Assembly: GCA_963772365.1 (NCBI GenBank)
Contig: CAVYXA010000001.1
Location: 576,001-640,000 of the forward strand
Reading direction: 5' to 3'
Source: an uncultured Verrucomicrobiae bacterium
GTDB lineage: Bacteria > Verrucomicrobiota > Verrucomicrobiia > Chthoniobacterales > UBA10450
DNA: 64,000 nucleotides
Shown: positions 1 through 64,000 of the stretch, in pieces
Layout: each line of letters begins with the position of its first letter
Position numbering within the stretch: position 1 is the stretch's first letter
Notes under the pieces: generated by a model
Database searches by the model: none
Told to the model about the DNA's origin: nothing
The model's input: only the letters and a program-made list of their open reading frames with translations
Made by a program: the position numbers and the translations under genes

Positions 1-54
1 CGCTCAACATGACATGGAAAGCAGGTCTCTTTCCCTATGCGGGCAAAGAAATAA

Positions 55-1302
55 TCAGACTGGGGTCGTCGCGCTCTCGGCCGGCATCAGACGCGCCAGG
101 CCGAATTCTTTGTGAATTAATTGCGCCGCACGATCGGCGTCTTTTTCATCGATGATGACAGCGATCTTGATCTCGGACGTCGAGACTAATTGAATATTGA
201 TTCCGCCTTTGCCGAGACACTCGAACATTCGCGCCGCCACGCCGGAATGAGAGCGCATTCCGATTCCAACCACACTGAGCTTGGCCACCTCGCTCGCAGT
301 GTTGAGACGATTCGCGCCGATCTCGCTCACGATCGGCATCAACACTTTTCGCGCATCCTCCAAATCGTCCTGGTGAATGGTGAAGGAAATGTCGGTGGTA
401 CCGCTGATCGATGCATTTTGCACGATCATGTCCACGACAATGTGCGCGGCGGCAACAGTCGAAAAGATCCTGCCGGCCACTCCTGCTTTGTCCGGCACAC
501 CGGCAACAGTTAGTTTGGCTTGATTCCGGGCGAGGCTGATCCCGCGAATCACGACATCCTCCATGCTGGGCGTTTCCTCCTTCGCGACCGTTCCCTCGCG
601 CGGTTTGAAACTGGATCGTACTTCAAATTCGACTCCGAACTTTTTCGCAAACTCCACTGCGCGCGATTGCATCACTTTCGCGCCGCTGCCGGCCATCTCG
701 AGCAGCTCGTCGTATGCGATCTCGTCGAGCTTCTGCGCATCTTTTACAATTCGAGGGTCGCACGTGAACACACCATCGACATCGGTAAAAATCTGGCAGG
801 CATCGGCATTCAAGGCGCTGGCCAGCGCGATTGCAGTCAAATCGGAACCGCCACGACCGAGCGTTGTGGTTTCGCCTTCAACGGTCTGTCCCTGAAAACC
901 TGCCACGATCACGATGTAATCATCTTCGAGTAGTTCCAGGATTTGCTTCGGACTGATATTCGCGATCCGCGCTTTTGTATGCATCGCGTTGGTCAAAATG
1001 CCGGCATCCGCGCCGCACAACGAAACCGCCCGCCCGCCGAGAGCATTGACGGCCATCGCCGTCAGTGCGCTCGATGCACGTTCGCCCGTTGCCAGCAAAA
1101 CATCCAGCTCCCGCTTGGTCGGATCGGGTGACATTTCTCGCGAAAGCTTGATCAGCTCATCGGTCACACCGGCCATGGCCGAAACTACGGCGACGACTTT
1201 GCAGCCTTCCTTTTGCGTCTCGATCAGCCGTTGGGCGACTTTGCGGATCCGCTCGGCCGATCCAACCGATGTCCCGCCATATTTCTGAACAATCAAACGC
1301 AT
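55..1302 (-). CDS. lysC: Aspartate kinase (two ACT domains)
   Basis: N-terminal VQKYGGTSVG, TTLGRGGSD and DVDGVFTCDPR motifs; C-terminal ACT domains (GVPDKAGVA, GMRSHSGVAA, STSEIKI). Confidence 0.95.
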   Translation of the reverse strand: MRLIVQKYGGTSVGSAERIRKVAQRLIETQKEGCKVVAVVSAMAGVTDELIKLSREMSPDPTKRELDVLLATGERASSALTAMAVNALGGRAVSLCGADAGILTNAMHTKARIANISPKQILELLEDDYIVIVAGFQGQTVEGETTTLGRGGSDLTAIALASALNADACQIFTDVDGVFTCDPRIVKDAQKLDEIAYDELLEMAGSGAKVMQSRAVEFAKKFGVEFEVRSSFKPREGTVAKEETPSMEDVVIRGISLARNQAKLTVAGVPDKAGVAGRIFSTVAAAHIVVDMIVQNASISGTTDISFTIHQDDLEDARKVLMPIVSEIGANRLNTASEVAKLSVVGIGMRSHSGVAARMFECLGKGGINIQLVSTSEIKIAVIIDEKDADRAAQLIHKEFGLARLMPAESATTPV

Positions 1303-1325
1303 GTAAAAATCGTGCGGAGTTTAAA

Positions 1326-2390
1326 CTAAAAACCAATGTCGCGAAGCACATTGTCGATGGTCGTTTCGACAGGCTGGACATTGTCGATGGTCCCGCGGAA
1401 CGGCTCGGGGTCTTTTAAACCATGGCCGGTAACGGTGCAGACGATCCGGCTTTCACTGCGAATTTTGTGGCAATATTTGAAGAGGCCCGCGATGGAAGTT
1501 GCGCTGGCGGGCTCGACAAAAATTCCCTCCTTCCGCGCCAACCAGGATTGCGCGTCGAGAATTTCCTCGTCCCTGACGATCTCGATCGTCCCGCCCGATT
1601 CCTCGACCGCGGCGCGCGCTTCTTTCCAACTGGCAGGATTACCGATTCGAATAGCCGAAGCAATTGTGTCCGGATCTTTGATAATTTGATTAAAAAAAAT
1701 CGGCGCCGCTCCCAAAGCCTGGAACCCGATCATAGCTGGCAATGTTCTCGACTTGGCGTTTTGCCAGTATTCGCGGTAACCCGCCCAGTAGGCCGTGAGG
1801 TTGCCCGCGTTGCCAACTGGCAGGAGATGGAAATTGGGCGCGTCGCCTAGAACATCGACAATCTCGAATGCGGCGGTTTTCTGGCCGGCGATGCGGTCGG
1901 GGTTAATCGAATTGACGATTGCAAAACCAGCGCGCTGCCCGAGGTCGCGCACGATCCGAAGTGCATCATCGAAGTTGCCATCCACGCCAATCATGCGCGC
2001 GCCGCAGGCAAAGGCTTGCATCAGTTTGCCACTGGCAATTTTTCCTACGGGCAAAACCACCACGCTGGGAATTCCCGCCCGCGCGGCATACGCCGTCGCC
2101 GAAGCCGAAGTATTGCCGGTCGATGCACAAATCAAAGCACGCGCCCCACGTTCCAGAGCTTTGGAGACGGCGACGGTCATCCCGCGATCTTTGAACGAGC
2201 CGGTGGGATTCACGCCTTCGTTCTTGATAAAAACTTCGCAGCCGCGCCCGACGTGTTTACTTAGATGCGCGGAATAGAGTAATGGCGTGCTGCCTTCGCC
2301 TAACGAGACAATGGGTGTGTCCTGGCTGACCGGAAGAAACTCGCGATAGCGAGCGATCACTCCCCTATCCTGTTCGAATGACCTCCACAT
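1326..2390 (-). CDS. thrC: Threonine synthase
   Basis: SLGEGSTPL, NPTGSFKDRG (PLP lysine), ASTGNTS, PVGNAGN; start placed at ATG 2390; directly upstream of lysC. Confidence 0.92.
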   Translation of the reverse strand: MWRSFEQDRGVIARYREFLPVSQDTPIVSLGEGSTPLLYSAHLSKHVGRGCEVFIKNEGVNPTGSFKDRGMTVAVSKALERGARALICASTGNTSASATAYAARAGIPSVVVLPVGKIASGKLMQAFACGARMIGVDGNFDDALRIVRDLGQRAGFAIVNSINPDRIAGQKTAAFEIVDVLGDAPNFHLLPVGNAGNLTAYWAGYREYWQNAKSRTLPAMIGFQALGAAPIFFNQIIKDPDTIASAIRIGNPASWKEARAAVEESGGTIEIVRDEEILDAQSWLARKEGIFVEPASATSIAGLFKYCHKIRSESRIVCTVTGHGLKDPEPFRGTIDNVQPVETTIDNVLRDIGF

Positions 2391-2475
2391 GCGGAAAAGA
2401 CTTTGCAAAAGTGGCCGAATCTTTTTCCTTTAGCAATTCGGCGCTCACCGGAGTTATTGATAGGATCGACATTGC

Positions 2476-5400
2476 ATGCCCTCGTTAAACAAAGAAACCA
2501 AGCTTCGCCTGCTCCGGTTGATTCTGGAAAGTCGTCATGCGGACTTGCGTGAGCAAAATCTGATCCGCCAGGGCAAAGGACACTTTCATGTTTCCGGAAT
2601 GGGGCATGAAGCGCTCGCGGCGGTGTCGATTCAAATGGAGCCGGACGATTACATCGTTTCGTATTATCGCGATCGTGGCCTGGTGCTTGGCCGGGGAATG
2701 ACCACCCGCGAGCTCGGTCTCGAATATTTCGCCAAACGAAACACCGGCAGTCACGGCCGGCAGATGCCGTCGCATTACAGCAATCGCAAATTAAACATCT
2801 GGAGTGTGCCGACTCCGACCGGCTCGCAGCTTCTTCCCGCGTGCGGCATGGCCTGGGGAATTCAGCTCGATGGCAAAAAAAATCTGGTCGTGACGACGGT
2901 CGGTGATGCGGCGACGCGCCAGGGCGATTTTTTTGAGGCGATCTGTTTCGCGAAAGAGAAAAAGCTCCCGATGCTTTTCCTTGTCGAAGACAACGCCTAC
3001 GGCATCAGCATGCCGACGCGGAAAAACAATCCGCTCGCACTAAATATTCTCGAATCGGACCACTGGCGCAGGATCAACGGCAATGATGTCCAGCAAGTGT
3101 ATGAGGCAACCGCAGAGGGGTTCGAAAAAATTCGCGATGGAAATGGGCCGTTCTTTTTCTGGATCAAAATGGAGCGGCTCTCCAGTCACACCAGCTCGGA
3201 CGATCATAAGCTGTATCGCAGCGCCGAGGAGATCGACTCGCTCTTGAAGTTCGATCCCCTCACCTGTTGGCGGAATGAGCTCACGAAGGAAGGCGCGATC
3301 ACGGCGGATGAATTCGCGAAGATCGACAATGAAATCAAAGAACGGGTTCGCCAAGAATACAGCGATGCTGAGAAAGCGGAAGATCCGTCGGCCAAGGAAT
3401 TGTTTGATGAAGTGATGCAGCCGCGGTCGTCCGCCTTCGCCAAGGCTACGGCGGACAAGCCGCCCGCGGCCACAGAGGTTTTGCCGCCGGGGAAATATCG
3501 AATTGGCGACACAGTCAACATGACTCTGCGAGCGGGACTGAAAGAAGATTCGGGCCGGATCATTTTCGGCGAAGATGTCGAAGACCCGAAAGGCGGCGTG
3601 TTTCGGCTGACCCAGAAACTTTCCACCGAATTTCCGAAACAGGTTTTCAATTCGCCGCTGGCTGAGTCGACAATCCTCGGGGTGGCCTGCGGCCTTGCCG
3701 CATATGGCAAGCGGCCTGTGTTCGAAGTGCAATTCATTGATTTTATTTATCCGGGATTCAATCAATTGGTCACGAACATCTCGAACTTGCGCTGGCGATC
3801 CCTCGGAAATTGGAAATGTCCGGCAGTCATTTACGCGCCTTACGGTGCGTATTTGCCGGGCGGAAGTTTATGGCATAGCCAGGCTAACGAATCAGCATTC
3901 GCGCATTATCCGGGGCTCTCGGTCGTGATCCCAAGTACGCCGGAAGACGCGGCTGGATTGCTCTGGACAGCAATGCACAGCGAAGATCCTGTCATTTTTT
4001 TGATCCCAAAACATATGCTCTGGGCTGAGCGCGAATCGAAAGAGCCGGTGCGAGCCATACCCTTCGGAGAAGCACGAAAATTCCGCGACGGGTCTGATGT
4101 GACGTTGATCGCGTGGGGGAACACGGTCGAGAAATCTCTCGAGGCTTTGGCGAAAATCGAGAACGAAACCAGCGTCGAGCTGATCGACTTGCGTTCCATC
4201 GTCCCATGGGACAAAAATGCGATTGAAAAATCTGTGCGCAAAACCGGGCGCATCGTCGTCGTTCAGGAAGACACGGAGAATTGCAGTGTCGGTCAGATGA
4301 TCATTTCTCACCTGTCGAGCAATCCCGAATTGTGGAGCGCGATGGTCAGCCCACCAATTTTGGTGAGCAAAGGCAATGTGATGATTGGTTATAATCCGAT
4401 CTACGAATATGCAGCATTGCCCGATGTGGAACGGATCCTCAACGCGATCCGGCAATCGGTTGCAACAAAGGAAAAACGCGCTGCAGCCGTAGGCTTTGAC
4501 CACAGCCGGGCTGAACCAGTGGCCGATTCGAAGAAGCCGAGGTCAACGCCCTCGGCTACAAACGTCCAACCGATCGTGGTCCCGATCATGGGCGAAGGAA
4601 TTCGTAATGCGAAAATAGTTTCGTTGCTGAAGAAGCCGGGCGACCCGATCGCGCTGGATGACGATTTATGCGAAGTCGAAACCGACAAGGCGGTCTATCC
4701 GATCCAATCATCGTTCGTCGGTACGATGGGCGAATGGAAAACAAAAGTTGGCGAGACGGTCGAGATCGGTCAGGAACTCGGGACAATTTTAATGGACGCT
4801 GCAGATGCGGGCGTCGAGCGCGGCCGGATCGAATCCGCCGTTGAAATACAAAAGCCGGGGTCAAGGCCCTCGGCTGCAACCATTGAGCCGGCGCTGTCAC
4901 CAACGGTTACGCGCAAGCTTTCAGACGTGATTCCGGCAAATCTGCAAATTGATGTTCGTTGGGACGCGATCCGAAAGGCGCGCGAGGCAGCGAAGAAGAA
5001 AAACGGCCAGGATGCACCGACCCCGAGTGTCATGATTGCGTGGGCAGTCGTGAGGGCGATGGAGAAGCATGCTCCGTTTCGCCGGTTGATCCTTGAAGAC
5101 GATCGCATTGTTGAAAATGAGAACTTTGATCTCGGTATCGCTGTCGCGCTGGAGGACGATCGGCTCGCGACGGCGGTGATTGTCGAGGCCAACAAGAAGA
5201 GCTGGCCCGAGTTCGTGAAGATTTACGATGAAACAGTGAAGGCCACGCGCCGCGGGCGAGTCGATGCCATGAATGCGCCGGTCGTGATTACCAGCCTAGG
5301 CGCTTTTGGAGTAAAAGTCGGAGCACCAATTGTCGTGCCGCCTTCGGTGGGAACGCTGTTCGTCGGCACGGCCCATCGCGAAATCGTTTCAAACGGCAAA

Positions 5401-5556
5401 AAAAATGAAACCGCCGAAGTGGTTACGCTTTCGCTCACGTTCGATCATCGGGTGGTCAACGGCGCCGGCGCCGCCAATTTCGTTCACGATGTTAAGGAGG
5501 AACTAGAAGGTTTCAGGATGCCAGCCGCGACTCCGAAGCTTTCCGGAAAATCATGA
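2476..5556 (+). CDS. Fused 2-oxoacid dehydrogenase: E1alpha + E1beta + lipoyl domain + E2 acyltransferase core
   Basis: ThDP motif GDAATRQGDFFE...EDNAYGIS; RLSSHTSSDD; beta part GEDVEDPKGGVFRLT, NSPLAES, EVQFIDF; lipoyl motif EVETDKA; C-terminal LSLTFDHRVVNG; one open frame of 1026 aa. Confidence 0.9.
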   Translation: MPSLNKETKLRLLRLILESRHADLREQNLIRQGKGHFHVSGMGHEALAAVSIQMEPDDYIVSYYRDRGLVLGRGMTTRELGLEYFAKRNTGSHGRQMPSHYSNRKLNIWSVPTPTGSQLLPACGMAWGIQLDGKKNLVVTTVGDAATRQGDFFEAICFAKEKKLPMLFLVEDNAYGISMPTRKNNPLALNILESDHWRRINGNDVQQVYEATAEGFEKIRDGNGPFFFWIKMERLSSHTSSDDHKLYRSAEEIDSLLKFDPLTCWRNELTKEGAITADEFAKIDNEIKERVRQEYSDAEKAEDPSAKELFDEVMQPRSSAFAKATADKPPAATEVLPPGKYRIGDTVNMTLRAGLKEDSGRIIFGEDVEDPKGGVFRLTQKLSTEFPKQVFNSPLAESTILGVACGLAAYGKRPVFEVQFIDFIYPGFNQLVTNISNLRWRSLGNWKCPAVIYAPYGAYLPGGSLWHSQANESAFAHYPGLSVVIPSTPEDAAGLLWTAMHSEDPVIFLIPKHMLWAERESKEPVRAIPFGEARKFRDGSDVTLIAWGNTVEKSLEALAKIENETSVELIDLRSIVPWDKNAIEKSVRKTGRIVVVQEDTENCSVGQMIISHLSSNPELWSAMVSPPILVSKGNVMIGYNPIYEYAALPDVERILNAIRQSVATKEKRAAAVGFDHSRAEPVADSKKPRSTPSATNVQPIVVPIMGEGIRNAKIVSLLKKPGDPIALDDDLCEVETDKAVYPIQSSFVGTMGEWKTKVGETVEIGQELGTILMDAADAGVERGRIESAVEIQKPGSRPSAATIEPALSPTVTRKLSDVIPANLQIDVRWDAIRKAREAAKKKNGQDAPTPSVMIAWAVVRAMEKHAPFRRLILEDDRIVENENFDLGIAVALEDDRLATAVIVEANKKSWPEFVKIYDETVKATRRGRVDAMNAPVVITSLGAFGVKVGAPIVVPPSVGTLFVGTAHREIVSNGKKNETAEVVTLSLTFDHRVVNGAGAANFVHDVKEELEGFRMPAATPKLSGKS
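3429..3456. repeat. Palindromic repeat GTCCGCCTTCGCCAAGGCTACGGCGGAC, in frame in the E1alpha/E1beta linker
   Basis: 7-bp stem GTCCGCC/GGCGGAC; near-identical intergenic copy CCGCCTTCGCAAGGCTACGGCG at 37826-37847; encodes SAFAKATAD. Confidence 0.75.
4482..4560. repeat. 79-bp REP-like inverted-repeat element, in frame in the E1beta/lipoyl linker
   Basis: Left arm TGCAGCCGTAGGCTTTGACCACAGC versus reverse complement of right arm TGTAGCCGAGGGCGTTGACCTCGGC (19/25 by eye); CTACA terminus. Confidence 0.7.
4800..4878. repeat. Second 79-bp copy of the same element, in frame in the lipoyl/E2 linker
   Basis: Right arm AAGCCGGGGTCAAGGCCCTCGGCTGCA matches AAGCCGAGGTCAACGCCCTCGGCTACA at 4534-4560; same overall length. 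Confidence 0.65.
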
Positions 5557-5954
5557 ATAGAGACATCCGTTGGAGGCAGCGCTTTCAAAACTTCACTAAA
5601 GCTCTCGCCCTTTTGCGGGAGCCATTTGCTCGCGAAACCGGGTCGCTTTCCGACTTGGAAAAGGAAGGAGTCGTGCAGCGTTTTGAAGTTACATTCGAGC
5701 TGGCCTGGAAGACATTGAAGGACTACCTGGTTTTTAATGGCGTGGTTTTTCAGCAGGTAACGCCGCGCAACGTGATTAAGCAGGGTTTCGCAAGTAAAGT
5801 CATTTCAGACGGGCAACTTTGGATCGACATGCTAGACCGCCGCAATCTGCTGGCCGACGAATCGCTTCTCGATGAGACGGTAAATCAGGTGGCGACAAAA
5901 TTCCTTCCCGCCTTCGAGCAACTATTTGGATTGCTCGAAGGAAAATCGAAATGA
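5553..5954 (+). CDS. HEPN / HI0074-family nucleotidyltransferase substrate-binding protein; catalytic His apparently deleted
   Basis: RW.QRFQNF.KAL, G.VQRFE.TFELAWKTLKDYL, PR.VIK.GF family motifs; RNLLADE where the family has RN..(S/A)HTY(D/N)E. Confidence 0.85.
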   Translation: MNRDIRWRQRFQNFTKALALLREPFARETGSLSDLEKEGVVQRFEVTFELAWKTLKDYLVFNGVVFQQVTPRNVIKQGFASKVISDGQLWIDMLDRRNLLADESLLDETVNQVATKFLPAFEQLFGLLEGKSK

Positions 5955-6280
5955 TTTCTTTCGGATTGAACGAACGAGAACGCAGCCTTCTGGCCGGAGT
6001 GTTCCGAAGCCATCCCGAGATCCAGGAAGTCCGCGTGTTTGGCTCGCGAGCAAAAGGAAATAACGAGCCGAATTCCGATATCGACCTGGCCCTATGGGGA
6101 ACGGTTGATTCACGACTGCTTGCCCGGGTAATGGGTGAACTGGATGAGCTGCCGCTTCCCTATACGTTTGACGTGGTAATCTACGATCACGTCGATAACC
6201 CCGACCTGAAGGAACACATTGATCGTGTAGGCAATTCCCTGTACCGGAGCGCAACGCCCGGGCAGCGCATGACCAATTGA
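5951..6280 (+). CDS. Minimal nucleotidyltransferase (MNT), partner of HEPN
   Basis: VFGSRAKG....SDIDL motif, LPLPYTFDV; ATGA overlap with the HEPN gene. Confidence 0.9.
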   Translation: MISFGLNERERSLLAGVFRSHPEIQEVRVFGSRAKGNNEPNSDIDLALWGTVDSRLLARVMGELDELPLPYTFDVVIYDHVDNPDLKEHIDRVGNSLYRSATPGQRMTN

Positions 6281-6385
6281 ATTCATGAATCGGCGGGGTC
6301 GCGGGCGGGACTTTTGAAGGGGGAGTCGAGGCTTCGAGTGGCCGTTCTTTGGTTCGGCATATCTATCCGTGCCGCGTAGGATCGA

Positions 6386-7327
6386 TCAGGCACGCGGCAC
6401 AGAAACGCGCTGAACTTCTGCTTCTTTTTTAGGACCGATCTTTCGAAAGATCATCCACACTCCGGCCAGGACAAAACAAGCGCCGACCAGCGACCAGACT
6501 GGAAATTTCTCACCGCCGACCAGCCACCCCAGCGTGACCGCGCCCGGGGGTGTAATAAGTGCGATCGTTTGCAAATTCGTTACCGTCATTCGCGGTAACA
6601 ACCAATAAAGGAGAAGGAACGTGAGAGCCGATCCGATCACGGCCAGATACAGCAGGCAAAAGATCGAGGTCGCGGTCCAATGAAACTTGAGTGGACTTCC
6701 ATCGACAACGCGCCCGGTTACAAGCAACGGAACCGCGCCGAAGATCATTTGCCAGGCGGCGATCATGCTTGGGGCCAGTCGAATCGCCCGCCGCTTGAGA
6801 ATGACGTTTGAGAAAGCCGCGCCCGCGGCTCCGAAAACAATCCCGAGCCCGCCCCAAAACGCCATCATTCCGCCGAAGCTGAGTAATCGAGTGCAGATGA
6901 GCGCTACTCCGCCCATGGCAAGCAGCGCACCGGCAAATTTTTGCAGCCGGATCGGTTCTTCCGGAAGCATCCAGTGCGCGAAAATCATTCCGAAGATCGG
7001 AATAGACGCCTGCAATACCGCCGCTAGGCCGGAAGAAACGTGGAGCTCACCCCAAAAGAGTAGTCCGTAATTCACTGCGAACATCAGCACTCCGGTGAAT
7101 GCGAGCAATGCATAATCACCGCCGCGAATCGGCAACAGTCGCACACGTCCGATCGAGACCATCACCAAAACAATGATTGCAATCAGAAAGCGGATGGCGG
7201 CATACGAAATCGGCGGCAAATCGCGCAAACCGACCTTAATGGCCAGCCACGTTGAACTCCAAACTACGCAAAGCGTTAACCACGCTAACGGCACTCCCCA
7301 GCCCACGCGTGGCCGCAGATTTTTCAT
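6386..7327 (-). CDS. EamA/DMT family transporter
   Basis: WSSTWLAIK..L..LPP, VSSGLAAVL, about 10 hydrophobic segments; start at ATG 7327 with GGAGG upstream. Confidence 0.88.
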   Translation of the reverse strand: MKNLRPRVGWGVPLAWLTLCVVWSSTWLAIKVGLRDLPPISYAAIRFLIAIIVLVMVSIGRVRLLPIRGGDYALLAFTGVLMFAVNYGLLFWGELHVSSGLAAVLQASIPIFGMIFAHWMLPEEPIRLQKFAGALLAMGGVALICTRLLSFGGMMAFWGGLGIVFGAAGAAFSNVILKRRAIRLAPSMIAAWQMIFGAVPLLVTGRVVDGSPLKFHWTATSIFCLLYLAVIGSALTFLLLYWLLPRMTVTNLQTIALITPPGAVTLGWLVGGEKFPVWSLVGACFVLAGVWMIFRKIGPKKEAEVQRVSVPRA

Positions 7328-7516
7328 CGATACCTCCTTTCCATCGGCTACGCGACCATCGCGTTGCCCCAAAGATTCGCAAAGACGAGCGCGACGCCTT
7401 CCGCTTCCAGCCGAATGCAATGGAATCGGACGATCAGGGCCCAAAAAATAATGACAGATTCTTCTTGCCGCCGGAATCGGCGTTTACTAAATGGATGCCT
7501 TGAAACTTCCCTAACT

Positions 7517-7966
7517 ATGAAATGGCTCGTAAAAATCTCTGTCGGCGCGGTTTACCTCGCGGTCCAAATGCAAGAATTAATTGCTCAGCAACCTGGTGAA
7601 TACACCACAACAGCCCACGGTCCTGGTCCTGTTTTCTGGATCATTTACGTCGCGGTCCTGCTCTTCATGCTGGCAGCGATGTGGAAAGTGTTTACCAAAG
7701 CTGGCCAACCCGGGTGGGCGATCCTCATTCCAATTTATAATCTCTATGTCCTTTGCAAAATCGCCGGACGACCTGGATGGTGGCTCATTCTTTGTCTTAT
7801 TCCGTTCGTTAATCTGATTATTTTCATTATTCTGGACATCGACATCGCTAAAAATTTTGGCAAGGGCGCTGGATTTGGGATTGGGCTGTTGTTGCTGCCC
7901 TTTATCTTTTTCCCAATCCTTGGCTTTGGCAGCGCGCAATACCAAGGTGGGGCGGCGACAGCATAG
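7517..7966 (+). CDS. DUF5684-like membrane protein
   Basis: WKVFTKAGQPGWA.LIPIYN, GRPGWW, AKNFGKG.GFGIGL..LPFIFFPILGFG motifs. Confidence 0.8.
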   Translation: MKWLVKISVGAVYLAVQMQELIAQQPGEYTTTAHGPGPVFWIIYVAVLLFMLAAMWKVFTKAGQPGWAILIPIYNLYVLCKIAGRPGWWLILCLIPFVNLIIFIILDIDIAKNFGKGAGFGIGLLLLPFIFFPILGFGSAQYQGGAATA

Positions 7967-7969
7967 TCG

Positions 7970-8734
7970 CTACGGAACCCACTTGGGCTTTCGCTTTTCG
8001 TTAAATGCGGCGATGCCTTCCACGGCCTCGTCCGACTCGCGCGCTTGCATGTGATATTTCAACGCAAGATCGACATCTTCTTTCACGCTGCTCGACCAGA
8101 GTTCTTCGATCAATTTTTTTGTCTGTTGCAGCGCGCCGGGGGCACCTTGCAAAACTGAATCGGCGAATTTGCTCGCCTCGGTCATGAGATCGCGTTCGGG
8201 AACAACGCGATTGACTAGTCCGATCTCGCGAGCACGTGCGGCATCAATTAATTCCGAGCCGAACAAAAGCTCCCGAATATCCCGCTCGCGGACCTGACGT
8301 CGGAGAAAAGTCAAAACCAGACCCGCGACCAGGCCGCGCCGGACTTCCGGATAGCCGATCTTTGTCCGCTCCGCGGCAACGACAAAATCGCAGGCCGACA
8401 TGATACCCGCGCCACCAGCCACCGCTGCGCCGTGAACCGCCGCAATGGTGACCAGTCGGGTCTGACTCAGTGTGACCAAAGTCTTTGCAACGCATTCCGC
8501 CGTCGCATGAGCTTTCGTCTGGTCCGCAGCTTCTTTTAAATCCAAACCAGTGCAAAACGCCACGCCGGCGCCACGCAAAATCAGGATTCGCTCCTGCGGT
8601 TGAGCCGAGGTCGATTCGACGGTATCGATCAGCTCCTGGAGAAGCTCAATAGTCAAAGCATTGCGGCGCTCCGGCCGGTTCAGTGTCGCGATCGTGATGT
8701 GCGGCCGCAATTTTTCGACGAGAAGAACGGGCAT
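7970..8734 (-). CDS. Enoyl-CoA hydratase/isomerase (crotonase; methylglutaconyl-CoA hydratase-like)
   Basis: TLNRPERRNAL, FCTGLDL, HGAAVAGGAG, PEVRRGL, EGIAAFNEKRKP. Confidence 0.88.
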   Translation of the reverse strand: MPVLLVEKLRPHITIATLNRPERRNALTIELLQELIDTVESTSAQPQERILILRGAGVAFCTGLDLKEAADQTKAHATAECVAKTLVTLSQTRLVTIAAVHGAAVAGGAGIMSACDFVVAAERTKIGYPEVRRGLVAGLVLTFLRRQVRERDIRELLFGSELIDAARAREIGLVNRVVPERDLMTEASKFADSVLQGAPGALQQTKKLIEELWSSSVKEDVDLALKYHMQARESDEAVEGIAAFNEKRKPKWVP

Positions 8735-8914
8735 AACAATGCGCAAATTAATCTGCGGACCGCGTGTGCGAAAGTCGAATTCACCATTCGATCGATCGCT
8801 CTAATTGGCCGCATTTGAGCGAGTTGACAGGCAAAAAAAATTTTAGGAGGGCCAAAAAGCTTGCTTGCTACGATTCAGCAATTGACCCAATATGGCCCTT
8901 CGAACTACATAATT

Positions 8915-9103
8915 ATGAAGAAATACATCTGCATACTAGCCGGTGCCGCGCTTCTCGCGGCGTGTGAGCAAAAAACTGAAACCGTCGCCCCAGAAGCTAG
9001 CCCCACTGCGACCATGGCGCCGGAGATGAGTCCGGAAGCGACTATGGCGCCGGAGATGACGCCAACTCCGGCCATGTCACCGGAGATGACGCCGACACCA
9101 TAA
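8915..9103 (+). CDS. Small lipoprotein with three 10-aa Met/Pro/Thr repeats
   Basis: MKK + hydrophobic stretch + LAAC lipobox; 30-bp tandem units at 9008-9097. Confidence 0.75.
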   Translation: MKKYICILAGAALLAACEQKTETVAPEASPTATMAPEMSPEATMAPEMTPTPAMSPEMTPTP

Positions 9104-9134
9104 ATCAGCACAGATAAAATCCCAGGAGGTACGA

Positions 9135-9356
9135 ATGAAAAAATGGATGTTTCTCCTGCTCGGGGCCGGATTGTTGATGGCCTGTGAGCAAAAAGAAACG
9201 AGCGTAACCAACCCGCCCGCGCAAAAAGAGGAGAATACAACAATCATTAATAAGGAATCGCCGCCTCCGGAGCAGAAAACGGAGACCGAACCCAAAACGG
9301 AGACGGAAACCAAGAGCGAGACGAATATTAACGTCAATCCATCTCCTACTCCGTAG
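9135..9356 (+). CDS. Small lipoprotein, related to the upstream gene
   Basis: AGGAGG RBS; MKK + hydrophobic stretch + LMAC lipobox; shared CEQK mature N-terminus and PTP C-terminus. Confidence 0.8.
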   Translation: MKKWMFLLLGAGLLMACEQKETSVTNPPAQKEENTTIINKESPPPEQKTETEPKTETETKSETNINVNPSPTP

Positions 9357-9379
9357 TTTCACAAACGGTCTTTAACGGC

Positions 9380-9420
9380 AAAGTCTTCCCGCGGATTTCC
9401 GCCCGCGGGGAGACTTTTGC
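9380..9420 (+). terminator. Probable intrinsic terminator after the lipoprotein pair
   Basis: 15-bp stem AAAGTCTTCCCGCGG / CCGCGGGGAGACTTT (one G-U) ending in TTTT. Confidence 0.65.
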
Positions 9421-9484
9421 TGTACTGGTCGAAATGTCTGCTGACATTTTTGGCCGGTGTAGATCGGGATTATCGTATCGAGTA

Positions 9485-9850
9485 ATGCCACAGGCGCGTT
9501 CCCTTCGATTTCCCAAGAAGCGCCGGCTTGTTCGCACTTCGGAATTCGACCAAGTTAGGCGACATGGATCTTTCTGGCGGGGAAAATTCCTCCTGTTGAG
9601 CATTTGGAAGAGCGACAACGAAGGTCCATTTCGCGCCGGCTTCATCACCGCGCGTCAGCTCGGCAACGCCGTCACACGTAACCGCATCCGGCGTCGCCTG
9701 CGTGAAGTTGTGTGGCGGCATCAGCATGAAATGCGAGGCAAATTTTGGATGGTGATCATCGCCCGGACGGCCGCCAGAGACGCAAGCTATCAAGCGCTGG
9801 AGGATGAATGGTTGCGTCTAGCAAAGCGCGCTTCTATCCTGACGCCCTGA
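9485..9850 (+). CDS. rnpA: Ribonuclease P protein component
   Basis: FPKKRRL...[17 protein letters not shown] (RNR motif); followed by yidD-yidC. Confidence 0.92.
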
Positions 9851-10125
9851 TGATTTTTTTGTTGCGGCTGTTGATTCGCCTCTATCAATACACGCTCTCA
9901 CCGTTGCTCGCACTTTTTGGCGGTGGCTGCCGTTTCGAGCCGACCTGCTCGGCCTATTTTCTGGAAGCAATTGAGAAACACGGCTTTGCCCAGGGGAGTT
10001 GGCTCGGATTGAAACGCCTCGGCCGATGTCACCCGTGGGGCGGTTCAGGATACGACCCCGTGCCGAACCGGGAGAGATGCCAGATCGTGCATTCCGTATC
10101 CGGTATTGGGGCCAGGGCGAAATAG
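9850..10125 (+). CDS. yidD: Membrane protein insertion efficiency factor
   Basis: [34 protein letters not shown]. Confidence 0.93.
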
Positions 10126-10141
10126 CCAAGCGTGAGAATCT

Positions 10142-11872
10142 ATGGATCGAACTGCATGGATCGCGATTGCGTTTTGCGTTCTTGGCCTTGTTTTGTGGGA
10201 AGTGTACGTCGCAAAACAGGTGCAGCCACACCACGCTGCTGCAGCTGGTGCTACTCCCGCTCCCGTATCTCCGTCTGTCGCACCCGGGGTTAGCAACTCG
10301 GCCACGCCGAGCGCCACCATTATTCCATCTCCGACTCCGCAACCGGCGGAAAGTGTTCCTGAGTTTGCCGAGAAGATAGAAACGCTCCGCAATTCCGACG
10401 TCGAGTTGCATCTCACAAATCGAGGCGGCGGAATCAAGGAAGTCGTTTTGCTCAACCACATGGCCGAAAAAGGCGAGCCGGTGATCTTGAACGCAGCCGA
10501 AAACATCCCGATTGGCACAATCGTTGAACAACCGGCGGCCCCCGTAGTTCACGAATACAGCGCAGCTTCGACGACCGATGGCTCCCTGGAATTCCAGCGC
10601 GTTACTCCGGAGCAGGTTACGATTCACAAAAAAATCGCGTTCGCCAAATCAAGCGAGGAAAAAGACAATTTCGTAATTAAAATGGACGTCGATCTTGCGA
10701 ATGGCGGCGCCAAGCCGTACGCAAAACCGAATTACTATGTGGCACTTGGGTCAGCCGCGCCGATTCACCCGAAAGATTACGCTTCATTTACGCGGGTGGT
10801 GTGGTGCGTTAACGGACGGGCCAAAGGCGTTGACGTTGGCTGGTTCGGCGCGGGGGGAGGACTTTTCGGAATAGGCGCCCATCCCGCGCGCCCGAATTAC
10901 GAGGACCAGATTCCCGGCGCAGAATGGGCGGCCGTCAGTAATCAATTCTTCACAACGTTGATCGCTCCCCTCAATGCCAAAGCGACCGGCATCTGGGGTC
11001 GCCGGTTTGAAATCAAGCGATGGCCGGATCATCCGGCATTCGGAATCGAAGGGGCAATGCAAATGCCGGGCTATCAAATCGCTCCTGGCGAAAGTTACCA
11101 TGCCCGATTCGAGATCTATACGGGACCGAAAATTTATCATCGTCTCGCGCAGCTTCCGCACAACGAAGCCGAGATCATGGATTTCGGCATGTTCAAGATC
11201 GTCTGCCAATTTCTTCTCAACTTCATGAACCTGCTGCACAGCTGGTTGCATGATTACGGGCTGGCCATTCTGGCTCTGACCACTGTGATCAAACTGACGC
11301 TCTGGCCGATTCAAAATAAAGCCAATCGCTCCATGCGCCAGATGGCGCTGCTTTCGCCGAAAATGCAGGAGCTCCGCGAGAGGTACAAAGATGACCCGAC
11401 CAAAATGAATCAGGAAGTGATGAAGCTGTACAAGCAATACGGCATCAATCCTGTCGGCGGTTGTCTGCCAATGATGATTCAGATCCCGATCTTTTTCGGT
11501 CTGTTTAAAATGCTCGGGCAGGCGGTTGAATTGCGGAACGCGAAGTTTCTCTGGATCAAAGATCTCTCCCAGCCGGACACCCTCGCTTATCTGCCGGTTT
11601 TGGGTTGGCGAATCAATCTCATCCCGATCCTGATGGCGGCATCACAAATCTGGCTGATGGCGATGACGCCCAAGACGGGTGACGCCACCCAACGGCGGGT
11701 AATGATGTTCACGCCGCTGATCTTCCTATTTATCTGCTACAATTTTGCTGCGGCTCTGGCATTGTATTACACGACCCAAAATCTTTTCAGTATCCTCCAA
11801 TTTTATCTGAACAAACGACAACCGATGCCGACGCTCGAAAAAGTTGCCCCTCCCACAAGACGGAAACGATGA
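10142..11872 (+). CDS. yidC: Membrane protein insertase
   Basis: YGLAILALT..IKL.LWP, PKMQELRERYKDD, NPVGGCLPMMIQIPIF, FLWIKDLSQPD. Confidence 0.95.
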   Translation: MDRTAWIAIAFCVLGLVLWEVYVAKQVQPHHAAAAGATPAPVSPSVAPGVSNSATPSATIIPSPTPQPAESVPEFAEKIETLRNSDVELHLTNRGGGIKEVVLLNHMAEKGEPVILNAAENIPIGTIVEQPAAPVVHEYSAASTTDGSLEFQRVTPEQVTIHKKIAFAKSSEEKDNFVIKMDVDLANGGAKPYAKPNYYVALGSAAPIHPKDYASFTRVVWCVNGRAKGVDVGWFGAGGGLFGIGAHPARPNYEDQIPGAEWAAVSNQFFTTLIAPLNAKATGIWGRRFEIKRWPDHPAFGIEGAMQMPGYQIAPGESYHARFEIYTGPKIYHRLAQLPHNEAEIMDFGMFKIVCQFLLNFMNLLHSWLHDYGLAILALTTVIKLTLWPIQNKANRSMRQMALLSPKMQELRERYKDDPTKMNQEVMKLYKQYGINPVGGCLPMMIQIPIFFGLFKMLGQAVELRNAKFLWIKDLSQPDTLAYLPVLGWRINLIPILMAASQIWLMAMTPKTGDATQRRVMMFTPLIFLFICYNFAAALALYYTTQNLFSILQFYLNKRQPMPTLEKVAPPTRRKR

Positions 11873-12348
11873 TGACGCCGAAAGAGCTGCTCGATACGAT
11901 CCTCGGTTATCTCGGTTTTGTCGTCCAGATCGAGGAATCGAAAAACGAGGCCGGCAACCAGGTTTTGCAAATTTATACCGAAGAAAGCAGGCGCTTGATC
12001 GGGCGCAATGGCGAAACGCTGGAGGCGATCCAGTTTTTGCTCAACCGGCTTTTGCAAACCCGGGACAGGGACGCAGCCAAGGTGGTGGTCGATTGCGAGC
12101 ATTATCGCTCGATGCGAGAAGACCGAATCGTCGAGCGCGTCCGGACTCTAGCGGAACGGGTCCGGATCACCGGCCGATCCCTTCAATTAGAGCCGATGAA
12201 TTCCTACGAGCGGCGCATCGTTCACAATGCATTTAAAGACGATCCAGACGTGGCAACATGGAGCCCGTCGGATTCTGCGCGGATCAAACAAATTACATTG
12301 GTCAAGCGCCAGCCCAAAAAAGACGCTGCGGCGCAGGCTGCGCCCTAG
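11869..12348 (+). CDS. jag: Jag/KhpB-like RNA-binding protein (KH + R3H, no N-terminal Jag domain)
   Basis: LIGRNGETLEAIQ (KH GxxG), LEPMNSYERRIVH (R3H); downstream of yidC. Confidence 0.85.
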   Translation: MMTPKELLDTILGYLGFVVQIEESKNEAGNQVLQIYTEESRRLIGRNGETLEAIQFLLNRLLQTRDRDAAKVVVDCEHYRSMREDRIVERVRTLAERVRITGRSLQLEPMNSYERRIVHNAFKDDPDVATWSPSDSARIKQITLVKRQPKKDAAAQAAP

Positions 12349-12484
12349 GTGGATCGGATTCTCCGAAGACGATGGTAAATTAACCGCCGAAGGCGCAAAC
12401 CACATCCTACAGATCCACTACCTCGAAAGCTGGGCGGCTGCGCCGCATTGATACCAACGCGTTGAGGACAACGCGTTCCACCTA
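12346..12484. repeat. GTGG-type REP-like doublet filling the gap between convergent genes
   Basis: Inverted termini TAGGTGGA at both ends; hairpin AACGCGTTGAGGACAACGCGTT; related copy GTGGAACGCGTTATCATTAACGCG at 45053. Confidence 0.65.
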
Positions 12485-13648
12485 TTGTTGGCAACGCGCG
12501 GCCTCTTTTTGTTCTCCCGCGCGCACCTCGGGTCGCCAGCGAAATCTTTCCAGTACCGGATTTGGTTTGCCTTCCACCGAATCGGCAATGATCTCGCCCA
12601 GGATTGGTGCGAACTTGAAACCGTGACCGCTGTCGCCTGCCGCGATTATCAAACCGCTTCGGCCCGGATCGTGATCGATCCAGAAATTGCCGTCGTGCGT
12701 ATCGCAATAGAAACATCGCCGGGTGAATACAATCGGAGCATCGTAAAGCGCAGGGAATGTCGATCGTAGGAAGTCGCGCAAATTTTCTTCCTCTTGAGCT
12801 GTCACGCCGCGTTCTGCCGATTCGGGAGACATTTCTTTCCCGGCGCCATGATTGGCGATTTTCACAACACCGTCGCGACTCAGCGGAAAACCGTAATAGC
12901 CGGTGCCTGAAATGTCCGCGCCGAAAACGGGGAAAACCTCCGGCCTGAAAAGATCCGGTTGATGTGGCTTTAGATGAAAGACCGGTTGGCCGCTGGACCG
13001 GAAAAACTTTCGTGTAAACGGCAATATATAAGGCGTCCACGCTCCAACTGTCAGGACGATCATGTCCGCAGCGATCCGTTGTCGATCCTCCAGAACGATG
13101 CCTGTCACGCTATCGTCCTGGCTCAACCTCGCCAACCGACTGTTCTCACGCAATTCAACGCCGAGCGCGACAGCGCGTTCGAGAAGAATGCGAACTACCC
13201 GCCCGCTTTCGGCATAGCCGGCTTTCACTTCCAAAATCCCATCGACGTATCGATCCGCATTCCAAGCCGGAAATCGCTGACGCAGTTTAGTCGAATCGAT
13301 TCGCTCAAATTCTGCTCCGCGTCGTTGGAGAATTTTGAAACTTTCGTACTCAAAGTCGCCGGGCTGCATTCTTTCCCGTCTGAGAAACATGGCGCCGACT
13401 TCGTGATACAGCTCACTACCAAACTCGAGGTTCCATTCTCGCCAACGCCGGATCGAGCGTTCAGCCATTTCTGTATAGAATTCATCCAAGCCATAAGCCG
13501 CTCGCACTGCTTTACTGATATCGGTGGATGCAGCCAAGGGATGCGGCAACGGCCCAGGATCGACAAGGACAACGGCATGGCCGCGACTCCTTAGTTCGAT
13601 CGCAGCCGTGACTCCATTAATTCCCGCGCCAACGATGACGATTTTCAT
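12482..13648 (-). CDS. FAD-dependent amine oxidase (sarcosine / fructosyl-amino-acid oxidase family)
   Basis: IVIVGAGING Rossmann motif, AASTDISK, CFYCDT.DG.F.ID, GDSGHGFKFAP; start ATG 13648 (the longer ORF runs through a REP). Confidence 0.85.
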   Translation of the reverse strand: MKIVIVGAGINGVTAAIELRSRGHAVVLVDPGPLPHPLAASTDISKAVRAAYGLDEFYTEMAERSIRRWREWNLEFGSELYHEVGAMFLRRERMQPGDFEYESFKILQRRGAEFERIDSTKLRQRFPAWNADRYVDGILEVKAGYAESGRVVRILLERAVALGVELRENSRLARLSQDDSVTGIVLEDRQRIAADMIVLTVGAWTPYILPFTRKFFRSSGQPVFHLKPHQPDLFRPEVFPVFGADISGTGYYGFPLSRDGVVKIANHGAGKEMSPESAERGVTAQEEENLRDFLRSTFPALYDAPIVFTRRCFYCDTHDGNFWIDHDPGRSGLIIAAGDSGHGFKFAPILGEIIADSVEGKPNPVLERFRWRPEVRAGEQKEAARCQQ

Positions 13649-13651
13649 GGC

Positions 13652-13715
13652 TGTAGCGGCACCCTTGTGAGCGCCGAAACTTAATTGAGCTCGACGGTCA
13701 TAGACCGCCGCTACA
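13652..13715. repeat. GTAG-type REP doublet
   Basis: TGTAGCGGC...CGACGGTCATAGACCGCCGCTACA; right arm 23/24 identical to the arm at 49271-49294. Confidence 0.8.
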
Positions 13716-13722
13716 ATTACTG

Positions 13723-14718
13723 TCACGTATCGAATTCAAAGATGATCTTGCCGCTGCGCTTTCCCTGAGCGGCGCGCATCACGGCAGCATTGGCTTCAGA
13801 AAGCGGATAACTCTTTTCGACCTTGGTTTTCAGCAACCCTCGGTTGGCCATTTTAAACAGCGGTCGAAACGCATCCATGCGCTGATCGTGCGTTGCGTCG
13901 TCGTACCATTTGTTGATCCAAATCCCGCGAAATCTCAGGTCCTTGAAAATCAACAAGCCGGTCGGGATTTTCAGCGGCTGCAAACTCATCGCGCCGAAAC
14001 TCACGAGCGTGCCGCCGAAAGCGAGACAGTTGGCCAAATGCAGGGCGCTATCGCCACCGACGGAATTTAGTCCGAGCCGAATCGCCGCTCCCTGTGTCGC
14101 ATTCCTTACTTCATCACGAAGCTTTTCACTATCGACCAAAACCACGTCGCCGCCTTTTTCGCGAAGTTCTTCAATCAGCTCCGAGCGCCGAACGATATTC
14201 ACAGTTTTGTAACCAAGTTCCCGCGCGATCTGAATCACCGCGCGGCCCACAGCCGAATTTGCGGCATTCTGGATCAGCCACTCCCCCGGCGTAAGATCGA
14301 CATAATCGTGCAAGAGTCGCCATGCAGTCATCGGGTTGATCTTGAGCATCGCTGCCTGCACTGGCTCTATGCCCAATGGGACAACGACTAACTCGCCAGC
14401 CTTCACAGCAACCGCGTCCCGCCACGTGCCGATGTTGTGCGGTAAGATTACAAGGTCGCCGATCGCGACGTTCTTTGTGTCTTTGCCAAGATCGACAACC
14501 ACTCCCGCACCTTCGAATCCAGGCACCGCGGGAACTTCACGGCGAGCGGGATATTTGCCTTCAATGGCATTAATATCGGCGGGATTAATGGGCGCAGCCT
14601 TCATTTCCACGACAACTTCATCTGGTTTAGCTGTCGGCCACGGCTGCTGCTGAACCTGCAAAACATCCGCCGGATTTCCGTGCGTTTCGTAGACGGCGAC
14701 GTTAATGGTTTTGTTCAT
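13723..14718 (-). CDS. 2-enoyl thioester reductase (MDR superfamily, ETR1/MECR-like)
   Basis: AAPINPADIN.IEGKY, VPGFEGAG, INPMTAWRLL, IQNAANSAVG, LNSVGG, LIFKDL.FRG.W. Confidence 0.88.
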   Translation of the reverse strand: MNKTINVAVYETHGNPADVLQVQQQPWPTAKPDEVVVEMKAAPINPADINAIEGKYPARREVPAVPGFEGAGVVVDLGKDTKNVAIGDLVILPHNIGTWRDAVAVKAGELVVVPLGIEPVQAAMLKINPMTAWRLLHDYVDLTPGEWLIQNAANSAVGRAVIQIARELGYKTVNIVRRSELIEELREKGGDVVLVDSEKLRDEVRNATQGAAIRLGLNSVGGDSALHLANCLAFGGTLVSFGAMSLQPLKIPTGLLIFKDLRFRGIWINKWYDDATHDQRMDAFRPLFKMANRGLLKTKVEKSYPLSEANAAVMRAAQGKRSGKIIFEFDT

Positions 14719-15619
14719 GATGTCTCCGGCAGCCAATCCTCAGGCTTCCAATGAGAATCTGCAAACCGGCGCGCGCGTGGCGCTGCTGGGTCTCACGATC
14801 AATGTCGTTTTGGCGGCAGCAAAAATCACCGCCGGAATTTTGGGTAACGCTTACGTCTTGATTGCTGATGGAATTGAATCCGCGCTGGACGTGGGCGGTT
14901 CGATTGTGATTTGGGGCGGATTGAAATTTGCCGCTCGCCCGCCAGACGCAACGCATCCATACGGTCACGGCAAAGCCGAACCAATCGCGGCGGCTGTTGT
15001 TTCGGCCGGTGTCCTCGCGGCCGCGCTTGGTCTGGCCATTGAAAGCATCCGCGAGATTTTTCAGCCCCGTCATGGTCCAGCGCCATTTACTCTGGTCGTG
15101 CTCATCGTTGTCATAGCGATCAAAGAAATCATCTACCGGCTGGTGAACCGTTTCGGTCGGAGCATTGAAAGCACTGCCATGCAGACGGATGCCTGGCATC
15201 ATCGAATTGATGCGCTCACTTCTGCGGCGGCTTTCATCGGGATTTCGATCGCGCTAATTGGCGGCGAGAAATGGCAAAGCGCTGATAATTGGGCGGCGCT
15301 TTTCGCCTGCGGATTAATTGCGATGAACGGCTCTCAACTTTTATGGCCGGCCTTGCGCGAGATCATGGACACCGCCCCGCGTGGGCCAATCGTTCACTCC
15401 GTGCAGACTGCTGCTCAATCTGTCCCGGGCGTTCTTGAAGTGGAGAAATGTTTTATTCGAAAGATGGGACTCAACTTCTATGTCGATCTTCATGTAGGCG
15501 TAGATGGAGAGATATCGGTCCGGGAAGGTCATCGCATTGCGCACGAAGTGAAACGCGCGATCCAGGGAACAGATAGCCGCATTGTCGATGTTCTGGTGCA
15601 CATCGAACCAGTCGCGTAA
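14717..15619 (+). CDS. Cation diffusion facilitator (FieF-like) transporter
   Basis: LIADGIES..D, PPDATHPYGHGKAE, DAWHHRID, C-terminal DVLVHIEP. Confidence 0.9.
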   Translation: MMSPAANPQASNENLQTGARVALLGLTINVVLAAAKITAGILGNAYVLIADGIESALDVGGSIVIWGGLKFAARPPDATHPYGHGKAEPIAAAVVSAGVLAAALGLAIESIREIFQPRHGPAPFTLVVLIVVIAIKEIIYRLVNRFGRSIESTAMQTDAWHHRIDALTSAAAFIGISIALIGGEKWQSADNWAALFACGLIAMNGSQLLWPALREIMDTAPRGPIVHSVQTAAQSVPGVLEVEKCFIRKMGLNFYVDLHVGVDGEISVREGHRIAHEVKRAIQGTDSRIVDVLVHIEPVA

Positions 15620-15642
15620 AAAAGAAACGCGAGTTCCTGCTG

Positions 15643-15693
15643 TTGTAGGGCAGGCGCTCCGCCTGCCGGGCAAGCGAGGCGCTTGCCCTACAA
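15643..15693. repeat. GTAG-type REP doublet between convergent CDF and uppS
   Basis: TTGTAGGGCAGGCGCTCCGCCTGCC-G-GGCAAGCGAGGCGCTTGCCCTACAA; same family as 22827-23046 and 43773-43845. Confidence 0.85.
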
Positions 15694-15709
15694 ACATTTT
15701 GATCCCGAT

Positions 15710-16423
15710 CTATTCTACGCTTCCATAGCGCCGTTGGCGGCGCCCATATTCCTCGACCGCAGCGAACAAATCCTTCCTGGTAAAATCGGGCCAGAGTTTC
15801 GGCGTCACATACATTTCCGTATAGGAAAGTTGCCAGAGAAGAAAATTCGACAACCGCATTTCGCCCGAGGTGCGGATAAGTAAATCGGGATCGGGATAGT
15901 ATCGAGTGTAGAGATGTTTACTGAACATCTCGACGTCGATCATGCCTTTGTCGATGTGACCGAGCTCGATCGCGCGAAGCAGGCTCTTGATTCCATCAAT
16001 GATCTCGAGCCGGCCACCGTAGCTGAGTGCAAGAATCAGGGTAAGTCCGTTATTGTCGGCGGTTTTTTCGATTGTCTTGTGCAACTGCTCCTGGCAGGTC
16101 TGTGGCAAATCGGTCAGACGTCCGATTGCCTGAAGGCGCACATTTTTCTCGATCAACTCCGGCGTTTTTTCCTTCAAGAACTTCTCAAGCAGCCGCATCA
16201 ATGCGAAGACCTCGCTTTTCGGCCGTCTCCAGTTTTCGGCAGAAAACGCGTATAGCGTCAGATATTCGATTTTCAATTCACCACAGCCTTCTACGCACTC
16301 ACGCACAGCTTGGGCTCCCTGCTCGTGGCCCTTAATTCGGGGTAGTCCACGAGACTTTGCCCAACGGCCGTTCCCATCCATGATAATGGCCACGTGGCGG
16401 GGAACCGATTTGATCGACGGCAT
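15710..16423 (-). CDS. uppS: Undecaprenyl diphosphate synthase (cis-prenyltransferase)
   Basis: HVAIIMDGNGRWA, YAFSAENWRRP, DLLIRTSGEMRLSNFLLWQ. Confidence 0.95.
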   Translation of the reverse strand: MPSIKSVPRHVAIIMDGNGRWAKSRGLPRIKGHEQGAQAVRECVEGCGELKIEYLTLYAFSAENWRRPKSEVFALMRLLEKFLKEKTPELIEKNVRLQAIGRLTDLPQTCQEQLHKTIEKTADNNGLTLILALSYGGRLEIIDGIKSLLRAIELGHIDKGMIDVEMFSKHLYTRYYPDPDLLIRTSGEMRLSNFLLWQLSYTEMYVTPKLWPDFTRKDLFAAVEEYGRRQRRYGSVE

Positions 16424-16425
16424 CT

Positions 16426-17700
<1,275 letters not shown>

Positions 17701-17910
17701 TCAACTGTTCGGCAAAAAATTTCCCGATGCATCGAGCGAGCCATCGGAGGAATTCTTCCTTCGGCTGACAAGAGGCAATCGGGACTTGCCGACGAAGAAT
17801 AAGGAGGAGAAACGCCGACCGCAAGACTTTTTGAAAGACGCACTTGAGGCAGCAAAAATCTCACGCAAAAAAAAACATCCAGCCCCCCAATCAATTACGT
17901 AGGTGAGTTG

Positions 17911-18063
17911 ATGCGACTAATTCTATTCATAATCCTGATTCTGTTAGTACTTGGATTGCTTCCAGCTTGGCCTTACAGCGGAGGCTGGGGCTGGTATCCG
18001 AGTGGCGGGATCGGGCTAATCTTGTTGATTGTGATCATTCTGGCCCTGCTCGGCAGAATCTAA
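17911..18063 (+). CDS. DUF3309-family small membrane protein (50 aa; absent from the ORF track)
   Basis: Manual translation MRLILFIILILLVLGLLPAWPYSGGWGWYPSGGIGLILLIVIILALLGRI. Confidence 0.85.
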   Translation: MRLILFIILILLVLGLLPAWPYSGGWGWYPSGGIGLILLIVIILALLGRI

Positions 18064-18099
18064 CAATCACCGTTCGCGGACGTGGAATTCGCTCCCGTT

Positions 18100-19158
18100 C
18101 TAGCGGGACGTTGCGTTTTGCGAAGCGAGCGCCCTTTTCAGGGCAACCGCCGATTCTCCACCGCCGCCGCGATAACCCGAGAAGTAGCGCTTCTTTTCCC
18201 AACGAATCGACTTGTCTCGGGTGAACGTGTTTAACGCGATGCGATAGCTCCCGCCGCCACCGCGTAAAGTTCGATGAGCCTGGATAAATTGAGTCGGGTC
18301 GTAGTAGTTGTTGTAGTCGCGTGCGAACGCGGCCCGGCTCATGCCGATCTCGATGTTCTTGCGAATCTCGAAATGCAGATGCGCATCGTAGAGACCATGC
18401 GCATTCCCCATCGTGGCAATCTGCTGTCCACGCTCTACCCGCTGGCCATGACGCACCAGGATTCGCTGAAGGTGCCCGTAAAACGAATCGATATTTTTGA
18501 TCGTGCCGTTCTCCCGAAAGGCATGACGCACAATGATTACATTCCCCCACCCTAGTTTGCAGTCCCGCGCAAATACGACGACGCCATTGCCGATGCAATA
18601 AATTGGGTCTCCCAGATCGGTGTCCCCGCCGCCGAGACCATCCCAGTCTTCGCCCAAATGACCGTGCTCCCGAAAACCGCGCGCCTTATAATATCCTTTC
18701 GTGTCTGGTTTCCCGATCGGGAAGTCAAACCCGTCGGCTAATTTTGTGAATGCGGTTGCGCCCTGATAATTGAGCGATTCGAGCGAAGTCTTCACTACTT
18801 GGTTATTGCTGCGCGATGTTGAAGAGGTTGCGACAATCTCCGGCTTGGCAGAAGCCGATTCAGCGGCTGAACTCGTGCGAGATTGCGCAGGTCGTGGCCG
18901 GTCGGTTGCGGATTGAGAAGTCGCCTTAATTGGGGGCTGGCTCTGCGCAACAGTGTGCGGCACGGGCGACGACGCGGCTGGAAGTTCCACAGTCACCACT
19001 TTTGAGACCTGAGGTTCGCGCCTAATCTCCTTTGCAACCGGTTGTTCAGCTGGAGAGATCTTTGGCTTTAGCTCGCGAACGATGACTACTTCCTGGGCTG
19101 AGATTCTTCCCGCGATCACGAAAGCACAGGCTGGTATTACAAAGAGCCGCCAGGACAT
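18100..19158 (-). CDS. M23 family metallopeptidase with signal peptide and low-complexity linker
   Basis: HLGEDW (HxxxD), GWGNVIIVRH, YGHL, AHLHFEIR (HxH). Confidence 0.88.
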   Translation of the reverse strand: MSWRLFVIPACAFVIAGRISAQEVVIVRELKPKISPAEQPVAKEIRREPQVSKVVTVELPAASSPVPHTVAQSQPPIKATSQSATDRPRPAQSRTSSAAESASAKPEIVATSSTSRSNNQVVKTSLESLNYQGATAFTKLADGFDFPIGKPDTKGYYKARGFREHGHLGEDWDGLGGGDTDLGDPIYCIGNGVVVFARDCKLGWGNVIIVRHAFRENGTIKNIDSFYGHLQRILVRHGQRVERGQQIATMGNAHGLYDAHLHFEIRKNIEIGMSRAAFARDYNNYYDPTQFIQAHRTLRGGGGSYRIALNTFTRDKSIRWEKKRYFSGYRGGGGESAVALKRALASQNATSR

Positions 19159-19251
19159 GGAGCGCCCGTTTTAAGAAATCTGCGCCTGTCTGGCAAGAGG
19201 TTATTTGCGAAAAGACGTCGAAGAATCTGGTGCTATTTATTCGGGACGCGC

Positions 19252-19328
19252 GCTGTAGCGTCCGCTGTCCCCAGCGGATATGATCGTCACCTTAATATGG
19301 GATGCGCTGAGACGGCGCACACTACAGC
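19252..19328. repeat. GTAG-type REP doublet
   Basis: GCTGTAG...CTACAGC inverted termini; internal hairpin TCCGCTG/CAGCGGA. Confidence 0.6.
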
Positions 19329-19379
19329 ACGCGTTCGTTTTCACGGGCTAAACCCAGCTTCGCTCTGCTCAACCGTATC

Positions 19380-20243
19380 CTACATGAGTTCCCGCCAGAG
19401 CAGCGTAAGTAGTAACGCTCCGAGGATGATTCGGTATAAAGCAAAGGCAGCAAATCCTCGTTGGCGCACCCAATGCATGAACCAGGCAACGACACCGAGG
19501 GCGACAAAGAATGAGACAACAAATCCGATCACTAACACGATCCATTGGTGACCGTTGATCGACAAGGGCGCGAGATTTTCCGATGCATGGTGACTTGGCA
19601 GGACGGCTTTCAGAAAGTCGTATCCAGTGGCCGCGGCCATTGTGGGCATGGAAAGGAAAAATGAAAACTCGAGTGCAGCCGGGCGCGACATTCCAGCAAT
19701 TTGTCCGGCAGCAATAGTGGACATCGAACGCGAAGTGCCCGGGAAAACGGCGGATAGAATTTGCGCCGCACCGATCCAGACCGCCTGGGGAAAGCTCATC
19801 TCTTCCATGTGCAGTGTTCGGGGCCGAGTAAAAATTGCATCGACAATCCACATCACCACGGCGCCAATCAGAAGCGCAAACGCCATTACCCACAGGTTCT
19901 CGAGATTTTTACCGATTACTTTTGCCAAAAGCCACGCCGGAACTGCGGTGACCACAAAGGCAATCAAGGTCAGCGTGAGCGGATGCGTGAAGAAGTTTCG
20001 ATCTCCGCGTTCGCCGCGCGGAAACGTGCTGATGAATTTGAGGATACGGTTCCAGAAATAAACCGGCAACGCCAGGATCGCGCCGAGCTGAATCACGATC
20101 GTATACATCTTCCAGAAACCGTCGTGAAGGTCGATATGGATCAGCGCCTCGCAGATGCGCAGATGCGCTGTCGAGCTCACCGGAAGAAATTCCGTTAGAC
20201 CCTCGATGATCCCGAGGAAAATAGAGAGAAGATAATCGTTCAT
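19380..20243 (-). CDS. uppP: Undecaprenyl-diphosphate phosphatase (BacA)
   Basis: LGIIEGLTEFLPVSSTAHL, IQLGAIL, PGTSRS..TI, EFSFFLS.P. Confidence 0.93.
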   Translation of the reverse strand: MNDYLLSIFLGIIEGLTEFLPVSSTAHLRICEALIHIDLHDGFWKMYTIVIQLGAILALPVYFWNRILKFISTFPRGERGDRNFFTHPLTLTLIAFVVTAVPAWLLAKVIGKNLENLWVMAFALLIGAVVMWIVDAIFTRPRTLHMEEMSFPQAVWIGAAQILSAVFPGTSRSMSTIAAGQIAGMSRPAALEFSFFLSMPTMAAATGYDFLKAVLPSHHASENLAPLSINGHQWIVLVIGFVVSFFVALGVVAWFMHWVRQRGFAAFALYRIILGALLLTLLWRELM

Positions 20244-20250
20244 TGGTAAG

Positions 20251-20530
20251 GAAGAAAACGCCGAACACTCAACGTCGAACACCGAATTCTGAATCGGAAC
20301 AACTTTGTGTTCGGCACCGCAAAAGTTGGCCGGCGATGTGATTTGCCGCTCTCGAACTTGGTAGAGAATCCACGGGTTCAACGATGGTCGCAGCGAATTC
20401 CAGCAGTCTATCCTCCAAATCGTACTCTCCACGACCGCCATACACTCTGTCGGTTTCGTCGGCCACCTTAAGACCGTTGCTTCGCCATTCCATATTCCGC
20501 ATTCGGCGTTGGCCGTTCGGCGTTTTCCTC
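20251..20530 (-). pseudogene. Truncated four-helix-bundle (23S-IVS-protein-like) gene between inverted heptamer-repeat arms
   Basis: YDLEDRLLEFA..IV...DSLP.SRAANHIAGQLLRC.T, then the frame runs into the repeat arm; both arms begin GAAAACGCCGAAC and point inward. Confidence 0.7.
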
Positions 20531-20540
20531 TGTCTTTTCA

Positions 20541-21470
<930 letters not shown>

Positions 21471-21490
<20 letters not shown>

Positions 21491-21680
21491 GCATGGCATC
21501 TCCGCAGAGCAGGAGCGCGCGATGCGGCGGGAACAAAATCGAAAAGACCTGCTCTATTGTGCATCGTGGTCGCTGGCCCAAAAAATCGAGGCTGTGGAAG
21601 GAATGGAACAAGTGGCCCGCTCGATCCGGCGTGAAAAGTTCTCCTCCACAACCGACGAGCACGAAGAACTCAAGTGGTAA
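21471..21680 (+). CDS. Small helical hypothetical protein (69 aa), partner of the upstream nucleotidyltransferase
   Basis: AGGGGG RBS; overlaps the 3' end of the NTase gene. Confidence 0.6.
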
Positions 21681-21704
21681 CCCGCGGCGGATCGGCTGCG
21701 CATC

Positions 21705-22814
21705 GTGGAGAAGTTTGATTTCTTAATCGTCGGCGCGGGCTTTGCCGGCGCCGTCCTGGCAGAACGAATCGCCACTCAACTCGGCAAGACCTGTCTCGTG
21801 GTAGAGCGCCGCAACCACATCGCCGGCAACGCTTACGATCATTACGACGAAGCCGGCGTGCTCGTCCACGATTACGGACCGCACTATTTCCGGACAAACT
21901 CGCAACGGATTGTCGATTATCTCAGCCGGTTCACCGACTGGCGCCCGGTCGATTACAAGATTCTCTCCTGGACCAACGGTCGTTACTGGCAGTTCCCGAT
22001 TAATCTCAACACGTTCGAACAATTCATCGGCCGGCCATCCACCAGCCAAGAGATGGAAGAGCAACTGGCCAAGTGGCGGGTCAAGATCGACAACCCGAAG
22101 AACTCCGAGGAAGTAATCGTGTCCCAAGTCGGCTGGCAGTTGTATGAGATGTTTTTTAAAAATTACACGCGCAAACAATGGCAGCGCGACGCCAAAGATC
22201 TCGACCCAAGCGTGTGCGGCCGGATCCCGATTCGGACCAACCGCGACGACCGATATCTGTCCGAGAAATTTCAGGCTCTGCCGAGTGAAGGTTACACCAG
22301 GTTATTCGAACGAATGCTGGATAATCCCAGGATCAACATTCGCCTCAACACCGATTTTCGTGAGGCGCGCGAACAGCTCGCATATCGACATCTCATTTAC
22401 ACTGGTCCCATCGACGAATACTACGATCATTGTTTTGGTCATCTGCCTTATCGCTCGCTCCGGTTTGAACCGGAGAACCTGTGCCAGGAATTTTTCCAGC
22501 TGGCGATGCAGGTAAATTACCCGAACGATCACGAATTCACCCGGATCGTGGAGATCAAACACGCCACGGGACAAAAAATAGGATCGACAACGATCGTGCG
22601 CGAATATCCGCAGGAATTCGGTCCGGGGTGCGAGCCATATTATCCGGTCCCGGCCCCCGATGCCAAAGCGCTCTACGCAAAATATGCCGGGCGCGCCGCG
22701 GCCGAGAAAAAGGTCAGCTTCGTGGGACGCCTGGCTACTTATCGCTACTACAACATGGACCAGGTAGTCGCCATGGCGCTGTCGGAATTCGAAAAGCTGC
22801 GAGCGGGAGGTTGA
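21705..22814 (+). CDS. glf: UDP-galactopyranose mutase
   Basis: IVGAGFAG, HIAGNAYD, YGPHYFRT, LPYRSL.FE, EPYYP, GRLATYRYYNMDQ. Confidence 0.95.
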   Translation: MEKFDFLIVGAGFAGAVLAERIATQLGKTCLVVERRNHIAGNAYDHYDEAGVLVHDYGPHYFRTNSQRIVDYLSRFTDWRPVDYKILSWTNGRYWQFPINLNTFEQFIGRPSTSQEMEEQLAKWRVKIDNPKNSEEVIVSQVGWQLYEMFFKNYTRKQWQRDAKDLDPSVCGRIPIRTNRDDRYLSEKFQALPSEGYTRLFERMLDNPRINIRLNTDFREAREQLAYRHLIYTGPIDEYYDHCFGHLPYRSLRFEPENLCQEFFQLAMQVNYPNDHEFTRIVEIKHATGQKIGSTTIVREYPQEFGPGCEPYYPVPAPDAKALYAKYAGRAAAEKKVSFVGRLATYRYYNMDQVVAMALSEFEKLRAGG

Positions 22815-22826
22815 GAAATAACGATT

Positions 22827-23046
22827 TGGCAAGCGGAGCGCTTGCCCTACAAACATGGACTTCGAATTGTAGGGCGGGTGTATCGCCTGTCCCGGCGCAG
22901 GGCTGGCAAACGGAGCGCTTGCGCTACAAACATGGATTCCGAACTGTGGGGCGGGCGCATCGCCTGCCCCGGCGCAGGGACTGGCAAGCGAGGCGCTTGC
23001 CCTACAAACATGGATTCCGAATTGTAGGGCGGGCGCACCGCCTGCC
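22827..23046. repeat. Tandem array of about 2.8 units (77-78 bp) of GTAG REP doublets (BIME-like)
   Basis: Units start at 22827, 22904 and 22982: TGGCAAGCG..GCGCTTGCCCTACA-AACATGGA...GAA-TTGTAGGGCGGGCG...CGCCTG.CC-CGGCGCAGGG. Confidence 0.9.
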
Positions 23047-23122
23047 TACCGTTTTCGTATGTGACGAATGTCGCCATCGGTGAGATTGCCCCTAGCTGCG
23101 TGAGCTGTTAAATTAGGCAATC

Positions 23123-23362
23123 ATGCATCTGGCTGAAACTCCGGAAGAACAACGCAAATGGATGCAACAATGGCGTGAAGCGGAGAAATATCTGCGGCAG
23201 GTGAAACGGGAAGAACTGCGCGCGATGACAGATCAGGACGCGGTGGCCGCTTTCAATGCCTTGGATATGCCGCTCCATCTCGTCTGGCGCAGTCCCGAAC
23301 GTGTAAACAGCGAGGGTTTGATCGAACAGCAACGCATTTTCAAGAAAGCGCACCGCCATTAA
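23123..23362 (+). CDS. Small helical hypothetical protein (79 aa) upstream of a nucleotidyltransferase
   Basis: Clean ORF whose stop overlaps the start position of the next gene. Confidence 0.65.
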   Translation: MHLAETPEEQRKWMQQWREAEKYLRQVKREELRAMTDQDAVAAFNALDMPLHLVWRSPERVNSEGLIEQQRIFKKAHRH

Positions 23363-23930
23363 CAAGGTTTTCGAAGCCGCACTTGAGCTCCAAGATTTCT
23401 GCAAATCGCAGAATCATCCTTTCTGCTTTATTGGTGGCCTGGCCGTTCAGCGATGGGGTGAGCCCCGCCTAACGATAGACGCGGGCGCTACTTTGCTGAC
23501 CCGTTTTGAAAACGAGCCCGCTCTTGTGTCCGCCTTGACGAAAAAGTTCCGAACCCGGCGCGCAGACGCAGCTGATTTTGCCCTAAAAGCTCGCGTCGTG
23601 CTCCTCTTGGGTTCCAACGATGTTCCAATCGATATCGCCTTAGGAGGTATGCCTTTTGAGGAGCGGACCATAACGCGCGCTTCACTTTGGGAAATTTCGG
23701 AAAGAGACAGCCTCATCACCTGTTCTGCGGAAGACTTGATCGTGCACAAGGCGTTCGCTAATCGCCAGCTCGATTGGCTCGACCTCCAAGGAATTCTCCG
23801 GCGTCAGCGAGAACAACTAAATCTAAAACTCGTGTTTCAAGAGCTGCGGCCGCTGTTGCAGCTAAAAGAAGCGCCCGAAATCGAGGACCGCTTGCGCCGG
23901 ATGATCGAAAATGAGACAGCCGAAAATTGA
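23358..23930 (+). CDS. Pol-beta-fold nucleotidyltransferase, probably degenerate (ATT start, DxD changed to DAG)
   Basis: Frame extends upstream of the tracked ORF: INKVFEAALELQDFC...FIGGLAVQRWGEPRLTIDAG; C-terminal SAEDLIVHKAFANR.LDW.D. Confidence 0.75.
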   Translation: MNKVFEAALELQDFCKSQNHPFCFIGGLAVQRWGEPRLTIDAGATLLTRFENEPALVSALTKKFRTRRADAADFALKARVVLLLGSNDVPIDIALGGMPFEERTITRASLWEISERDSLITCSAEDLIVHKAFANRQLDWLDLQGILRRQREQLNLKLVFQELRPLLQLKEAPEIEDRLRRMIENETAEN

Positions 23931-23934
23931 GCGG

Positions 23935-24010
23935 TCGCTACTACAACATGGACCAGATGATCGGCATGGCCCTGGCGGAATTTGAAAAGCTGGCGATGAA
24001 AGACGTTTGA
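23935..24010 (+). repeat. Second, diverged copy of the glf 3' end
   Basis: 22-bp identity TCGCTACTACAACATGGACCAG with 22742-22763; translates RYYNMDQMIGMALAEFEKLAMKDV* versus glf RYYNMDQVVAMALSEFEKLRAGG*. Confidence 0.9.
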
Positions 24011-24034
24011 TCAGAAGATTCGGTTAGTGGCGGA

Positions 24035-25024
24035 TCACATTTCGAGCTGTTTCAGCTCCGCTTCCACCATTTCGCTGACCAACTGTTCGAACGTGCCACT
24101 CGGTTTCCAGCCAAGTGTCGTGCGAATCTTATCGTCGCAACCGACCAGCCGCGTCGGTTCCGCTGGACGATTAAACGCCGGATCGAATTTTACGTACTTT
24201 TTCCAAGGAAGATCGACGGCTGCGAATGCGGCCTCGACAAAATCCCGAACAGAATGAGTCTCGCCCGTGGCAACGATATAATCATCTGCTGTGTCGTGTT
24301 GTAGCATCAGCCACATCGCTTGCACGTAATCCTGCGCTCGGCCCCAGTCTCTTCGGCTTTCCAGATTCCCGAGCACAACATCCTGATCAAGCCCCCTGGC
24401 GATTCGCGCGGCTGCCCGCGCAATCTTGCGGGTGACAAAATTTTCACCGCGCCGGGGAGATTCATGATTGTAGAGAATTCCGTTGCAAACAAACATTGCG
24501 TAAGATTTCCGGTAAACTCGGCCCAATTGCGTGGCGAAGGCTTTGGCGCAACCGTAAGGACTCGTCGGTGAAATCGGCGTATTTTCGCTTTGCGGCATTT
24601 CTGCCGCACTACCGAAAATTTCCGAGCTCGACGCATGATAAAAACGCACCGATTGCGACTGATCGCGCACGATTTCGAGCAGGCGAAGCGTCGCCATTCC
24701 GGCTTCGTCGCAAGTTGATTCCGGGATTTCGAAACTCAAGCCGACATGGCTTTGACCAGCCAGATGATAAAACTCACTCGGCTTCACATCGCGAAAAATC
24801 CGTCGCAGCGTCGTACTATCCGAGAGGTCGCCGTAGTGAAGAAACAATCGGTGACCATAAACCTTTTCGTCCCGCCGCAAATGCTCGATGCGCGACCGAA
24901 GCAGATTGCTGGTGCGCCTTACGATTCCGTGGACAGTATAGTTTTTTTCCAAAAGTAGCTCGGCAAGATAAGAACCATCCTGGCCAGTGATCCCGGTAAT
25001 GAGGGCGATTTTCGGCTCGCTCAT
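24035..25024 (-). CDS. gmd: GDP-mannose 4,6-dehydratase
   Basis: ALITGITGQDGSYLAELLL, LAGQSHV..SF, SPYGCAK, NHESPRRGENFVTRKI, RDWG. Confidence 0.93.
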   Translation of the reverse strand: MSEPKIALITGITGQDGSYLAELLLEKNYTVHGIVRRTSNLLRSRIEHLRRDEKVYGHRLFLHYGDLSDSTTLRRIFRDVKPSEFYHLAGQSHVGLSFEIPESTCDEAGMATLRLLEIVRDQSQSVRFYHASSSEIFGSAAEMPQSENTPISPTSPYGCAKAFATQLGRVYRKSYAMFVCNGILYNHESPRRGENFVTRKIARAAARIARGLDQDVVLGNLESRRDWGRAQDYVQAMWLMLQHDTADDYIVATGETHSVRDFVEAAFAAVDLPWKKYVKFDPAFNRPAEPTRLVGCDDKIRTTLGWKPSGTFEQLVSEMVEAELKQLEM

Positions 25025-25161
25025 GGAATTTCAAAATTCAGACTCCGAGACCGATTGCATGGACATAGAGGCCAAGCAACGCCTCTACATCGAATTTCCC
25101 CAGTCAGAGCGCGATTTCGGCTGCGGCCAGGCTCTGCAAATCCCGACTGAGATGCTTCTCG

Positions 25162-27111
25162 TCAGGGCACAACCATGCTCCAACCTGACGCCAGCGTGGG
25201 CCCATTAGCCCCGGAGCGATAGCTGTTGTTGTTCATGTACCAAACCGCCGTATGACGGTTGCTGGTTTTGCAGAGCATGTAATCTGGGTATCCATCGGAG
25301 TTGAAATCAGCTGTTCCCATCAGCGAGTAGCCACTTGCAATGGTGGGTCCGTACGCCTTTGTTGTGAGGCCGCATCCGCAGAGATACCAAATCGCTGAGC
25401 GTCTGGTGCTTGACTTGAATAGAACAAAATCTGGATTTCTATCGCCATTAAAGTCGCTGGCCCCGACAAGTTGCCAGCCAGCCGCAACGGTCGGTCCGTA
25501 TTTGCTCGATACAAAACTGTTGTTGTTCAGATACCAGATGGCCGTCTGACGGGTGCTGGAATTGCACAGAAGATAATCTGGTTTCCCGTCGAGATTGAAA
25601 TCGGCAACGCCTACAAGTTGCCAGTTGCCGGGCGGTGTAGGCCCAGCTGCATTTCCCCGATACGTTGCTCCGGACAAATACCAAATCGATGTCCGGTGAG
25701 AGCTTGGATTAAACAGAGCATAATCCGCGTGTCCGTCGCCATCGAAGTCCGCTGAGCCGGCCAGTGTCCATCCAGAGGGAAGCGTAGGACCATACGCCGT
25801 ACCAGTTTGAACATTGCTGTTCATGTACCAAATTGCCGTCTGACGTGTGCTGGATTTGTACAAAACCAGATCCGGCTTGATATCGTTGTTGAAGTCCGTC
25901 GGAGCGGACGAGACCGACGTGCTGTCGGGAAGGAACGAAACAATTGAGTCATCGAAATAACGGTTGCCGGACATCCAGCCTGGAGTGGCAATCCTGCTTC
26001 CATTAGTAATGGCAGGATCGAATCGATTATTTATGATCGAGGTTGAGCAAGTCGTCTGAAGCGGTCGCCACCAGTTATTGTAGGGCGAGCTGGGATAAAA
26101 TGCATTGTTCCGGATTGTCACGTTTGTGGCTCCGTCGGTACGGACAATAATATCTCCGCCGGAAAGGGTGTTATTCTCGATCAGGACATTGTCGGCCAGC
26201 GCGCCAACTAGGCCGATCGCATTGACAACGCCGCTAATATTGGAGTTCTTAATCGTGACTCCAGCTTGTGGAAGCGTGTCACGATAGATTGCATAGCTGC
26301 AGCCGACTGTAGAACAATTGTCGATCACGGCAGATTGATAGCCGTTCACTTGAAATCCGATTCCACCTGTTATCGGATCTCCGGTACCTTCGACATAACA
26401 ATTGCGAATAGTCGCCAGACCAGCACCTGGAAAAGTGTCGCTGTTATTATCGGTCTGCGAATTGCTCGCGTAAATTGCGGTCACTTTTGGGCCGCTTTGC
26501 TCGACCCGGCAATTCTCAATCAAAACGGAGCTTGGCGGAATACTGCCGACGCCCCACAGGGCGAAACCCAGAGTAAAGGTCTCAATCATGCCGCCGGCAT
26601 GAATTACCTTGATGTCGTGAAAGTAGCCGTCCACTGCGCAAATGGCACCAATCGCTTTACGCGGATCATTCAATGTGGGTGATAAATTGATATAGTTACA
26701 GTCGACGGTTAGATCGGAAACCGTGAGATTCCGAATGTAGGCGCCGGCGATTACTTGAAATTGACCTGGATAAATTGCTGTCTGCAGCAGGATAGTTGCG
26801 TCGATACCGGCTCCCGAAATTGTCCAATTGTTCCGTGGGTGCCAGACCATTCCTCCGTGCGTTTCAAATATGCCGGGCCCCAAGTGAATCGTCGTATTCT
26901 CCGAAATACCGTTCATCACGGCATCAAATCTGGCTTGCGTACTTCCGTCGTAGGGATCCTCCTGTGTACCGGTCCCGAGATAGCCATCTTCGCGGAACGC
27001 GATCCAAACTTCGTGCGGAGGGGACGTGGGCAACGCTTGATTTACAGAAAGGAGCGAGAAGAAAGCGAGCGCTAGAAGAAACAAGCAAGCACGTCGTGTT
27101 ATAAAAACCAT
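25162..27111 (-). CDS. Secreted pectin-lyase-like beta-helix protein with five C-terminal 49-aa FG-GAP/VCBS-like repeats
   Basis: Signal peptide; GT..DPYDG, TIHLGPG.F; Asn/Ile-rich coils; repeats DFN.DG.PD..L....TR.TAIWY......GPT...GW at about 25165-25896. Confidence 0.8.
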   Translation of the reverse strand: MVFITRRACLFLLALAFFSLLSVNQALPTSPPHEVWIAFREDGYLGTGTQEDPYDGSTQARFDAVMNGISENTTIHLGPGIFETHGGMVWHPRNNWTISGAGIDATILLQTAIYPGQFQVIAGAYIRNLTVSDLTVDCNYINLSPTLNDPRKAIGAICAVDGYFHDIKVIHAGGMIETFTLGFALWGVGSIPPSSVLIENCRVEQSGPKVTAIYASNSQTDNNSDTFPGAGLATIRNCYVEGTGDPITGGIGFQVNGYQSAVIDNCSTVGCSYAIYRDTLPQAGVTIKNSNISGVVNAIGLVGALADNVLIENNTLSGGDIIVRTDGATNVTIRNNAFYPSSPYNNWWRPLQTTCSTSIINNRFDPAITNGSRIATPGWMSGNRYFDDSIVSFLPDSTSVSSAPTDFNNDIKPDLVLYKSSTRQTAIWYMNSNVQTGTAYGPTLPSGWTLAGSADFDGDGHADYALFNPSSHRTSIWYLSGATYRGNAAGPTPPGNWQLVGVADFNLDGKPDYLLCNSSTRQTAIWYLNNNSFVSSKYGPTVAAGWQLVGASDFNGDRNPDFVLFKSSTRRSAIWYLCGCGLTTKAYGPTIASGYSLMGTADFNSDGYPDYMLCKTSNRHTAVWYMNNNSYRSGANGPTLASGWSMVVP

Positions 27112-27280
27112 AAATATTACTAAGCACGAATCGTGCGAAATTTCCGGAGTTTTTCTCGGGTTCTATTAAAAAAATCAAGACTAAAAAAACAGGTCCGGGA
27201 AAGAACCTGTTTTCCATCGAAACCACACGAGCCCAAGCTGGATACCGCGTGAATCTGCTCCTTGCTCCCAGCCAAAAGGG

Positions 27281-28127
27281 ATGCGATTTAGTCGCGGTTT
27301 GAAAAAGGCCATCGTCACTATTTGTCCTGGCGGACGCCAAAGGAAAATTCTGAATATCGTCTGGCCAACTTGGGACGGGTTCAGCAAGCGTGTTGGCATT
27401 CCGCTCGTCGTAATCGAACGGCCGCTGCACCCGCAGCACTTCTATTGGGGCAAATATTTTCCGTTCGAGATGCGGGAGTTAAACGGGTTCGACGCAGTTT
27501 TGTATCTTGATAATGACGTAATCATTAGTCCCAAAAGCTCTTCCCCATTCGACCAGTGGAATCCCGAGTTGATTGGAATTGTCGACGAACGTAAGCAGCA
27601 GTCGCTCGATGAGATCGCGACCCGTCAGGTACTATCATTCCTACGGCATTCCGGATTCAGCAATACCGACAGCAGCCAAGATTTATAATACGGGCCTTCT
27701 GATCTATTCGCGTGCAAGTGCGCCGTTTTTCAAAAGCATTTATACTCATTGGCAGGATTTCCTCCAACAAATGGCCGACGGCCAGAAACGCCATTATTTG
27801 TTCAGTATTGCCGACCAACCGCACGTCTCGCTCGCTCTTCAGCGGGAAAAAATGGCATATGAACTCGATGTCCGCTTCAACACTCTCTGGTGGCACTGGT
27901 ACCAGAACAATATCAGTACGCGCCATCTTCCCTTCCTCTTGCGATCAAAAGCTGCGGCCTTGACCGTAGACCGGCTTCCGCCAAAACTTTGGTGCTCCAT
28001 TTTCCGCCGCGAAAGAGCGATCTTTGCCGCTGCGCGAGACCGATGTCATTTCCTCCATGTGGCCGGAAGCAAATCTTCGCTCTTTCTGAGCATCGAACCT
28101 AGGCCTTCCATGCAAAGTAATAAATAA
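27281..28127 (+). pseudogene. GT-A fold (GT8-like) glycosyltransferase split by a +1 frameshift
   Basis: VLYLDNDVII (DxD) in the 5' frame; YNTGLL, DQ.HV, FN.LW, FLHVAG in the 3' frame; removing one C from CCC at 27621-27623 joins them. Confidence 0.65.
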
Positions 28128-28290
28128 TGTTTCACCAATGGGACCAGTTAATCTCAAAAGACCTCGTCGTGATCAGCCCGACTAATGGCTCTATGCGGAC
28201 TTTCGACTCTCCCGCGAAAGCATTTTAAATCGCATCTTGGTTAATGCCTCGACCGCCACCTAGCCCCAACCGAATCCGCAACACAGACCG

Positions 28291-29067
28291 ATGATTCAGC
28301 TTCTTCATATTTTCAGGCGCAAGGCGACGACGCTGGGACTGACGATTAGGATATGCTCAAATTGGCCCTCGATTACCCTAGCCAAACTCGGACTTTCCAG
28401 CGGACCAGAGATCATTCGCTTTCGGGACGGTTTTCGACTTAAAATTCTTCGCCCGCTCAAAAGTACCTGGGGCGAAATCTTCGAGCCGGCGATTGCCGAT
28501 GTTTACCAGATTGCCCGGCAAGCACCAGAGCTGATTATCGATGTAGGCGCGAATATCGGGGCGTTCGCCTGCCGGTCTGCCTTTTTGCACTCTAACGCGA
28601 CGATCCACGCGTTTGAACCTTCAGCTGAACATGGAGCGATGCTTCGAAAGAATATTGGCGTAAATGGCCTCTCAAATGTAATAGTCCACGATTACCCCGT
28701 TACGAAGGATGGTAGAGAGGTAATTTTTTCACGGATTGGTGCCGGCGGTAGCTCGGGGATCTTTCTTAAGGACAATAGCGATTCCGCAATTCCCCTAAAA
28801 AGCGTTTCACTCGACGGAATCGATTTTGCAGCGTTTGAGTCCTGCTTTTTCAAACTCGATTGCGAAGGAGCCGAAGGCGAACTTATCGAGTGGATCTGTT
28901 CAAACCTCTCCAAGTTGCCGAAATACATCGTGCTTGTATGTGAATATCATCCTTGGTGCCCAGTGCCGATTGATGAGAGTCTGGCGAAATTGAAAGCAAG
29001 CGGGTTTTCGGCGGAACAAAAAGATCCCTTCGATGAGTGTTACATTTTCGCTTCAAAAGATCATTGA
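28291..29067 (+). CDS. FkbM-family methyltransferase
   Basis: IIDVGANIG, IHAFEPS, FKLDCEGAE. Confidence 0.88.
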   Translation: MIQLLHIFRRKATTLGLTIRICSNWPSITLAKLGLSSGPEIIRFRDGFRLKILRPLKSTWGEIFEPAIADVYQIARQAPELIIDVGANIGAFACRSAFLHSNATIHAFEPSAEHGAMLRKNIGVNGLSNVIVHDYPVTKDGREVIFSRIGAGGSSGIFLKDNSDSAIPLKSVSLDGIDFAAFESCFFKLDCEGAEGELIEWICSNLSKLPKYIVLVCEYHPWCPVPIDESLAKLKASGFSAEQKDPFDECYIFASKDH

Positions 29068-29230
29068 GCTGGCGGCAGGCCTACGAAGTGTTACTGACCC
29101 GACATGATCCTCTCCATTACTGGGGCAGTCCTTCGAACAGATGTGGGTACAAAGTTCCTCGCCATTATTCTGAAAGCCTAAACGCGTTGAAGCATTTGAG
29201 GACAAGGAAAATTCGGTTAATCAGGCGGTA

Positions 29231-30643
29231 ATGCTAAGGAACTTTATTCGTCGCACCTACAGCTCGGCGGTGGCATGGAGCCTTGTTTTCGCGGTCGTTC
29301 GCAGCTGTGGCAACCTGCTCGTGCTCCCGTTGATGTTGCACAAACTGCCCCAGGAGCATCTCGGCTTCTGGTACGTTTTTTTATCGCTGGCCGGGCTTTC
29401 GACTCTTGTGGACATGGGATTCTTTCCAACGATGTCGCGTGTCACAGCCTATCTCTGGGTGGGCGCAAAGCAGATCGACAAACTAGGAGTAACCCCAGTT
29501 CAGAAGGAGGCTGGTTCCAGCGCAACGCCAAATTTTCAGCTTCTTGCCGATCTCGTGAAGACGATGCGATTCTATTATTTAGGTCTGGGCATTTTGATCA
29601 CGCTCGTACTGGCAATTTTCGGAACGCACTGGATCGCCCAGAAAGCTGAACATCTCGCTGGCACACGCAGCGTTCTTGGAGCGTGGTTTCTCTTTCTACC
29701 AGCTATTTTCGTAAATATTGCCAGCGGAATGTGGCATCCTCTCCTTTCGGGCATCAACCAGGTCCGTCTCAATCTCCAGATTCTTATTTGGAGCCTTATT
29801 GCCAACTATCTGATCTCGTTTGCTGGATTGCTTATCGGGCTGGGACTGTTTGCACCGGTGGCCGGATATTTGGCCATGGGCTTGATTTCGCGGACAGCAG
29901 CGCGGAGCAAGTTCCGCCACTTCAGCCAGGCGCATATCTACGCGAGTCATGCGCGTTGGTCACGCGAGTTGCTGGCGCGTTTATGGCCGACGGCCTGGCG
30001 CACGGGTCTTGTGAGCGTTGGGCTTTATGGAACCCTCAATTTCAACACCCTCATTTGCACAGCCTACCTCGGAGTGAAAACGGCAGCCTCATTTGGGCTC
30101 AGCCAGCAACTGGCCTTCGCGGCAATGTCTATTGCCAGCGGTTTTTTTCTTGTAAAGATTCCCTTGATCGCGCAGCTACGCGCGTCAGGGAAGGTCGACG
30201 AGATTTCCCGAATCATCTTTCCGCGGATGCGATGGTTTTGGGCGGTTTACATCGGGCTTGCTGCTGCCGCCATCATCGTCGGCGAACCGGTACTACGCGA
30301 TGTTCTTCACTCGCAGACTCCTTTGCTGTCTACCTCCCTCCTGATTGGACTATTCGCTGTCGTAGGCCTTGAGGGCCATCACGCAGTTTTTCGAGAAATC
30401 ACACTTACGTCGCACTGTAATCCATTTGCCGCACCGGTGATAATTGCCGCTATCTTCATTGTTTTGTTAAGTTTAATCCTGGTGCGATGGTTTGGGTTGT
30501 GGGGTCTGATCGTTGCTCCTGGCATAGTCCAGCTATGCTTTAATAACTGGTGGACCGTTCTCGTCGGTCTTCGCTCAATGGAAAAATCAGTGCGCGACTA
30601 CATTTACGGGCTTGTGGGCATACGCCGGAGTAGCAGTGGGTAA
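29231..30643 (+). CDS. Polysaccharide flippase (Wzx/MOP-like)
   Basis: About 12 hydrophobic segments, LG.WYVFLSL...DMGF motif, position in a polysaccharide cluster. Confidence 0.75.
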   Translation: MLRNFIRRTYSSAVAWSLVFAVVRSCGNLLVLPLMLHKLPQEHLGFWYVFLSLAGLSTLVDMGFFPTMSRVTAYLWVGAKQIDKLGVTPVQKEAGSSATPNFQLLADLVKTMRFYYLGLGILITLVLAIFGTHWIAQKAEHLAGTRSVLGAWFLFLPAIFVNIASGMWHPLLSGINQVRLNLQILIWSLIANYLISFAGLLIGLGLFAPVAGYLAMGLISRTAARSKFRHFSQAHIYASHARWSRELLARLWPTAWRTGLVSVGLYGTLNFNTLICTAYLGVKTAASFGLSQQLAFAAMSIASGFFLVKIPLIAQLRASGKVDEISRIIFPRMRWFWAVYIGLAAAAIIVGEPVLRDVLHSQTPLLSTSLLIGLFAVVGLEGHHAVFREITLTSHCNPFAAPVIIAAIFIVLLSLILVRWFGLWGLIVAPGIVQLCFNNWWTVLVGLRSMEKSVRDYIYGLVGIRRSSSG

Positions 30644-30766
30644 ATCGGCAAGGACGTTGCCCGAAATCTACATAGTGGCAAAATCTTTGCCCATATTGAG
30701 CAGCACTTCAATGGCGTGTTTTTTAGCCTAACCTTTCGTTCAAATGATCTGGTCGCGGAATTAAAC

Positions 30767-31909
30767 ATGTCCATCAAGAAGATTCCCTTAGTGCTAAATG
30801 GTCTTCCGCTAGCTAATCCTAAAGTTGGTCAGGGAGTTTACACATCAAGGCTGATTAGCGCATTGGAGCGACGCGGCGACGTCGATTTCACTGTTGTAAC
30901 AAGACCAGATGTCGATGTTCCAGCAGACTTGCCGCGTCATCGGTTTATCTGCCTCCCTAAAGGCCCGACGCCGAAACATGATCTCCTTGCCCATATTTTT
31001 TGGTCGGAACGTTTGCTTCGATTTGTATCGAGAGAATTTCCGAACGCGATTTTTCATTCGCCCGGGCCGATTTCAGGGACTCGAATGCCGTCCCGAACAA
31101 TTGTAACGCTACACGATTGTATCTATCGGACATTCCCACGATACATCGGGCGTTTCTTTGTTCGGAGGTTCTTACTGCGGTCCACGGAGCGGTTTGCAGC
31201 GCGAAGTCATCTAATCCTCACCGATTCGGAATTTTCCAAACAGGAATTGATAAGCAAGGTGGGATTACCGCAAGAAAGAATCGAAATTCTTTATCCGTGG
31301 GTTGGATCGGAATACTTGCGCGAAATATCCGATGCGGATGTCGATCTTGTTAAGCGAAAGCTAAAGCTGCCGAATCGCTTTTGGCTCTATATCGGCGGAT
31401 ACGATTATCGGAAAAACGTCGAATTTCTTTTGAGAGCCTATGCGGAAGCCACTCGGGTACGTCCGCTGCCTCCCTTAGTGTTGGCAGGAAAAATTCCACC
31501 AGCGGGTCCTGCACTATGCGACGTGCGCGGGACATTGCATGAGATTGCTCTTCCTGACGATCAAATCATTTTACCAGGACCAATTTTGCAAGACGATCTC
31601 CCTGCTCTGTACCACGCGGCATCGCTCTTTATTTTTCCTTCATTGATGGAAGGATTCGGATTGCCACCAGCCGAAGCAACGGCAGTAGGCACGCCGGTCC
31701 TGGTTTCAAACAGATCCAGCCTTCCCGAAGTTATCCCAATGCAGTCCTCTTGGTTTGACCCGACGGATCTCAAAAGCCTGACAACAAAGCTCAATGGAGC
31801 TATGGAAAATGAGCAACTGTTCGCTGTGAAACTCGATCCTCGTTTTACTGAGGATCATGCAATACGGCGGTACACCGATCTTCTGCAAAGCAATTATGGT
31901 TCGTCCTAA
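30767..31909 (+). CDS. GT4 glycosyltransferase
   Basis: VTLHDCI, TDSEFSK, RKNV, FIFPSLMEGFGLPPAEA...GTPV. Confidence 0.9.
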   Translation: MSIKKIPLVLNGLPLANPKVGQGVYTSRLISALERRGDVDFTVVTRPDVDVPADLPRHRFICLPKGPTPKHDLLAHIFWSERLLRFVSREFPNAIFHSPGPISGTRMPSRTIVTLHDCIYRTFPRYIGRFFVRRFLLRSTERFAARSHLILTDSEFSKQELISKVGLPQERIEILYPWVGSEYLREISDADVDLVKRKLKLPNRFWLYIGGYDYRKNVEFLLRAYAEATRVRPLPPLVLAGKIPPAGPALCDVRGTLHEIALPDDQIILPGPILQDDLPALYHAASLFIFPSLMEGFGLPPAEATAVGTPVLVSNRSSLPEVIPMQSSWFDPTDLKSLTTKLNGAMENEQLFAVKLDPRFTEDHAIRRYTDLLQSNYGSS

Positions 31910-33034
31910 GGTCGGATTGGATCTTTCGCCCATCGCGTTTCGCAGTCGGGCGCCCGGGTCACTGCCGTGCACGTCGAACACCAGGCGCGTGCGCTATTGA
32001 CGATGGATGTTGAATGGGATTGGGTCCTGGTAGCGACGCCCCGCGTTCTCGCCGACAGTCCATTTTTTGGATCATTCGATCCAATCGTCGTCAGCGATGC
32101 GCCGCTCAGTTATCATGTTTTCTGGCGGTTGGGACGATTATGGTCAAAGAGTGGTTGTGTGCTCGGGCTCGCCACGGCGTTCTTTGCTCCCCTACTCGGT
32201 CCGCCCGTTTTAACGAACTACTTCGACGCAAATGCTCTTCATGAAGTCCGTGATGAACGGCACCTTCGCGAGTATCTCAAATCCTTCGTAGTGCGAAATC
32301 TGGTTAGATTTTCGTTAAGGCGCTCCCGAGCGCTATTCATCCTTTCAAATTATGGGCGGTCAAGGATGGTGGAGGCTAACCCAGCCAGTGCTTCAAAGTG
32401 GGTGGTGGCGCCATGCGGCTTGCCACCAGTAGGTCCTTCGCCGGACCGAAGCCCGGAATGGTCGAAACAACTGAAAGGGCCCTTTATCCTTTATGCTGGC
32501 GCTTTTTCTGAAAACAAGAATCAACGGCGTTTAATCGAAGCGTGGGACAAGCTGCGCCGGCAGAATGAAATGTGCCCGAACCTGGTACTTATCGGACCCG
32601 CTCCTGAATCCTATTTGCGAGAAGTAATTCAGCCAGAGCGCACCCGCACGGCTCATCCCGAAGAGGTCATTATCCCTGGGTTTGTTTCAAGCGAAGATCT
32701 CGCATGGGCATTTCGCAAGGCCCACTCCTACATCCAACCCTCCTTCGCCGAAGGTTTTGGATTACCCATCGTGGAAGCAATGAGCTGCGGCACTCCGGTG
32801 GCCTGTTCTGACAGCACGAGTATGCCGGAAGTGGCGGGGAATGCCGCAATCCTTTTCAACCCTGCAAATGTGGAAAGCATCGCTGAAGCAATGGAAATGC
32901 TTGTGTTCGACGAGCAACGACGAACTCAATTGAAGGCAGCCGGGCTCAAGAGAGCGAAGCTCTTTACATGGAAGCGACATGCGGATATTGTCGCGGGCCG
33001 CATTCGGGAAGAACTAAGGCGAATTGCAACGTGA
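31896..33034 (+). CDS. GT4 glycosyltransferase with a probable frameshift near the 5' end
   Basis: MVRPKVGLDLS...APG from ATG 31896 is out of frame with TAVHVEHQ...; indel near GGG at 31956-31958; PSFAEGFGLPIVEAMSCGTPV. Confidence 0.8.
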
Positions 33035-33104
33035 ATAGGGTACGGGATTATCTGGCATCTGCTTAGCTTCCTGCTGGCATTGCCAAACATCGCTTCGGTC
33101 AACT

Positions 33105-34622
33105 ATGGATTTAGCCAGATACCAAATTGCAGGCGAGAAATTGTCCGTCTGGCTCCTGATATTTCTCGGAGCAATCGCCGCAGTTTTCATCGGTTTCATG
33201 ATGGGCGGCAATGCAATTCCCGTTTTTGTCATCTTTTTGACGCTCACCTTTTCGATCGTGTGGATAGCAGGGGCTCGGGAACGTTGGTGGCTTTTGGTAC
33301 CGGCTGCCGGGACTTTAGGTGGATTTTTTTATTTTGGCTTCAAAGTTTATCCTCAGGAAATCGCTCTTTTAGCTTCTGTCGTTCCTGTCGCCTTGATGCT
33401 CGCTTTCCGCGCTGCGCCGGTGCGACTGCACAGGCCAGCATTGCCGATGCTGATGTACATACTCGGCGCATACCTGGTAGCGCATTGGTTTGGCAGCAAT
33501 ATCTACAACTGGAGCGAAGGATCTGCGGGTTACGGAAATGTCGGTCGCGCCTATTTCAATGCGTTCTGGGCAATCTTTTTCGTCATTCTATTTTGGCGCT
33601 ATGGATCGACCAGATACATCGCTGCGGCGTTGCTGCTTTGTTATCTGGCCGCCTTCGCCCGTGTCATCATGGGAATTGTGTTCTATTTGAACGACGCTTT
33701 CGCCTACATCCCGGTTATTAACTACGTTCTCCCGGGCTCGACTTTTAGTCGAAGCGACGATTTGCGATGGTCTGGATTAACGCTGGCCACTTTAGCCATC
33801 TGCTATTTCCTGATTGAGAAGGGAGTCCTGAAGAAAACTTTTCATGCGATTGTTTTCTTTGCCAGTTCTGTCGCGATGCTCTTCGGCTCTGGACGGACTA
33901 CCGTTGTTCTGGTGGCTGTCATGCCACTTTTCGCCGCGATATTGTATCGCAAAATAATTCCCGTATTTGCAACCGCGAGCGTTTTGCTGACGATCGTATT
34001 TTTTGTTAATGCAAGTCCGATCGTACTGAATCCTTTTCCGTACCGAGTTCAGCGCAGCTTGTCGATATTATTGCTTAATCAGGACGAAGCTGAATTCTAC
34101 GGCAAAACAGAGGGCAGCAATGAATGGCATGAGGGGCTTCGAAAAGTCGCCTACTCCAAATGGACACAATCGTGGGCCACAGTCCTCTTCGGGACAGGTA
34201 TTCGGCCCTTCGATGTTACCGTTGGAGAGGCTCGGGAAGGTACCACGATGACAATGGAAGACATGATGTACTCGTCTGCAAAAGTCGGCGCGTATGAATC
34301 TGGCTGGTGGACGGTAATGGCTGTCACCGGCTTGGTGGGGCTTGTTCTTTATGGCAGCGTTCTCATCTACCTTCTTCGCAAGTTGCTTCCAATTTTACTC
34401 AGAGATCGGATTACCGACCACACCCATGCCTTCGCGTTCATGGCCGTCTTTGGAATTGTAATCTGGATCGGCCTGGGATGGACCAACGGTACTTTCCCGA
34501 GCACCGAAATTCTTTTTGGTTTTCTCGCCCTCGCTGGGTTTCAAGATCGAGTAAGAATAACGCGGCAAGAAAACGTTAGCGTACCGATCGCCGCCACGGC
34601 GCAGCCTGCCGGTATACGCTAG
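33105..34622 (+). CDS. O-antigen ligase/polymerase (Wzy-like) membrane protein
   Basis: Many TM segments, SGRT motif, periplasmic loop with LFGTG, then G.VGL. Confidence 0.7.
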   Translation: MDLARYQIAGEKLSVWLLIFLGAIAAVFIGFMMGGNAIPVFVIFLTLTFSIVWIAGARERWWLLVPAAGTLGGFFYFGFKVYPQEIALLASVVPVALMLAFRAAPVRLHRPALPMLMYILGAYLVAHWFGSNIYNWSEGSAGYGNVGRAYFNAFWAIFFVILFWRYGSTRYIAAALLLCYLAAFARVIMGIVFYLNDAFAYIPVINYVLPGSTFSRSDDLRWSGLTLATLAICYFLIEKGVLKKTFHAIVFFASSVAMLFGSGRTTVVLVAVMPLFAAILYRKIIPVFATASVLLTIVFFVNASPIVLNPFPYRVQRSLSILLLNQDEAEFYGKTEGSNEWHEGLRKVAYSKWTQSWATVLFGTGIRPFDVTVGEAREGTTMTMEDMMYSSAKVGAYESGWWTVMAVTGLVGLVLYGSVLIYLLRKLLPILLRDRITDHTHAFAFMAVFGIVIWIGLGWTNGTFPSTEILFGFLALAGFQDRVRITRQENVSVPIAATAQPAGIR

Positions 34623-34656
34623 TTTATAGCCAGCGCACAATCGACGGCTGCCGATA

Positions 34657-35850
34657 ATGAACCATCAGTTTGGCCCTGCATTCCTGACGTCAATATTTTT
34701 GGGTTTGCTGACACCGCAAATCGGTCCCCAAATCACCGCAGCTCCGCACAATCGGGAGATTTGGATTGTTGCTCGTCATGAGGATGCAGATCGCAAGAAA
34801 AAGATCCTCGATGGTTCAACCCAGGAAAGATTCGACTGGAGCATGGATGGTGTCAGGCCAAACACAGTGATTCACCTGGGGCCGGGAGTATTTACTACTC
34901 AGGGGGTCCATTTGAAAAACAATTGGCGAATCCAGGGAAGTGGCAAAGACAAGACGGTTATAAGGCTTGCGAACAGCGTTCCAACCGCAGGAAATCCCCC
35001 ATCAGCCAGCGTTCTCTACAATTTCGACTGGGATGGCTTCTACGATTCTGTCGAGATTTCCGATCTCACGTTGGACTGTAATCGGGAGAATCAGCCATTA
35101 TTCAGGCGGGGCCGTGAGGGTGGCTTGAATGCACTTACGACAGCCACGCGAAATGCAAAAATTACACGAGTGCGAGGCTTGGGAACATGGGCAAATCCGG
35201 GTGAAGGCTTTCCATTCAGCGTGCTTTCATCAGGAAGCAAGGACGGCTCAAATCGGATCGAGATTGACTCGTGCGAAAACCTAAACCCAATCGGTCGATT
35301 GACGGCGATTTCTGCATTCGATCAGACGGGAACCAGAATTAGCGGCTTTATCCGGAATTGCACTGTCATCAATGATCCCGCTGCTGTCGGGTTTGGAGCC
35401 GGTGGATGGAAGAACTTTGATGTGTCGCACAATCAAGCCCGCAATATCGGCGCCGCGATCGTGATCGATACCCACGACTACGAGAACGTGCGCATTCACG
35501 ACAATCACTTTAGTGGCATGAAATCGTACGGCATCCTATACAATGGTAGCGGCCAGTACAACAACATCGTGATTGAAAAGAACTTTATTGAGATGACCGA
35601 ATCGGCGCGTGGCGGCGTGATGACAAACGAAGCAACGGTGAGCACCCGGGTTCAAGGGAATAGAATTATTCAAAACAGCGCTACCTCGCCTGCCGTTTCT
35701 CTCGGCCCGAAAACCAGCGGCATTGTGAGCGACAATATCATCTCTGAGCATATTCGAAGCAATTTACCCAGGACAGGACACATCATCGGGGAAAATAATC
35801 GAGACACTGACGGCCACTTGATCTCTTCGTTGGCGCAAGACGGCAACTAA
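34657..35850 (+). CDS. Secreted right-handed beta-helix protein, paralog of the 25162-27111 N-terminal domain
   Basis: EIWI..R, DGSTQERFD, TVIHLGPGVF.T, NNW.I.G.G.D.T, SDLT.DCN shared with the upstream paralog. Confidence 0.75.
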   Translation: MNHQFGPAFLTSIFLGLLTPQIGPQITAAPHNREIWIVARHEDADRKKKILDGSTQERFDWSMDGVRPNTVIHLGPGVFTTQGVHLKNNWRIQGSGKDKTVIRLANSVPTAGNPPSASVLYNFDWDGFYDSVEISDLTLDCNRENQPLFRRGREGGLNALTTATRNAKITRVRGLGTWANPGEGFPFSVLSSGSKDGSNRIEIDSCENLNPIGRLTAISAFDQTGTRISGFIRNCTVINDPAAVGFGAGGWKNFDVSHNQARNIGAAIVIDTHDYENVRIHDNHFSGMKSYGILYNGSGQYNNIVIEKNFIEMTESARGGVMTNEATVSTRVQGNRIIQNSATSPAVSLGPKTSGIVSDNIISEHIRSNLPRTGHIIGENNRDTDGHLISSLAQDGN

Positions 35851-35865
35851 CAAGGGCAAATAATG

Positions 35866-35894
35866 GAAGTCGGCAGTCGCAGACTGCCGACTTC
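35866..35894. terminator. Perfect hairpin between convergent genes (terminator or small repeat)
   Basis: GAAGTCGGCAGTC-GCA-GACTGCCGACTTC, 13-bp stem; no U-tract. Confidence 0.45.
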
Positions 35895-35949
35895 GAAGAG
35901 ATTCCGGCTGCGCTTGCCCCCAGCAGCTCCATTCGCGAGTTCCTGCTTG

Positions 35950-36924
35950 TCAACCAAGAGTGCTTAGTCTTCGAGCCACAAGTCTTTCGACACGTGCAAT
36001 AAAACTTCGGGTGTGGAGGCGTCCGTTTACTTCGGCAAAATTCTTCCTGATAAGAGGCTGGTACTCGTCGAAATTTTTGAGAATCGATTTGATTTGTCCC
36101 ACTGGATCTCTCCAGTCGACCTGCACGACGGGATTATACTTGAGGAGTTTGTACACCTCCGTGGGTGCCTCGCCGATAATTAGACATTGGGAAGCCATCG
36201 CCTCCAAATAACGCATTGTCAGTGTCGACACGCTTCCAGCGGATTCAGGGTGCGTTACCGACCGCGGAAAACACACGCAGAGCTTTGCGCTCGCCATTCC
36301 CTGCAGCAGTTGCTCGTATGTGGGATAGTTAGGCCGAAAAACGTAATTAATCCCCGCAGAGGCGCATCCAGCAGCTATCTGCTGGTGATATCCAAGATCC
36401 GCTCGGCCAAATGCAAGAATGTCGATGGTACGCTCCGGCCACGGGCGCGCGAAATAAGGGCTCGGATCGATCGACTCCGGAAGCCAGTGGACCTCGCAAT
36501 CAGGAAGCCGGCGTCGGCGAAAATATTGCGTAGCTTGAAAACTCGAAAGCATTAGAAGGTTGACCTTAAGCTCGCGAACCAGCCGTTCAAAGGCATCGAA
36601 TCCAGGCTCCCACGCGTCATAGGTCCAAAGGGCACGGATCTCATAATGTTCGCGAAAATAGGGAAAGCTCTTGCCAAGAAGATAATGTCGATAAGGAAGT
36701 CCCAAGCTGAGAATTGCTCCTTTTCGGCGGACGGAAGCAAGTAGCGGTCGGAGAATGGTGGAAGCAAGGGTGTAAAAACGGGTAGAGATTTTCGCGGGTG
36801 GAAACAGAATTGGCCCATTCACCACCTTCCAACCGCTGTCCCTGGCGCAAATCTCTTCGAGCACTTGCAACAACATGATGTCCATCCGCTTGTCGCGGAA
36901 GCGTGATCTAACCAATGTAATCAT
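35950..36924 (-). CDS. Putative GT-B glycosyltransferase (YkvP/CgeB-like C-terminus)
   Basis: WLPESIDP, IDILAFGR, LTMRYLEAMASQCLIIG. Confidence 0.65.
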   Translation of the reverse strand: MITLVRSRFRDKRMDIMLLQVLEEICARDSGWKVVNGPILFPPAKISTRFYTLASTILRPLLASVRRKGAILSLGLPYRHYLLGKSFPYFREHYEIRALWTYDAWEPGFDAFERLVRELKVNLLMLSSFQATQYFRRRRLPDCEVHWLPESIDPSPYFARPWPERTIDILAFGRADLGYHQQIAAGCASAGINYVFRPNYPTYEQLLQGMASAKLCVCFPRSVTHPESAGSVSTLTMRYLEAMASQCLIIGEAPTEVYKLLKYNPVVQVDWRDPVGQIKSILKNFDEYQPLIRKNFAEVNGRLHTRSFIARVERLVARRLSTLG

Positions 36925-37043
36925 GGCAATGTTGTGCTAAGTGCTCATCGTGGTAGCTGCATTTATAACGATCATGTGCAATTCAGTGCAAATCCCCCAG
37001 CGGCTTCGTTTTTGCTCTGGCCGATGATCAATTCGATGTCCTC

Positions 37044-37785
37044 GTGAATACCGTTCTCAATCTTATTCTCACCCATCAATCCGCATCTGCGATTGACAAA
37101 ATGGTCGAGAATTGGGGTCGGTGCGTTCCAACACAAAGTATTCTGATTGCTCATGGAGGTACGGAAAGCGAATTCGAGGACATCAGGCATAAGCAAAAGT
37201 TCTTTGTCGATGATCCGCGGCTGCGAACACGAGACCATCAGCGCGAGCTACAAAGTTATACTCGGCTTCTTCAGTTAGCCGCTGAATTCTTGGATGCCAC
37301 TCGTGGACAGTTTCAATTTGTTCATTTTGCGGAGTACAGATCATCTCCCCCTGGTTTCCGATTTGAATGAGCGACAGTTGCAACGCTTGAAATCGGAAGG
37401 TGCCGATCTCCTCGGGTTTCACGTGCATCGTGTCGATGACACCAATAATCCGCATTTTCTCTACCACGCCAGGGATCCGAGATTCATGTCATATTGGTCG
37501 AGTATTAGCTGCCGCTCGGAGCCGGAAGTTGTTTTGTCGATGTTCGGCAGCGGCAGTTTCTGGACACTCGAAGCTTTTTATGCTGTTTGCGCTGTCGAAG
37601 AACCATTCCCGATCTACATGGAGCTCTATCTTCCTACCCTCGCTCATCATTTGGGTTTTCGGGTGCGCGACTTTGCCGAGCAAAACCGCTTTGTTCGTTC
37701 ACTCAAGAGCGAGATCTGCGGTATCGATCAAGCCCGACAACAAGGGGCGTGGACTTTGCATCCGGTCAAGCGATTGTGGGACTAG
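37044..37785 (+). pseudogene. Hypothetical, possibly GT-A-like, protein split by a +1 frameshift
   Basis: Removing the A at 37338 gives ...FVHFAEYDHLPLVSDL... and joins ORFs 37044-37370 and 37294-37785. Confidence 0.6.
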
Positions 37786-37794
37786 TTTGGATCT

Positions 37795-37926
37795 CAGAAG
37801 GCAGAGGTCAGAGATCAGAGATCAACCGCCTTCGCAAGGCTACGGCGCGCCAGGGAGGCCCGAAATGCGTGTCCATTCCTGTTCACCTGTCACGCCGCAG
37901 ACTCGCGCGAAGGCGGATTCGTGGTT
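37795..37926. repeat. Composite of heptamer repeats and nested palindromic repeats upstream of MNT-HEPN
   Basis: CAGAAGG CAGAGGT CAGAGAT CAGAGAT; CCGCCTTCGCAAGGCTACGGCG; inverted relative CGCCGCAG...GCGAAGGCGGA inside CGTGTCCATTC...TTCGTGGTT. Confidence 0.65.
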
Positions 37927-37943
37927 AAACTTTGCTTGCGATT

Positions 37944-38468
37944 ATGAGTCAGACCATGGTTGCTGAACAACGGAAGCCCCTTGACCGGCTGGCAGAGTTG
38001 ATTCAGTCGCGTTTGTTAGAAGAGTGCCAGCGCTTTTATGGTGAGCGGCTCGTCTCCCTCGTTCTGTACGGCTCGGTCTCCCGTGGCATATTTTCGCCAC
38101 AATCGGACCTCGATTTTCTGATCGTGGCCGAACCATTCCCAAAAGGACGCATCCCGCGCGTGCGCGAATTTGAGCAGGTAGAGAGACAGCTCGCGGCTGC
38201 TCTGGCGAGTTGTCACGCAGCGGGATGGCATATTCGACTTTCACCCATTTTTAAGACTCCCGCGGAGGCCGAGTTCGGTTCGCCGCTGTTTCTCGATATG
38301 ATCGAAGACGCTCGGGTTCTGTTTGATCGCGATAATTTTTTTGCAGGCAGGTTGGATCGCCTTCGTGCACGTCTTCGAGATTTGGGCGCGCGCCGAATTT
38401 GGAAGAAGAACTACTGGTATTGGGACCTGAAGCCGGACTTCAAACGAGGAGACGTGATTGAGTTGTGA
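37944..38468 (+). CDS. MNT-type nucleotidyltransferase
   Basis: SLVLYGSVSRG....QSDLDFLIV; SPLFLDM..DA.VLFDR..FF; YWDLKPD.K.G.VIEL. Confidence 0.85.
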   Translation: MSQTMVAEQRKPLDRLAELIQSRLLEECQRFYGERLVSLVLYGSVSRGIFSPQSDLDFLIVAEPFPKGRIPRVREFEQVERQLAAALASCHAAGWHIRLSPIFKTPAEAEFGSPLFLDMIEDARVLFDRDNFFAGRLDRLRARLRDLGARRIWKKNYWYWDLKPDFKRGDVIEL

Positions 38469-38872
38469 CAGCTGAATCGCTTGCTCGCAGTTTGATCGGC
38501 CAGGCTCGCCAACGATTGACTTTGTTGCCACACGCAATGGAACTGCTCGCGTGGCATATTGTGATCCGCGAAGCACAGGAATGCATGGAGTTGGCGCTGA
38601 AAGGGCTGCTGCGGGCATGCGCACTTGAGCCGCCAAAGATTCATGATCTTGCAGCTTATCTGCTGGAAAATAGAGAACGTATTCTCCAGGTGCGCACCTC
38701 GCTCGCGGTTACGCGCATGGCAGAAATCTCCAAACGCTGGCGCAGCGAACGGGAGCTTTCGTTTTACGGCGATGTCGATTTTTTGCCTGATGAAAAGTAT
38801 ACCAAAGTGCAAGCCAGCGAAGCGATCCAGGATGCGGCCTTCTGTATCGAGCAAGCCGAAAGCGCATTGTGA
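38465..38872 (+). CDS. HEPN domain protein
   Basis: REAQECMELALKGLLR...EPPKIHD, ERELSFYGD; GTGA overlap with the MNT gene. Confidence 0.85.
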   Translation: MTAESLARSLIGQARQRLTLLPHAMELLAWHIVIREAQECMELALKGLLRACALEPPKIHDLAAYLLENRERILQVRTSLAVTRMAEISKRWRSERELSFYGDVDFLPDEKYTKVQASEAIQDAAFCIEQAESAL

Positions 38873-38903
38873 CTGCTAACGACGAAGTCAACATTCGAGG
38901 CAA

Positions 38904-39176
38904 ATGATCCGTAAGTTTGTTCGGGCGATTGGTTTGAAAGTGGCGCAGACGATCGGCACTCCGCTTGTTGATTACCGGTCAGGTAAGCCACTGGGACGCG
39001 CCCTTATCGTCGTGTGGCGACGCAAGATTCACGTGATCGGTCTTAACACTGCGGTTCGGCCAATGTTTCAGCCGCAAAAACGGCTCACGTATTGGAAACA
39101 GGAAATCGTGTTTACGGAGCATCATGGCCCTGACTTCCCGAATCTGCGGGGAGACCATACCCCGCCGCAAACCTAA
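38904..39176 (+). CDS. Hypothetical protein (90 aa)
   Basis: Clean ORF with ATG and GAGG upstream; no recognised motif. Confidence 0.6.
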   Translation: MIRKFVRAIGLKVAQTIGTPLVDYRSGKPLGRALIVVWRRKIHVIGLNTAVRPMFQPQKRLTYWKQEIVFTEHHGPDFPNLRGDHTPPQT

Positions 39177-39216
39177 TCTGTTGGGTTCGCGGTTAGAATC
39201 TGAATCGCTACGCAGC

Positions 39217-40314
39217 TTATGGATGTGATTCGGAAAGCGCCTCAGCACCGGCGCGCTCGAAATCAGGCGAAAGCACTGATTTCTTAATCCAGTTTGAAAT
39301 GCATTGTTCAAGCTCCGGCCAAATCAACTCCGGCTGTAGCTTCGTTAAACAGAACGGCTCTGGAAATCGGCAGTAGTCAAAGCAAGGCCGATGAGGGCAA
39401 ATATCGCGAATAATGACGTGCTGGTATTCGCTCCAGGGCCGGAATCTTGCCGGATCAGTGGGCCCAAAGATCGCAATCACCGGCGTTGCGCAGGCGGCTG
39501 CGATGTGGGCAGGCGCGCTGTCATTACTGATCAACAGATCGGAGTTCGAAATTACCTCGATCAACTGCTCGAGGCTAAGACTGGCTGATGATTCATCCGC
39601 TAATTTCGCAAGCGATTGACCATACCCGTCGAGATCAGGAACAAGAACGAGACGAAACTGAAACCGCGCGCGTAAATTCCTGATTAGATCGGCAAAATAG
39701 ATTTCAGGCCACCGTCTAACAGGGATGCGAGCACCGACATGCAGGCAGAGAACTGGTAGGCCTTGGTTCGCCCTATCCCGGAAACCCTTCTTGATGGAAC
39801 CACATTTGAGATAAACGCTCGCATTATTGGCGTGGGTGCGACCAGGGACCACATTCTCCGCAATCCCAAGCCAATCCTCCACCACGTGTTGCGTCTCGGA
39901 AGCTTTAAGGGAGTCGGTTAACAAGAACTGACTTCCATACACCCCGAAGCCGATCCGCCTGCGTGCTCCGGACAGCCAAAGCAACACGTGATCCCGGGGA
40001 TCCTTGCGCACGGAAACAGCCAGCTTCGGGCCTAGTGAGCGTAATTTCCCAATTGTGTTAAATAGTGCCCGCCAATTCCACCGCCAGAACTTGTACTTTC
40101 CTCGAAAGACCGTCCAGGGAGCGTCCCATTCAATAAACTCAATGCCCGGAAAAGTCGTAGCCAGAATACCGCGAGCGTGCGGCTTTCCAAGCAAGACTAC
40201 GTCGTACCGGGTTGCGACGCTTCTTAAAAAGGGCGTCGATAAAATTAAGTCCCCAATTCCCCAAAGCTCGACAAGAAGCAACCGGTCTCTGTGAACTGCC
40301 CCTTGTTCCATCAA
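39217..40314 (-). CDS. GT9 glycosyltransferase (heptosyltransferase-like)
   Basis: GIGDLILSTP, RRWP, ISNDSAPAHIAAA..TPVIAIFGPTDP. Confidence 0.88.
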   Translation of the reverse strand: MMEQGAVHRDRLLLVELWGIGDLILSTPFLRSVATRYDVVLLGKPHARGILATTFPGIEFIEWDAPWTVFRGKYKFWRWNWRALFNTIGKLRSLGPKLAVSVRKDPRDHVLLWLSGARRRIGFGVYGSQFLLTDSLKASETQHVVEDWLGIAENVVPGRTHANNASVYLKCGSIKKGFRDRANQGLPVLCLHVGARIPVRRWPEIYFADLIRNLRARFQFRLVLVPDLDGYGQSLAKLADESSASLSLEQLIEVISNSDLLISNDSAPAHIAAACATPVIAIFGPTDPARFRPWSEYQHVIIRDICPHRPCFDYCRFPEPFCLTKLQPELIWPELEQCISNWIKKSVLSPDFERAGAEALSESHP

Positions 40315-41003
40315 AACAGCCGGCTGCCATCGGGACGGGAGAGTTTAGGAACGAGTTTCCGGATAAATTCTTCGACCATCTTTGTTGCGTCCTCCTCACT
40401 GCGACCATAGCGCGTCCATCCCTTTGTCACGTTTGTCACGACGGTGACGTAAGCCCAGCGTTGCGCCTGGCCGTGTAGGATGCGATCACGCAGATCGATT
40501 CCTGTGCGAACCAGGTGAGAACAGGTCATCGCATCGTAACCGATAAACCAATAGTAATTCAGATTGTGCAGAAATTGCCGCGATTTGTCGGGCAAATCGA
40601 CCGGCTGAAAATCGTGGAGCTCTGTCATTTCCAAAGATTTTCCGTCACCCAAATTTACGGTGCGCCTCTCTGATCGCTCTAGAGTCCAGCCCTGGGCTGG
40701 CAAACAACGTTCCGGACGATGGATACTGGTAGCCATGTCGTCACCAGACATCACAATCGAAACGAAAATCTGGTCGCCTTCCGGACTAAAATAAGTTTTG
40801 CGAACAAACTGCGTATCTTTGGCAAGCGCTTCGCGTTCGCGCTGTGTAACCTCAACATCTTCGCCATACCAAGTTCCGACGAAAGCAGGCAGCGTCATGG
40901 CAATTCCAGCTGGAGTAATATTGTTCGAATGTGGCAGCAGGAAGATCGCGCCAAACCCGGCAAGCAAAGCAACCTCGATAGAGAGCAGTCGGCTAGTAAT
41001 CAT
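40311..41003 (-). CDS. epsI: Exosortase-associated EpsI family protein
   Basis: LP..VG.W.G, L..DT...RKTY, IHRPERCLPAQGW, YYWF. Confidence 0.82.
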   Translation of the reverse strand: MITSRLLSIEVALLAGFGAIFLLPHSNNITPAGIAMTLPAFVGTWYGEDVEVTQREREALAKDTQFVRKTYFSPEGDQIFVSIVMSGDDMATSIHRPERCLPAQGWTLERSERRTVNLGDGKSLEMTELHDFQPVDLPDKSRQFLHNLNYYWFIGYDAMTCSHLVRTGIDLRDRILHGQAQRWAYVTVVTNVTKGWTRYGRSEEDATKMVEEFIRKLVPKLSRPDGSRLF

Positions 41004-42006
41004 ACGACACTTTCTCCTTCCTGGCCGCCGCTTGTTTCAATTTCGCCGGTTGCAGGTTCAGTAATTTTCCGAAGAGCACCATCGCGGCGATGGCGAAGGG
41101 AAAAGACAGAAACCCAGAGATTGCATGATAGGGACCGGCGGCCAGATCTTGTCCGAAAAACCGGCCAACCACGAAGATTGAGACGAGACGTCCTGCGTTG
41201 CCGATGATCGCAAACACTATTGCAGCAGCAAAAAGCGCCAGCTTCTTCCAAAGACGATCCTGCGTTAGATGTCCATAGATTGCTGAAAGCATGGCAATGG
41301 CCATGAGCGAACGGATCCCGCTGCATCCTTCGTCCACTTCAAAATGGAAAGCGTTGTCGGCAGCTTGGACCACCGTGCCGACCGAATTCACGTGGATTCC
41401 GATGAAATTGCAGATGGCGGTCGCGATTCCGGTCTCAATAAATTGCAGTTTCAACGTTGCCTGGGTAAGGAAATTCAAAGGCACCATGAACAGCAAAAAG
41501 GCGATAGGAAAAAGCAGGACGCGCGCGACTTTCGTTCCCCAAACATACAGGACGATGCCAAAAAGAAGAAATGGCAGCGCAGTTAGCGCCAGACGGGCCT
41601 GAATCGTCCGGGCGCTTGCAAAGAAGAGGAATAATCCGAAGGCAATGAATAGCCATCCCCATCCGGATGAGCTTAGCGGCGCGCTTTTCAGCTTGTTGCG
41701 ATCGTACCAGACGAGAAAGACAACAATCAGTGGGATCAGCTTGGCATGCTCGTAGTTCGTCTCCGGGTTCCATGCCCGCCAGGCCCAAAGGAACGTGGAC
41801 TCCTTGCCGACCGAGAAAAGTGGGAGAAATCCAAAAAAATAGACAAGCGTTGCCACAATTGTGAACAGCAGCGCGGTCGAGGCAGGATTGGACTTCGCCC
41901 AATCGAAAAGCGGTTGCATCCGGCCAGACATCGATCGTGCCGATTTAGCATCACCGGTGAGGCTGACCGCTTCTCCTACGGAAGTTTTCGATTCTTCAGC
42001 TGCCAT
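40993..42006 (-). CDS. Exosortase (EpsH/XrtA family)
   Basis: YEHA.LIP, FLLFMVP; catalytic triad EGCSGIRS (Cys), N.GR (Arg), YH (His). Confidence 0.88.
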   Translation of the reverse strand: MAAEESKTSVGEAVSLTGDAKSARSMSGRMQPLFDWAKSNPASTALLFTIVATLVYFFGFLPLFSVGKESTFLWAWRAWNPETNYEHAKLIPLIVVFLVWYDRNKLKSAPLSSSGWGWLFIAFGLFLFFASARTIQARLALTALPFLLFGIVLYVWGTKVARVLLFPIAFLLFMVPLNFLTQATLKLQFIETGIATAICNFIGIHVNSVGTVVQAADNAFHFEVDEGCSGIRSLMAIAMLSAIYGHLTQDRLWKKLALFAAAIVFAIIGNAGRLVSIFVVGRFFGQDLAAGPYHAISGFLSFPFAIAAMVLFGKLLNLQPAKLKQAAARKEKVSYDY

Positions 42007-42204
42007 TCAAAACGCCTTCGCCGTAAAACACGATTACCCTAAAGCCCATCAGAAAGAGCGACTATTTTGGCCGAGTTGGGCCGTTCCTGCAACTAATTGT
42101 TTCTCCCGGCTTGCGGAGCATGGCCGCTTCTTCTTCATTTCATGCGCAATGGTAAGATCGACAACGGCATCAAGAAAAGACGCCTGCTTTGATCGGTGGC
42201 AAAA

Positions 42205-42951
42205 ATGAAAACAGTTCAAGTGCTTGGCACACCTCTCACGGTCACCAGCTACGAGGAATTCAGCTATTATTGCAGCAACCTGGCCAGGCAGCCTCGCGCT
42301 TTTGCCGTAGATCTTAGCAACACTCAAGTCATCACCATGCGGCGGCACGAACCATGGTTTCGCGAAATCACCGGCGTTTTCGATTATTTCCTGCCGGACG
42401 GAATGCCGCTCGTGTGGTGTCTGAATCGACGCGGCGCAACGATGCAGGACCGCGTTTACGGCCCCACCTTTATGCGGGTTTGCATGTCGCGTAATCCGTC
42501 GCCCCGGACCCATTATCTTCTCGGCGGCTCTGCCGAATGTCTAGCGCGTCTTCAAAATCGTCTGCTTACTATGCAACCGGAGCTGCGCATTGTCGGCGCA
42601 CGCGATGGATACTTTAGACCAGACGAAGAAGGCGAGATCATAGCTGAGATTAACCGACTCTCGCCCGATTTTATCTGGATCGGTCTGGGAACACCGAAGC
42701 AGCAGGATTGGATTTATCGGAACAAAAAGCAGATCGCGCGCGGCGTGCTTTTCGCCGTCGGGTTTGCATTTGATGTAAATGCCGGCAGCAAGAAAGATGC
42801 GCCGCATTGGATGCAACGTCGGGGGTTGACGTGGGTGTTTCGCCTTTTTAGCGAACCGCGCAGGCTGGCCATGCGCTATCTGCGCTACAACAGCCTTTTC
42901 CTTTTTTATCTTTGCAAAGACGCATTGCTCGGGTGCCGGATAGAGCACTAG
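42205..42951 (+). CDS. WecB/TagA/CpsF glycosyltransferase
   Basis: PDGMPLVW, RVYGP, YLLGG, IGLGTPKQ, VG.AFD..AG...AP.WMQ..GL.W.FRL..EPRRL. Confidence 0.92.
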   Translation: MKTVQVLGTPLTVTSYEEFSYYCSNLARQPRAFAVDLSNTQVITMRRHEPWFREITGVFDYFLPDGMPLVWCLNRRGATMQDRVYGPTFMRVCMSRNPSPRTHYLLGGSAECLARLQNRLLTMQPELRIVGARDGYFRPDEEGEIIAEINRLSPDFIWIGLGTPKQQDWIYRNKKQIARGVLFAVGFAFDVNAGSKKDAPHWMQRRGLTWVFRLFSEPRRLAMRYLRYNSLFLFYLCKDALLGCRIEH

Positions 42952-42999
42952 TCTGCTGTCGCACCGATCGTTTTGCGAATCGCCTGATAGCGCCGTAGG

Positions 43000-43110
43000 A
43001 AAGCGACGCGAGGACGCCGTCGCACTCTTAAAGCTTCGCGAAAAAGCAAATGCTTTTCTACGATTTCACACGAAGTGCTCTCGGAGTGCGGGGCGTCTTC
43101 GCACCGCTTT
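43000..43110. repeat. Long inverted-repeat (REPIN/MITE-like) element between convergent genes
   Basis: Left arm AAAGCGACGCGAGGACGCCGTCGCACTC; right arm reverse complement AAAGCGGTGCGAAGACGCCCCGCACTC. Confidence 0.7.
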
Positions 43111-43179
43111 GTTCTGGGATCCAAAGAAGGAAATCTGCGTCACGTACAGGTCCAGAATGGCAGACATGGGTAAGCAAAC

Positions 43180-44994
43180 TTACATTTTTCGCCCGAATTT
43201 TTTTTCCAACTCGGCGGTGGAGATCTGGATCATGGTGGGGCGGCCATGCGGACAGCAGTAAGGCAGATCGCAGGCCAGCAGATCGCGAATTAGTTGTTCC
43301 ACTTCGGGAAACCGCAGCGGATCGTTTGCTTTGACAGCGTGACGGCAAACGGTGGTGGCAATCATTTCTTCTCCCAGCCGCAAAGCCGAACTGCTATTGC
43401 TGGCAGTTTTGAGATCGTCAATTACCTGTTGCATGAATTGAATCGGATCGGACGCTTTTAAAAACGCGGGCAGACTGTCGATCTTGAACGTGGTGGGTCC
43501 AAAGCTCTCGATCCCGACCCCCATCTTTTGGAGGATCGACAAGTTTCGTTCGACCCATTCGGCGTCACGCGGTGGCAGATCAAAAGTCTGCGGGATCAGC
43601 AACTTTTGCGACGGCACCCCCTGCTCTTCCATCCGGCGCCGCAATTCTTCGAACAAAATCCGCTCGTGAGCGGCATGTTGATCGACCAGCACAAGCCCTT
43701 GGGCGTTCTCCATCAACACGTAAAGCTTGTTCAAAACGCCGATGATCTGGAATTGCTGAGAAGCGGGGCGCGATTGTAGGGCAAGCGCATCGCTTGCTGG
43801 CTCCGACGGCTGCCCGTGTGGCAGGCGGAGCGCCTGCCCTACAATCGGCAATTGCTGGTCCAAAATTTCCTGCGCAGTCGTTTCCGGCCGCAGTTTTAGA
43901 TCGACAGTTGTAGCCTGAGGCGCCGACGCCAGCCCTTTAGATGCCATTACACGCGGATCAGGTCCGCGAAATTTTTCCTGCCAATCGGTGCGTACTTTTT
44001 CCAGTGTGCGTTGGACTGCCGCGACGATTGCCTCACGCACACCGTTAGGATCGCGAAAACGCACTTCGCGTTTCGCGGGATGAACGTTTACATCGACGAA
44101 CACGGGATCGAGCTGCACAAAAAGAAACGTGACGGGAAACTGCCCCTTCATCAGCGCGGTGTGATATCCCTCGCGCAGGGCCGATGTGATGAGCGGGCTT
44201 TCGACGGCGCGACCGTTTACAAAAACCAACTGCTGGGCCCGCGTTTGCCGGCTCAGGCCAGCTTGACCGATTAAACCCGTGATTCTCGGCGCGCCCGGCG
44301 GTCGCGCCCTACCAATCTCATTTACTTCGAGCAAACGATCGAGCAGCTCGTTGCCGTAGAGATCGCGAATACGATCATTCAGCGTCGCTGCCTGCGGAAG
44401 TTGAAACACGACGCGATCATCCCGGACAAAAGTGAACGCGATATGCGGATGCCCGATGGCTTGGAGATGCAACTGATGTTCAATGTTGCGGCTCTCCGTG
44501 TTTTCGGAGCGCAGAAATTTTCTTCGCGCGGGAAGATTATAAAACAACGAGCGCACTTCCACCTGCGTGCCGGCTGCTTCACCTCCGTCACGCACAGTGT
44601 CGATCTTGCCGCCGTTTACCACAATATCGGTTCCGGCGATCTCTTTCTGCTCTCGCGTTGTCAGGCGAAATCGGGCGACGCTGGCTATGCTCGGCAACGC
44701 TTCGCCGCGGAAACCGAGCGTGCCGACTGCTTGAAGATCATCGGCAGAACGGATCTTACTAGTCGCATGGCGCTCGAGCGACAGGAGTGCGTCGTCGCGA
44801 TCCATCCCACAGCCATCATCGACAACCCGAATGAGCGAAATACCGCCCCGCCGAATGAGGATGTCGATCTTACGAGCGCCGGCGTCGATGCTATTTTCGA
44901 CAAGTTCCTTCACGACTGACGCGGGGCGTTCCACTACTTCACCGGCCGCGACCTGGCTAGCGACTATTTCGGAGAGCAGTCGAATCCGGCTCAT
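43180..44994 (-). CDS. mutL: DNA mismatch repair endonuclease MutL
   Basis: AAGEVVERPASVVKELVENS.DA, GFRGEAL, DVNVHP.K.EV, DQHAAHERILFE, CPHGRP. Confidence 0.97.
   Translation of the reverse strand: MSRIRLLSEIVASQVAAGEVVERPASVVKELVENSIDAGARKIDILIRRGGISLIRVVDDGCGMDRDDALLSLERHATSKIRSADDLQAVGTLGFRGEALPSIASVARFRLTTREQKEIAGTDIVVNGGKIDTVRDGGEAAGTQVEVRSLFYNLPARRKFLRSENTESRNIEHQLHLQAIGHPHIAFTFVRDDRVVFQLPQAATLNDRIRDLYGNELLDRLLEVNEIGRARPPGAPRITGLIGQAGLSRQTRAQQLVFVNGRAVESPLITSALREGYHTALMKGQFPVTFLFVQLDPVFVDVNVHPAKREVRFRDPNGVREAIVAAVQRTLEKVRTDWQEKFRGPDPRVMASKGLASAPQATTVDLKLRPETTAQEILDQQLPIVGQALRLPHGQPSEPASDALALQSRPASQQFQIIGVLNKLYVLMENAQGLVLVDQHAAHERILFEELRRRMEEQGVPSQKLLIPQTFDLPPRDAEWVERNLSILQKMGVGIESFGPTTFKIDSLPAFLKASDPIQFMQQVIDDLKTASNSSSALRLGEEMIATTVCRHAVKANDPLRFPEVEQLIRDLLACDLPYCCPHGRPTMIQISTAELEKKFGRKM
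43773..43845. repeat. GTAG REP doublet in frame in the MutL linker
   Basis: ATTGTAGGGCAAGCG...GGCAGGCGGAGCGCCTGCCCTACAAT; one arm matches the reverse complement of 15643-15667; encodes IVGQALRLP...ASDALALQ. Confidence 0.88.
44287..44313. repeat. Single GTAG REP in frame in MutL
   Basis: Minus strand GGTAGGGCGCGACCGCCGGGCGCGCCG (GTAG plus hairpin); encodes GRARPPGAP. Confidence 0.6.
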
Positions 44995-44997
44995 GAT

Positions 44998-45139
44998 TCA
45001 GATGTCAGAGGTCGGAGGTCGGACGTCAAATCAGATTTGAACAAGATAGAATGTGGAACGCGTTATCATTAACGCGCTGGCAACATCAATCCGGCCGCAC
45101 CCGCCAAGCTTCTGCATGTGACTCGTTACGCTCAGCGCG
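44998..45139. repeat. Heptamer repeats plus a GTGG-type REP in the mutL/iscA divergent region
   Basis: TCAGATG TCAGAGG TCGGAGG TCGGACG; GTGGAACGCGTTATCATTAACGCG at 45053. Confidence 0.6.
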
Positions 45140-45175
45140 TTGACTTGAAACGATGAAATCGTAGTGTAGTGACGC

Positions 45176-45538
45176 ATGATCAACGTAACGGAAAATGCTG
45201 TCCGGCAGCTCCGTTCTCTGCTGCAAAAGGCCGGTAATGCAGAGAAAGGATTACGGGTGCAGATCGCGAAGGGTGGTTGCTCGGGTCTTCAATATGAGAT
45301 GGCGCTGGATGAGAAAAAGCCGGGTGATACCGTGGTCGAACGCGGCGGTGTGCAATTCCTTGTCGATGGAGAAAGCGCGACTTATCTGCGCGGCTCGACT
45401 CTCGATTTTCGCGAGGGCCTGACCGCGGCTGGGTTTCAAATCGTGAACCCGAACGCTTCCCGTACGTGCGGATGCGGTTCGTCATTCGAAGCAGGCAATA
45501 TTTCGCCAGCGAATTCGTCCGGCGGCGGAGCAGTGTGA
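45176..45538 (+). CDS. A-type Fe-S carrier (HesB/IscA/ErpA family)
   Basis: GGCSGLQY, NPNASRTCGCGSSF. Confidence 0.92.
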   Translation: MINVTENAVRQLRSLLQKAGNAEKGLRVQIAKGGCSGLQYEMALDEKKPGDTVVERGGVQFLVDGESATYLRGSTLDFREGLTAAGFQIVNPNASRTCGCGSSFEAGNISPANSSGGGAV

Positions 45539-45566
45539 ATCCGCGCAATCTTTCCGTTTCCCCCTG

Positions 45567-47126
45567 ATGGATTACAGCAGCTATTCGTACGACGATCCTT
45601 ACACGCGCCGGCGTCCGGCGCGGGTTAATTATTTCGCCTGGTCGATAGCGATTCTGCTTCTCACGGCATTCGCACTGGCCGCATGGCTGGGCAGTTTCTA
45701 CATCTTCGGACAACCGGAGCGCCCGGACAGTTATCGAATTTTGCAGCGCCTGCATAAAATCGATCCACCGAAGCGGTTCGAGTTAACAGCCGCGCCAGCA
45801 GGCGAATTTCTCAGTGCGAAGCAACTTTACGATCGTTACGCCGCGATGGGATCCGCCGAACTCGCGAAGACCAATGCCGAGCTGGCGCGCAATTACATTC
45901 GTAACTACGGCCAGGTGCGCGGTCTCGTTCCCTACGTGATCGGCCGCTACATGATCATGGAAGCGCGTGAGCTGGGCCCGGGCGATGTTTTCACTTCCGG
46001 GATGGTCGCGTTAACGAGCGCCGTCGATCACGGTGAGCTGTTAATGGAACATCTCTATCCCGCCGATAGCAGCGTGATTCCGCTGATGAAACAAACGCTC
46101 AAGCCCGGTTTGGAAATCAAGTTGGAGCGAACACATGATCTCTCGGCGGTGCTGCATGCTGAAAGATTGAAAGATGGCCGGATGCTGATTACTGCGATGC
46201 CACTGCTCTACGGCACTTACACCATGACACGTGGGCCGGGTGTTTTTCGACTCGAGCCGCCTTCCAATTTGAATCTGGTGGCAGGCTGGCCGCTGTTTAA
46301 AGAACAGGCCCGGCTGAAAGCGGAACTGCATTTCAAGAATTACCGGCAGGAAATGGGATTGGCTCAGGCGTCGGTGCCAATTTCCGGGATATCGCCCGGC
46401 GGCACACCGCCTCCGGCCGAAAATTCCCTGGTTCGCGTGGAGCCGGCCAGACCTGTGGAAACTCCCTCGATCGTTCGCGTTCCGAAAAAAGAGACGAAGG
46501 TCGCAGAGACAACGCCTACGCCGGAAGAGAAATCATCGAAGAAACGCAAGGGCCGTTCCGGCTCGCAAGATGAATTTGTCTTGCCGGTAGCAAAAGCCCT
46601 TCCGGTCACCGCATCGGTTACGCCTATCGCTGTTCCCACCACAACGCCCACTGCTGTGGCGATGGCAGAAACCCCTTCTCCCACCGCTACGCCGGTCCCG
46701 GTTTTGCCGGCACAACCTGCTCCTACCGTTCCGGGCGAGGAACTAGCTTCGACAGCGGGCGGCGGCACGTGGAGAACCTTTGCGCCTGGTCGGATGCCGC
46801 TCGGCAGGCTTATCGACACGAGCGATCTGCGCGATTTCGCCGATCGCGGCGTAGCCGGCGAGCGGCTTTATTTGAGCGGTCAATTCGTGGTCAACTTTTC
46901 CGATGCGAACCGCGCTGTGTTACGCCCGCGGCAGGGTCTGGCCGATAGTGTGCTTCATTTTGGCTCGTCCACGCGCATCATTGTCGATTTTCCCGCCGGT
47001 TATACGCCTCCACGTCAGGGGGCTGTCGTTAATCGTGACCAACGGCGTCCCTATGAAATTACTGAGATTCGCAAACAAGACGACGGCCAGTTGAACGTCT
47101 TTGTCCGCGAAATCATGCAGCCTTAA
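45567..47126 (+). CDS. Hypothetical membrane-anchored protein with a Pro/Thr-rich linker
   Basis: 519-aa ORF with one N-terminal TM segment and two globular regions; no recognised motif. Confidence 0.75.
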   Translation: MDYSSYSYDDPYTRRRPARVNYFAWSIAILLLTAFALAAWLGSFYIFGQPERPDSYRILQRLHKIDPPKRFELTAAPAGEFLSAKQLYDRYAAMGSAELAKTNAELARNYIRNYGQVRGLVPYVIGRYMIMEARELGPGDVFTSGMVALTSAVDHGELLMEHLYPADSSVIPLMKQTLKPGLEIKLERTHDLSAVLHAERLKDGRMLITAMPLLYGTYTMTRGPGVFRLEPPSNLNLVAGWPLFKEQARLKAELHFKNYRQEMGLAQASVPISGISPGGTPPPAENSLVRVEPARPVETPSIVRVPKKETKVAETTPTPEEKSSKKRKGRSGSQDEFVLPVAKALPVTASVTPIAVPTTTPTAVAMAETPSPTATPVPVLPAQPAPTVPGEELASTAGGGTWRTFAPGRMPLGRLIDTSDLRDFADRGVAGERLYLSGQFVVNFSDANRAVLRPRQGLADSVLHFGSSTRIIVDFPAGYTPPRQGAVVNRDQRRPYEITEIRKQDDGQLNVFVREIMQP

Positions 47127-47148
47127 CAAGTCGCGAGGGCTTTCGGAG

Positions 47149-47823
47149 CTAGCCTTCGTTCGACCGGAGAATTAATTTCCCGTCGCGAATTTCGAAGGAA
47201 CGTATTTGGTAGGCCCCCGTGTATTCGGAGACGTAATCGTGCAGCGGTTGTGAATGAAGGCGCCAGTTCAACAGATCGACTGGCACCGGTTCATTATTCA
47301 CCTTGATTCGATTCACCTTCAGGTGTTGGACCGACTGAGCGCCGTCGGATTCGATCACAATATCGGCATTGAAATAGTGGCCCGCGCGTCCAATAAACTT
47401 CGTCAGTGGGACGCTGACCTGAAACCGCAGCCAATTTCCTTCAATCGAAGCGAAAACTTTTCCGGCGAACTCCGGATTGGATGCAATCAGGCTGTTGAGA
47501 TCGTTTCCCGTTAATTCAATCCAGGCAGGGCTACCTTCGTGCACAGTTTGCTCGAATTTTTGCCAGCGTTCACGGACATCCGCCATTTCCGAAGGAGAAG
47601 CTTCAAAGCTCGGAATAGCCGCCGGCCGATCTGCCACTGCGTGTATTTTCGTTAACCAGAGAATTCCACGGGCCACTGCTGACTGGGTATGAATGCCCCA
47701 ATAGACTCCGATTACCAAAGCGAACCCGAGTAACAGACCAAAGATTCCCAGGATGAGGCAGCTTTTGCCAAACAGTCCCATTCCCTTCTTTGGCGGCGGC
47801 TCGATCCAACTGCTGTTTGTCAT
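47149..47823 (-). CDS. Hypothetical membrane-anchored protein
   Basis: MTNSSWIEPPPKKGMG...SCL followed by a TM helix; ATGA overlap with the HIT gene. Confidence 0.7.
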   Translation of the reverse strand: MTNSSWIEPPPKKGMGLFGKSCLILGIFGLLLGFALVIGVYWGIHTQSAVARGILWLTKIHAVADRPAAIPSFEASPSEMADVRERWQKFEQTVHEGSPAWIELTGNDLNSLIASNPEFAGKVFASIEGNWLRFQVSVPLTKFIGRAGHYFNADIVIESDGAQSVQHLKVNRIKVNNEPVPVDLLNWRLHSQPLHDYVSEYTGAYQIRSFEIRDGKLILRSNEG

Positions 47824-48338
47824 CGTGATTCGTTGTCGATCCTGGCCTGAGCGGCGATCAGTTTGTCGTATAGCCCGCGTAATCCCTCCGAGATCGTTCG
47901 CGTTCCAGTGAGGATCGGCATGAAGTTGGTGTCGCCACTCCAGCGCGGCACGATGTGAAGATGCAAGTGATCGAGTACACCTGCGCCGGCGCATTCACCC
48001 AGGTTCAGTCCGATGTTGAATCCTTGGGCGCGCATTACCGTTCCCAACAACTTCTGCGCATGTGCCACCAGACTCCAGAGCTCAACAATCTCGTTTTCAC
48101 CGAGCGCGGCCAGGTCGGCCGTCTTCCGATACGGAACCGCCATCAAATGACCGACTGCGTAGGGATAACGGTTCATCATCAGAAAAGCAGTTTTCCTTCG
48201 AGTGACGACTAAATGCGCCGCATCGTCACTGGCCCTTGCTGCTTCAGACAAAAAATCGGACGTCGGTTTTTCTCTCTCGAAATATTCCACCCGCCAGGGG
48301 CACCAGAGCGTTTCGATCTCTTTTTGCGGAAACTCCAT
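47820..48338 (-). CDS. HIT family hydrolase (Ap4A hydrolase/phosphorylase-like)
   Basis: LW.PWR, N.YPY..GHLM.VP, GFNIGLNLG..AGAG..DHLHLHIVPRW.GD.NFM. Confidence 0.9.
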   Translation of the reverse strand: MEFPQKEIETLWCPWRVEYFEREKPTSDFLSEAARASDDAAHLVVTRRKTAFLMMNRYPYAVGHLMAVPYRKTADLAALGENEIVELWSLVAHAQKLLGTVMRAQGFNIGLNLGECAGAGVLDHLHLHIVPRWSGDTNFMPILTGTRTISEGLRGLYDKLIAAQARIDNESR

Positions 48339-48384
48339 CTTTCCATCTGTAGCGGCGCTCACGGGCCGTCGCAATCCCGGAAAG

Positions 48385-49878
48385 TTAACGCGTGATCAAT
48401 ACATAGCCTCGATCTGGCGTCTGCTGTTGCGGCGCTGATTTCAATTCCGAAAGGGCCGCATCGTGAAGGTGGCGCATCAGATCCGGGGCCTGCCTGCGCG
48501 GCACCACCAGCGCGTCGAGATTGCCGCGGTTCCAATCCATGACGGCTTGATCCTGCGGAACGAAGTGTAATTTGCGCAAATAAAGGAGCAGCCCCTCGTC
48601 GCCGCCCCACATCGCTTCGTAGCGCCAATGCTTCTCTTGTGCTTGGGCACGAACCTGATTGCCAAAAATGACCAGCGCATTTCGATGATTTCGGTAACCG
48701 GCAACGACTTTGGCCAGTGTATAAACGCCCGTAAACAGGATCGACATCGCCAACGCGACTGCGCTCCAAACACGAACAGCCTCACGGCTCGGTTCAGTCC
48801 GCAGCGCGTGCGCCAGTTGTGCTGCCAGCAGCAAACAGAGCGGAGGAATAACGGGAAATATTCGGTCCACTCGCTTGGAAGGAATGAGCGACATCACCAG
48901 CAAACCGCCCAAACTCCAGAAAATCAGCCATAATGTTTCTGGCGAGATCCGTCGGAGCGCTTCGCGAAAGCTCCATCGAGCCGCACGAAGATCGACAATC
49001 GCCAGGCCAATCATAAGCAGACTCCAGGGGGCAAACTTATGAAACAAATGCGGAAGATAAAAATAGATCGGCTGCGGACGATGGACTGTTTCACCGAAGC
49101 GACCGATAAATTCGCGCATCACGACTTGATCGAAAAAATCGGGCTGCAATAAAATTCCGCCGATCGCCCAGATCAGAAAAATCCCGAGCGAAGCCACCCA
49201 GGGCCACCACGCGAGCCAGCCAAAACTGTAGCGGCGGTCTGTGACCGTCGCCGTTTTCGTGAAAAGATTTCGACGGTCACAGACCGCCGCTACAATCAGT
49301 CCAGGTAACAAAAACGCATAAACGATCGGGCCTTTAATCAGCATTGCAGCGGTAAGAAGAAAAAACTGAAGTTGTCGATCGCGTTTCTCCCAGGGGCGCT
49401 TTTCTCGAATATGAATCCAGATTTGCAGACCGATCAGGAAAATCACGAGCGCGAGCGGCATATCGGTCCGCACCAAACTGGCAAGGCGCGGCGTTAACAA
49501 ATTCAAGCCGAACGCGCTTAGAGCGATCAGGCCTGCCATTGGACCGTGGATCAAATTCGCAGCGCGATAGAGGAGGATCGACATCGCCATTGCAGATAGA
49601 ATGGATGGCAATCGCCAAGCCCAATCCCAAGAGCGTGTCGCAGCAAACAAGACGGCCGAGATCCACCCCACTAGTGGCGGCTTGGTTGCGACCTTTTCGT
49701 GCGGCGTCTGTTGATAAAACAGATGACCTTCCTTGACGATTTCAAACGAGGTATAAGCCTGCTTGGCTTGATCGTAGTCATCCAACTGCCAGGGCAGATT
49801 GGTCGCGAGGAACAGAATTCCAATGAGAAAACTGACGATCCAGAGCGTTCGTCGGTCTTCGAGAAAAGCTTTCGTCAT
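48385..49878 (-). CDS. ArnT/PMT-like (GT39/GT83) membrane glycosyltransferase
   Basis: LDDYDQ, TKPPL..W, WRLPS, RTDM, L.KGP, QP.YFY, IPSKR...IFP..PPL. Confidence 0.82.
   Translation of the reverse strand: MTKAFLEDRRTLWIVSFLIGILFLATNLPWQLDDYDQAKQAYTSFEIVKEGHLFYQQTPHEKVATKPPLVGWISAVLFAATRSWDWAWRLPSILSAMAMSILLYRAANLIHGPMAGLIALSAFGLNLLTPRLASLVRTDMPLALVIFLIGLQIWIHIREKRPWEKRDRQLQFFLLTAAMLIKGPIVYAFLLPGLIVAAVCDRRNLFTKTATVTDRRYSFGWLAWWPWVASLGIFLIWAIGGILLQPDFFDQVVMREFIGRFGETVHRPQPIYFYLPHLFHKFAPWSLLMIGLAIVDLRAARWSFREALRRISPETLWLIFWSLGGLLVMSLIPSKRVDRIFPVIPPLCLLLAAQLAHALRTEPSREAVRVWSAVALAMSILFTGVYTLAKVVAGYRNHRNALVIFGNQVRAQAQEKHWRYEAMWGGDEGLLLYLRKLHFVPQDQAVMDWNRGNLDALVVPRRQAPDLMRHLHDAALSELKSAPQQQTPDRGYVLITR
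49227..49294. repeat. GTAG REP doublet with perfect 24-bp inverted arms, in frame in the ArnT-like gene
   Basis: TGTAGCGGCGGTCTGTGACCGTCG-N20-CGACGGTCACAGACCGCCGCTACA; encodes VAAVCDRRNLFTKTATVTDRRY. Confidence 0.92.
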
Positions 49879-49964
49879 GTCGGGCGAAGTCGAGACATCC
49901 CGTGGCATTATTTAAGGCGAACCCACGGGATTCCTCGACTACGCTTCGCTTCGCCCGGAATGAC
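49874..49964. repeat. GTCAT...ATGAC palindromic element spanning the lpxB stop and the ArnT-like start
   Basis: GTCATGTCGGGCGAAGTCGAG..ATCCCGTGG / CCACGGGAT..CTCGACT...TTCGCCCGGAATGAC. Confidence 0.8.
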
Positions 49965-51078
49965 AAGCAATTTCGGCCAGAACTGCCCGGGCCGCTTTTT
50001 CGCTCGCTCCGCCTTCGCCGAGGCTGGCAATGGTTGAATCGAACGCCGCGATCATTCGCTCACGCGCCGCCGTGTCATCAAACAGTTTCAGCACAGTCCT
50101 CGCAATATCAGAAGGCTTCGCATGCTGCTGAATGAATTCGGGCACGATTTCCTTGTTCGCCAGGACGTTTGGCATTCCGAGATGTTTCACATTCACGACC
50201 AGACGCGCGGCGACATAAGTAGGCCATGCCACCTTGTAAACCAGCACAAAGGGAAGACGAAAATAGGCAGCTTCGAGAGTGGCGCTGCCTGACGCAACGA
50301 TACCCGCCCAGGCCCGCTGCATGATTTCCGATGTTTGTCGGACCTCGATTCCGAGCAGATCGCGATTGTGTCCAGTCGCCATGTGCAACATCTCTTTCGC
50401 CAGTTCTTTGGAGGCCGCTGCGACTTCGAAGCGCAGATTTGGTTTCGACTGTCGAAGTTTTTTTGCCGCTTCGACCATGATTGGGAAGATTTTGCGAACT
50501 TCGCGCCGGCGACTTCCCGGAAACAGGCCAATCAAGTTCGGATCGCGTTCGATGTCGATCTTGAGCGGGGGTAACCGCTCGATCATTGGATGGCCCACAA
50601 ATTCCGTCCGCAATCCGGATTTATTATAGAGATCGGCTTCGAAGGGAAAGATGCACAGCATCAAATCGAGATAGCGCGCCATTTTTTTGATCCGGCCGCG
50701 GTTCCACGCCCAGACCTGCGGGCTGATGTAATAGATGATTCTCTGGCCGGTTGATTGTTTCCGGAGCGCACGAGCGACGCGCAGGTTGAAACCTGGGTAA
50801 TCAATCAAGATCACGGCAACGGGTTTCGATTTTTTAATCTCGCCAAGTGTTTGGTGAAACTGCCGCCGGAAATAGCCATATTTTCTAATCACTTCCCACA
50901 AACCGAGGACGGCGGCTTCATCTAACCAGTTCTTAAATCGGTCGCCGGCAATCGCGCGCATTTGCGATCCGCCTCGGCCGATGAAGGTGAAATCGGGAGC
51001 CAGCTTCCGGAGCGCCGACATCAACGCGGCGCCATGATTATCGCCGCTCACCTCGCCCGCGACGAAATAGATGGTCAT
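49939..51078 (-). CDS. lpxB: Lipid-A-disaccharide synthase
   Basis: VAGEVSGD.HGA, IDYPGFN, YYISPQVWAW, IFPFE, FVGHP, PGSR..E, SGSATLE, PE.IQ. Confidence 0.95.
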   Translation of the reverse strand: MTIYFVAGEVSGDNHGAALMSALRKLAPDFTFIGRGGSQMRAIAGDRFKNWLDEAAVLGLWEVIRKYGYFRRQFHQTLGEIKKSKPVAVILIDYPGFNLRVARALRKQSTGQRIIYYISPQVWAWNRGRIKKMARYLDLMLCIFPFEADLYNKSGLRTEFVGHPMIERLPPLKIDIERDPNLIGLFPGSRRREVRKIFPIMVEAAKKLRQSKPNLRFEVAAASKELAKEMLHMATGHNRDLLGIEVRQTSEIMQRAWAGIVASGSATLEAAYFRLPFVLVYKVAWPTYVAARLVVNVKHLGMPNVLANKEIVPEFIQQHAKPSDIARTVLKLFDDTAARERMIAAFDSTIASLGEGGASEKAARAVLAEIACHSGRSEA

Positions 51079-51083
51079 GGAGA

Positions 51084-51222
51084 GAATGACCCAGTTCGAA
51101 TGCCGAAGCTCGAAGGAATGACGAAACACGAATGACCAAACCGAACGAGGGAGGGTGTGCCGATTTTTCGGATTTCGTCATTTGGATTTGTTTCCGATTT
51201 CGTCATTCGGATTTCGTCATTT
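51084..51222. repeat. ORF-less element of two inward-facing heptamer arms (GAATGAC/GAAATCC)
   Basis: Left GAATGAC...GAATGCC GAAGCTC..GAATGAC GAAACAC GAATGAC; right reverse complement AAATGAC GAAATCC GAATGAC GAAATCG..AAATGAC GAAATCC. Confidence 0.75.
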
Positions 51223-52123
51223 TCCTGGTGATTTCCACTGCCAGTTCCAAGGCAGCGGTAGCCTGCGAACCCGACACTCGCGGCTCGTGCCCGGTGCTGG
51301 CGCATTCGACGAACGACACGAGTTGACGTTTGAGGGGTTCGTCGCGTTCGATCGGAACTTTGTCGCGCGCGATCCGATCCCCAACTTTGCGATAAATCTC
51401 GCCGGTTTGGTTTTGATAATCGAGAGAAAGATAAGCATCCTCTTGAAACACCCGGATTTTGCGCATCCGTTCGGGGCTGATCCGACTCGAGGTGACATTG
51501 GCTACGCAACCATCCTGAAACCGAATCCGCGCATTGGCGATGTCTTCGCTTTTGCTGAGAACAGGAACGCCAATGGCATCGATGCTCTGCACCGCTGAAC
51601 GCACCAGATGCAAAATGATTTCCAGATCGTGAATCATCAAATCAAGAACCACGCCGATGTCGATGCTGCGATCGGGATAGGGCGACAGCCTATGCGCTTC
51701 GATGAATCGGGGATGCGTCAGATGTTGTTCGAGCGCGCTCAGGACCGGATTGAACCGCTCCACATGGCCGACCTGCAAAATGAGCTTGTTCCTCGCCGCC
51801 AGCTCTGCCAGCTCGCTGGCGTGAGCGGTATTCTCCGTAATCGGTTTCTCGATGAGCACATGTTTGCCCTTTTCAAGTAACTGACGCGCGACTTCGTAAT
51901 GGACATTCGTGGGCGTCGCTACCGACGCCGCGTCGACCCGCACGATGAATTCATCCAGCGATTTGGCTACCATGCCTCCGAACTTTTTCGCGATCGATCC
52001 GGCCCGGTTAAGATCGACATCGTAGATCGCCGCAAATTCCGTCGAATCCAATTCGGAATAAATCCGGGCATGATTACTCCCGATATGACCGACTCCGACG
52101 ACACCGACACGCAATTTTTTCAT
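51203..52123 (-). CDS. Gfo/Idh/MocA oxidoreductase, GnnA-like
   Basis: GVVGVGHIG..HAR, LIEKP, QVGHVERFNP, VVLDLMIHD; directly upstream of lpxB. Confidence 0.85.
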   Translation of the reverse strand: MKKLRVGVVGVGHIGSNHARIYSELDSTEFAAIYDVDLNRAGSIAKKFGGMVAKSLDEFIVRVDAASVATPTNVHYEVARQLLEKGKHVLIEKPITENTAHASELAELAARNKLILQVGHVERFNPVLSALEQHLTHPRFIEAHRLSPYPDRSIDIGVVLDLMIHDLEIILHLVRSAVQSIDAIGVPVLSKSEDIANARIRFQDGCVANVTSSRISPERMRKIRVFQEDAYLSLDYQNQTGEIYRKVGDRIARDKVPIERDEPLKRQLVSFVECASTGHEPRVSGSQATAALELAVEITRKMTKSE

Positions 52124-52193
52124 CTACGGATAATCGTAGCTTCAATCCGCAGATTTCACAGACTTTCCCAGATTTCGTCGCCGTTCCTGTAAA

Positions 52194-52742
52194 TCAAATG
52201 CATTTGCGCCACGGCTCAAGAAGCCCACGCTTCTCAATCTCTTTTTCCAGCCGCGAGCGATCGACATCAGTCACGGCCAATATTCCCCGAATGTCCCGCA
52301 GGTGTTTCTCGCTGCCGCCTTCCCGATAAAATTCGAGCTTACCGACGATGACGTATTCGGGCGGTGCAAGCCAGATCGTCGAATCCTCGATCGTCGCTGG
52401 CTGTCGATGACGCAACGCCCAATCAGTAAATAAATCTTTGCTGGCGGGGTAAACGTCAGCCTTAAACCCGGTGTCATGATGAATTAGATTGAAGTGTCCA
52501 CGTGTTTTCCGGGCTACCTCCGTCGCAATGACGTCCACCGGAGGACAATAAAATTCTTCCAGTGGAAACGCGGCCACCAATTTTTCGATATCATTCCCGC
52601 CGAGAACGACAATTACATCGACATCATTGGTAACGCGGTAGTCGCCGTAACTCATGGAGGCAATGGAACCAGTGGCCATCCACTGCACGCCTGTCTGGTT
52701 CAGTCGATCCGCAATAAGAGCAGCAGCTTTAGGGAGCCCCAT
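52194..52742 (-). CDS. Pol-beta-fold nucleotidyltransferase
   Basis: ATGSIASMSYG.YR.TNDVD, FNLIH..TG.K.D, APPEY.I..KL......GSEKHLRDI. Confidence 0.8.
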   Translation of the reverse strand: MGLPKAAALIADRLNQTGVQWMATGSIASMSYGDYRVTNDVDVIVVLGGNDIEKLVAAFPLEEFYCPPVDVIATEVARKTRGHFNLIHHDTGFKADVYPASKDLFTDWALRHRQPATIEDSTIWLAPPEYVIVGKLEFYREGGSEKHLRDIRGILAVTDVDRSRLEKEIEKRGLLEPWRKCI

Positions 52743-52926
52743 GCTTCACAAACTCGCGCAAAGCCTGCGCGATTTTTTTCTCTGACCAGTCCGGATGTTG
52801 CGATCGAAGCGCGGCGGCTTTGAGTTGGCGCATTTCTTCCATGAATTGTAAGCCGATAGTGAGCCGCTGACCGGGCGTCAATTTGCGCAACGCCTTGATC
52901 TGCTCGGGATGCAGCTCGTGGCTCAT
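52729..52926 (-). CDS. Small helical protein (65 aa), partner of the nucleotidyltransferase
   Basis: HPEQI..LR.LTP.QRL...LR.QHPDWSE; overlaps the NTase start. Confidence 0.7.
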   Translation of the reverse strand: MSHELHPEQIKALRKLTPGQRLTIGLQFMEEMRQLKAAALRSQHPDWSEKKIAQALREFVKHGAP

Positions 52927-53016
52927 TGGTCTCTTTGATCAACTGAAGCTTCGGCCTCGGCAACTGATTTAATTGGCCGCGACTCCACAAAACCCGACAA
53001 CGTCCCGCCAGCCAAT

Positions 53017-53949
53017 TCAGGACGCCACATTTTTCAACAACCATTCATAGGTTCGCGCAATTCCTTCATGCAGCGGAATCGTCGGGCGCCAGCCGAGGTT
53101 CGTCAGTTTGCTAACATTGAGAAGTTTGCGCGGCGTGCCATCGGGTTTGCCCGTGTCCCAGGTAAGTTCGCCACCAAAGCCGACCACATCGCAGATCAAT
53201 CTCGCTAGTTCCTCGATCGAAATATCCTCACCGCAGCCGACATTGATGATTTCAGGCGAATCGTAATTTCCCAAAAGGAAGACACAGGCGGAAGCCAGAT
53301 CATCGACATGCAGAAATTCCCGACGCGGTTTGCCGCTGCCCCAAACGACGAGCTCTTTCGCTTCTCGCGTTTTCGCTTCATGGGCTTTGCGCAAAAGAGC
53401 GGCGAGCACGTGTGAGGTTTCGAGATCGAAGTTGTCATTCGGGCCGTAAAGATTGGTCGGCATGGGGGAAATGAAATTCGCGCCGAACTCACGTGCGTAA
53501 GCCTGGCAAAGTTTAATCCCGGCGATCTTGGCAATCGCGTAAGCCTCGTTGGTCGGCTCCAGTGGACCGGTGAGCAACGCGCTTTCCGGAATGGGTTGCG
53601 GCGCGTGCTTGGGATAAATGCATGAGCTGCCGAGGAAAAGAAGTTTCCGCACGCCATTCTCGTGTGCAGCCTGAATGACATTGTTTTGGATCGACAGATT
53701 CTCGAGCAGAAATTCGACTGGCTGATCGTTGTTCGCCTTGATTCCCCCCACTTTCGCGGCAGCTAGAATCACGATGTCTGGCTTTTCGTCTGTAAAGAAT
53801 CGTGCGACTGCAGAGCCATTCGCGAGATCGAGCTGCGATCGCTCACGAGTCAGCAAGTTCTCAAAACCATCAGCCTGGAGTCGTCTCACCAATGCGCTGC
53901 CGACCATCCCTCGATGACCGGCCACGAAAATTTTGTCAGACTTGTTCAT
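53017..53949 (-). CDS. fcl: GDP-L-fucose synthase
   Basis: VAGHRGMVGSA, AAAKVGGI.AN, LGSSCIYPK, LEPTNE.YAIAK, PTNLYGP.DNF, KPDGTPRK. Confidence 0.95.
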   Translation of the reverse strand: MNKSDKIFVAGHRGMVGSALVRRLQADGFENLLTRERSQLDLANGSAVARFFTDEKPDIVILAAAKVGGIKANNDQPVEFLLENLSIQNNVIQAAHENGVRKLLFLGSSCIYPKHAPQPIPESALLTGPLEPTNEAYAIAKIAGIKLCQAYAREFGANFISPMPTNLYGPNDNFDLETSHVLAALLRKAHEAKTREAKELVVWGSGKPRREFLHVDDLASACVFLLGNYDSPEIINVGCGEDISIEELARLICDVVGFGGELTWDTGKPDGTPRKLLNVSKLTNLGWRPTIPLHEGIARTYEWLLKNVAS

Positions 53950-54052
53950 GCTTGTTTGGCGGGCCGGATGCCTACCAGCCCCGACAGCCAAGATGGCTGT
54001 GCTCCGTTGATTAGCATTTTCTTTTTTGCCGGTCTGCGCAATTCTTCGCTTC

Positions 54053-54931
54053 GTGAGAAAGCCGCGGCCACGCCTGCAAGTTCAGAAAACTTACAAGCTC
54101 TATATCGGCGGCAAGTTTGTGCGCGGTGAGAACGGACGCCTGCTGCCCGCGCTGGATGGCAGCCGCAATCTCCTGGCCAACTTTTGCCGCGCATCGAAGA
54201 AAGACTTTCGCGACGCCGTTGTGGCTGCGCGCACGGCATTTCCGAATTGGTCGAGGCAGAGCGCGTATTTGCGCGGGCAAATTTTGTATCGCGCGGCGGA
54301 GATGCTGGAGATGCGTCGAGGCGAGTTACAAAACGAAGTGACGCGCTCCAATGGCACCGCGAAGTCGTCGGATTCGGAGATGACATTGGCGGTCGATCGG
54401 CTCGTCCACTATGCAGGTTGGGCGGACAAGTTCGGGCAGATTTTTGGCTCGGTGAATCCTGTCGCCAGCTCTCACTTCAATTTCACCACTCCCGAACCGA
54501 CGGGCGTCGTCATTGTAATTTGTCCGGACGAACCGCCGTTGTTGCCGCTTATTTCATTAGTCGCACCGGTGATTTTAAGCGGCAATTGCGGAGTCGTTTT
54601 GGCATCGACAACGAAACCGCTGCCCGCGCTTACGTTCGCAGAGATTATTGCCACGAGCGATCTGCCGGGCGGTGTCATCAACGTGCTGGCGGGCGATCGC
54701 GCCGAACTCGCACCGCATTTTGCCAGTCACATGGATGTAAACGCAATTGTCGATGCTAGCGGCGATCAAAAAATCGGGCGTGAACTACAAGGCGGCGGCG
54801 CACTAAATTTGAAACGCTACGCAGCCCGTAATCTCGCGGCTAATGAATGGCGCGGACGAACGGCGGAAAATCCATATTGGATTCTGGACACAGTCGAGAT
54901 GAAGACAGCCTGGCATCCGATCGGGGTTTAA
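54053..54931 (+). CDS. Short aldehyde-dehydrogenase-family protein lacking the catalytic domain
   Basis: KTYKLYIGGKF, YAGWADK, EPTGVV, LPGGVINVL.G, E.KT.W.P; no ELGGK or GQxC motif; start position uncertain. Confidence 0.75.
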   Translation: MRKPRPRLQVQKTYKLYIGGKFVRGENGRLLPALDGSRNLLANFCRASKKDFRDAVVAARTAFPNWSRQSAYLRGQILYRAAEMLEMRRGELQNEVTRSNGTAKSSDSEMTLAVDRLVHYAGWADKFGQIFGSVNPVASSHFNFTTPEPTGVVIVICPDEPPLLPLISLVAPVILSGNCGVVLASTTKPLPALTFAEIIATSDLPGGVINVLAGDRAELAPHFASHMDVNAIVDASGDQKIGRELQGGGALNLKRYAARNLAANEWRGRTAENPYWILDTVEMKTAWHPIGV

Positions 54932-55026
54932 ACAACGGCGTGCCATGGGCTACCAGGGAAAGGCCTGTCGGCACACCTTCGCACCGTAAAATGGCACGCA
55001 TCGCGCTCATTCAGGCGGGCTTCGCA

Positions 55027-56259
55027 ATGCACATTCCAACCTTAATCGAAAAGAAGCGCGACGGCGGCGAGCTCTCCTCGGAGGAAATCGAGTTTCTGAT
55101 CAGCGAATTTACCGATGACAAGCTGCCCGATTATCAAATGAGCGCCTGGGCTATGGCGGTTTTCTTTAGCGGAATGACACCGAAGGAAACCGAGGCGCTG
55201 ACCAATGCGATGATGAATAGCGGCCGCGTTTTGAAACACCCAAAGAACTCGCCCCCGAAGATCGACAAACATTCCACCGGAGGCGTGGGCGACAAGACTT
55301 CGCTGGTGCTCGCTCCCCTGCTCGCCTGCGATGACGTCTGGGTGCCAATGATTTCTGGGCGCGGTCTCGGTATCACAGGCGGCACATTGGACAAACTCGG
55401 CAGTATCCCGGGATTCAATGTGAACCTGGATGATAAACGCGCGCTCAAACAGTTGGACAAAATCGGGGTAGTCATGATCGGTCAAACTGATGACATTTGC
55501 CCGGCGGACAAGAAGCTGTATGCGCTGCGCGATGTGACCGGAACTGTGCCGTCGAAACCGCTCATTGTGGCGAGCATTATGAGCAAGAAGCTGGCGGAGA
55601 ACCTCGACCGGCTTGTGTTAGATGTGAAGTTCGGCAGCGGCGCATTCATGAAAACAAGAAAAGAAGCGGAGCAACTGGCCAAAGCAATGACAAGCGTAGG
55701 CGAAGCAATGAAGGTGAAAATGTCGCATCTCCTTAGCCCAATGGACGAACCGCTCGGCCGCGCAGTCGGCAATGCGCTGGAAGTGGCCGAATGTGTTGAG
55801 GTCCTCAATGGCAAAGGACCGAAAGATGTTGTGAACCTGGTTCTCGATCTTGCCGAGAAGATTTCTACGACGCCACGTCCAACTTTGGAAAAACGCCTGA
55901 ACGATGGCAGCGCTTGGAAAAAATTTGTCTCTCTCGTGTATGCGCAAGATGGAGATGCCACGGCCCTTGAGCGATTGCTGAGCGTTCATCGTGCCGCCAT
56001 TGTTCAACCGTTGCCCGCGAAAAAGACGGGAAAGGTAAAGAAAATGGATGCAGAACTGATCGGACGCGCTTCGGTTCTGTTAGGCGGTGGCCGTGAGAGA
56101 GCTGGCGACAAGATCGACGTGACCGTTGGCATGTCGAGGATCAAAAAGATCGGAGAGACTGTCGATGTTGACGAGCCGTTGCTATTTGTTCACGCCCGCA
56201 CCGAGCGATCACTGATGGACGTGATGCCGCTGCTGGAAAAAGCCGTCGGCATCGGTTAA
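55027..56259 (+). CDS. pdp: Pyrimidine-nucleoside / thymidine phosphorylase
   Basis: IEKKRDG, DKHSTGGVGDK, SGRGLG.TGGTLDKL, PADKKLYALRDVT, SIMSKK, DVKFGSGAFM. Confidence 0.92.
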   Translation: MHIPTLIEKKRDGGELSSEEIEFLISEFTDDKLPDYQMSAWAMAVFFSGMTPKETEALTNAMMNSGRVLKHPKNSPPKIDKHSTGGVGDKTSLVLAPLLACDDVWVPMISGRGLGITGGTLDKLGSIPGFNVNLDDKRALKQLDKIGVVMIGQTDDICPADKKLYALRDVTGTVPSKPLIVASIMSKKLAENLDRLVLDVKFGSGAFMKTRKEAEQLAKAMTSVGEAMKVKMSHLLSPMDEPLGRAVGNALEVAECVEVLNGKGPKDVVNLVLDLAEKISTTPRPTLEKRLNDGSAWKKFVSLVYAQDGDATALERLLSVHRAAIVQPLPAKKTGKVKKMDAELIGRASVLLGGGRERAGDKIDVTVGMSRIKKIGETVDVDEPLLFVHARTERSLMDVMPLLEKAVGIG

Positions 56260-56265
56260 GAGCGA

Positions 56266-56466
56266 CTAACCGCCGGCGACGACACGGATCAATTCCACTC
56301 GATCGCCTTCGGCAAGGGACTTTTGTGGCCAATCCCGTCGATGGAGCGCGAGGCCGTTGTGCTCGACCAAAATCGATTGTGGCGAGAACTGATATCGTCT
56401 GATCAGCTCGGCAAGGGTTTCGACACCGTCCACTTCCACTTTTTCGCCGTTGAGTGAAATGGTCAT
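56266..56466 (-). CDS. thiS: Sulfur carrier protein ThiS
   Basis: 66 aa, I.LNGE...VE.NG...GD.VE....V.GG C-terminus; overlaps the thiH stop. Confidence 0.9.
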   Translation of the reverse strand: MTISLNGEKVEVDGVETLAELIRRYQFSPQSILVEHNGLALHRRDWPQKSLAEGDRVELIRVVAGG

Positions 56467-57587
56467 ATTCGAGACAACGCCTGGTCCCAATCTTTCCAAA
56501 CAGGATCGAATCCTCGGCCACGCAAAACCGAAGCTATCTCCGCCGGGGAACGTTCGTCGCTGATATCGAATTGCCCCGTGGCAAGTCGATCCTCACCATT
56601 GTGAAACTCTGGTGCCACGATCCGGCCCCGCACTGTGCGATGTAAATGTTCGCTGCCCTGCCGGGTGTAACCTCCGGGCTCCGTGTGACTGCCTGCGCTC
56701 ATCATGGTCACACCCAGCGGAACCAGCGAATCACGCAGAAGCGCTCGTTCACGAGTGCTCAGCACAATGCCGACTTGCGGAAAAGTGATTCGCAACGCGC
56801 AAACCAGTTGGGCCAACTGGCGATCGGTCATGGAAAAGGGCGGATGAAATCCGCCAGCGGCGGGCCGCAACCGCGGCAGACTAATCGTGATCTGGGCCTG
56901 CCAGCAATGTTTGAGCAGATATTCCACATGCGCGGCCAAGGCCACGGCTTCATCCTGCCATGGGCACAGGCCAAAGAGCGCGCCAATGCCAAGACGCCGA
57001 AAACCGGCCGCGTAACCGCGCTCCGCGCAGTCGAGTCGAAAATTGAAGTCTCGTTTCGGTCCGGCGGTGTGCATCTCGGCATACACGGCCCGGTTGTATG
57101 TCTCCTGATAGACCACCAAACCTTCCGCGCCAGCATCGACAATTGGAACATAGTCCTCCGTGTCCATCGGTCCCATCTCGATGGAAACGGATGAGAAATC
57201 CGGCACTAGCGCACGAACACATTCCGTAAGATAATCGCGACTCACAAACTTCGGATGCTCACCAGCGACCAGAAGTATTTGGCGAAAACCTTCATTGGAT
57301 AAATGGCGCGCTTCGGCCGCTACTTCGTCCACGCTCAGGGTCACGCGAAGAATCGGATTATCGCGCGAGAAGCCGCAATATCGGCAGTTGTTAATGCACT
57401 CGTTGGAAAGATAAAGGGGCGCGAACAGACGCATTGTCCGCCCAAAGTTTTGCAACGTCAGGGTCCTCGCGGTTTTGGCCATGATCTCGAGATCGGCCGG
57501 AGATTTTGCTGCGATCAGTTGTTCAAAGCGCCGAACCAGCGGCGATTTGGCCAAAGCAAGGTTGTCGAGTATTTCCGCAAAAGACAC
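56463..57587 (-). CDS. thiH: 2-iminoacetate synthase (radical SAM)
   Basis: LFAPLYLSNECINNCRYCGF (CxxxCxxC), LLVAGEHP, YQETY, LSTRE, SAGS.TEPGGY, WKDWD. Confidence 0.93.
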   Translation of the reverse strand: MSFAEILDNLALAKSPLVRRFEQLIAAKSPADLEIMAKTARTLTLQNFGRTMRLFAPLYLSNECINNCRYCGFSRDNPILRVTLSVDEVAAEARHLSNEGFRQILLVAGEHPKFVSRDYLTECVRALVPDFSSVSIEMGPMDTEDYVPIVDAGAEGLVVYQETYNRAVYAEMHTAGPKRDFNFRLDCAERGYAAGFRRLGIGALFGLCPWQDEAVALAAHVEYLLKHCWQAQITISLPRLRPAAGGFHPPFSMTDRQLAQLVCALRITFPQVGIVLSTRERALLRDSLVPLGVTMMSAGSHTEPGGYTRQGSEHLHRTVRGRIVAPEFHNGEDRLATGQFDISDERSPAEIASVLRGRGFDPVWKDWDQALSRI

Positions 57588-57667
57588 GCCACAATTTCAC
57601 GCGCAGAGAGGCAGTTCGCAAACGATAAGGGGGCGATCGGCATTGACGGAAATCGTTTCGTTTCTGG

Positions 57668-58390
57668 TTAGAACGCGAAATTAATACCGCTCCGAGCCAT
57701 ACCGAAATTATTGTGCGTACCGTCTACGACGTTCCAGCTGAAATCGGAGATCCAGCCAATCGTTGGCGTAAGGCGAACCTCCATACCGCCTCCGAATTGG
57801 CCCATAGCTCGGGATTCCGCATCGTGATCAATTCGCTCGGTGAAACCTCTTACATCGACCACACGCTCGCGATGGCCTCCGAAAACGCCACCGCCACCTG
57901 CCCACATATATGGAGCAAAGCGGGAACAGCCAATCGGGTAACGCAAGGTCACCGTACCAAGAGCGCCACCCACGACATGATGATCGCTTTCGGAGTTAAA
58001 CTCAGTCCCAACATTCCCAAAAGTCTCGATGTTATATCGGCTGCCATGCGCGGCCAGACCAAAGCCTTCCAGTCCGACACCGAAATATTTTGCAAAGAAA
58101 TATTTCGCATCAATTCCGCCGCCCCAGGCGTGATCGCCACCGAGAAACTGATCGTAACTGCCGCCGTTTCCTGTCACGAGAGTATCGAACAGACTGTTGC
58201 GATTGTAATCTGTGCTGGTAAACGCATAAGCGCCCCAGAGACCAACGTTCCATTCCACGTCTCGATACCACTCACAGGGCGCGGGCGGCGGAGCGGGTTG
58301 GAGTTCTTTGCCTGAATAAGATTCCGTTCCGGCGAAGGCCAACGATCCCGTCATTCCTAAAGCCAATAATCCTAATACTGTCTTTTTCAT
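57668..58390 (-). CDS. Outer-membrane beta-barrel protein (8-strand/OmpA-like)
   Basis: Signal peptide, Gly/aromatic alternating strands, C-terminal GINFAF. Confidence 0.75.
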   Translation of the reverse strand: MKKTVLGLLALGMTGSLAFAGTESYSGKELQPAPPPAPCEWYRDVEWNVGLWGAYAFTSTDYNRNSLFDTLVTGNGGSYDQFLGGDHAWGGGIDAKYFFAKYFGVGLEGFGLAAHGSRYNIETFGNVGTEFNSESDHHVVGGALGTVTLRYPIGCSRFAPYMWAGGGGVFGGHRERVVDVRGFTERIDHDAESRAMGQFGGGMEVRLTPTIGWISDFSWNVVDGTHNNFGMARSGINFAF

Positions 58391-58545
58391 GATCCCTTTC
58401 TCCCTTGGTTAAGTTTTCCTGACCCGAAGTTGAGCACCCTCAGCGCTCATATCAGAAACGCATGGAGACCGGCGTTTGGATGCCCCTAGCGGGATGATTT
58501 CAGAGGAACAACAGTAGACGTGCTATTGCGGCTGGTTCCAGTGCC

Positions 58546-60120
58546 TTAGACTTTTAGCTCAGCGCCGGTGTTTGCGTCGGTGATAATGAATTTCTCGTGA
58601 TGGTAGGTGGGATCACCGCGGAAGGTTAACCGGCTCGCGTAACGGCGTTCCAATTCGACGAGCAATTCTTCATCCTCTTCTTTCAACCGCTTGAGCACGT
58701 CGGGATTGAGAATGACCCGGAAATCGTGCACCGAATCCTGAAATTTGCGCATCACGATGTTGAGCGTTCGGTGCAACTCGACGCTGGTCGTCATCGATGT
58801 CTTTACCACGCCCCGCCCCCCGCAGTATGGACAATTCTCGTAGATCGTGTCGCTCAAGCTTTCCTGAGCACGCTGACGCGTCATTTCCATCAAGCCAAGC
58901 TGCGAAATCGGCAACACATGAGTTTTGGCCTTGTCGCGCTTGAGCCGCTCCTTCATGAGCTGATAAACCAATTGCTGATCCTTGCGGCTTTTCATGTCGA
59001 TGAAGTCGCCAATGATGAGGCCGCCGATATTGCGCAGCCGAAGCTGGCGGGCGATTTCATCCGCCGCTTCCAGGTTCGTTTGCAAAATCGTTTTTTCGAC
59101 GTCGCGCCCGCCTTTATTGCGGCCGGTGTTCACGTCAACGGCCACCAGCGCCTCCGTTTCATCGATCACGATGTAGCCCCCGCATCTGAGCCAGACCTGT
59201 CGGTGAAACGCGTCATCGATCTGTTTTTGCACGCCGTAGGTTTCGAAAATTGGCGTAGCGCCATCATAGTAATGAATCCGATTGCGAGCGCGGCGCGAAA
59301 TCTGGCCGACCATTTCGATCATCCGATCCGTTGCGGAACGGTCGTCGCATAAGACTTCATCGATTTCTTCGGTGAGAAAATCGCGCACCGTGCGCTCGAC
59401 CAAACTCGGTTCGGCAAAAACCCGGTACGGCGCGGGTTCGTTACGGATCAGCTCCTCAACTTTGGTCCACTGATCCAGAAGGAAACGCAAATCGCGCACG
59501 AAATATCGGGCGCGCTGACCTTCGCCCACGGTCCGAATGATGACTCCGATACCGTCGGGAGCATCGAGTTGCCTCAAAATCTTGCGTAGCCGATCGCGCT
59601 CTTTTGGGTTCTCGATCTTGCGCGAAATGCCGCTGCGATCGCTAAAGGGCATCAGGACAAGATAGCGGCCGGCGAAACTGAGATTGGTCGTGACCCGGGG
59701 ACCTTTCGTGCCAATTGGGCCCTTGGTCACCTGCACGATCACTTCCGAGCCCACGGGATAGATACTTGGAATATCTTTGACCGTAATTCGTTTGCGCGGC
59801 CGCTTGTGCGAGGGGCGATCGATTTCTTCAATGCCACTGTCGAGCGCCGCCGGAATCGCATCCCAAAAATGGAGGAACGCATTTTTGTCCAGGCCAATGT
59901 CCACAAACATCGCCTTCAATCCCATCTCGATGTTTTTGACCCGGCCCTTGTAAACGCTACCGACGATGTTGCGCGAGGCGGAGCGCTCGACGCTATATTC
60001 TTCGAGCCGGCCATTCTCCAGCAGCGCGACGCGCGACTCGAGTTTTTCGACGCTCAGCACGAGCTTGTTGCCGGTTTTTCGTGAAGTGAAACCTAAAATT
60101 TTTCGGACTTTGTCTAACAT
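58546..60120 (-). CDS. rng: Rne/Rng family ribonuclease (RNase G-sized)
   Basis: G.VYKGRV, AMFVDIG, VQVTK.P.GTKGPR, VDVNTG, TNLEAA.EIARQLRLR..GG, DFIDM, CPYC.G.G. Confidence 0.9.
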   Translation of the reverse strand: MLDKVRKILGFTSRKTGNKLVLSVEKLESRVALLENGRLEEYSVERSASRNIVGSVYKGRVKNIEMGLKAMFVDIGLDKNAFLHFWDAIPAALDSGIEEIDRPSHKRPRKRITVKDIPSIYPVGSEVIVQVTKGPIGTKGPRVTTNLSFAGRYLVLMPFSDRSGISRKIENPKERDRLRKILRQLDAPDGIGVIIRTVGEGQRARYFVRDLRFLLDQWTKVEELIRNEPAPYRVFAEPSLVERTVRDFLTEEIDEVLCDDRSATDRMIEMVGQISRRARNRIHYYDGATPIFETYGVQKQIDDAFHRQVWLRCGGYIVIDETEALVAVDVNTGRNKGGRDVEKTILQTNLEAADEIARQLRLRNIGGLIIGDFIDMKSRKDQQLVYQLMKERLKRDKAKTHVLPISQLGLMEMTRQRAQESLSDTIYENCPYCGGRGVVKTSMTTSVELHRTLNIVMRKFQDSVHDFRVILNPDVLKRLKEEDEELLVELERRYASRLTFRGDPTYHHEKFIITDANTGAELKV

Positions 60121-60192
60121 AAAAGCAGGGAGGTTTGGTGATCGAAATCGGAGCTATGATGTTGCGGATGGTCATTGCTCTAAGATCGACAG

Positions 60193-62472
60193 TTACATTC
60201 GTGGGCGGCTTCGGCGCCGGGGCGGCGGAGTCGATGCCGGTTGGGGGGGATGTTTGATTCCAAAGAGACGTTGGAAAAAGTTTGGTCGTCGCGGCTGCGG
60301 GGCGACCACCGGTTGAGCGCGCGGGATGGAGCCTCGACGCGTGACCTGCCCCTGAGCGTCCGCTTCCATTTCCACATCTGGCGCCGCGCCGCCAGTGGAC
60401 ATTTGGACATCCGCATTCTGAGAATCGCCTCCACCTTCCTCATCCGTGCCTTCAACGTTCGGCCCGGAATCGTGAAAGCTGACCGCCTTAATACTTTGGA
60501 ATGGATCAGCTGTATGGGCGGGCGCGAGCCAAGCTACGGGCATGTCGAAGCTGTCATTTTCCAAACCTAACGCGCGCTCCATGATCCGGGCCGCGATCGG
60601 CCCGGCGACTGGACCGCCGTGCCCGCCGTGCTCACCAGCCTGGACCATCACGACTACAACGTACTTGGGATGATCGAATGGTGCGAAGCACGCGAACCAT
60701 GCGACGTTGCCTTCGACGCCACGGTCTGTTGCTTGCGCCGTTCCCGTTTTGCCAGCGACCACTGTATTCTTCAGCCGCGCCGCGCTGCCCGTTCCGCCGT
60801 CTTCATTGACAACCTTCCAGAAGCCTTTGCGCAGTAGTTCGATATCCGAGGCGGAAATTTCGCGGCGCAAATCCGAACGCACTCGTGGTATCTGCGATAC
60901 AACAGGGCGACCGCTCTCATCCAGAAGGGGCGAGCCATCCTGATTCAAAACTCTGTCAACCAAACGCGGATAATAACAAGTGCCGCCGTTTGCAATCGCC
61001 ACGTATGCCATCGCGAGTTGAAGTGGAGAGACGAGCGTGTATCCCTGGCCAATTGAAACGTTGGCAGTTTGCGCCTGGGTCCAGCGTTCGAGGGGATGAT
61101 GCAATTGCATCCATTCCGGCCCTGGCATGTTGCCGGCCTGCTCACCAGCCAATTGCAGACCCGATTCTTCTCCGATCCCCAGCATCTTACCGACTATATC
61201 GATTGATTGAATGCCGGCGGCGTTTCCATATTGATAGAAAAACGCATCGCACGAAACCTTAATCGCATCGGCCAAACTGAGATACCCGTGGGTGTAATGT
61301 TTGGACGCCACCCAACACTTGAAATAATGATCGCCGTAGCTCACACCTCCCGTGCAGGTAAATTTTGCGTCCGCCATACCGCGGCGCAATCCGGCCAGCG
61401 ATGTGATCAGTTTAAATGTCGATCCTGGCGGTAACCCGCTGATGGCTCGGTTTACCAGCGGGTGTGCCGCATCCTTTCGTAACGCCTCCCAATCCTTCGC
61501 CTTGATGCTAGGGATAAAAGTGTTTGGATCGAACGACGGGACGGAAGCCATCGCCAGCACGTTGCCGTTATTGGGATCGACAACCACCGCTCCCGCGCGA
61601 CCTACCGCACGTAACGCTTCTTCGGTAATGGATTGGATCCGCGCATCGATCGTCAGGTAAACGTTGGCCCCTTGTCGGGGCGGAACTTCGCGGAGCACTC
61701 CATCGATTGCTCCCTTTGCATTGCGCCGCAAATAACGCACACCCGGTTTGCCGCGAAGATATTCATCCATTGTTTTCTCGATATTTGATTTTCCCTCTAG
61801 ATCGCCCTGGTAGAACGTGAACTTCTTCGCCTCCTCTTTGTCGACGTCGTCCGGGGCACCCACATAACCGAGAATGTGGGACGCTAACGCGCCGTAGATG
61901 TAGGAACGAACCGGCTTCACGGCGATATCGACGCCCGGCAATCCCACATCATGTTCGGAAAATTTGGCCATCGTGGGAAAATCGATGTCCTGAATGTAAG
62001 AATAGGGCACTTCCGTGTCGTTTCGATAGTGTCTTTGCAGTTGCTTGGCGTTGTAATCACGCGCCAGATCCAGATCATTCAATCGCGGCACAACACCGTT
62101 GTTCACGATCTTGATGATGTCCGGCTCCTTCACATCTTTGGGCATACCGTTGATCGTGGCGCGATATTCGCTCAACGGTGGCGAGCCAAATCGTTCTCGA
62201 TAGCCCTTGACCATTTCGGGCAGATAAAAATCGACTTCGTAGCTTGCTCGATTTGTTACGAGCGTGACTCCGTTACGGTCCTTGATTTCCCCTCGCACGG
62301 AAGGCAGCCGAACGGTCGCCTGCGAGCTGCTGCGAATCTGTGCAGTCCATTCCTTCCCATGAGCGACTTGAATCCACCATAGCTTTAGCAAAAGAGCACC
62401 CATCCCCATGAGCATCAGCAATCCGAGAAACTGGATCCGCAAGCGTGACGTGAAACGGCGGCGTCGATTCAT
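60193..62472 (-). CDS. mrdA: Penicillin-binding protein 2
   Basis: RGEI.DRNG, PGSTFK (SxxK), SCD, GKTGTAQ; follows mreCD. Confidence 0.92.
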   Translation of the reverse strand: MNRRRRFTSRLRIQFLGLLMLMGMGALLLKLWWIQVAHGKEWTAQIRSSSQATVRLPSVRGEIKDRNGVTLVTNRASYEVDFYLPEMVKGYRERFGSPPLSEYRATINGMPKDVKEPDIIKIVNNGVVPRLNDLDLARDYNAKQLQRHYRNDTEVPYSYIQDIDFPTMAKFSEHDVGLPGVDIAVKPVRSYIYGALASHILGYVGAPDDVDKEEAKKFTFYQGDLEGKSNIEKTMDEYLRGKPGVRYLRRNAKGAIDGVLREVPPRQGANVYLTIDARIQSITEEALRAVGRAGAVVVDPNNGNVLAMASVPSFDPNTFIPSIKAKDWEALRKDAAHPLVNRAISGLPPGSTFKLITSLAGLRRGMADAKFTCTGGVSYGDHYFKCWVASKHYTHGYLSLADAIKVSCDAFFYQYGNAAGIQSIDIVGKMLGIGEESGLQLAGEQAGNMPGPEWMQLHHPLERWTQAQTANVSIGQGYTLVSPLQLAMAYVAIANGGTCYYPRLVDRVLNQDGSPLLDESGRPVVSQIPRVRSDLRREISASDIELLRKGFWKVVNEDGGTGSAARLKNTVVAGKTGTAQATDRGVEGNVAWFACFAPFDHPKYVVVVMVQAGEHGGHGGPVAGPIAARIMERALGLENDSFDMPVAWLAPAHTADPFQSIKAVSFHDSGPNVEGTDEEGGGDSQNADVQMSTGGAAPDVEMEADAQGQVTRRGSIPRAQPVVAPQPRRPNFFQRLFGIKHPPQPASTPPPRRRSRPRM

Positions 62473-63011
62473 TCAAATCCTTCTCTTTGCGACAAATAAT
62501 GGAAGCCAGTGATGCGGCCAAGCCATTGCAGAAATAGAAAAATGATTGGCGCCAGCAACATGGCGATCAGGCCGGGTCCGCCGATCTGCCACCAAACGTC
62601 GTTCGAAAAAACAAGTGATCCTCGCCGAAAGCTGATCATTAAATATTGGGTCAAAACGATTAGCGATGTGCAGATGCCAGTCATGATGCAATGCACTTCC
62701 CAGCGGCCGCGGATGAAAAGTGGCCTCAGGCCATGCATGATTCCCGCCAAAACCGCGTAGAGCAGTATCGACCATCCGAGAGAGATTTCAACTTTCCCAT
62801 CGATCACCTGCACTGTCAGCGCATCGAGCAGAATGCCGGAGTAGAACGCGAGGGCGAGCATCAGCGGAAATGGCAGGACTACCGCGCCATAAAAAACAAT
62901 CACCGGCACAATATAGACGTGACTGTTATAAAGAAACGGCAACGTCGGAATGAAAAACTCCGCGACCTGTGCAATCAGGACCAGAACCAAAAGAAGAAAA
63001 AAGAAAATCAT
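62469..63011 (-). CDS. mreD: Rod shape-determining protein MreD-like
   Basis: Very hydrophobic 180-aa protein with G.LLD motif, between mreC and mrdA. Confidence 0.72.
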   Translation of the reverse strand: MIFFFLLLVLVLIAQVAEFFIPTLPFLYNSHVYIVPVIVFYGAVVLPFPLMLALAFYSGILLDALTVQVIDGKVEISLGWSILLYAVLAGIMHGLRPLFIRGRWEVHCIMTGICTSLIVLTQYLMISFRRGSLVFSNDVWWQIGGPGLIAMLLAPIIFLFLQWLGRITGFHYLSQREGFE

Positions 63012-63811
63012 TTCCGTCCCGTAACTACGAACACATCCTCCAAATGCGCCAAGTCGACGCCTGGGGTCAACACTGCCTGCCCATCAAGTTCGCGGACCCG
63101 AAAGCTTTTCACTACACCGACTAGGAGACCGGACGGGAAAACGCCGCCTACGCCAGTTGTATAGACTTTCTGGCCTGGCTTCAGGTCCGCTTGTTTAGAG
63201 AGAAAATTAAGATTCAGAAGCGGCGTCACACCGTTGCTGACTCGCTCGCCGGAAGCGATTCCTTGCTCTCGAGTGCCTTCTACGGAACAAGCCACCTTGC
63301 AATTCTCGTCCGAAATCAAAAGGACAACCGTTATGTTGGCGCTCACGGTAGTCGTTTTTCCGACAAGTCCTTCGTCGGTCACAACGGGCATATCGATCTC
63401 AACGCCATCTTCCGAACCTCGATTGATTGTAACGGTGCGCCACCAGGTGGAGGAATCTCGAGTGACGACGACGGCGGGCACAAGTTTGAATACGGAGCGC
63501 TCCTTGTAACTGAGCGCGTGCCGGAGGCGATTCACTTCCCGCTCGACATCCCGCAGCGCTTGATTCGTGGCCCGCAATTTTCGATTTTCGACTTCCAATG
63601 CCGAATTTTCGCGTTCCAGTTGATCGAGTGATTTCAGACCCGTGCGTACCGAGGTAATTTGGTTTTGCAAACCTGAGCCGCCGGTCAGAAAGGGCGCAAT
63701 CAGCTGGTAAACGGCGGCTTGAAACTTCCGCGTGCTCTCGGGTCCAAAGCTCAGAAAATAGCCAAGTATGGCGCCAAAGATGAGGAGCGCGATAATGCCC
63801 GTGCGACTCAT
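63008..63811 (-). CDS. mreC: Rod shape-determining protein MreC
   Basis: TM plus coiled coil, INRGS.DGV..DMPVV...GLVG, TTG.GGVFP.GL.VG. Confidence 0.92.
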   Translation of the reverse strand: MSRTGIIALLIFGAILGYFLSFGPESTRKFQAAVYQLIAPFLTGGSGLQNQITSVRTGLKSLDQLERENSALEVENRKLRATNQALRDVEREVNRLRHALSYKERSVFKLVPAVVVTRDSSTWWRTVTINRGSEDGVEIDMPVVTDEGLVGKTTTVSANITVVLLISDENCKVACSVEGTREQGIASGERVSNGVTPLLNLNFLSKQADLKPGQKVYTTGVGGVFPSGLLVGVVKSFRVRELDGQAVLTPGVDLAHLEDVFVVTGRK

Positions 63812-63871
63812 TCTCGTAGCCGGGCCCTCCAGCCCATGATCAAAGATCGGCTGCCATCCGAGGACACAGCG

Positions 63872-64000
63872 CTACCGCCATTGCCGATCGGCGGATGCAA
63901 CTTGACGCAAAAATTTGAGTTCATTGAGACATTTGCCTGTTCCTTCCGCAACGGCGCTCAATGGATCTTCAGCAACATGGACAGGCAACCCGGTCTCTTC
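63872..64000 (-). CDS. mreB: MreB, 3' end only (runs off the window)
   Basis: Manual translation EETGLPVHVAEDPLSAVAEGTGKCLNELKFLRQVASADRQWR*. Confidence 0.9.
   Translation of the reverse strand, partial: EETGLPVHVAEDPLSAVAEGTGKCLNELKFLRQVASADRQWR

Follow-up and report, generated by a model that had tools for sequence, protein, structure and literature searches.

The question raised by the locus described here is how a pair of small genes, accompanied by no tyrosine recombinase, came to lie between two versions of the 3' end of a single gene, and which of these two ends was the earlier occupant. The locus is part of a stretch of 64,000 nucleotides from an uncultured Verrucomicrobiae bacterium (contig CAVYXA010000001.1, positions 576,001 to 640,000), which is referred to below as the window, and the gene concerned is glf. 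A sequence-only reading of this region had proposed that a mini-element entered glf at its conserved YYNMDQ codons, brought along a replacement 3' end from another glf allele and displaced the resident end, in a manner resembling the integration of an island. The arrival of toxin-antitoxin pairs on chromosomes without a vehicle is treated as an open question in PMC13617665, and about half of the HGT hotspots are described in PMC5635113 as being without evidence of mobile elements.

Organization of the islet at the 3' end of glf

The features of the islet are listed in Table 1. The direct repeat that brackets it is 58 nt long (22742-22799 and 23935-23992) with 88% identity and a spacing of 1,193 nt between its copies, and the 22-mer noticed previously (22742-22763 and 23935-23956) is confirmed as its first and exactly matching part. 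In the entire 3.35-Mb genome, the second copy is the sole other match of this sequence (E 3.9e-13). The homology to glf in this copy begins abruptly, 4 nt past the stop of the nucleotidyltransferase (NTase), and its translation (RYYNMDQMIGMALAEFEKLAMKDV, followed by a stop) stays in frame up to a stop of its own at 24010, as stated in the earlier description of it as a diverged alternative C-terminus; the displaced stop is separated by 24 nt from the stop of the converging gmd gene. Between the two copies are found, also as described before, only a REP array, a 79-aa ORF and the NTase ORF ending at 23930. The GC content of the insert (55%) is similar to that of glf. The two REP motifs have 64 and 44 matches in the genome (up to 3 mismatches), and although the spacer of the REPs resembles the glf motif, this likeness was discarded, as the REP at window position 15669 has an identical spacer start. 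No tyrosine recombinase was found within or close to the islet, the 8 matches to such proteins in the genome all being distant, and the absence of a recombinase on board is, for this class of enzymes, borne out for the islet as well as its surroundings.

Table 1. Coordinates, within the window, of the features at the glf islet
Feature	Position	Strand	Basis or remark
glf, UDP-galactopyranose mutase, 369 aa (anchor gene)	21705..22814	+	PF03275, E 2e-76; TIGR00031, 374 bits (over cut-off)
Live glf tail (putative incoming allele)	22742..22814	+	Includes repeat copy 1 (22742-22799)
Three REP-doublet units, inverted pairs	22827..23057	.	Genome-wide repeat, not islet-specific
79-aa gene, predicted MenA1-like antitoxin	23123..23362	+	Size and position
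MenT1/AbiEii-like nucleotidyltransferase, about 190 aa (predicted)	23358..23930	+	Profile, Foldseek and AbiEii matches
Illegitimate joint (proposed)	23935..23940	+	CGCT at 23936-23939 in register with the NTase flank of G061/G062
Displaced glf tail with its own stop (putative old resident end)	23935..24010	+	Repeat and translation
gmd, GDP-mannose 4,6-dehydratase	24035..25024	-	PF16363, E 6e-126

The two tails differ in a manner that is seen among natural glf alleles. The residues A and S that are present in the live tail at two of the differing positions are minority states found in 18 and 9, respectively, of 83 homologs. Of the four differing residues in the displaced tail, three are likewise natural (present in 11, 64 and 51 of the 83 homologs), and the fourth (M) occurs in none of them. 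The islet at glf, taken by itself, is an ordinary single scar.

The region behind glnB, where the polysaccharide cluster begins, is a shuffling hotspot: the order of the genes 3' of glnB (viz. gmd, glf and NTase pairs) varies in nearly every relative (L031-L035, L210-L229). Between glnB and glf (window 20975-21680), a second nucleotidyltransferase, which is DUF6036-like and frameshifted, is present together with a small gene, and an intact ortholog of it is found at the equivalent place in G034.

The cargo is predicted to be a MenA1/MenT1-like gene pair

The cargo could not be named by searches with PADLOC and NCBIfam, the 79-aa gene also has no Pfam name, and a single-sequence search of the PDB gave 0 matches. 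A profile constructed from 22 NTase sequences matches MenT1 (PDB 8AN4; E 1.7e-5), 17 of these 22 family members match AbiEii, and for the structure model of the NTase (pLDDT 94.8) the top five Foldseek hits are all MenT1 (E 5e-10 to 1e-8). In alignment with MenT1, whose catalytic residue roles were taken from PMC11375011, the residues corresponding to T39, D41, K137 and D152 are kept, and the NTase is in this way predicted, by fold and by alignment, to possess both the MenT1 fold and the catalytic Thr, Asp, Lys and Asp. Based upon these results the cargo is predicted to be a toxin-antitoxin pair of MenA1/MenT1 type, with the 79-aa gene, by its size and position, as its MenA1-like antitoxin. 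In comparison with the MenA1-MenT1 pair as described in PMC11375011 (PDB 8AN4/8AN5), the islet pair shares the fold, the small upstream gene and the four aligned residues; it differs in that the NTase shows about 20% identity to MenT1, that its activity is a prediction, and that the second Asp of the DxD motif, which is Asp in 19 of 21 homologs, is a Gly in the islet copy, due to which this copy may be weakened.

The NTase was matched in 37 of 355 genomes of the family (this count, and that of 137/151 for thrS given below, take in the unpublished genomes G008 and G226), and the small gene is directly upstream of it in most of the NTase loci that were fetched. The probable start codon of the NTase is an ATT overlapping the upstream TAA stop (23358-23362). 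As the same overlap is kept in 3/3 homologs compared (L171, L172 and L173), the idea that the ATT is a mutation of the islet copy was dropped, and the overlap is possibly a conserved translation brake. Among viral contigs, 30 pattern matches were obtained with the NTase alignment, of which 0 were confirmed.

The closest copies of the cargo (80% nt identity) are found in G061 and G062 within the same glnB-gmd-glf polysaccharide hotspot, and in G061 the pair adjoins the 5' end of gmd. In both of these genomes, the tetranucleotide CGCT noted in Table 1 recurs in register after the NTase stop, as is predicted for a joint made by microhomology. The suggestion of microhomology here comes from one post-hoc match of 4 nt in two genomes of one genus, and such a joint could also have arisen from a deletion at a later time.

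The 22-mer is a common spelling and not a special site

The proposed targeting of the YYNMDQ codons was not supported. The identical 22-mer is shared by 8 of the 84 other glf alleles that contain the motif and is the commonest spelling among them, due to which it does not represent a special site and the exact identity of the two copies over 22 nt is also unremarkable. In the survey of glf, 179 loci were fetched, of which 134 contained a glf 3' end (some of these repeat one locus, and many extend only 1.5 kb downstream). Besides the window's own locus, these loci include one with a downstream glf tail and one with an upstream fragment. The downstream tail, in G002 (L032:12332-12445), comes from a distant clade (53% aa identity) and is located 4 kb behind an intact glf; it begins at a different position from that in the window. 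In the loci examined, many with just 1.5 kb downstream, no second insertion at the same glf codon was found, and the comparison of glf-gmd loci suggested by the earlier reading also revealed no empty glf-gmd site. Further, a donor allele combining glf with the gene pair was not seen in these loci, and a search of genome contigs for the junction pattern gave 0 matches.

Of the 30 close homologs, 12 are nearer to the live glf tail and 14 are nearer to the displaced tail, with 4 ties. Similarity to homologs thus leaves the direction undecided at glf itself, where we infer it from other genes. The earlier claim that the cargo arrived together with a replacement 3' end and displaced the resident one is supported, the two ends being different natural alleles; direct evidence for its direction comes only from thrS in relatives.

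Displaced gene ends elsewhere in the genome

For each of the 2,363 ORFs in this genome with 170 aa or more, repeats of the last 120 nt were sought within 8 kb downstream. In 30 of the 2,363 ORFs, only these last 120 nt were repeated downstream; for the middle portion, this was the case in 1. In 19 more ORFs, the end was repeated upstream, mostly representing paralogous domains as judged by eye. Of the 30 cases, 14 were kept upon inspection by eye, 12 were dropped as repeats of paralogous domains or REPs, and four complicated cases (viz. aconitase, a DDAH-like gene, an ECF tandem and an Rhs-like cassette) were set aside. The 14 curated genes are ispH, pfk, glf, thiC (with two tails), an aldehyde dehydrogenase gene (aldH), an Iso_dh-family gene, an ABC-2 permease, ada, thrS, gnd, DUF885, an MFS gene, an ABC ATPase and a dockerin-tailed protein; the names are based on Pfam, whereas the sequence itself was the basis for naming thrS, thiC and the dockerin-tailed protein. 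At 8 of the 14 genes, the cargo is of the toxin-antitoxin type, and the cargo at thiC encodes an HNH_2 protein and that at pfk a methylase-Mrr-like protein.

A comparison of the 15 tails at these 14 genes with the live ends revealed 181 synonymous and 75 non-synonymous differences and 0 stop changes. The synonymous fraction is 71%, versus 30% in a neutral simulation, and an indel is present in 3 of the 15 tails. Changes that are mostly synonymous, with no stops and three indels, indicate that the displaced tails are alleles that are starting to decay. Within the repeats of thiC, thrS and pfk are found near-identical blocks, which could be crossover tracts or due to later gene conversion. The junctions (n=17) show no common motif or codon phase, which again does not agree with a targeting of particular codons. 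At glf, ispH and thrS, the joint follows the cargo stop by 4 nt, and in three relatives by 5-8 nt; the chance for a gap between -3 and +8 is 3.7%, and many other gaps measure tens to hundreds of bases. Mirror-image scars, at the 5' end, were seen in five genes.

A number of other arrangements were observed in these loci. An ORF for a PemK toxin is fused in frame to the dockerin remnant, i.e. the displaced tail (L082:2732-3184), and the frame of an ORF6N protein runs on through the gnd remnant (L078:2561-3469). Within the thrS frame, about 100 nt (L077:1691-1791) that match scattered repeats elsewhere are absent from the DNA alignments with four relatives, and this stretch is probably an in-frame insert of a repeat. 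A short repeat array is located beside a cas4-cas1 fusion, the 5' end of which has a second copy upstream, the two copies flanking a Phd-PIN pair (L070; G000:C1, about 93076-96761). The 3' part of aconitase is duplicated (about 700 nt, 80%) around a DUF5615 pair (L083; G000:C6, about 27400-30700), and its upstream copy is broken into several ORFs, reflecting a possible frameshift or assembly error. Lastly, one protein-end stretch is stacked three times with small gene pairs, including DUF2283, between the copies (L087; G000:C4, about 156187-157663).

Displaced tails of thrS and other genes in related genomes

The last 62 aa of thrS, used as the query, matched in 137 of 151 genomes, with two or more matches in 20 of them (own genome included). 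From the 19 other genomes with multiple matches 20 regions were fetched, and displaced thrS tails were clear in 12 of these genomes and were recognized by self-alignment in 3 more (G144, G343 and G364); no displaced thrS tail was present within the stretches fetched from G145, G217, G082 and G244. Displaced thrS tails are thus found in at least 16 of the 137 genomes (own included), which do not all represent independent events, as many of these genomes belong to one genus. The measured tails (n=18) start 89-409 nt before the end of the gene and the cargo associated with them is varied, which is likewise at odds with entry at one conserved codon. For aldH, tails were seen in G218 as well as in 4 of the 29 other loci that were fetched, with starts at 77, 94, 95, 104, 114 and 119 nt before the end and with different cargo. 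Rows of tails are up to three deep, as at gatB in G001, the sample of which showed such scars at trmD and gatB (three tails). Several tails have internal deletions.

Two kinds of observations bear upon the order in which the tails arrived. Amino acid changes per codon are fewer in the gene-proximal tail than in the tail following it in 6 of 7 arrays, with the polarity being reversed in the G149 array; this measure compares different stretches of the tails. Further, two filled/empty pairs were identified. In the first pair, the live thrS end of G145 together with 534 nt aligns without a break (82%) to the displaced tail and next gene of G124, and in the second pair G118 corresponds likewise to G150 over 847 nt (74%). 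As the displaced tail in these two pairs is still joined to its native neighbour, the direction of insertion is fixed at thrS. In G127 and G121, the live thrS end and the first gene are common over 614 nt, after which the displaced tail follows in G127 and more cargo in G121.

A tblastn search for tyrosine recombinases in 41 loci (20 thrS loci, 20 loci of the own genome and the glf region) found none. With neither a linked tyrosine recombinase nor a reused fixed site found in the loci examined, the likeness to island integration seen in the earlier reading was not sustained. In a phylum-wide control, thrS was matched in 56 of 201 genomes, nearly all near the threshold, and as such matches could not show tails, this control is uninformative on specificity for the family. 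No clear scar was found in a 400-kb sample of G042, which belongs to another family of the order, and one doubtful scar was seen in a sample of G150; like those of G001 and G218, these samples do not suffice for estimating a rate.

Probable host recombination and alternative explanations for the islet

Based on these results, we consider it probable that the islet is the scar of a gene-anchored tail displacement carried out by host recombination. DNA from a related lineage, carrying a glf end followed by REPs and a toxin-antitoxin pair, would have recombined into the resident glf at the homologous end, and its other end would have been joined illegitimately, pushing the old glf end 1.2 kb downstream. 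Entry of this DNA may have been by natural transformation, with RecA presumably acting at the anchor and the far end joined by microhomology or with the help of Ku. The joint could have been made either on the chromosome, as in homology-facilitated illegitimate recombination (HFIR), or by closing a circle that then entered by one crossover, as in the model for Rhs. The genome contains ComEC, DprA and two Ku genes; however, ComEC and DprA are also present in 10 and 11, respectively, of 14 control genomes and are for this reason no proof of competence. As in HFIR, one end of the islet lies within a homologous anchor, the cargo being continuous with an intact glf that carries an allelic tail, and the mirror-image scars at the 5' ends of five genes fit a symmetric host process. 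Against host recombination, neither an empty glf-gmd site nor a glf donor allele with the pair turned up in the loci examined, the glf tails give no direction by similarity to homologs, the joints cluster at cargo stops more than is predicted for a random joint, and the rarity of HFIR, as described in PMC5361080, fits poorly with scars at thrS in more than 10% of the genomes.

This clustering is consistent with trimming, as would be expected if the islet were a relic of an integrase-encoding element of the e14/icdC type, which entered a fixed site in glf with a replacement end and retained only its toxin-antitoxin pair. An anatomy of this kind is known from icd-e14-icdC (PMC13626634), and the genome has 8 matches to tyrosine recombinases. 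Further, as some tails have internal deletions, the present-day junctions may have been trimmed from longer originals and a lost integrase could be hidden. However, this explanation needs a separate integrase for each of at least 14 genes, in addition to the 5' mirror cases, and the absence of tyrosine-recombinase matches in the 41 loci, the variable starts of the tails and the absence of any confirmed viral relative of the NTase make it quite unlikely. It is very improbable that a nuclease was the driver, as in homing of the WHO/FBA1 type, where incoming DNA serves to repair a break made in the gene tail by a nuclease that the cargo or some other locus encodes. The WHO clusters, as described in PMC7282813, likewise stack 3' fragments with the newest beside the gene, Ku is present here, and the cargo of thiC and pfk includes the HNH_2 and methylase-Mrr-like proteins. 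However, the glf cargo is without a nuclease, the fragments in WHO clusters share approximately one start position (PMC7282813) whereas the thrS tails spread over 320 nt, and the first-slot thrS cargo varies between genomes, as judged by eye.

Locally, the structure at glf shows symmetry, and a comparison of the 58 nt does not discriminate the host-recombination reading from its reverse, viz. that the cargo was resident and the downstream tail arrived with gmd from another allele. The GC3 of the cargo (0.57) equals that of gmd (0.57) and differs from that of glf (0.67), as the reverse direction would suggest. However, with the proximal tail least changed in 6/7 arrays and with the filled/empty pairs of thrS fitting insertion in the gene-proximal slot, the probability of this alternative is very low. 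A simple account, according to which glf was duplicated in tandem where it stands, with deletion and neutral decay setting in thereafter, appears highly improbable: the near-identical blocks in thiC, thrS and pfk show that some stretches have a single origin, but the codon pattern noted above (71% synonymous versus 30% expected) largely refutes it, natural states account for three of the four changed residues in the displaced glf tail, and a tandem pair of full-length glf genes, which the earlier reading had named as evidence that would count against its own proposal, was absent among the loci examined. If the tandem pair had consisted of two alleles and was then reduced by deletion, this would fall under the explanation favoured here. 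A chimeric assembly of two strains is extremely unlikely, as the scar is internal to a contig of 1.8 Mb, the contamination being 1.95%, the same anatomy is seen in many independent assemblies, and the junction microhomology agrees with the flank of a relative.

A broader proposal is that the ends of housekeeping genes in this bacterial family serve as an integrase-free capture platform, where recombination between the two tails of an existing scar would pop out a small circle consisting of a tail and its cargo, which would re-enter related alleles by one crossover. We regard this as unlikely; if true, toxin-antitoxin and defence genes would spread as mini-elements dependent on RecA only, and integron-like rows would be built behind thrS, aldH, gatB, thiC and glf. 

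Arrivals of toxin-antitoxin pairs without a vehicle have left legible scars in this family (at about 14 curated genes of one 3.3-Mb genome, and at thrS in more than one-tenth of the genomes), in rows that are chronological and with filled/empty pairs. Due to these rows and pairs, HFIR, circle integration and trimmed islands can be tested against each other by comparative genomics and reads. The census, the frequency at thrS, the polarity of the arrays and the filled/empty pairs are what this analysis adds.

Comparison with known systems

In the mostly open-access literature surveyed, no description of tail displacement arrays at housekeeping genes was found. The integrase-less HGT hotspots of Oliveira et al. 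2017 (PMC5635113) are similar in that cargo turns over beside core genes without mobility genes. However, the double-crossover model described there replaces the cargo and leaves no duplicated tail, whereas the tail is duplicated here, and the word "illegitimate" is absent from the main text of that paper. Prophage e14 in icd, with its icdC remnant (PMC13626634), likewise provides a replacement 3' end and leaves a displaced C-terminal pseudogene; however, e14 is described as a site-specific and excisable prophage, whereas no tyrosine recombinase and no fixed site were found here. The WHO elements at FBA1 (PMC7282813) resemble the present arrays in the repeated replacement of a 3' end, with the newest unit beside the gene, but they are described as dependent on an endonuclease cutting at a single site. 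Neither such an enzyme nor such a site was found at glf, where the cargo is an NTase pair, and the starts of the tails vary.

Closer parallels are provided by two systems for toxin displacement. In the displacement of T6SS effectors in Vibrio cholerae by HFIR (PMC5361080, PMC2884548), a homologous anchor is similarly combined with an illegitimate joint, the former 3' end moves back and serial arrays are formed. As described there, this process is rare and affects toxin loci, whereas here we infer it at many core genes, and at thrS in over 10% of the genomes, the joint being located within the anchor gene itself. In the displacement of Rhs C-termini (Jackson et al. 2009, PMC2935791), for which a RecA-dependent circle was proposed, strings of variable-length 3' fragments likewise lie behind an intact gene without an integrase, and the incoming tip shunts the old tip downstream. 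Stacked 3' fragments of variable length with the newest proximal are seen here at thrS, gatB and thiC, and glf has a single tail. However, the Rhs anchor is the core of a polymorphic toxin and its tip is the selected payload (PMC2935791), whereas the anchors here (glf, thrS, ispH, gnd, pfk, aldH and others) are not polymorphic toxins but housekeeping genes, the tail is nearly equivalent to the one that it replaces, and the payload consists of unrelated cargo past the stop. By analogy, the pattern appears to work like the displacement of Rhs and T6SS tips, yet the locus is not an Rhs locus.
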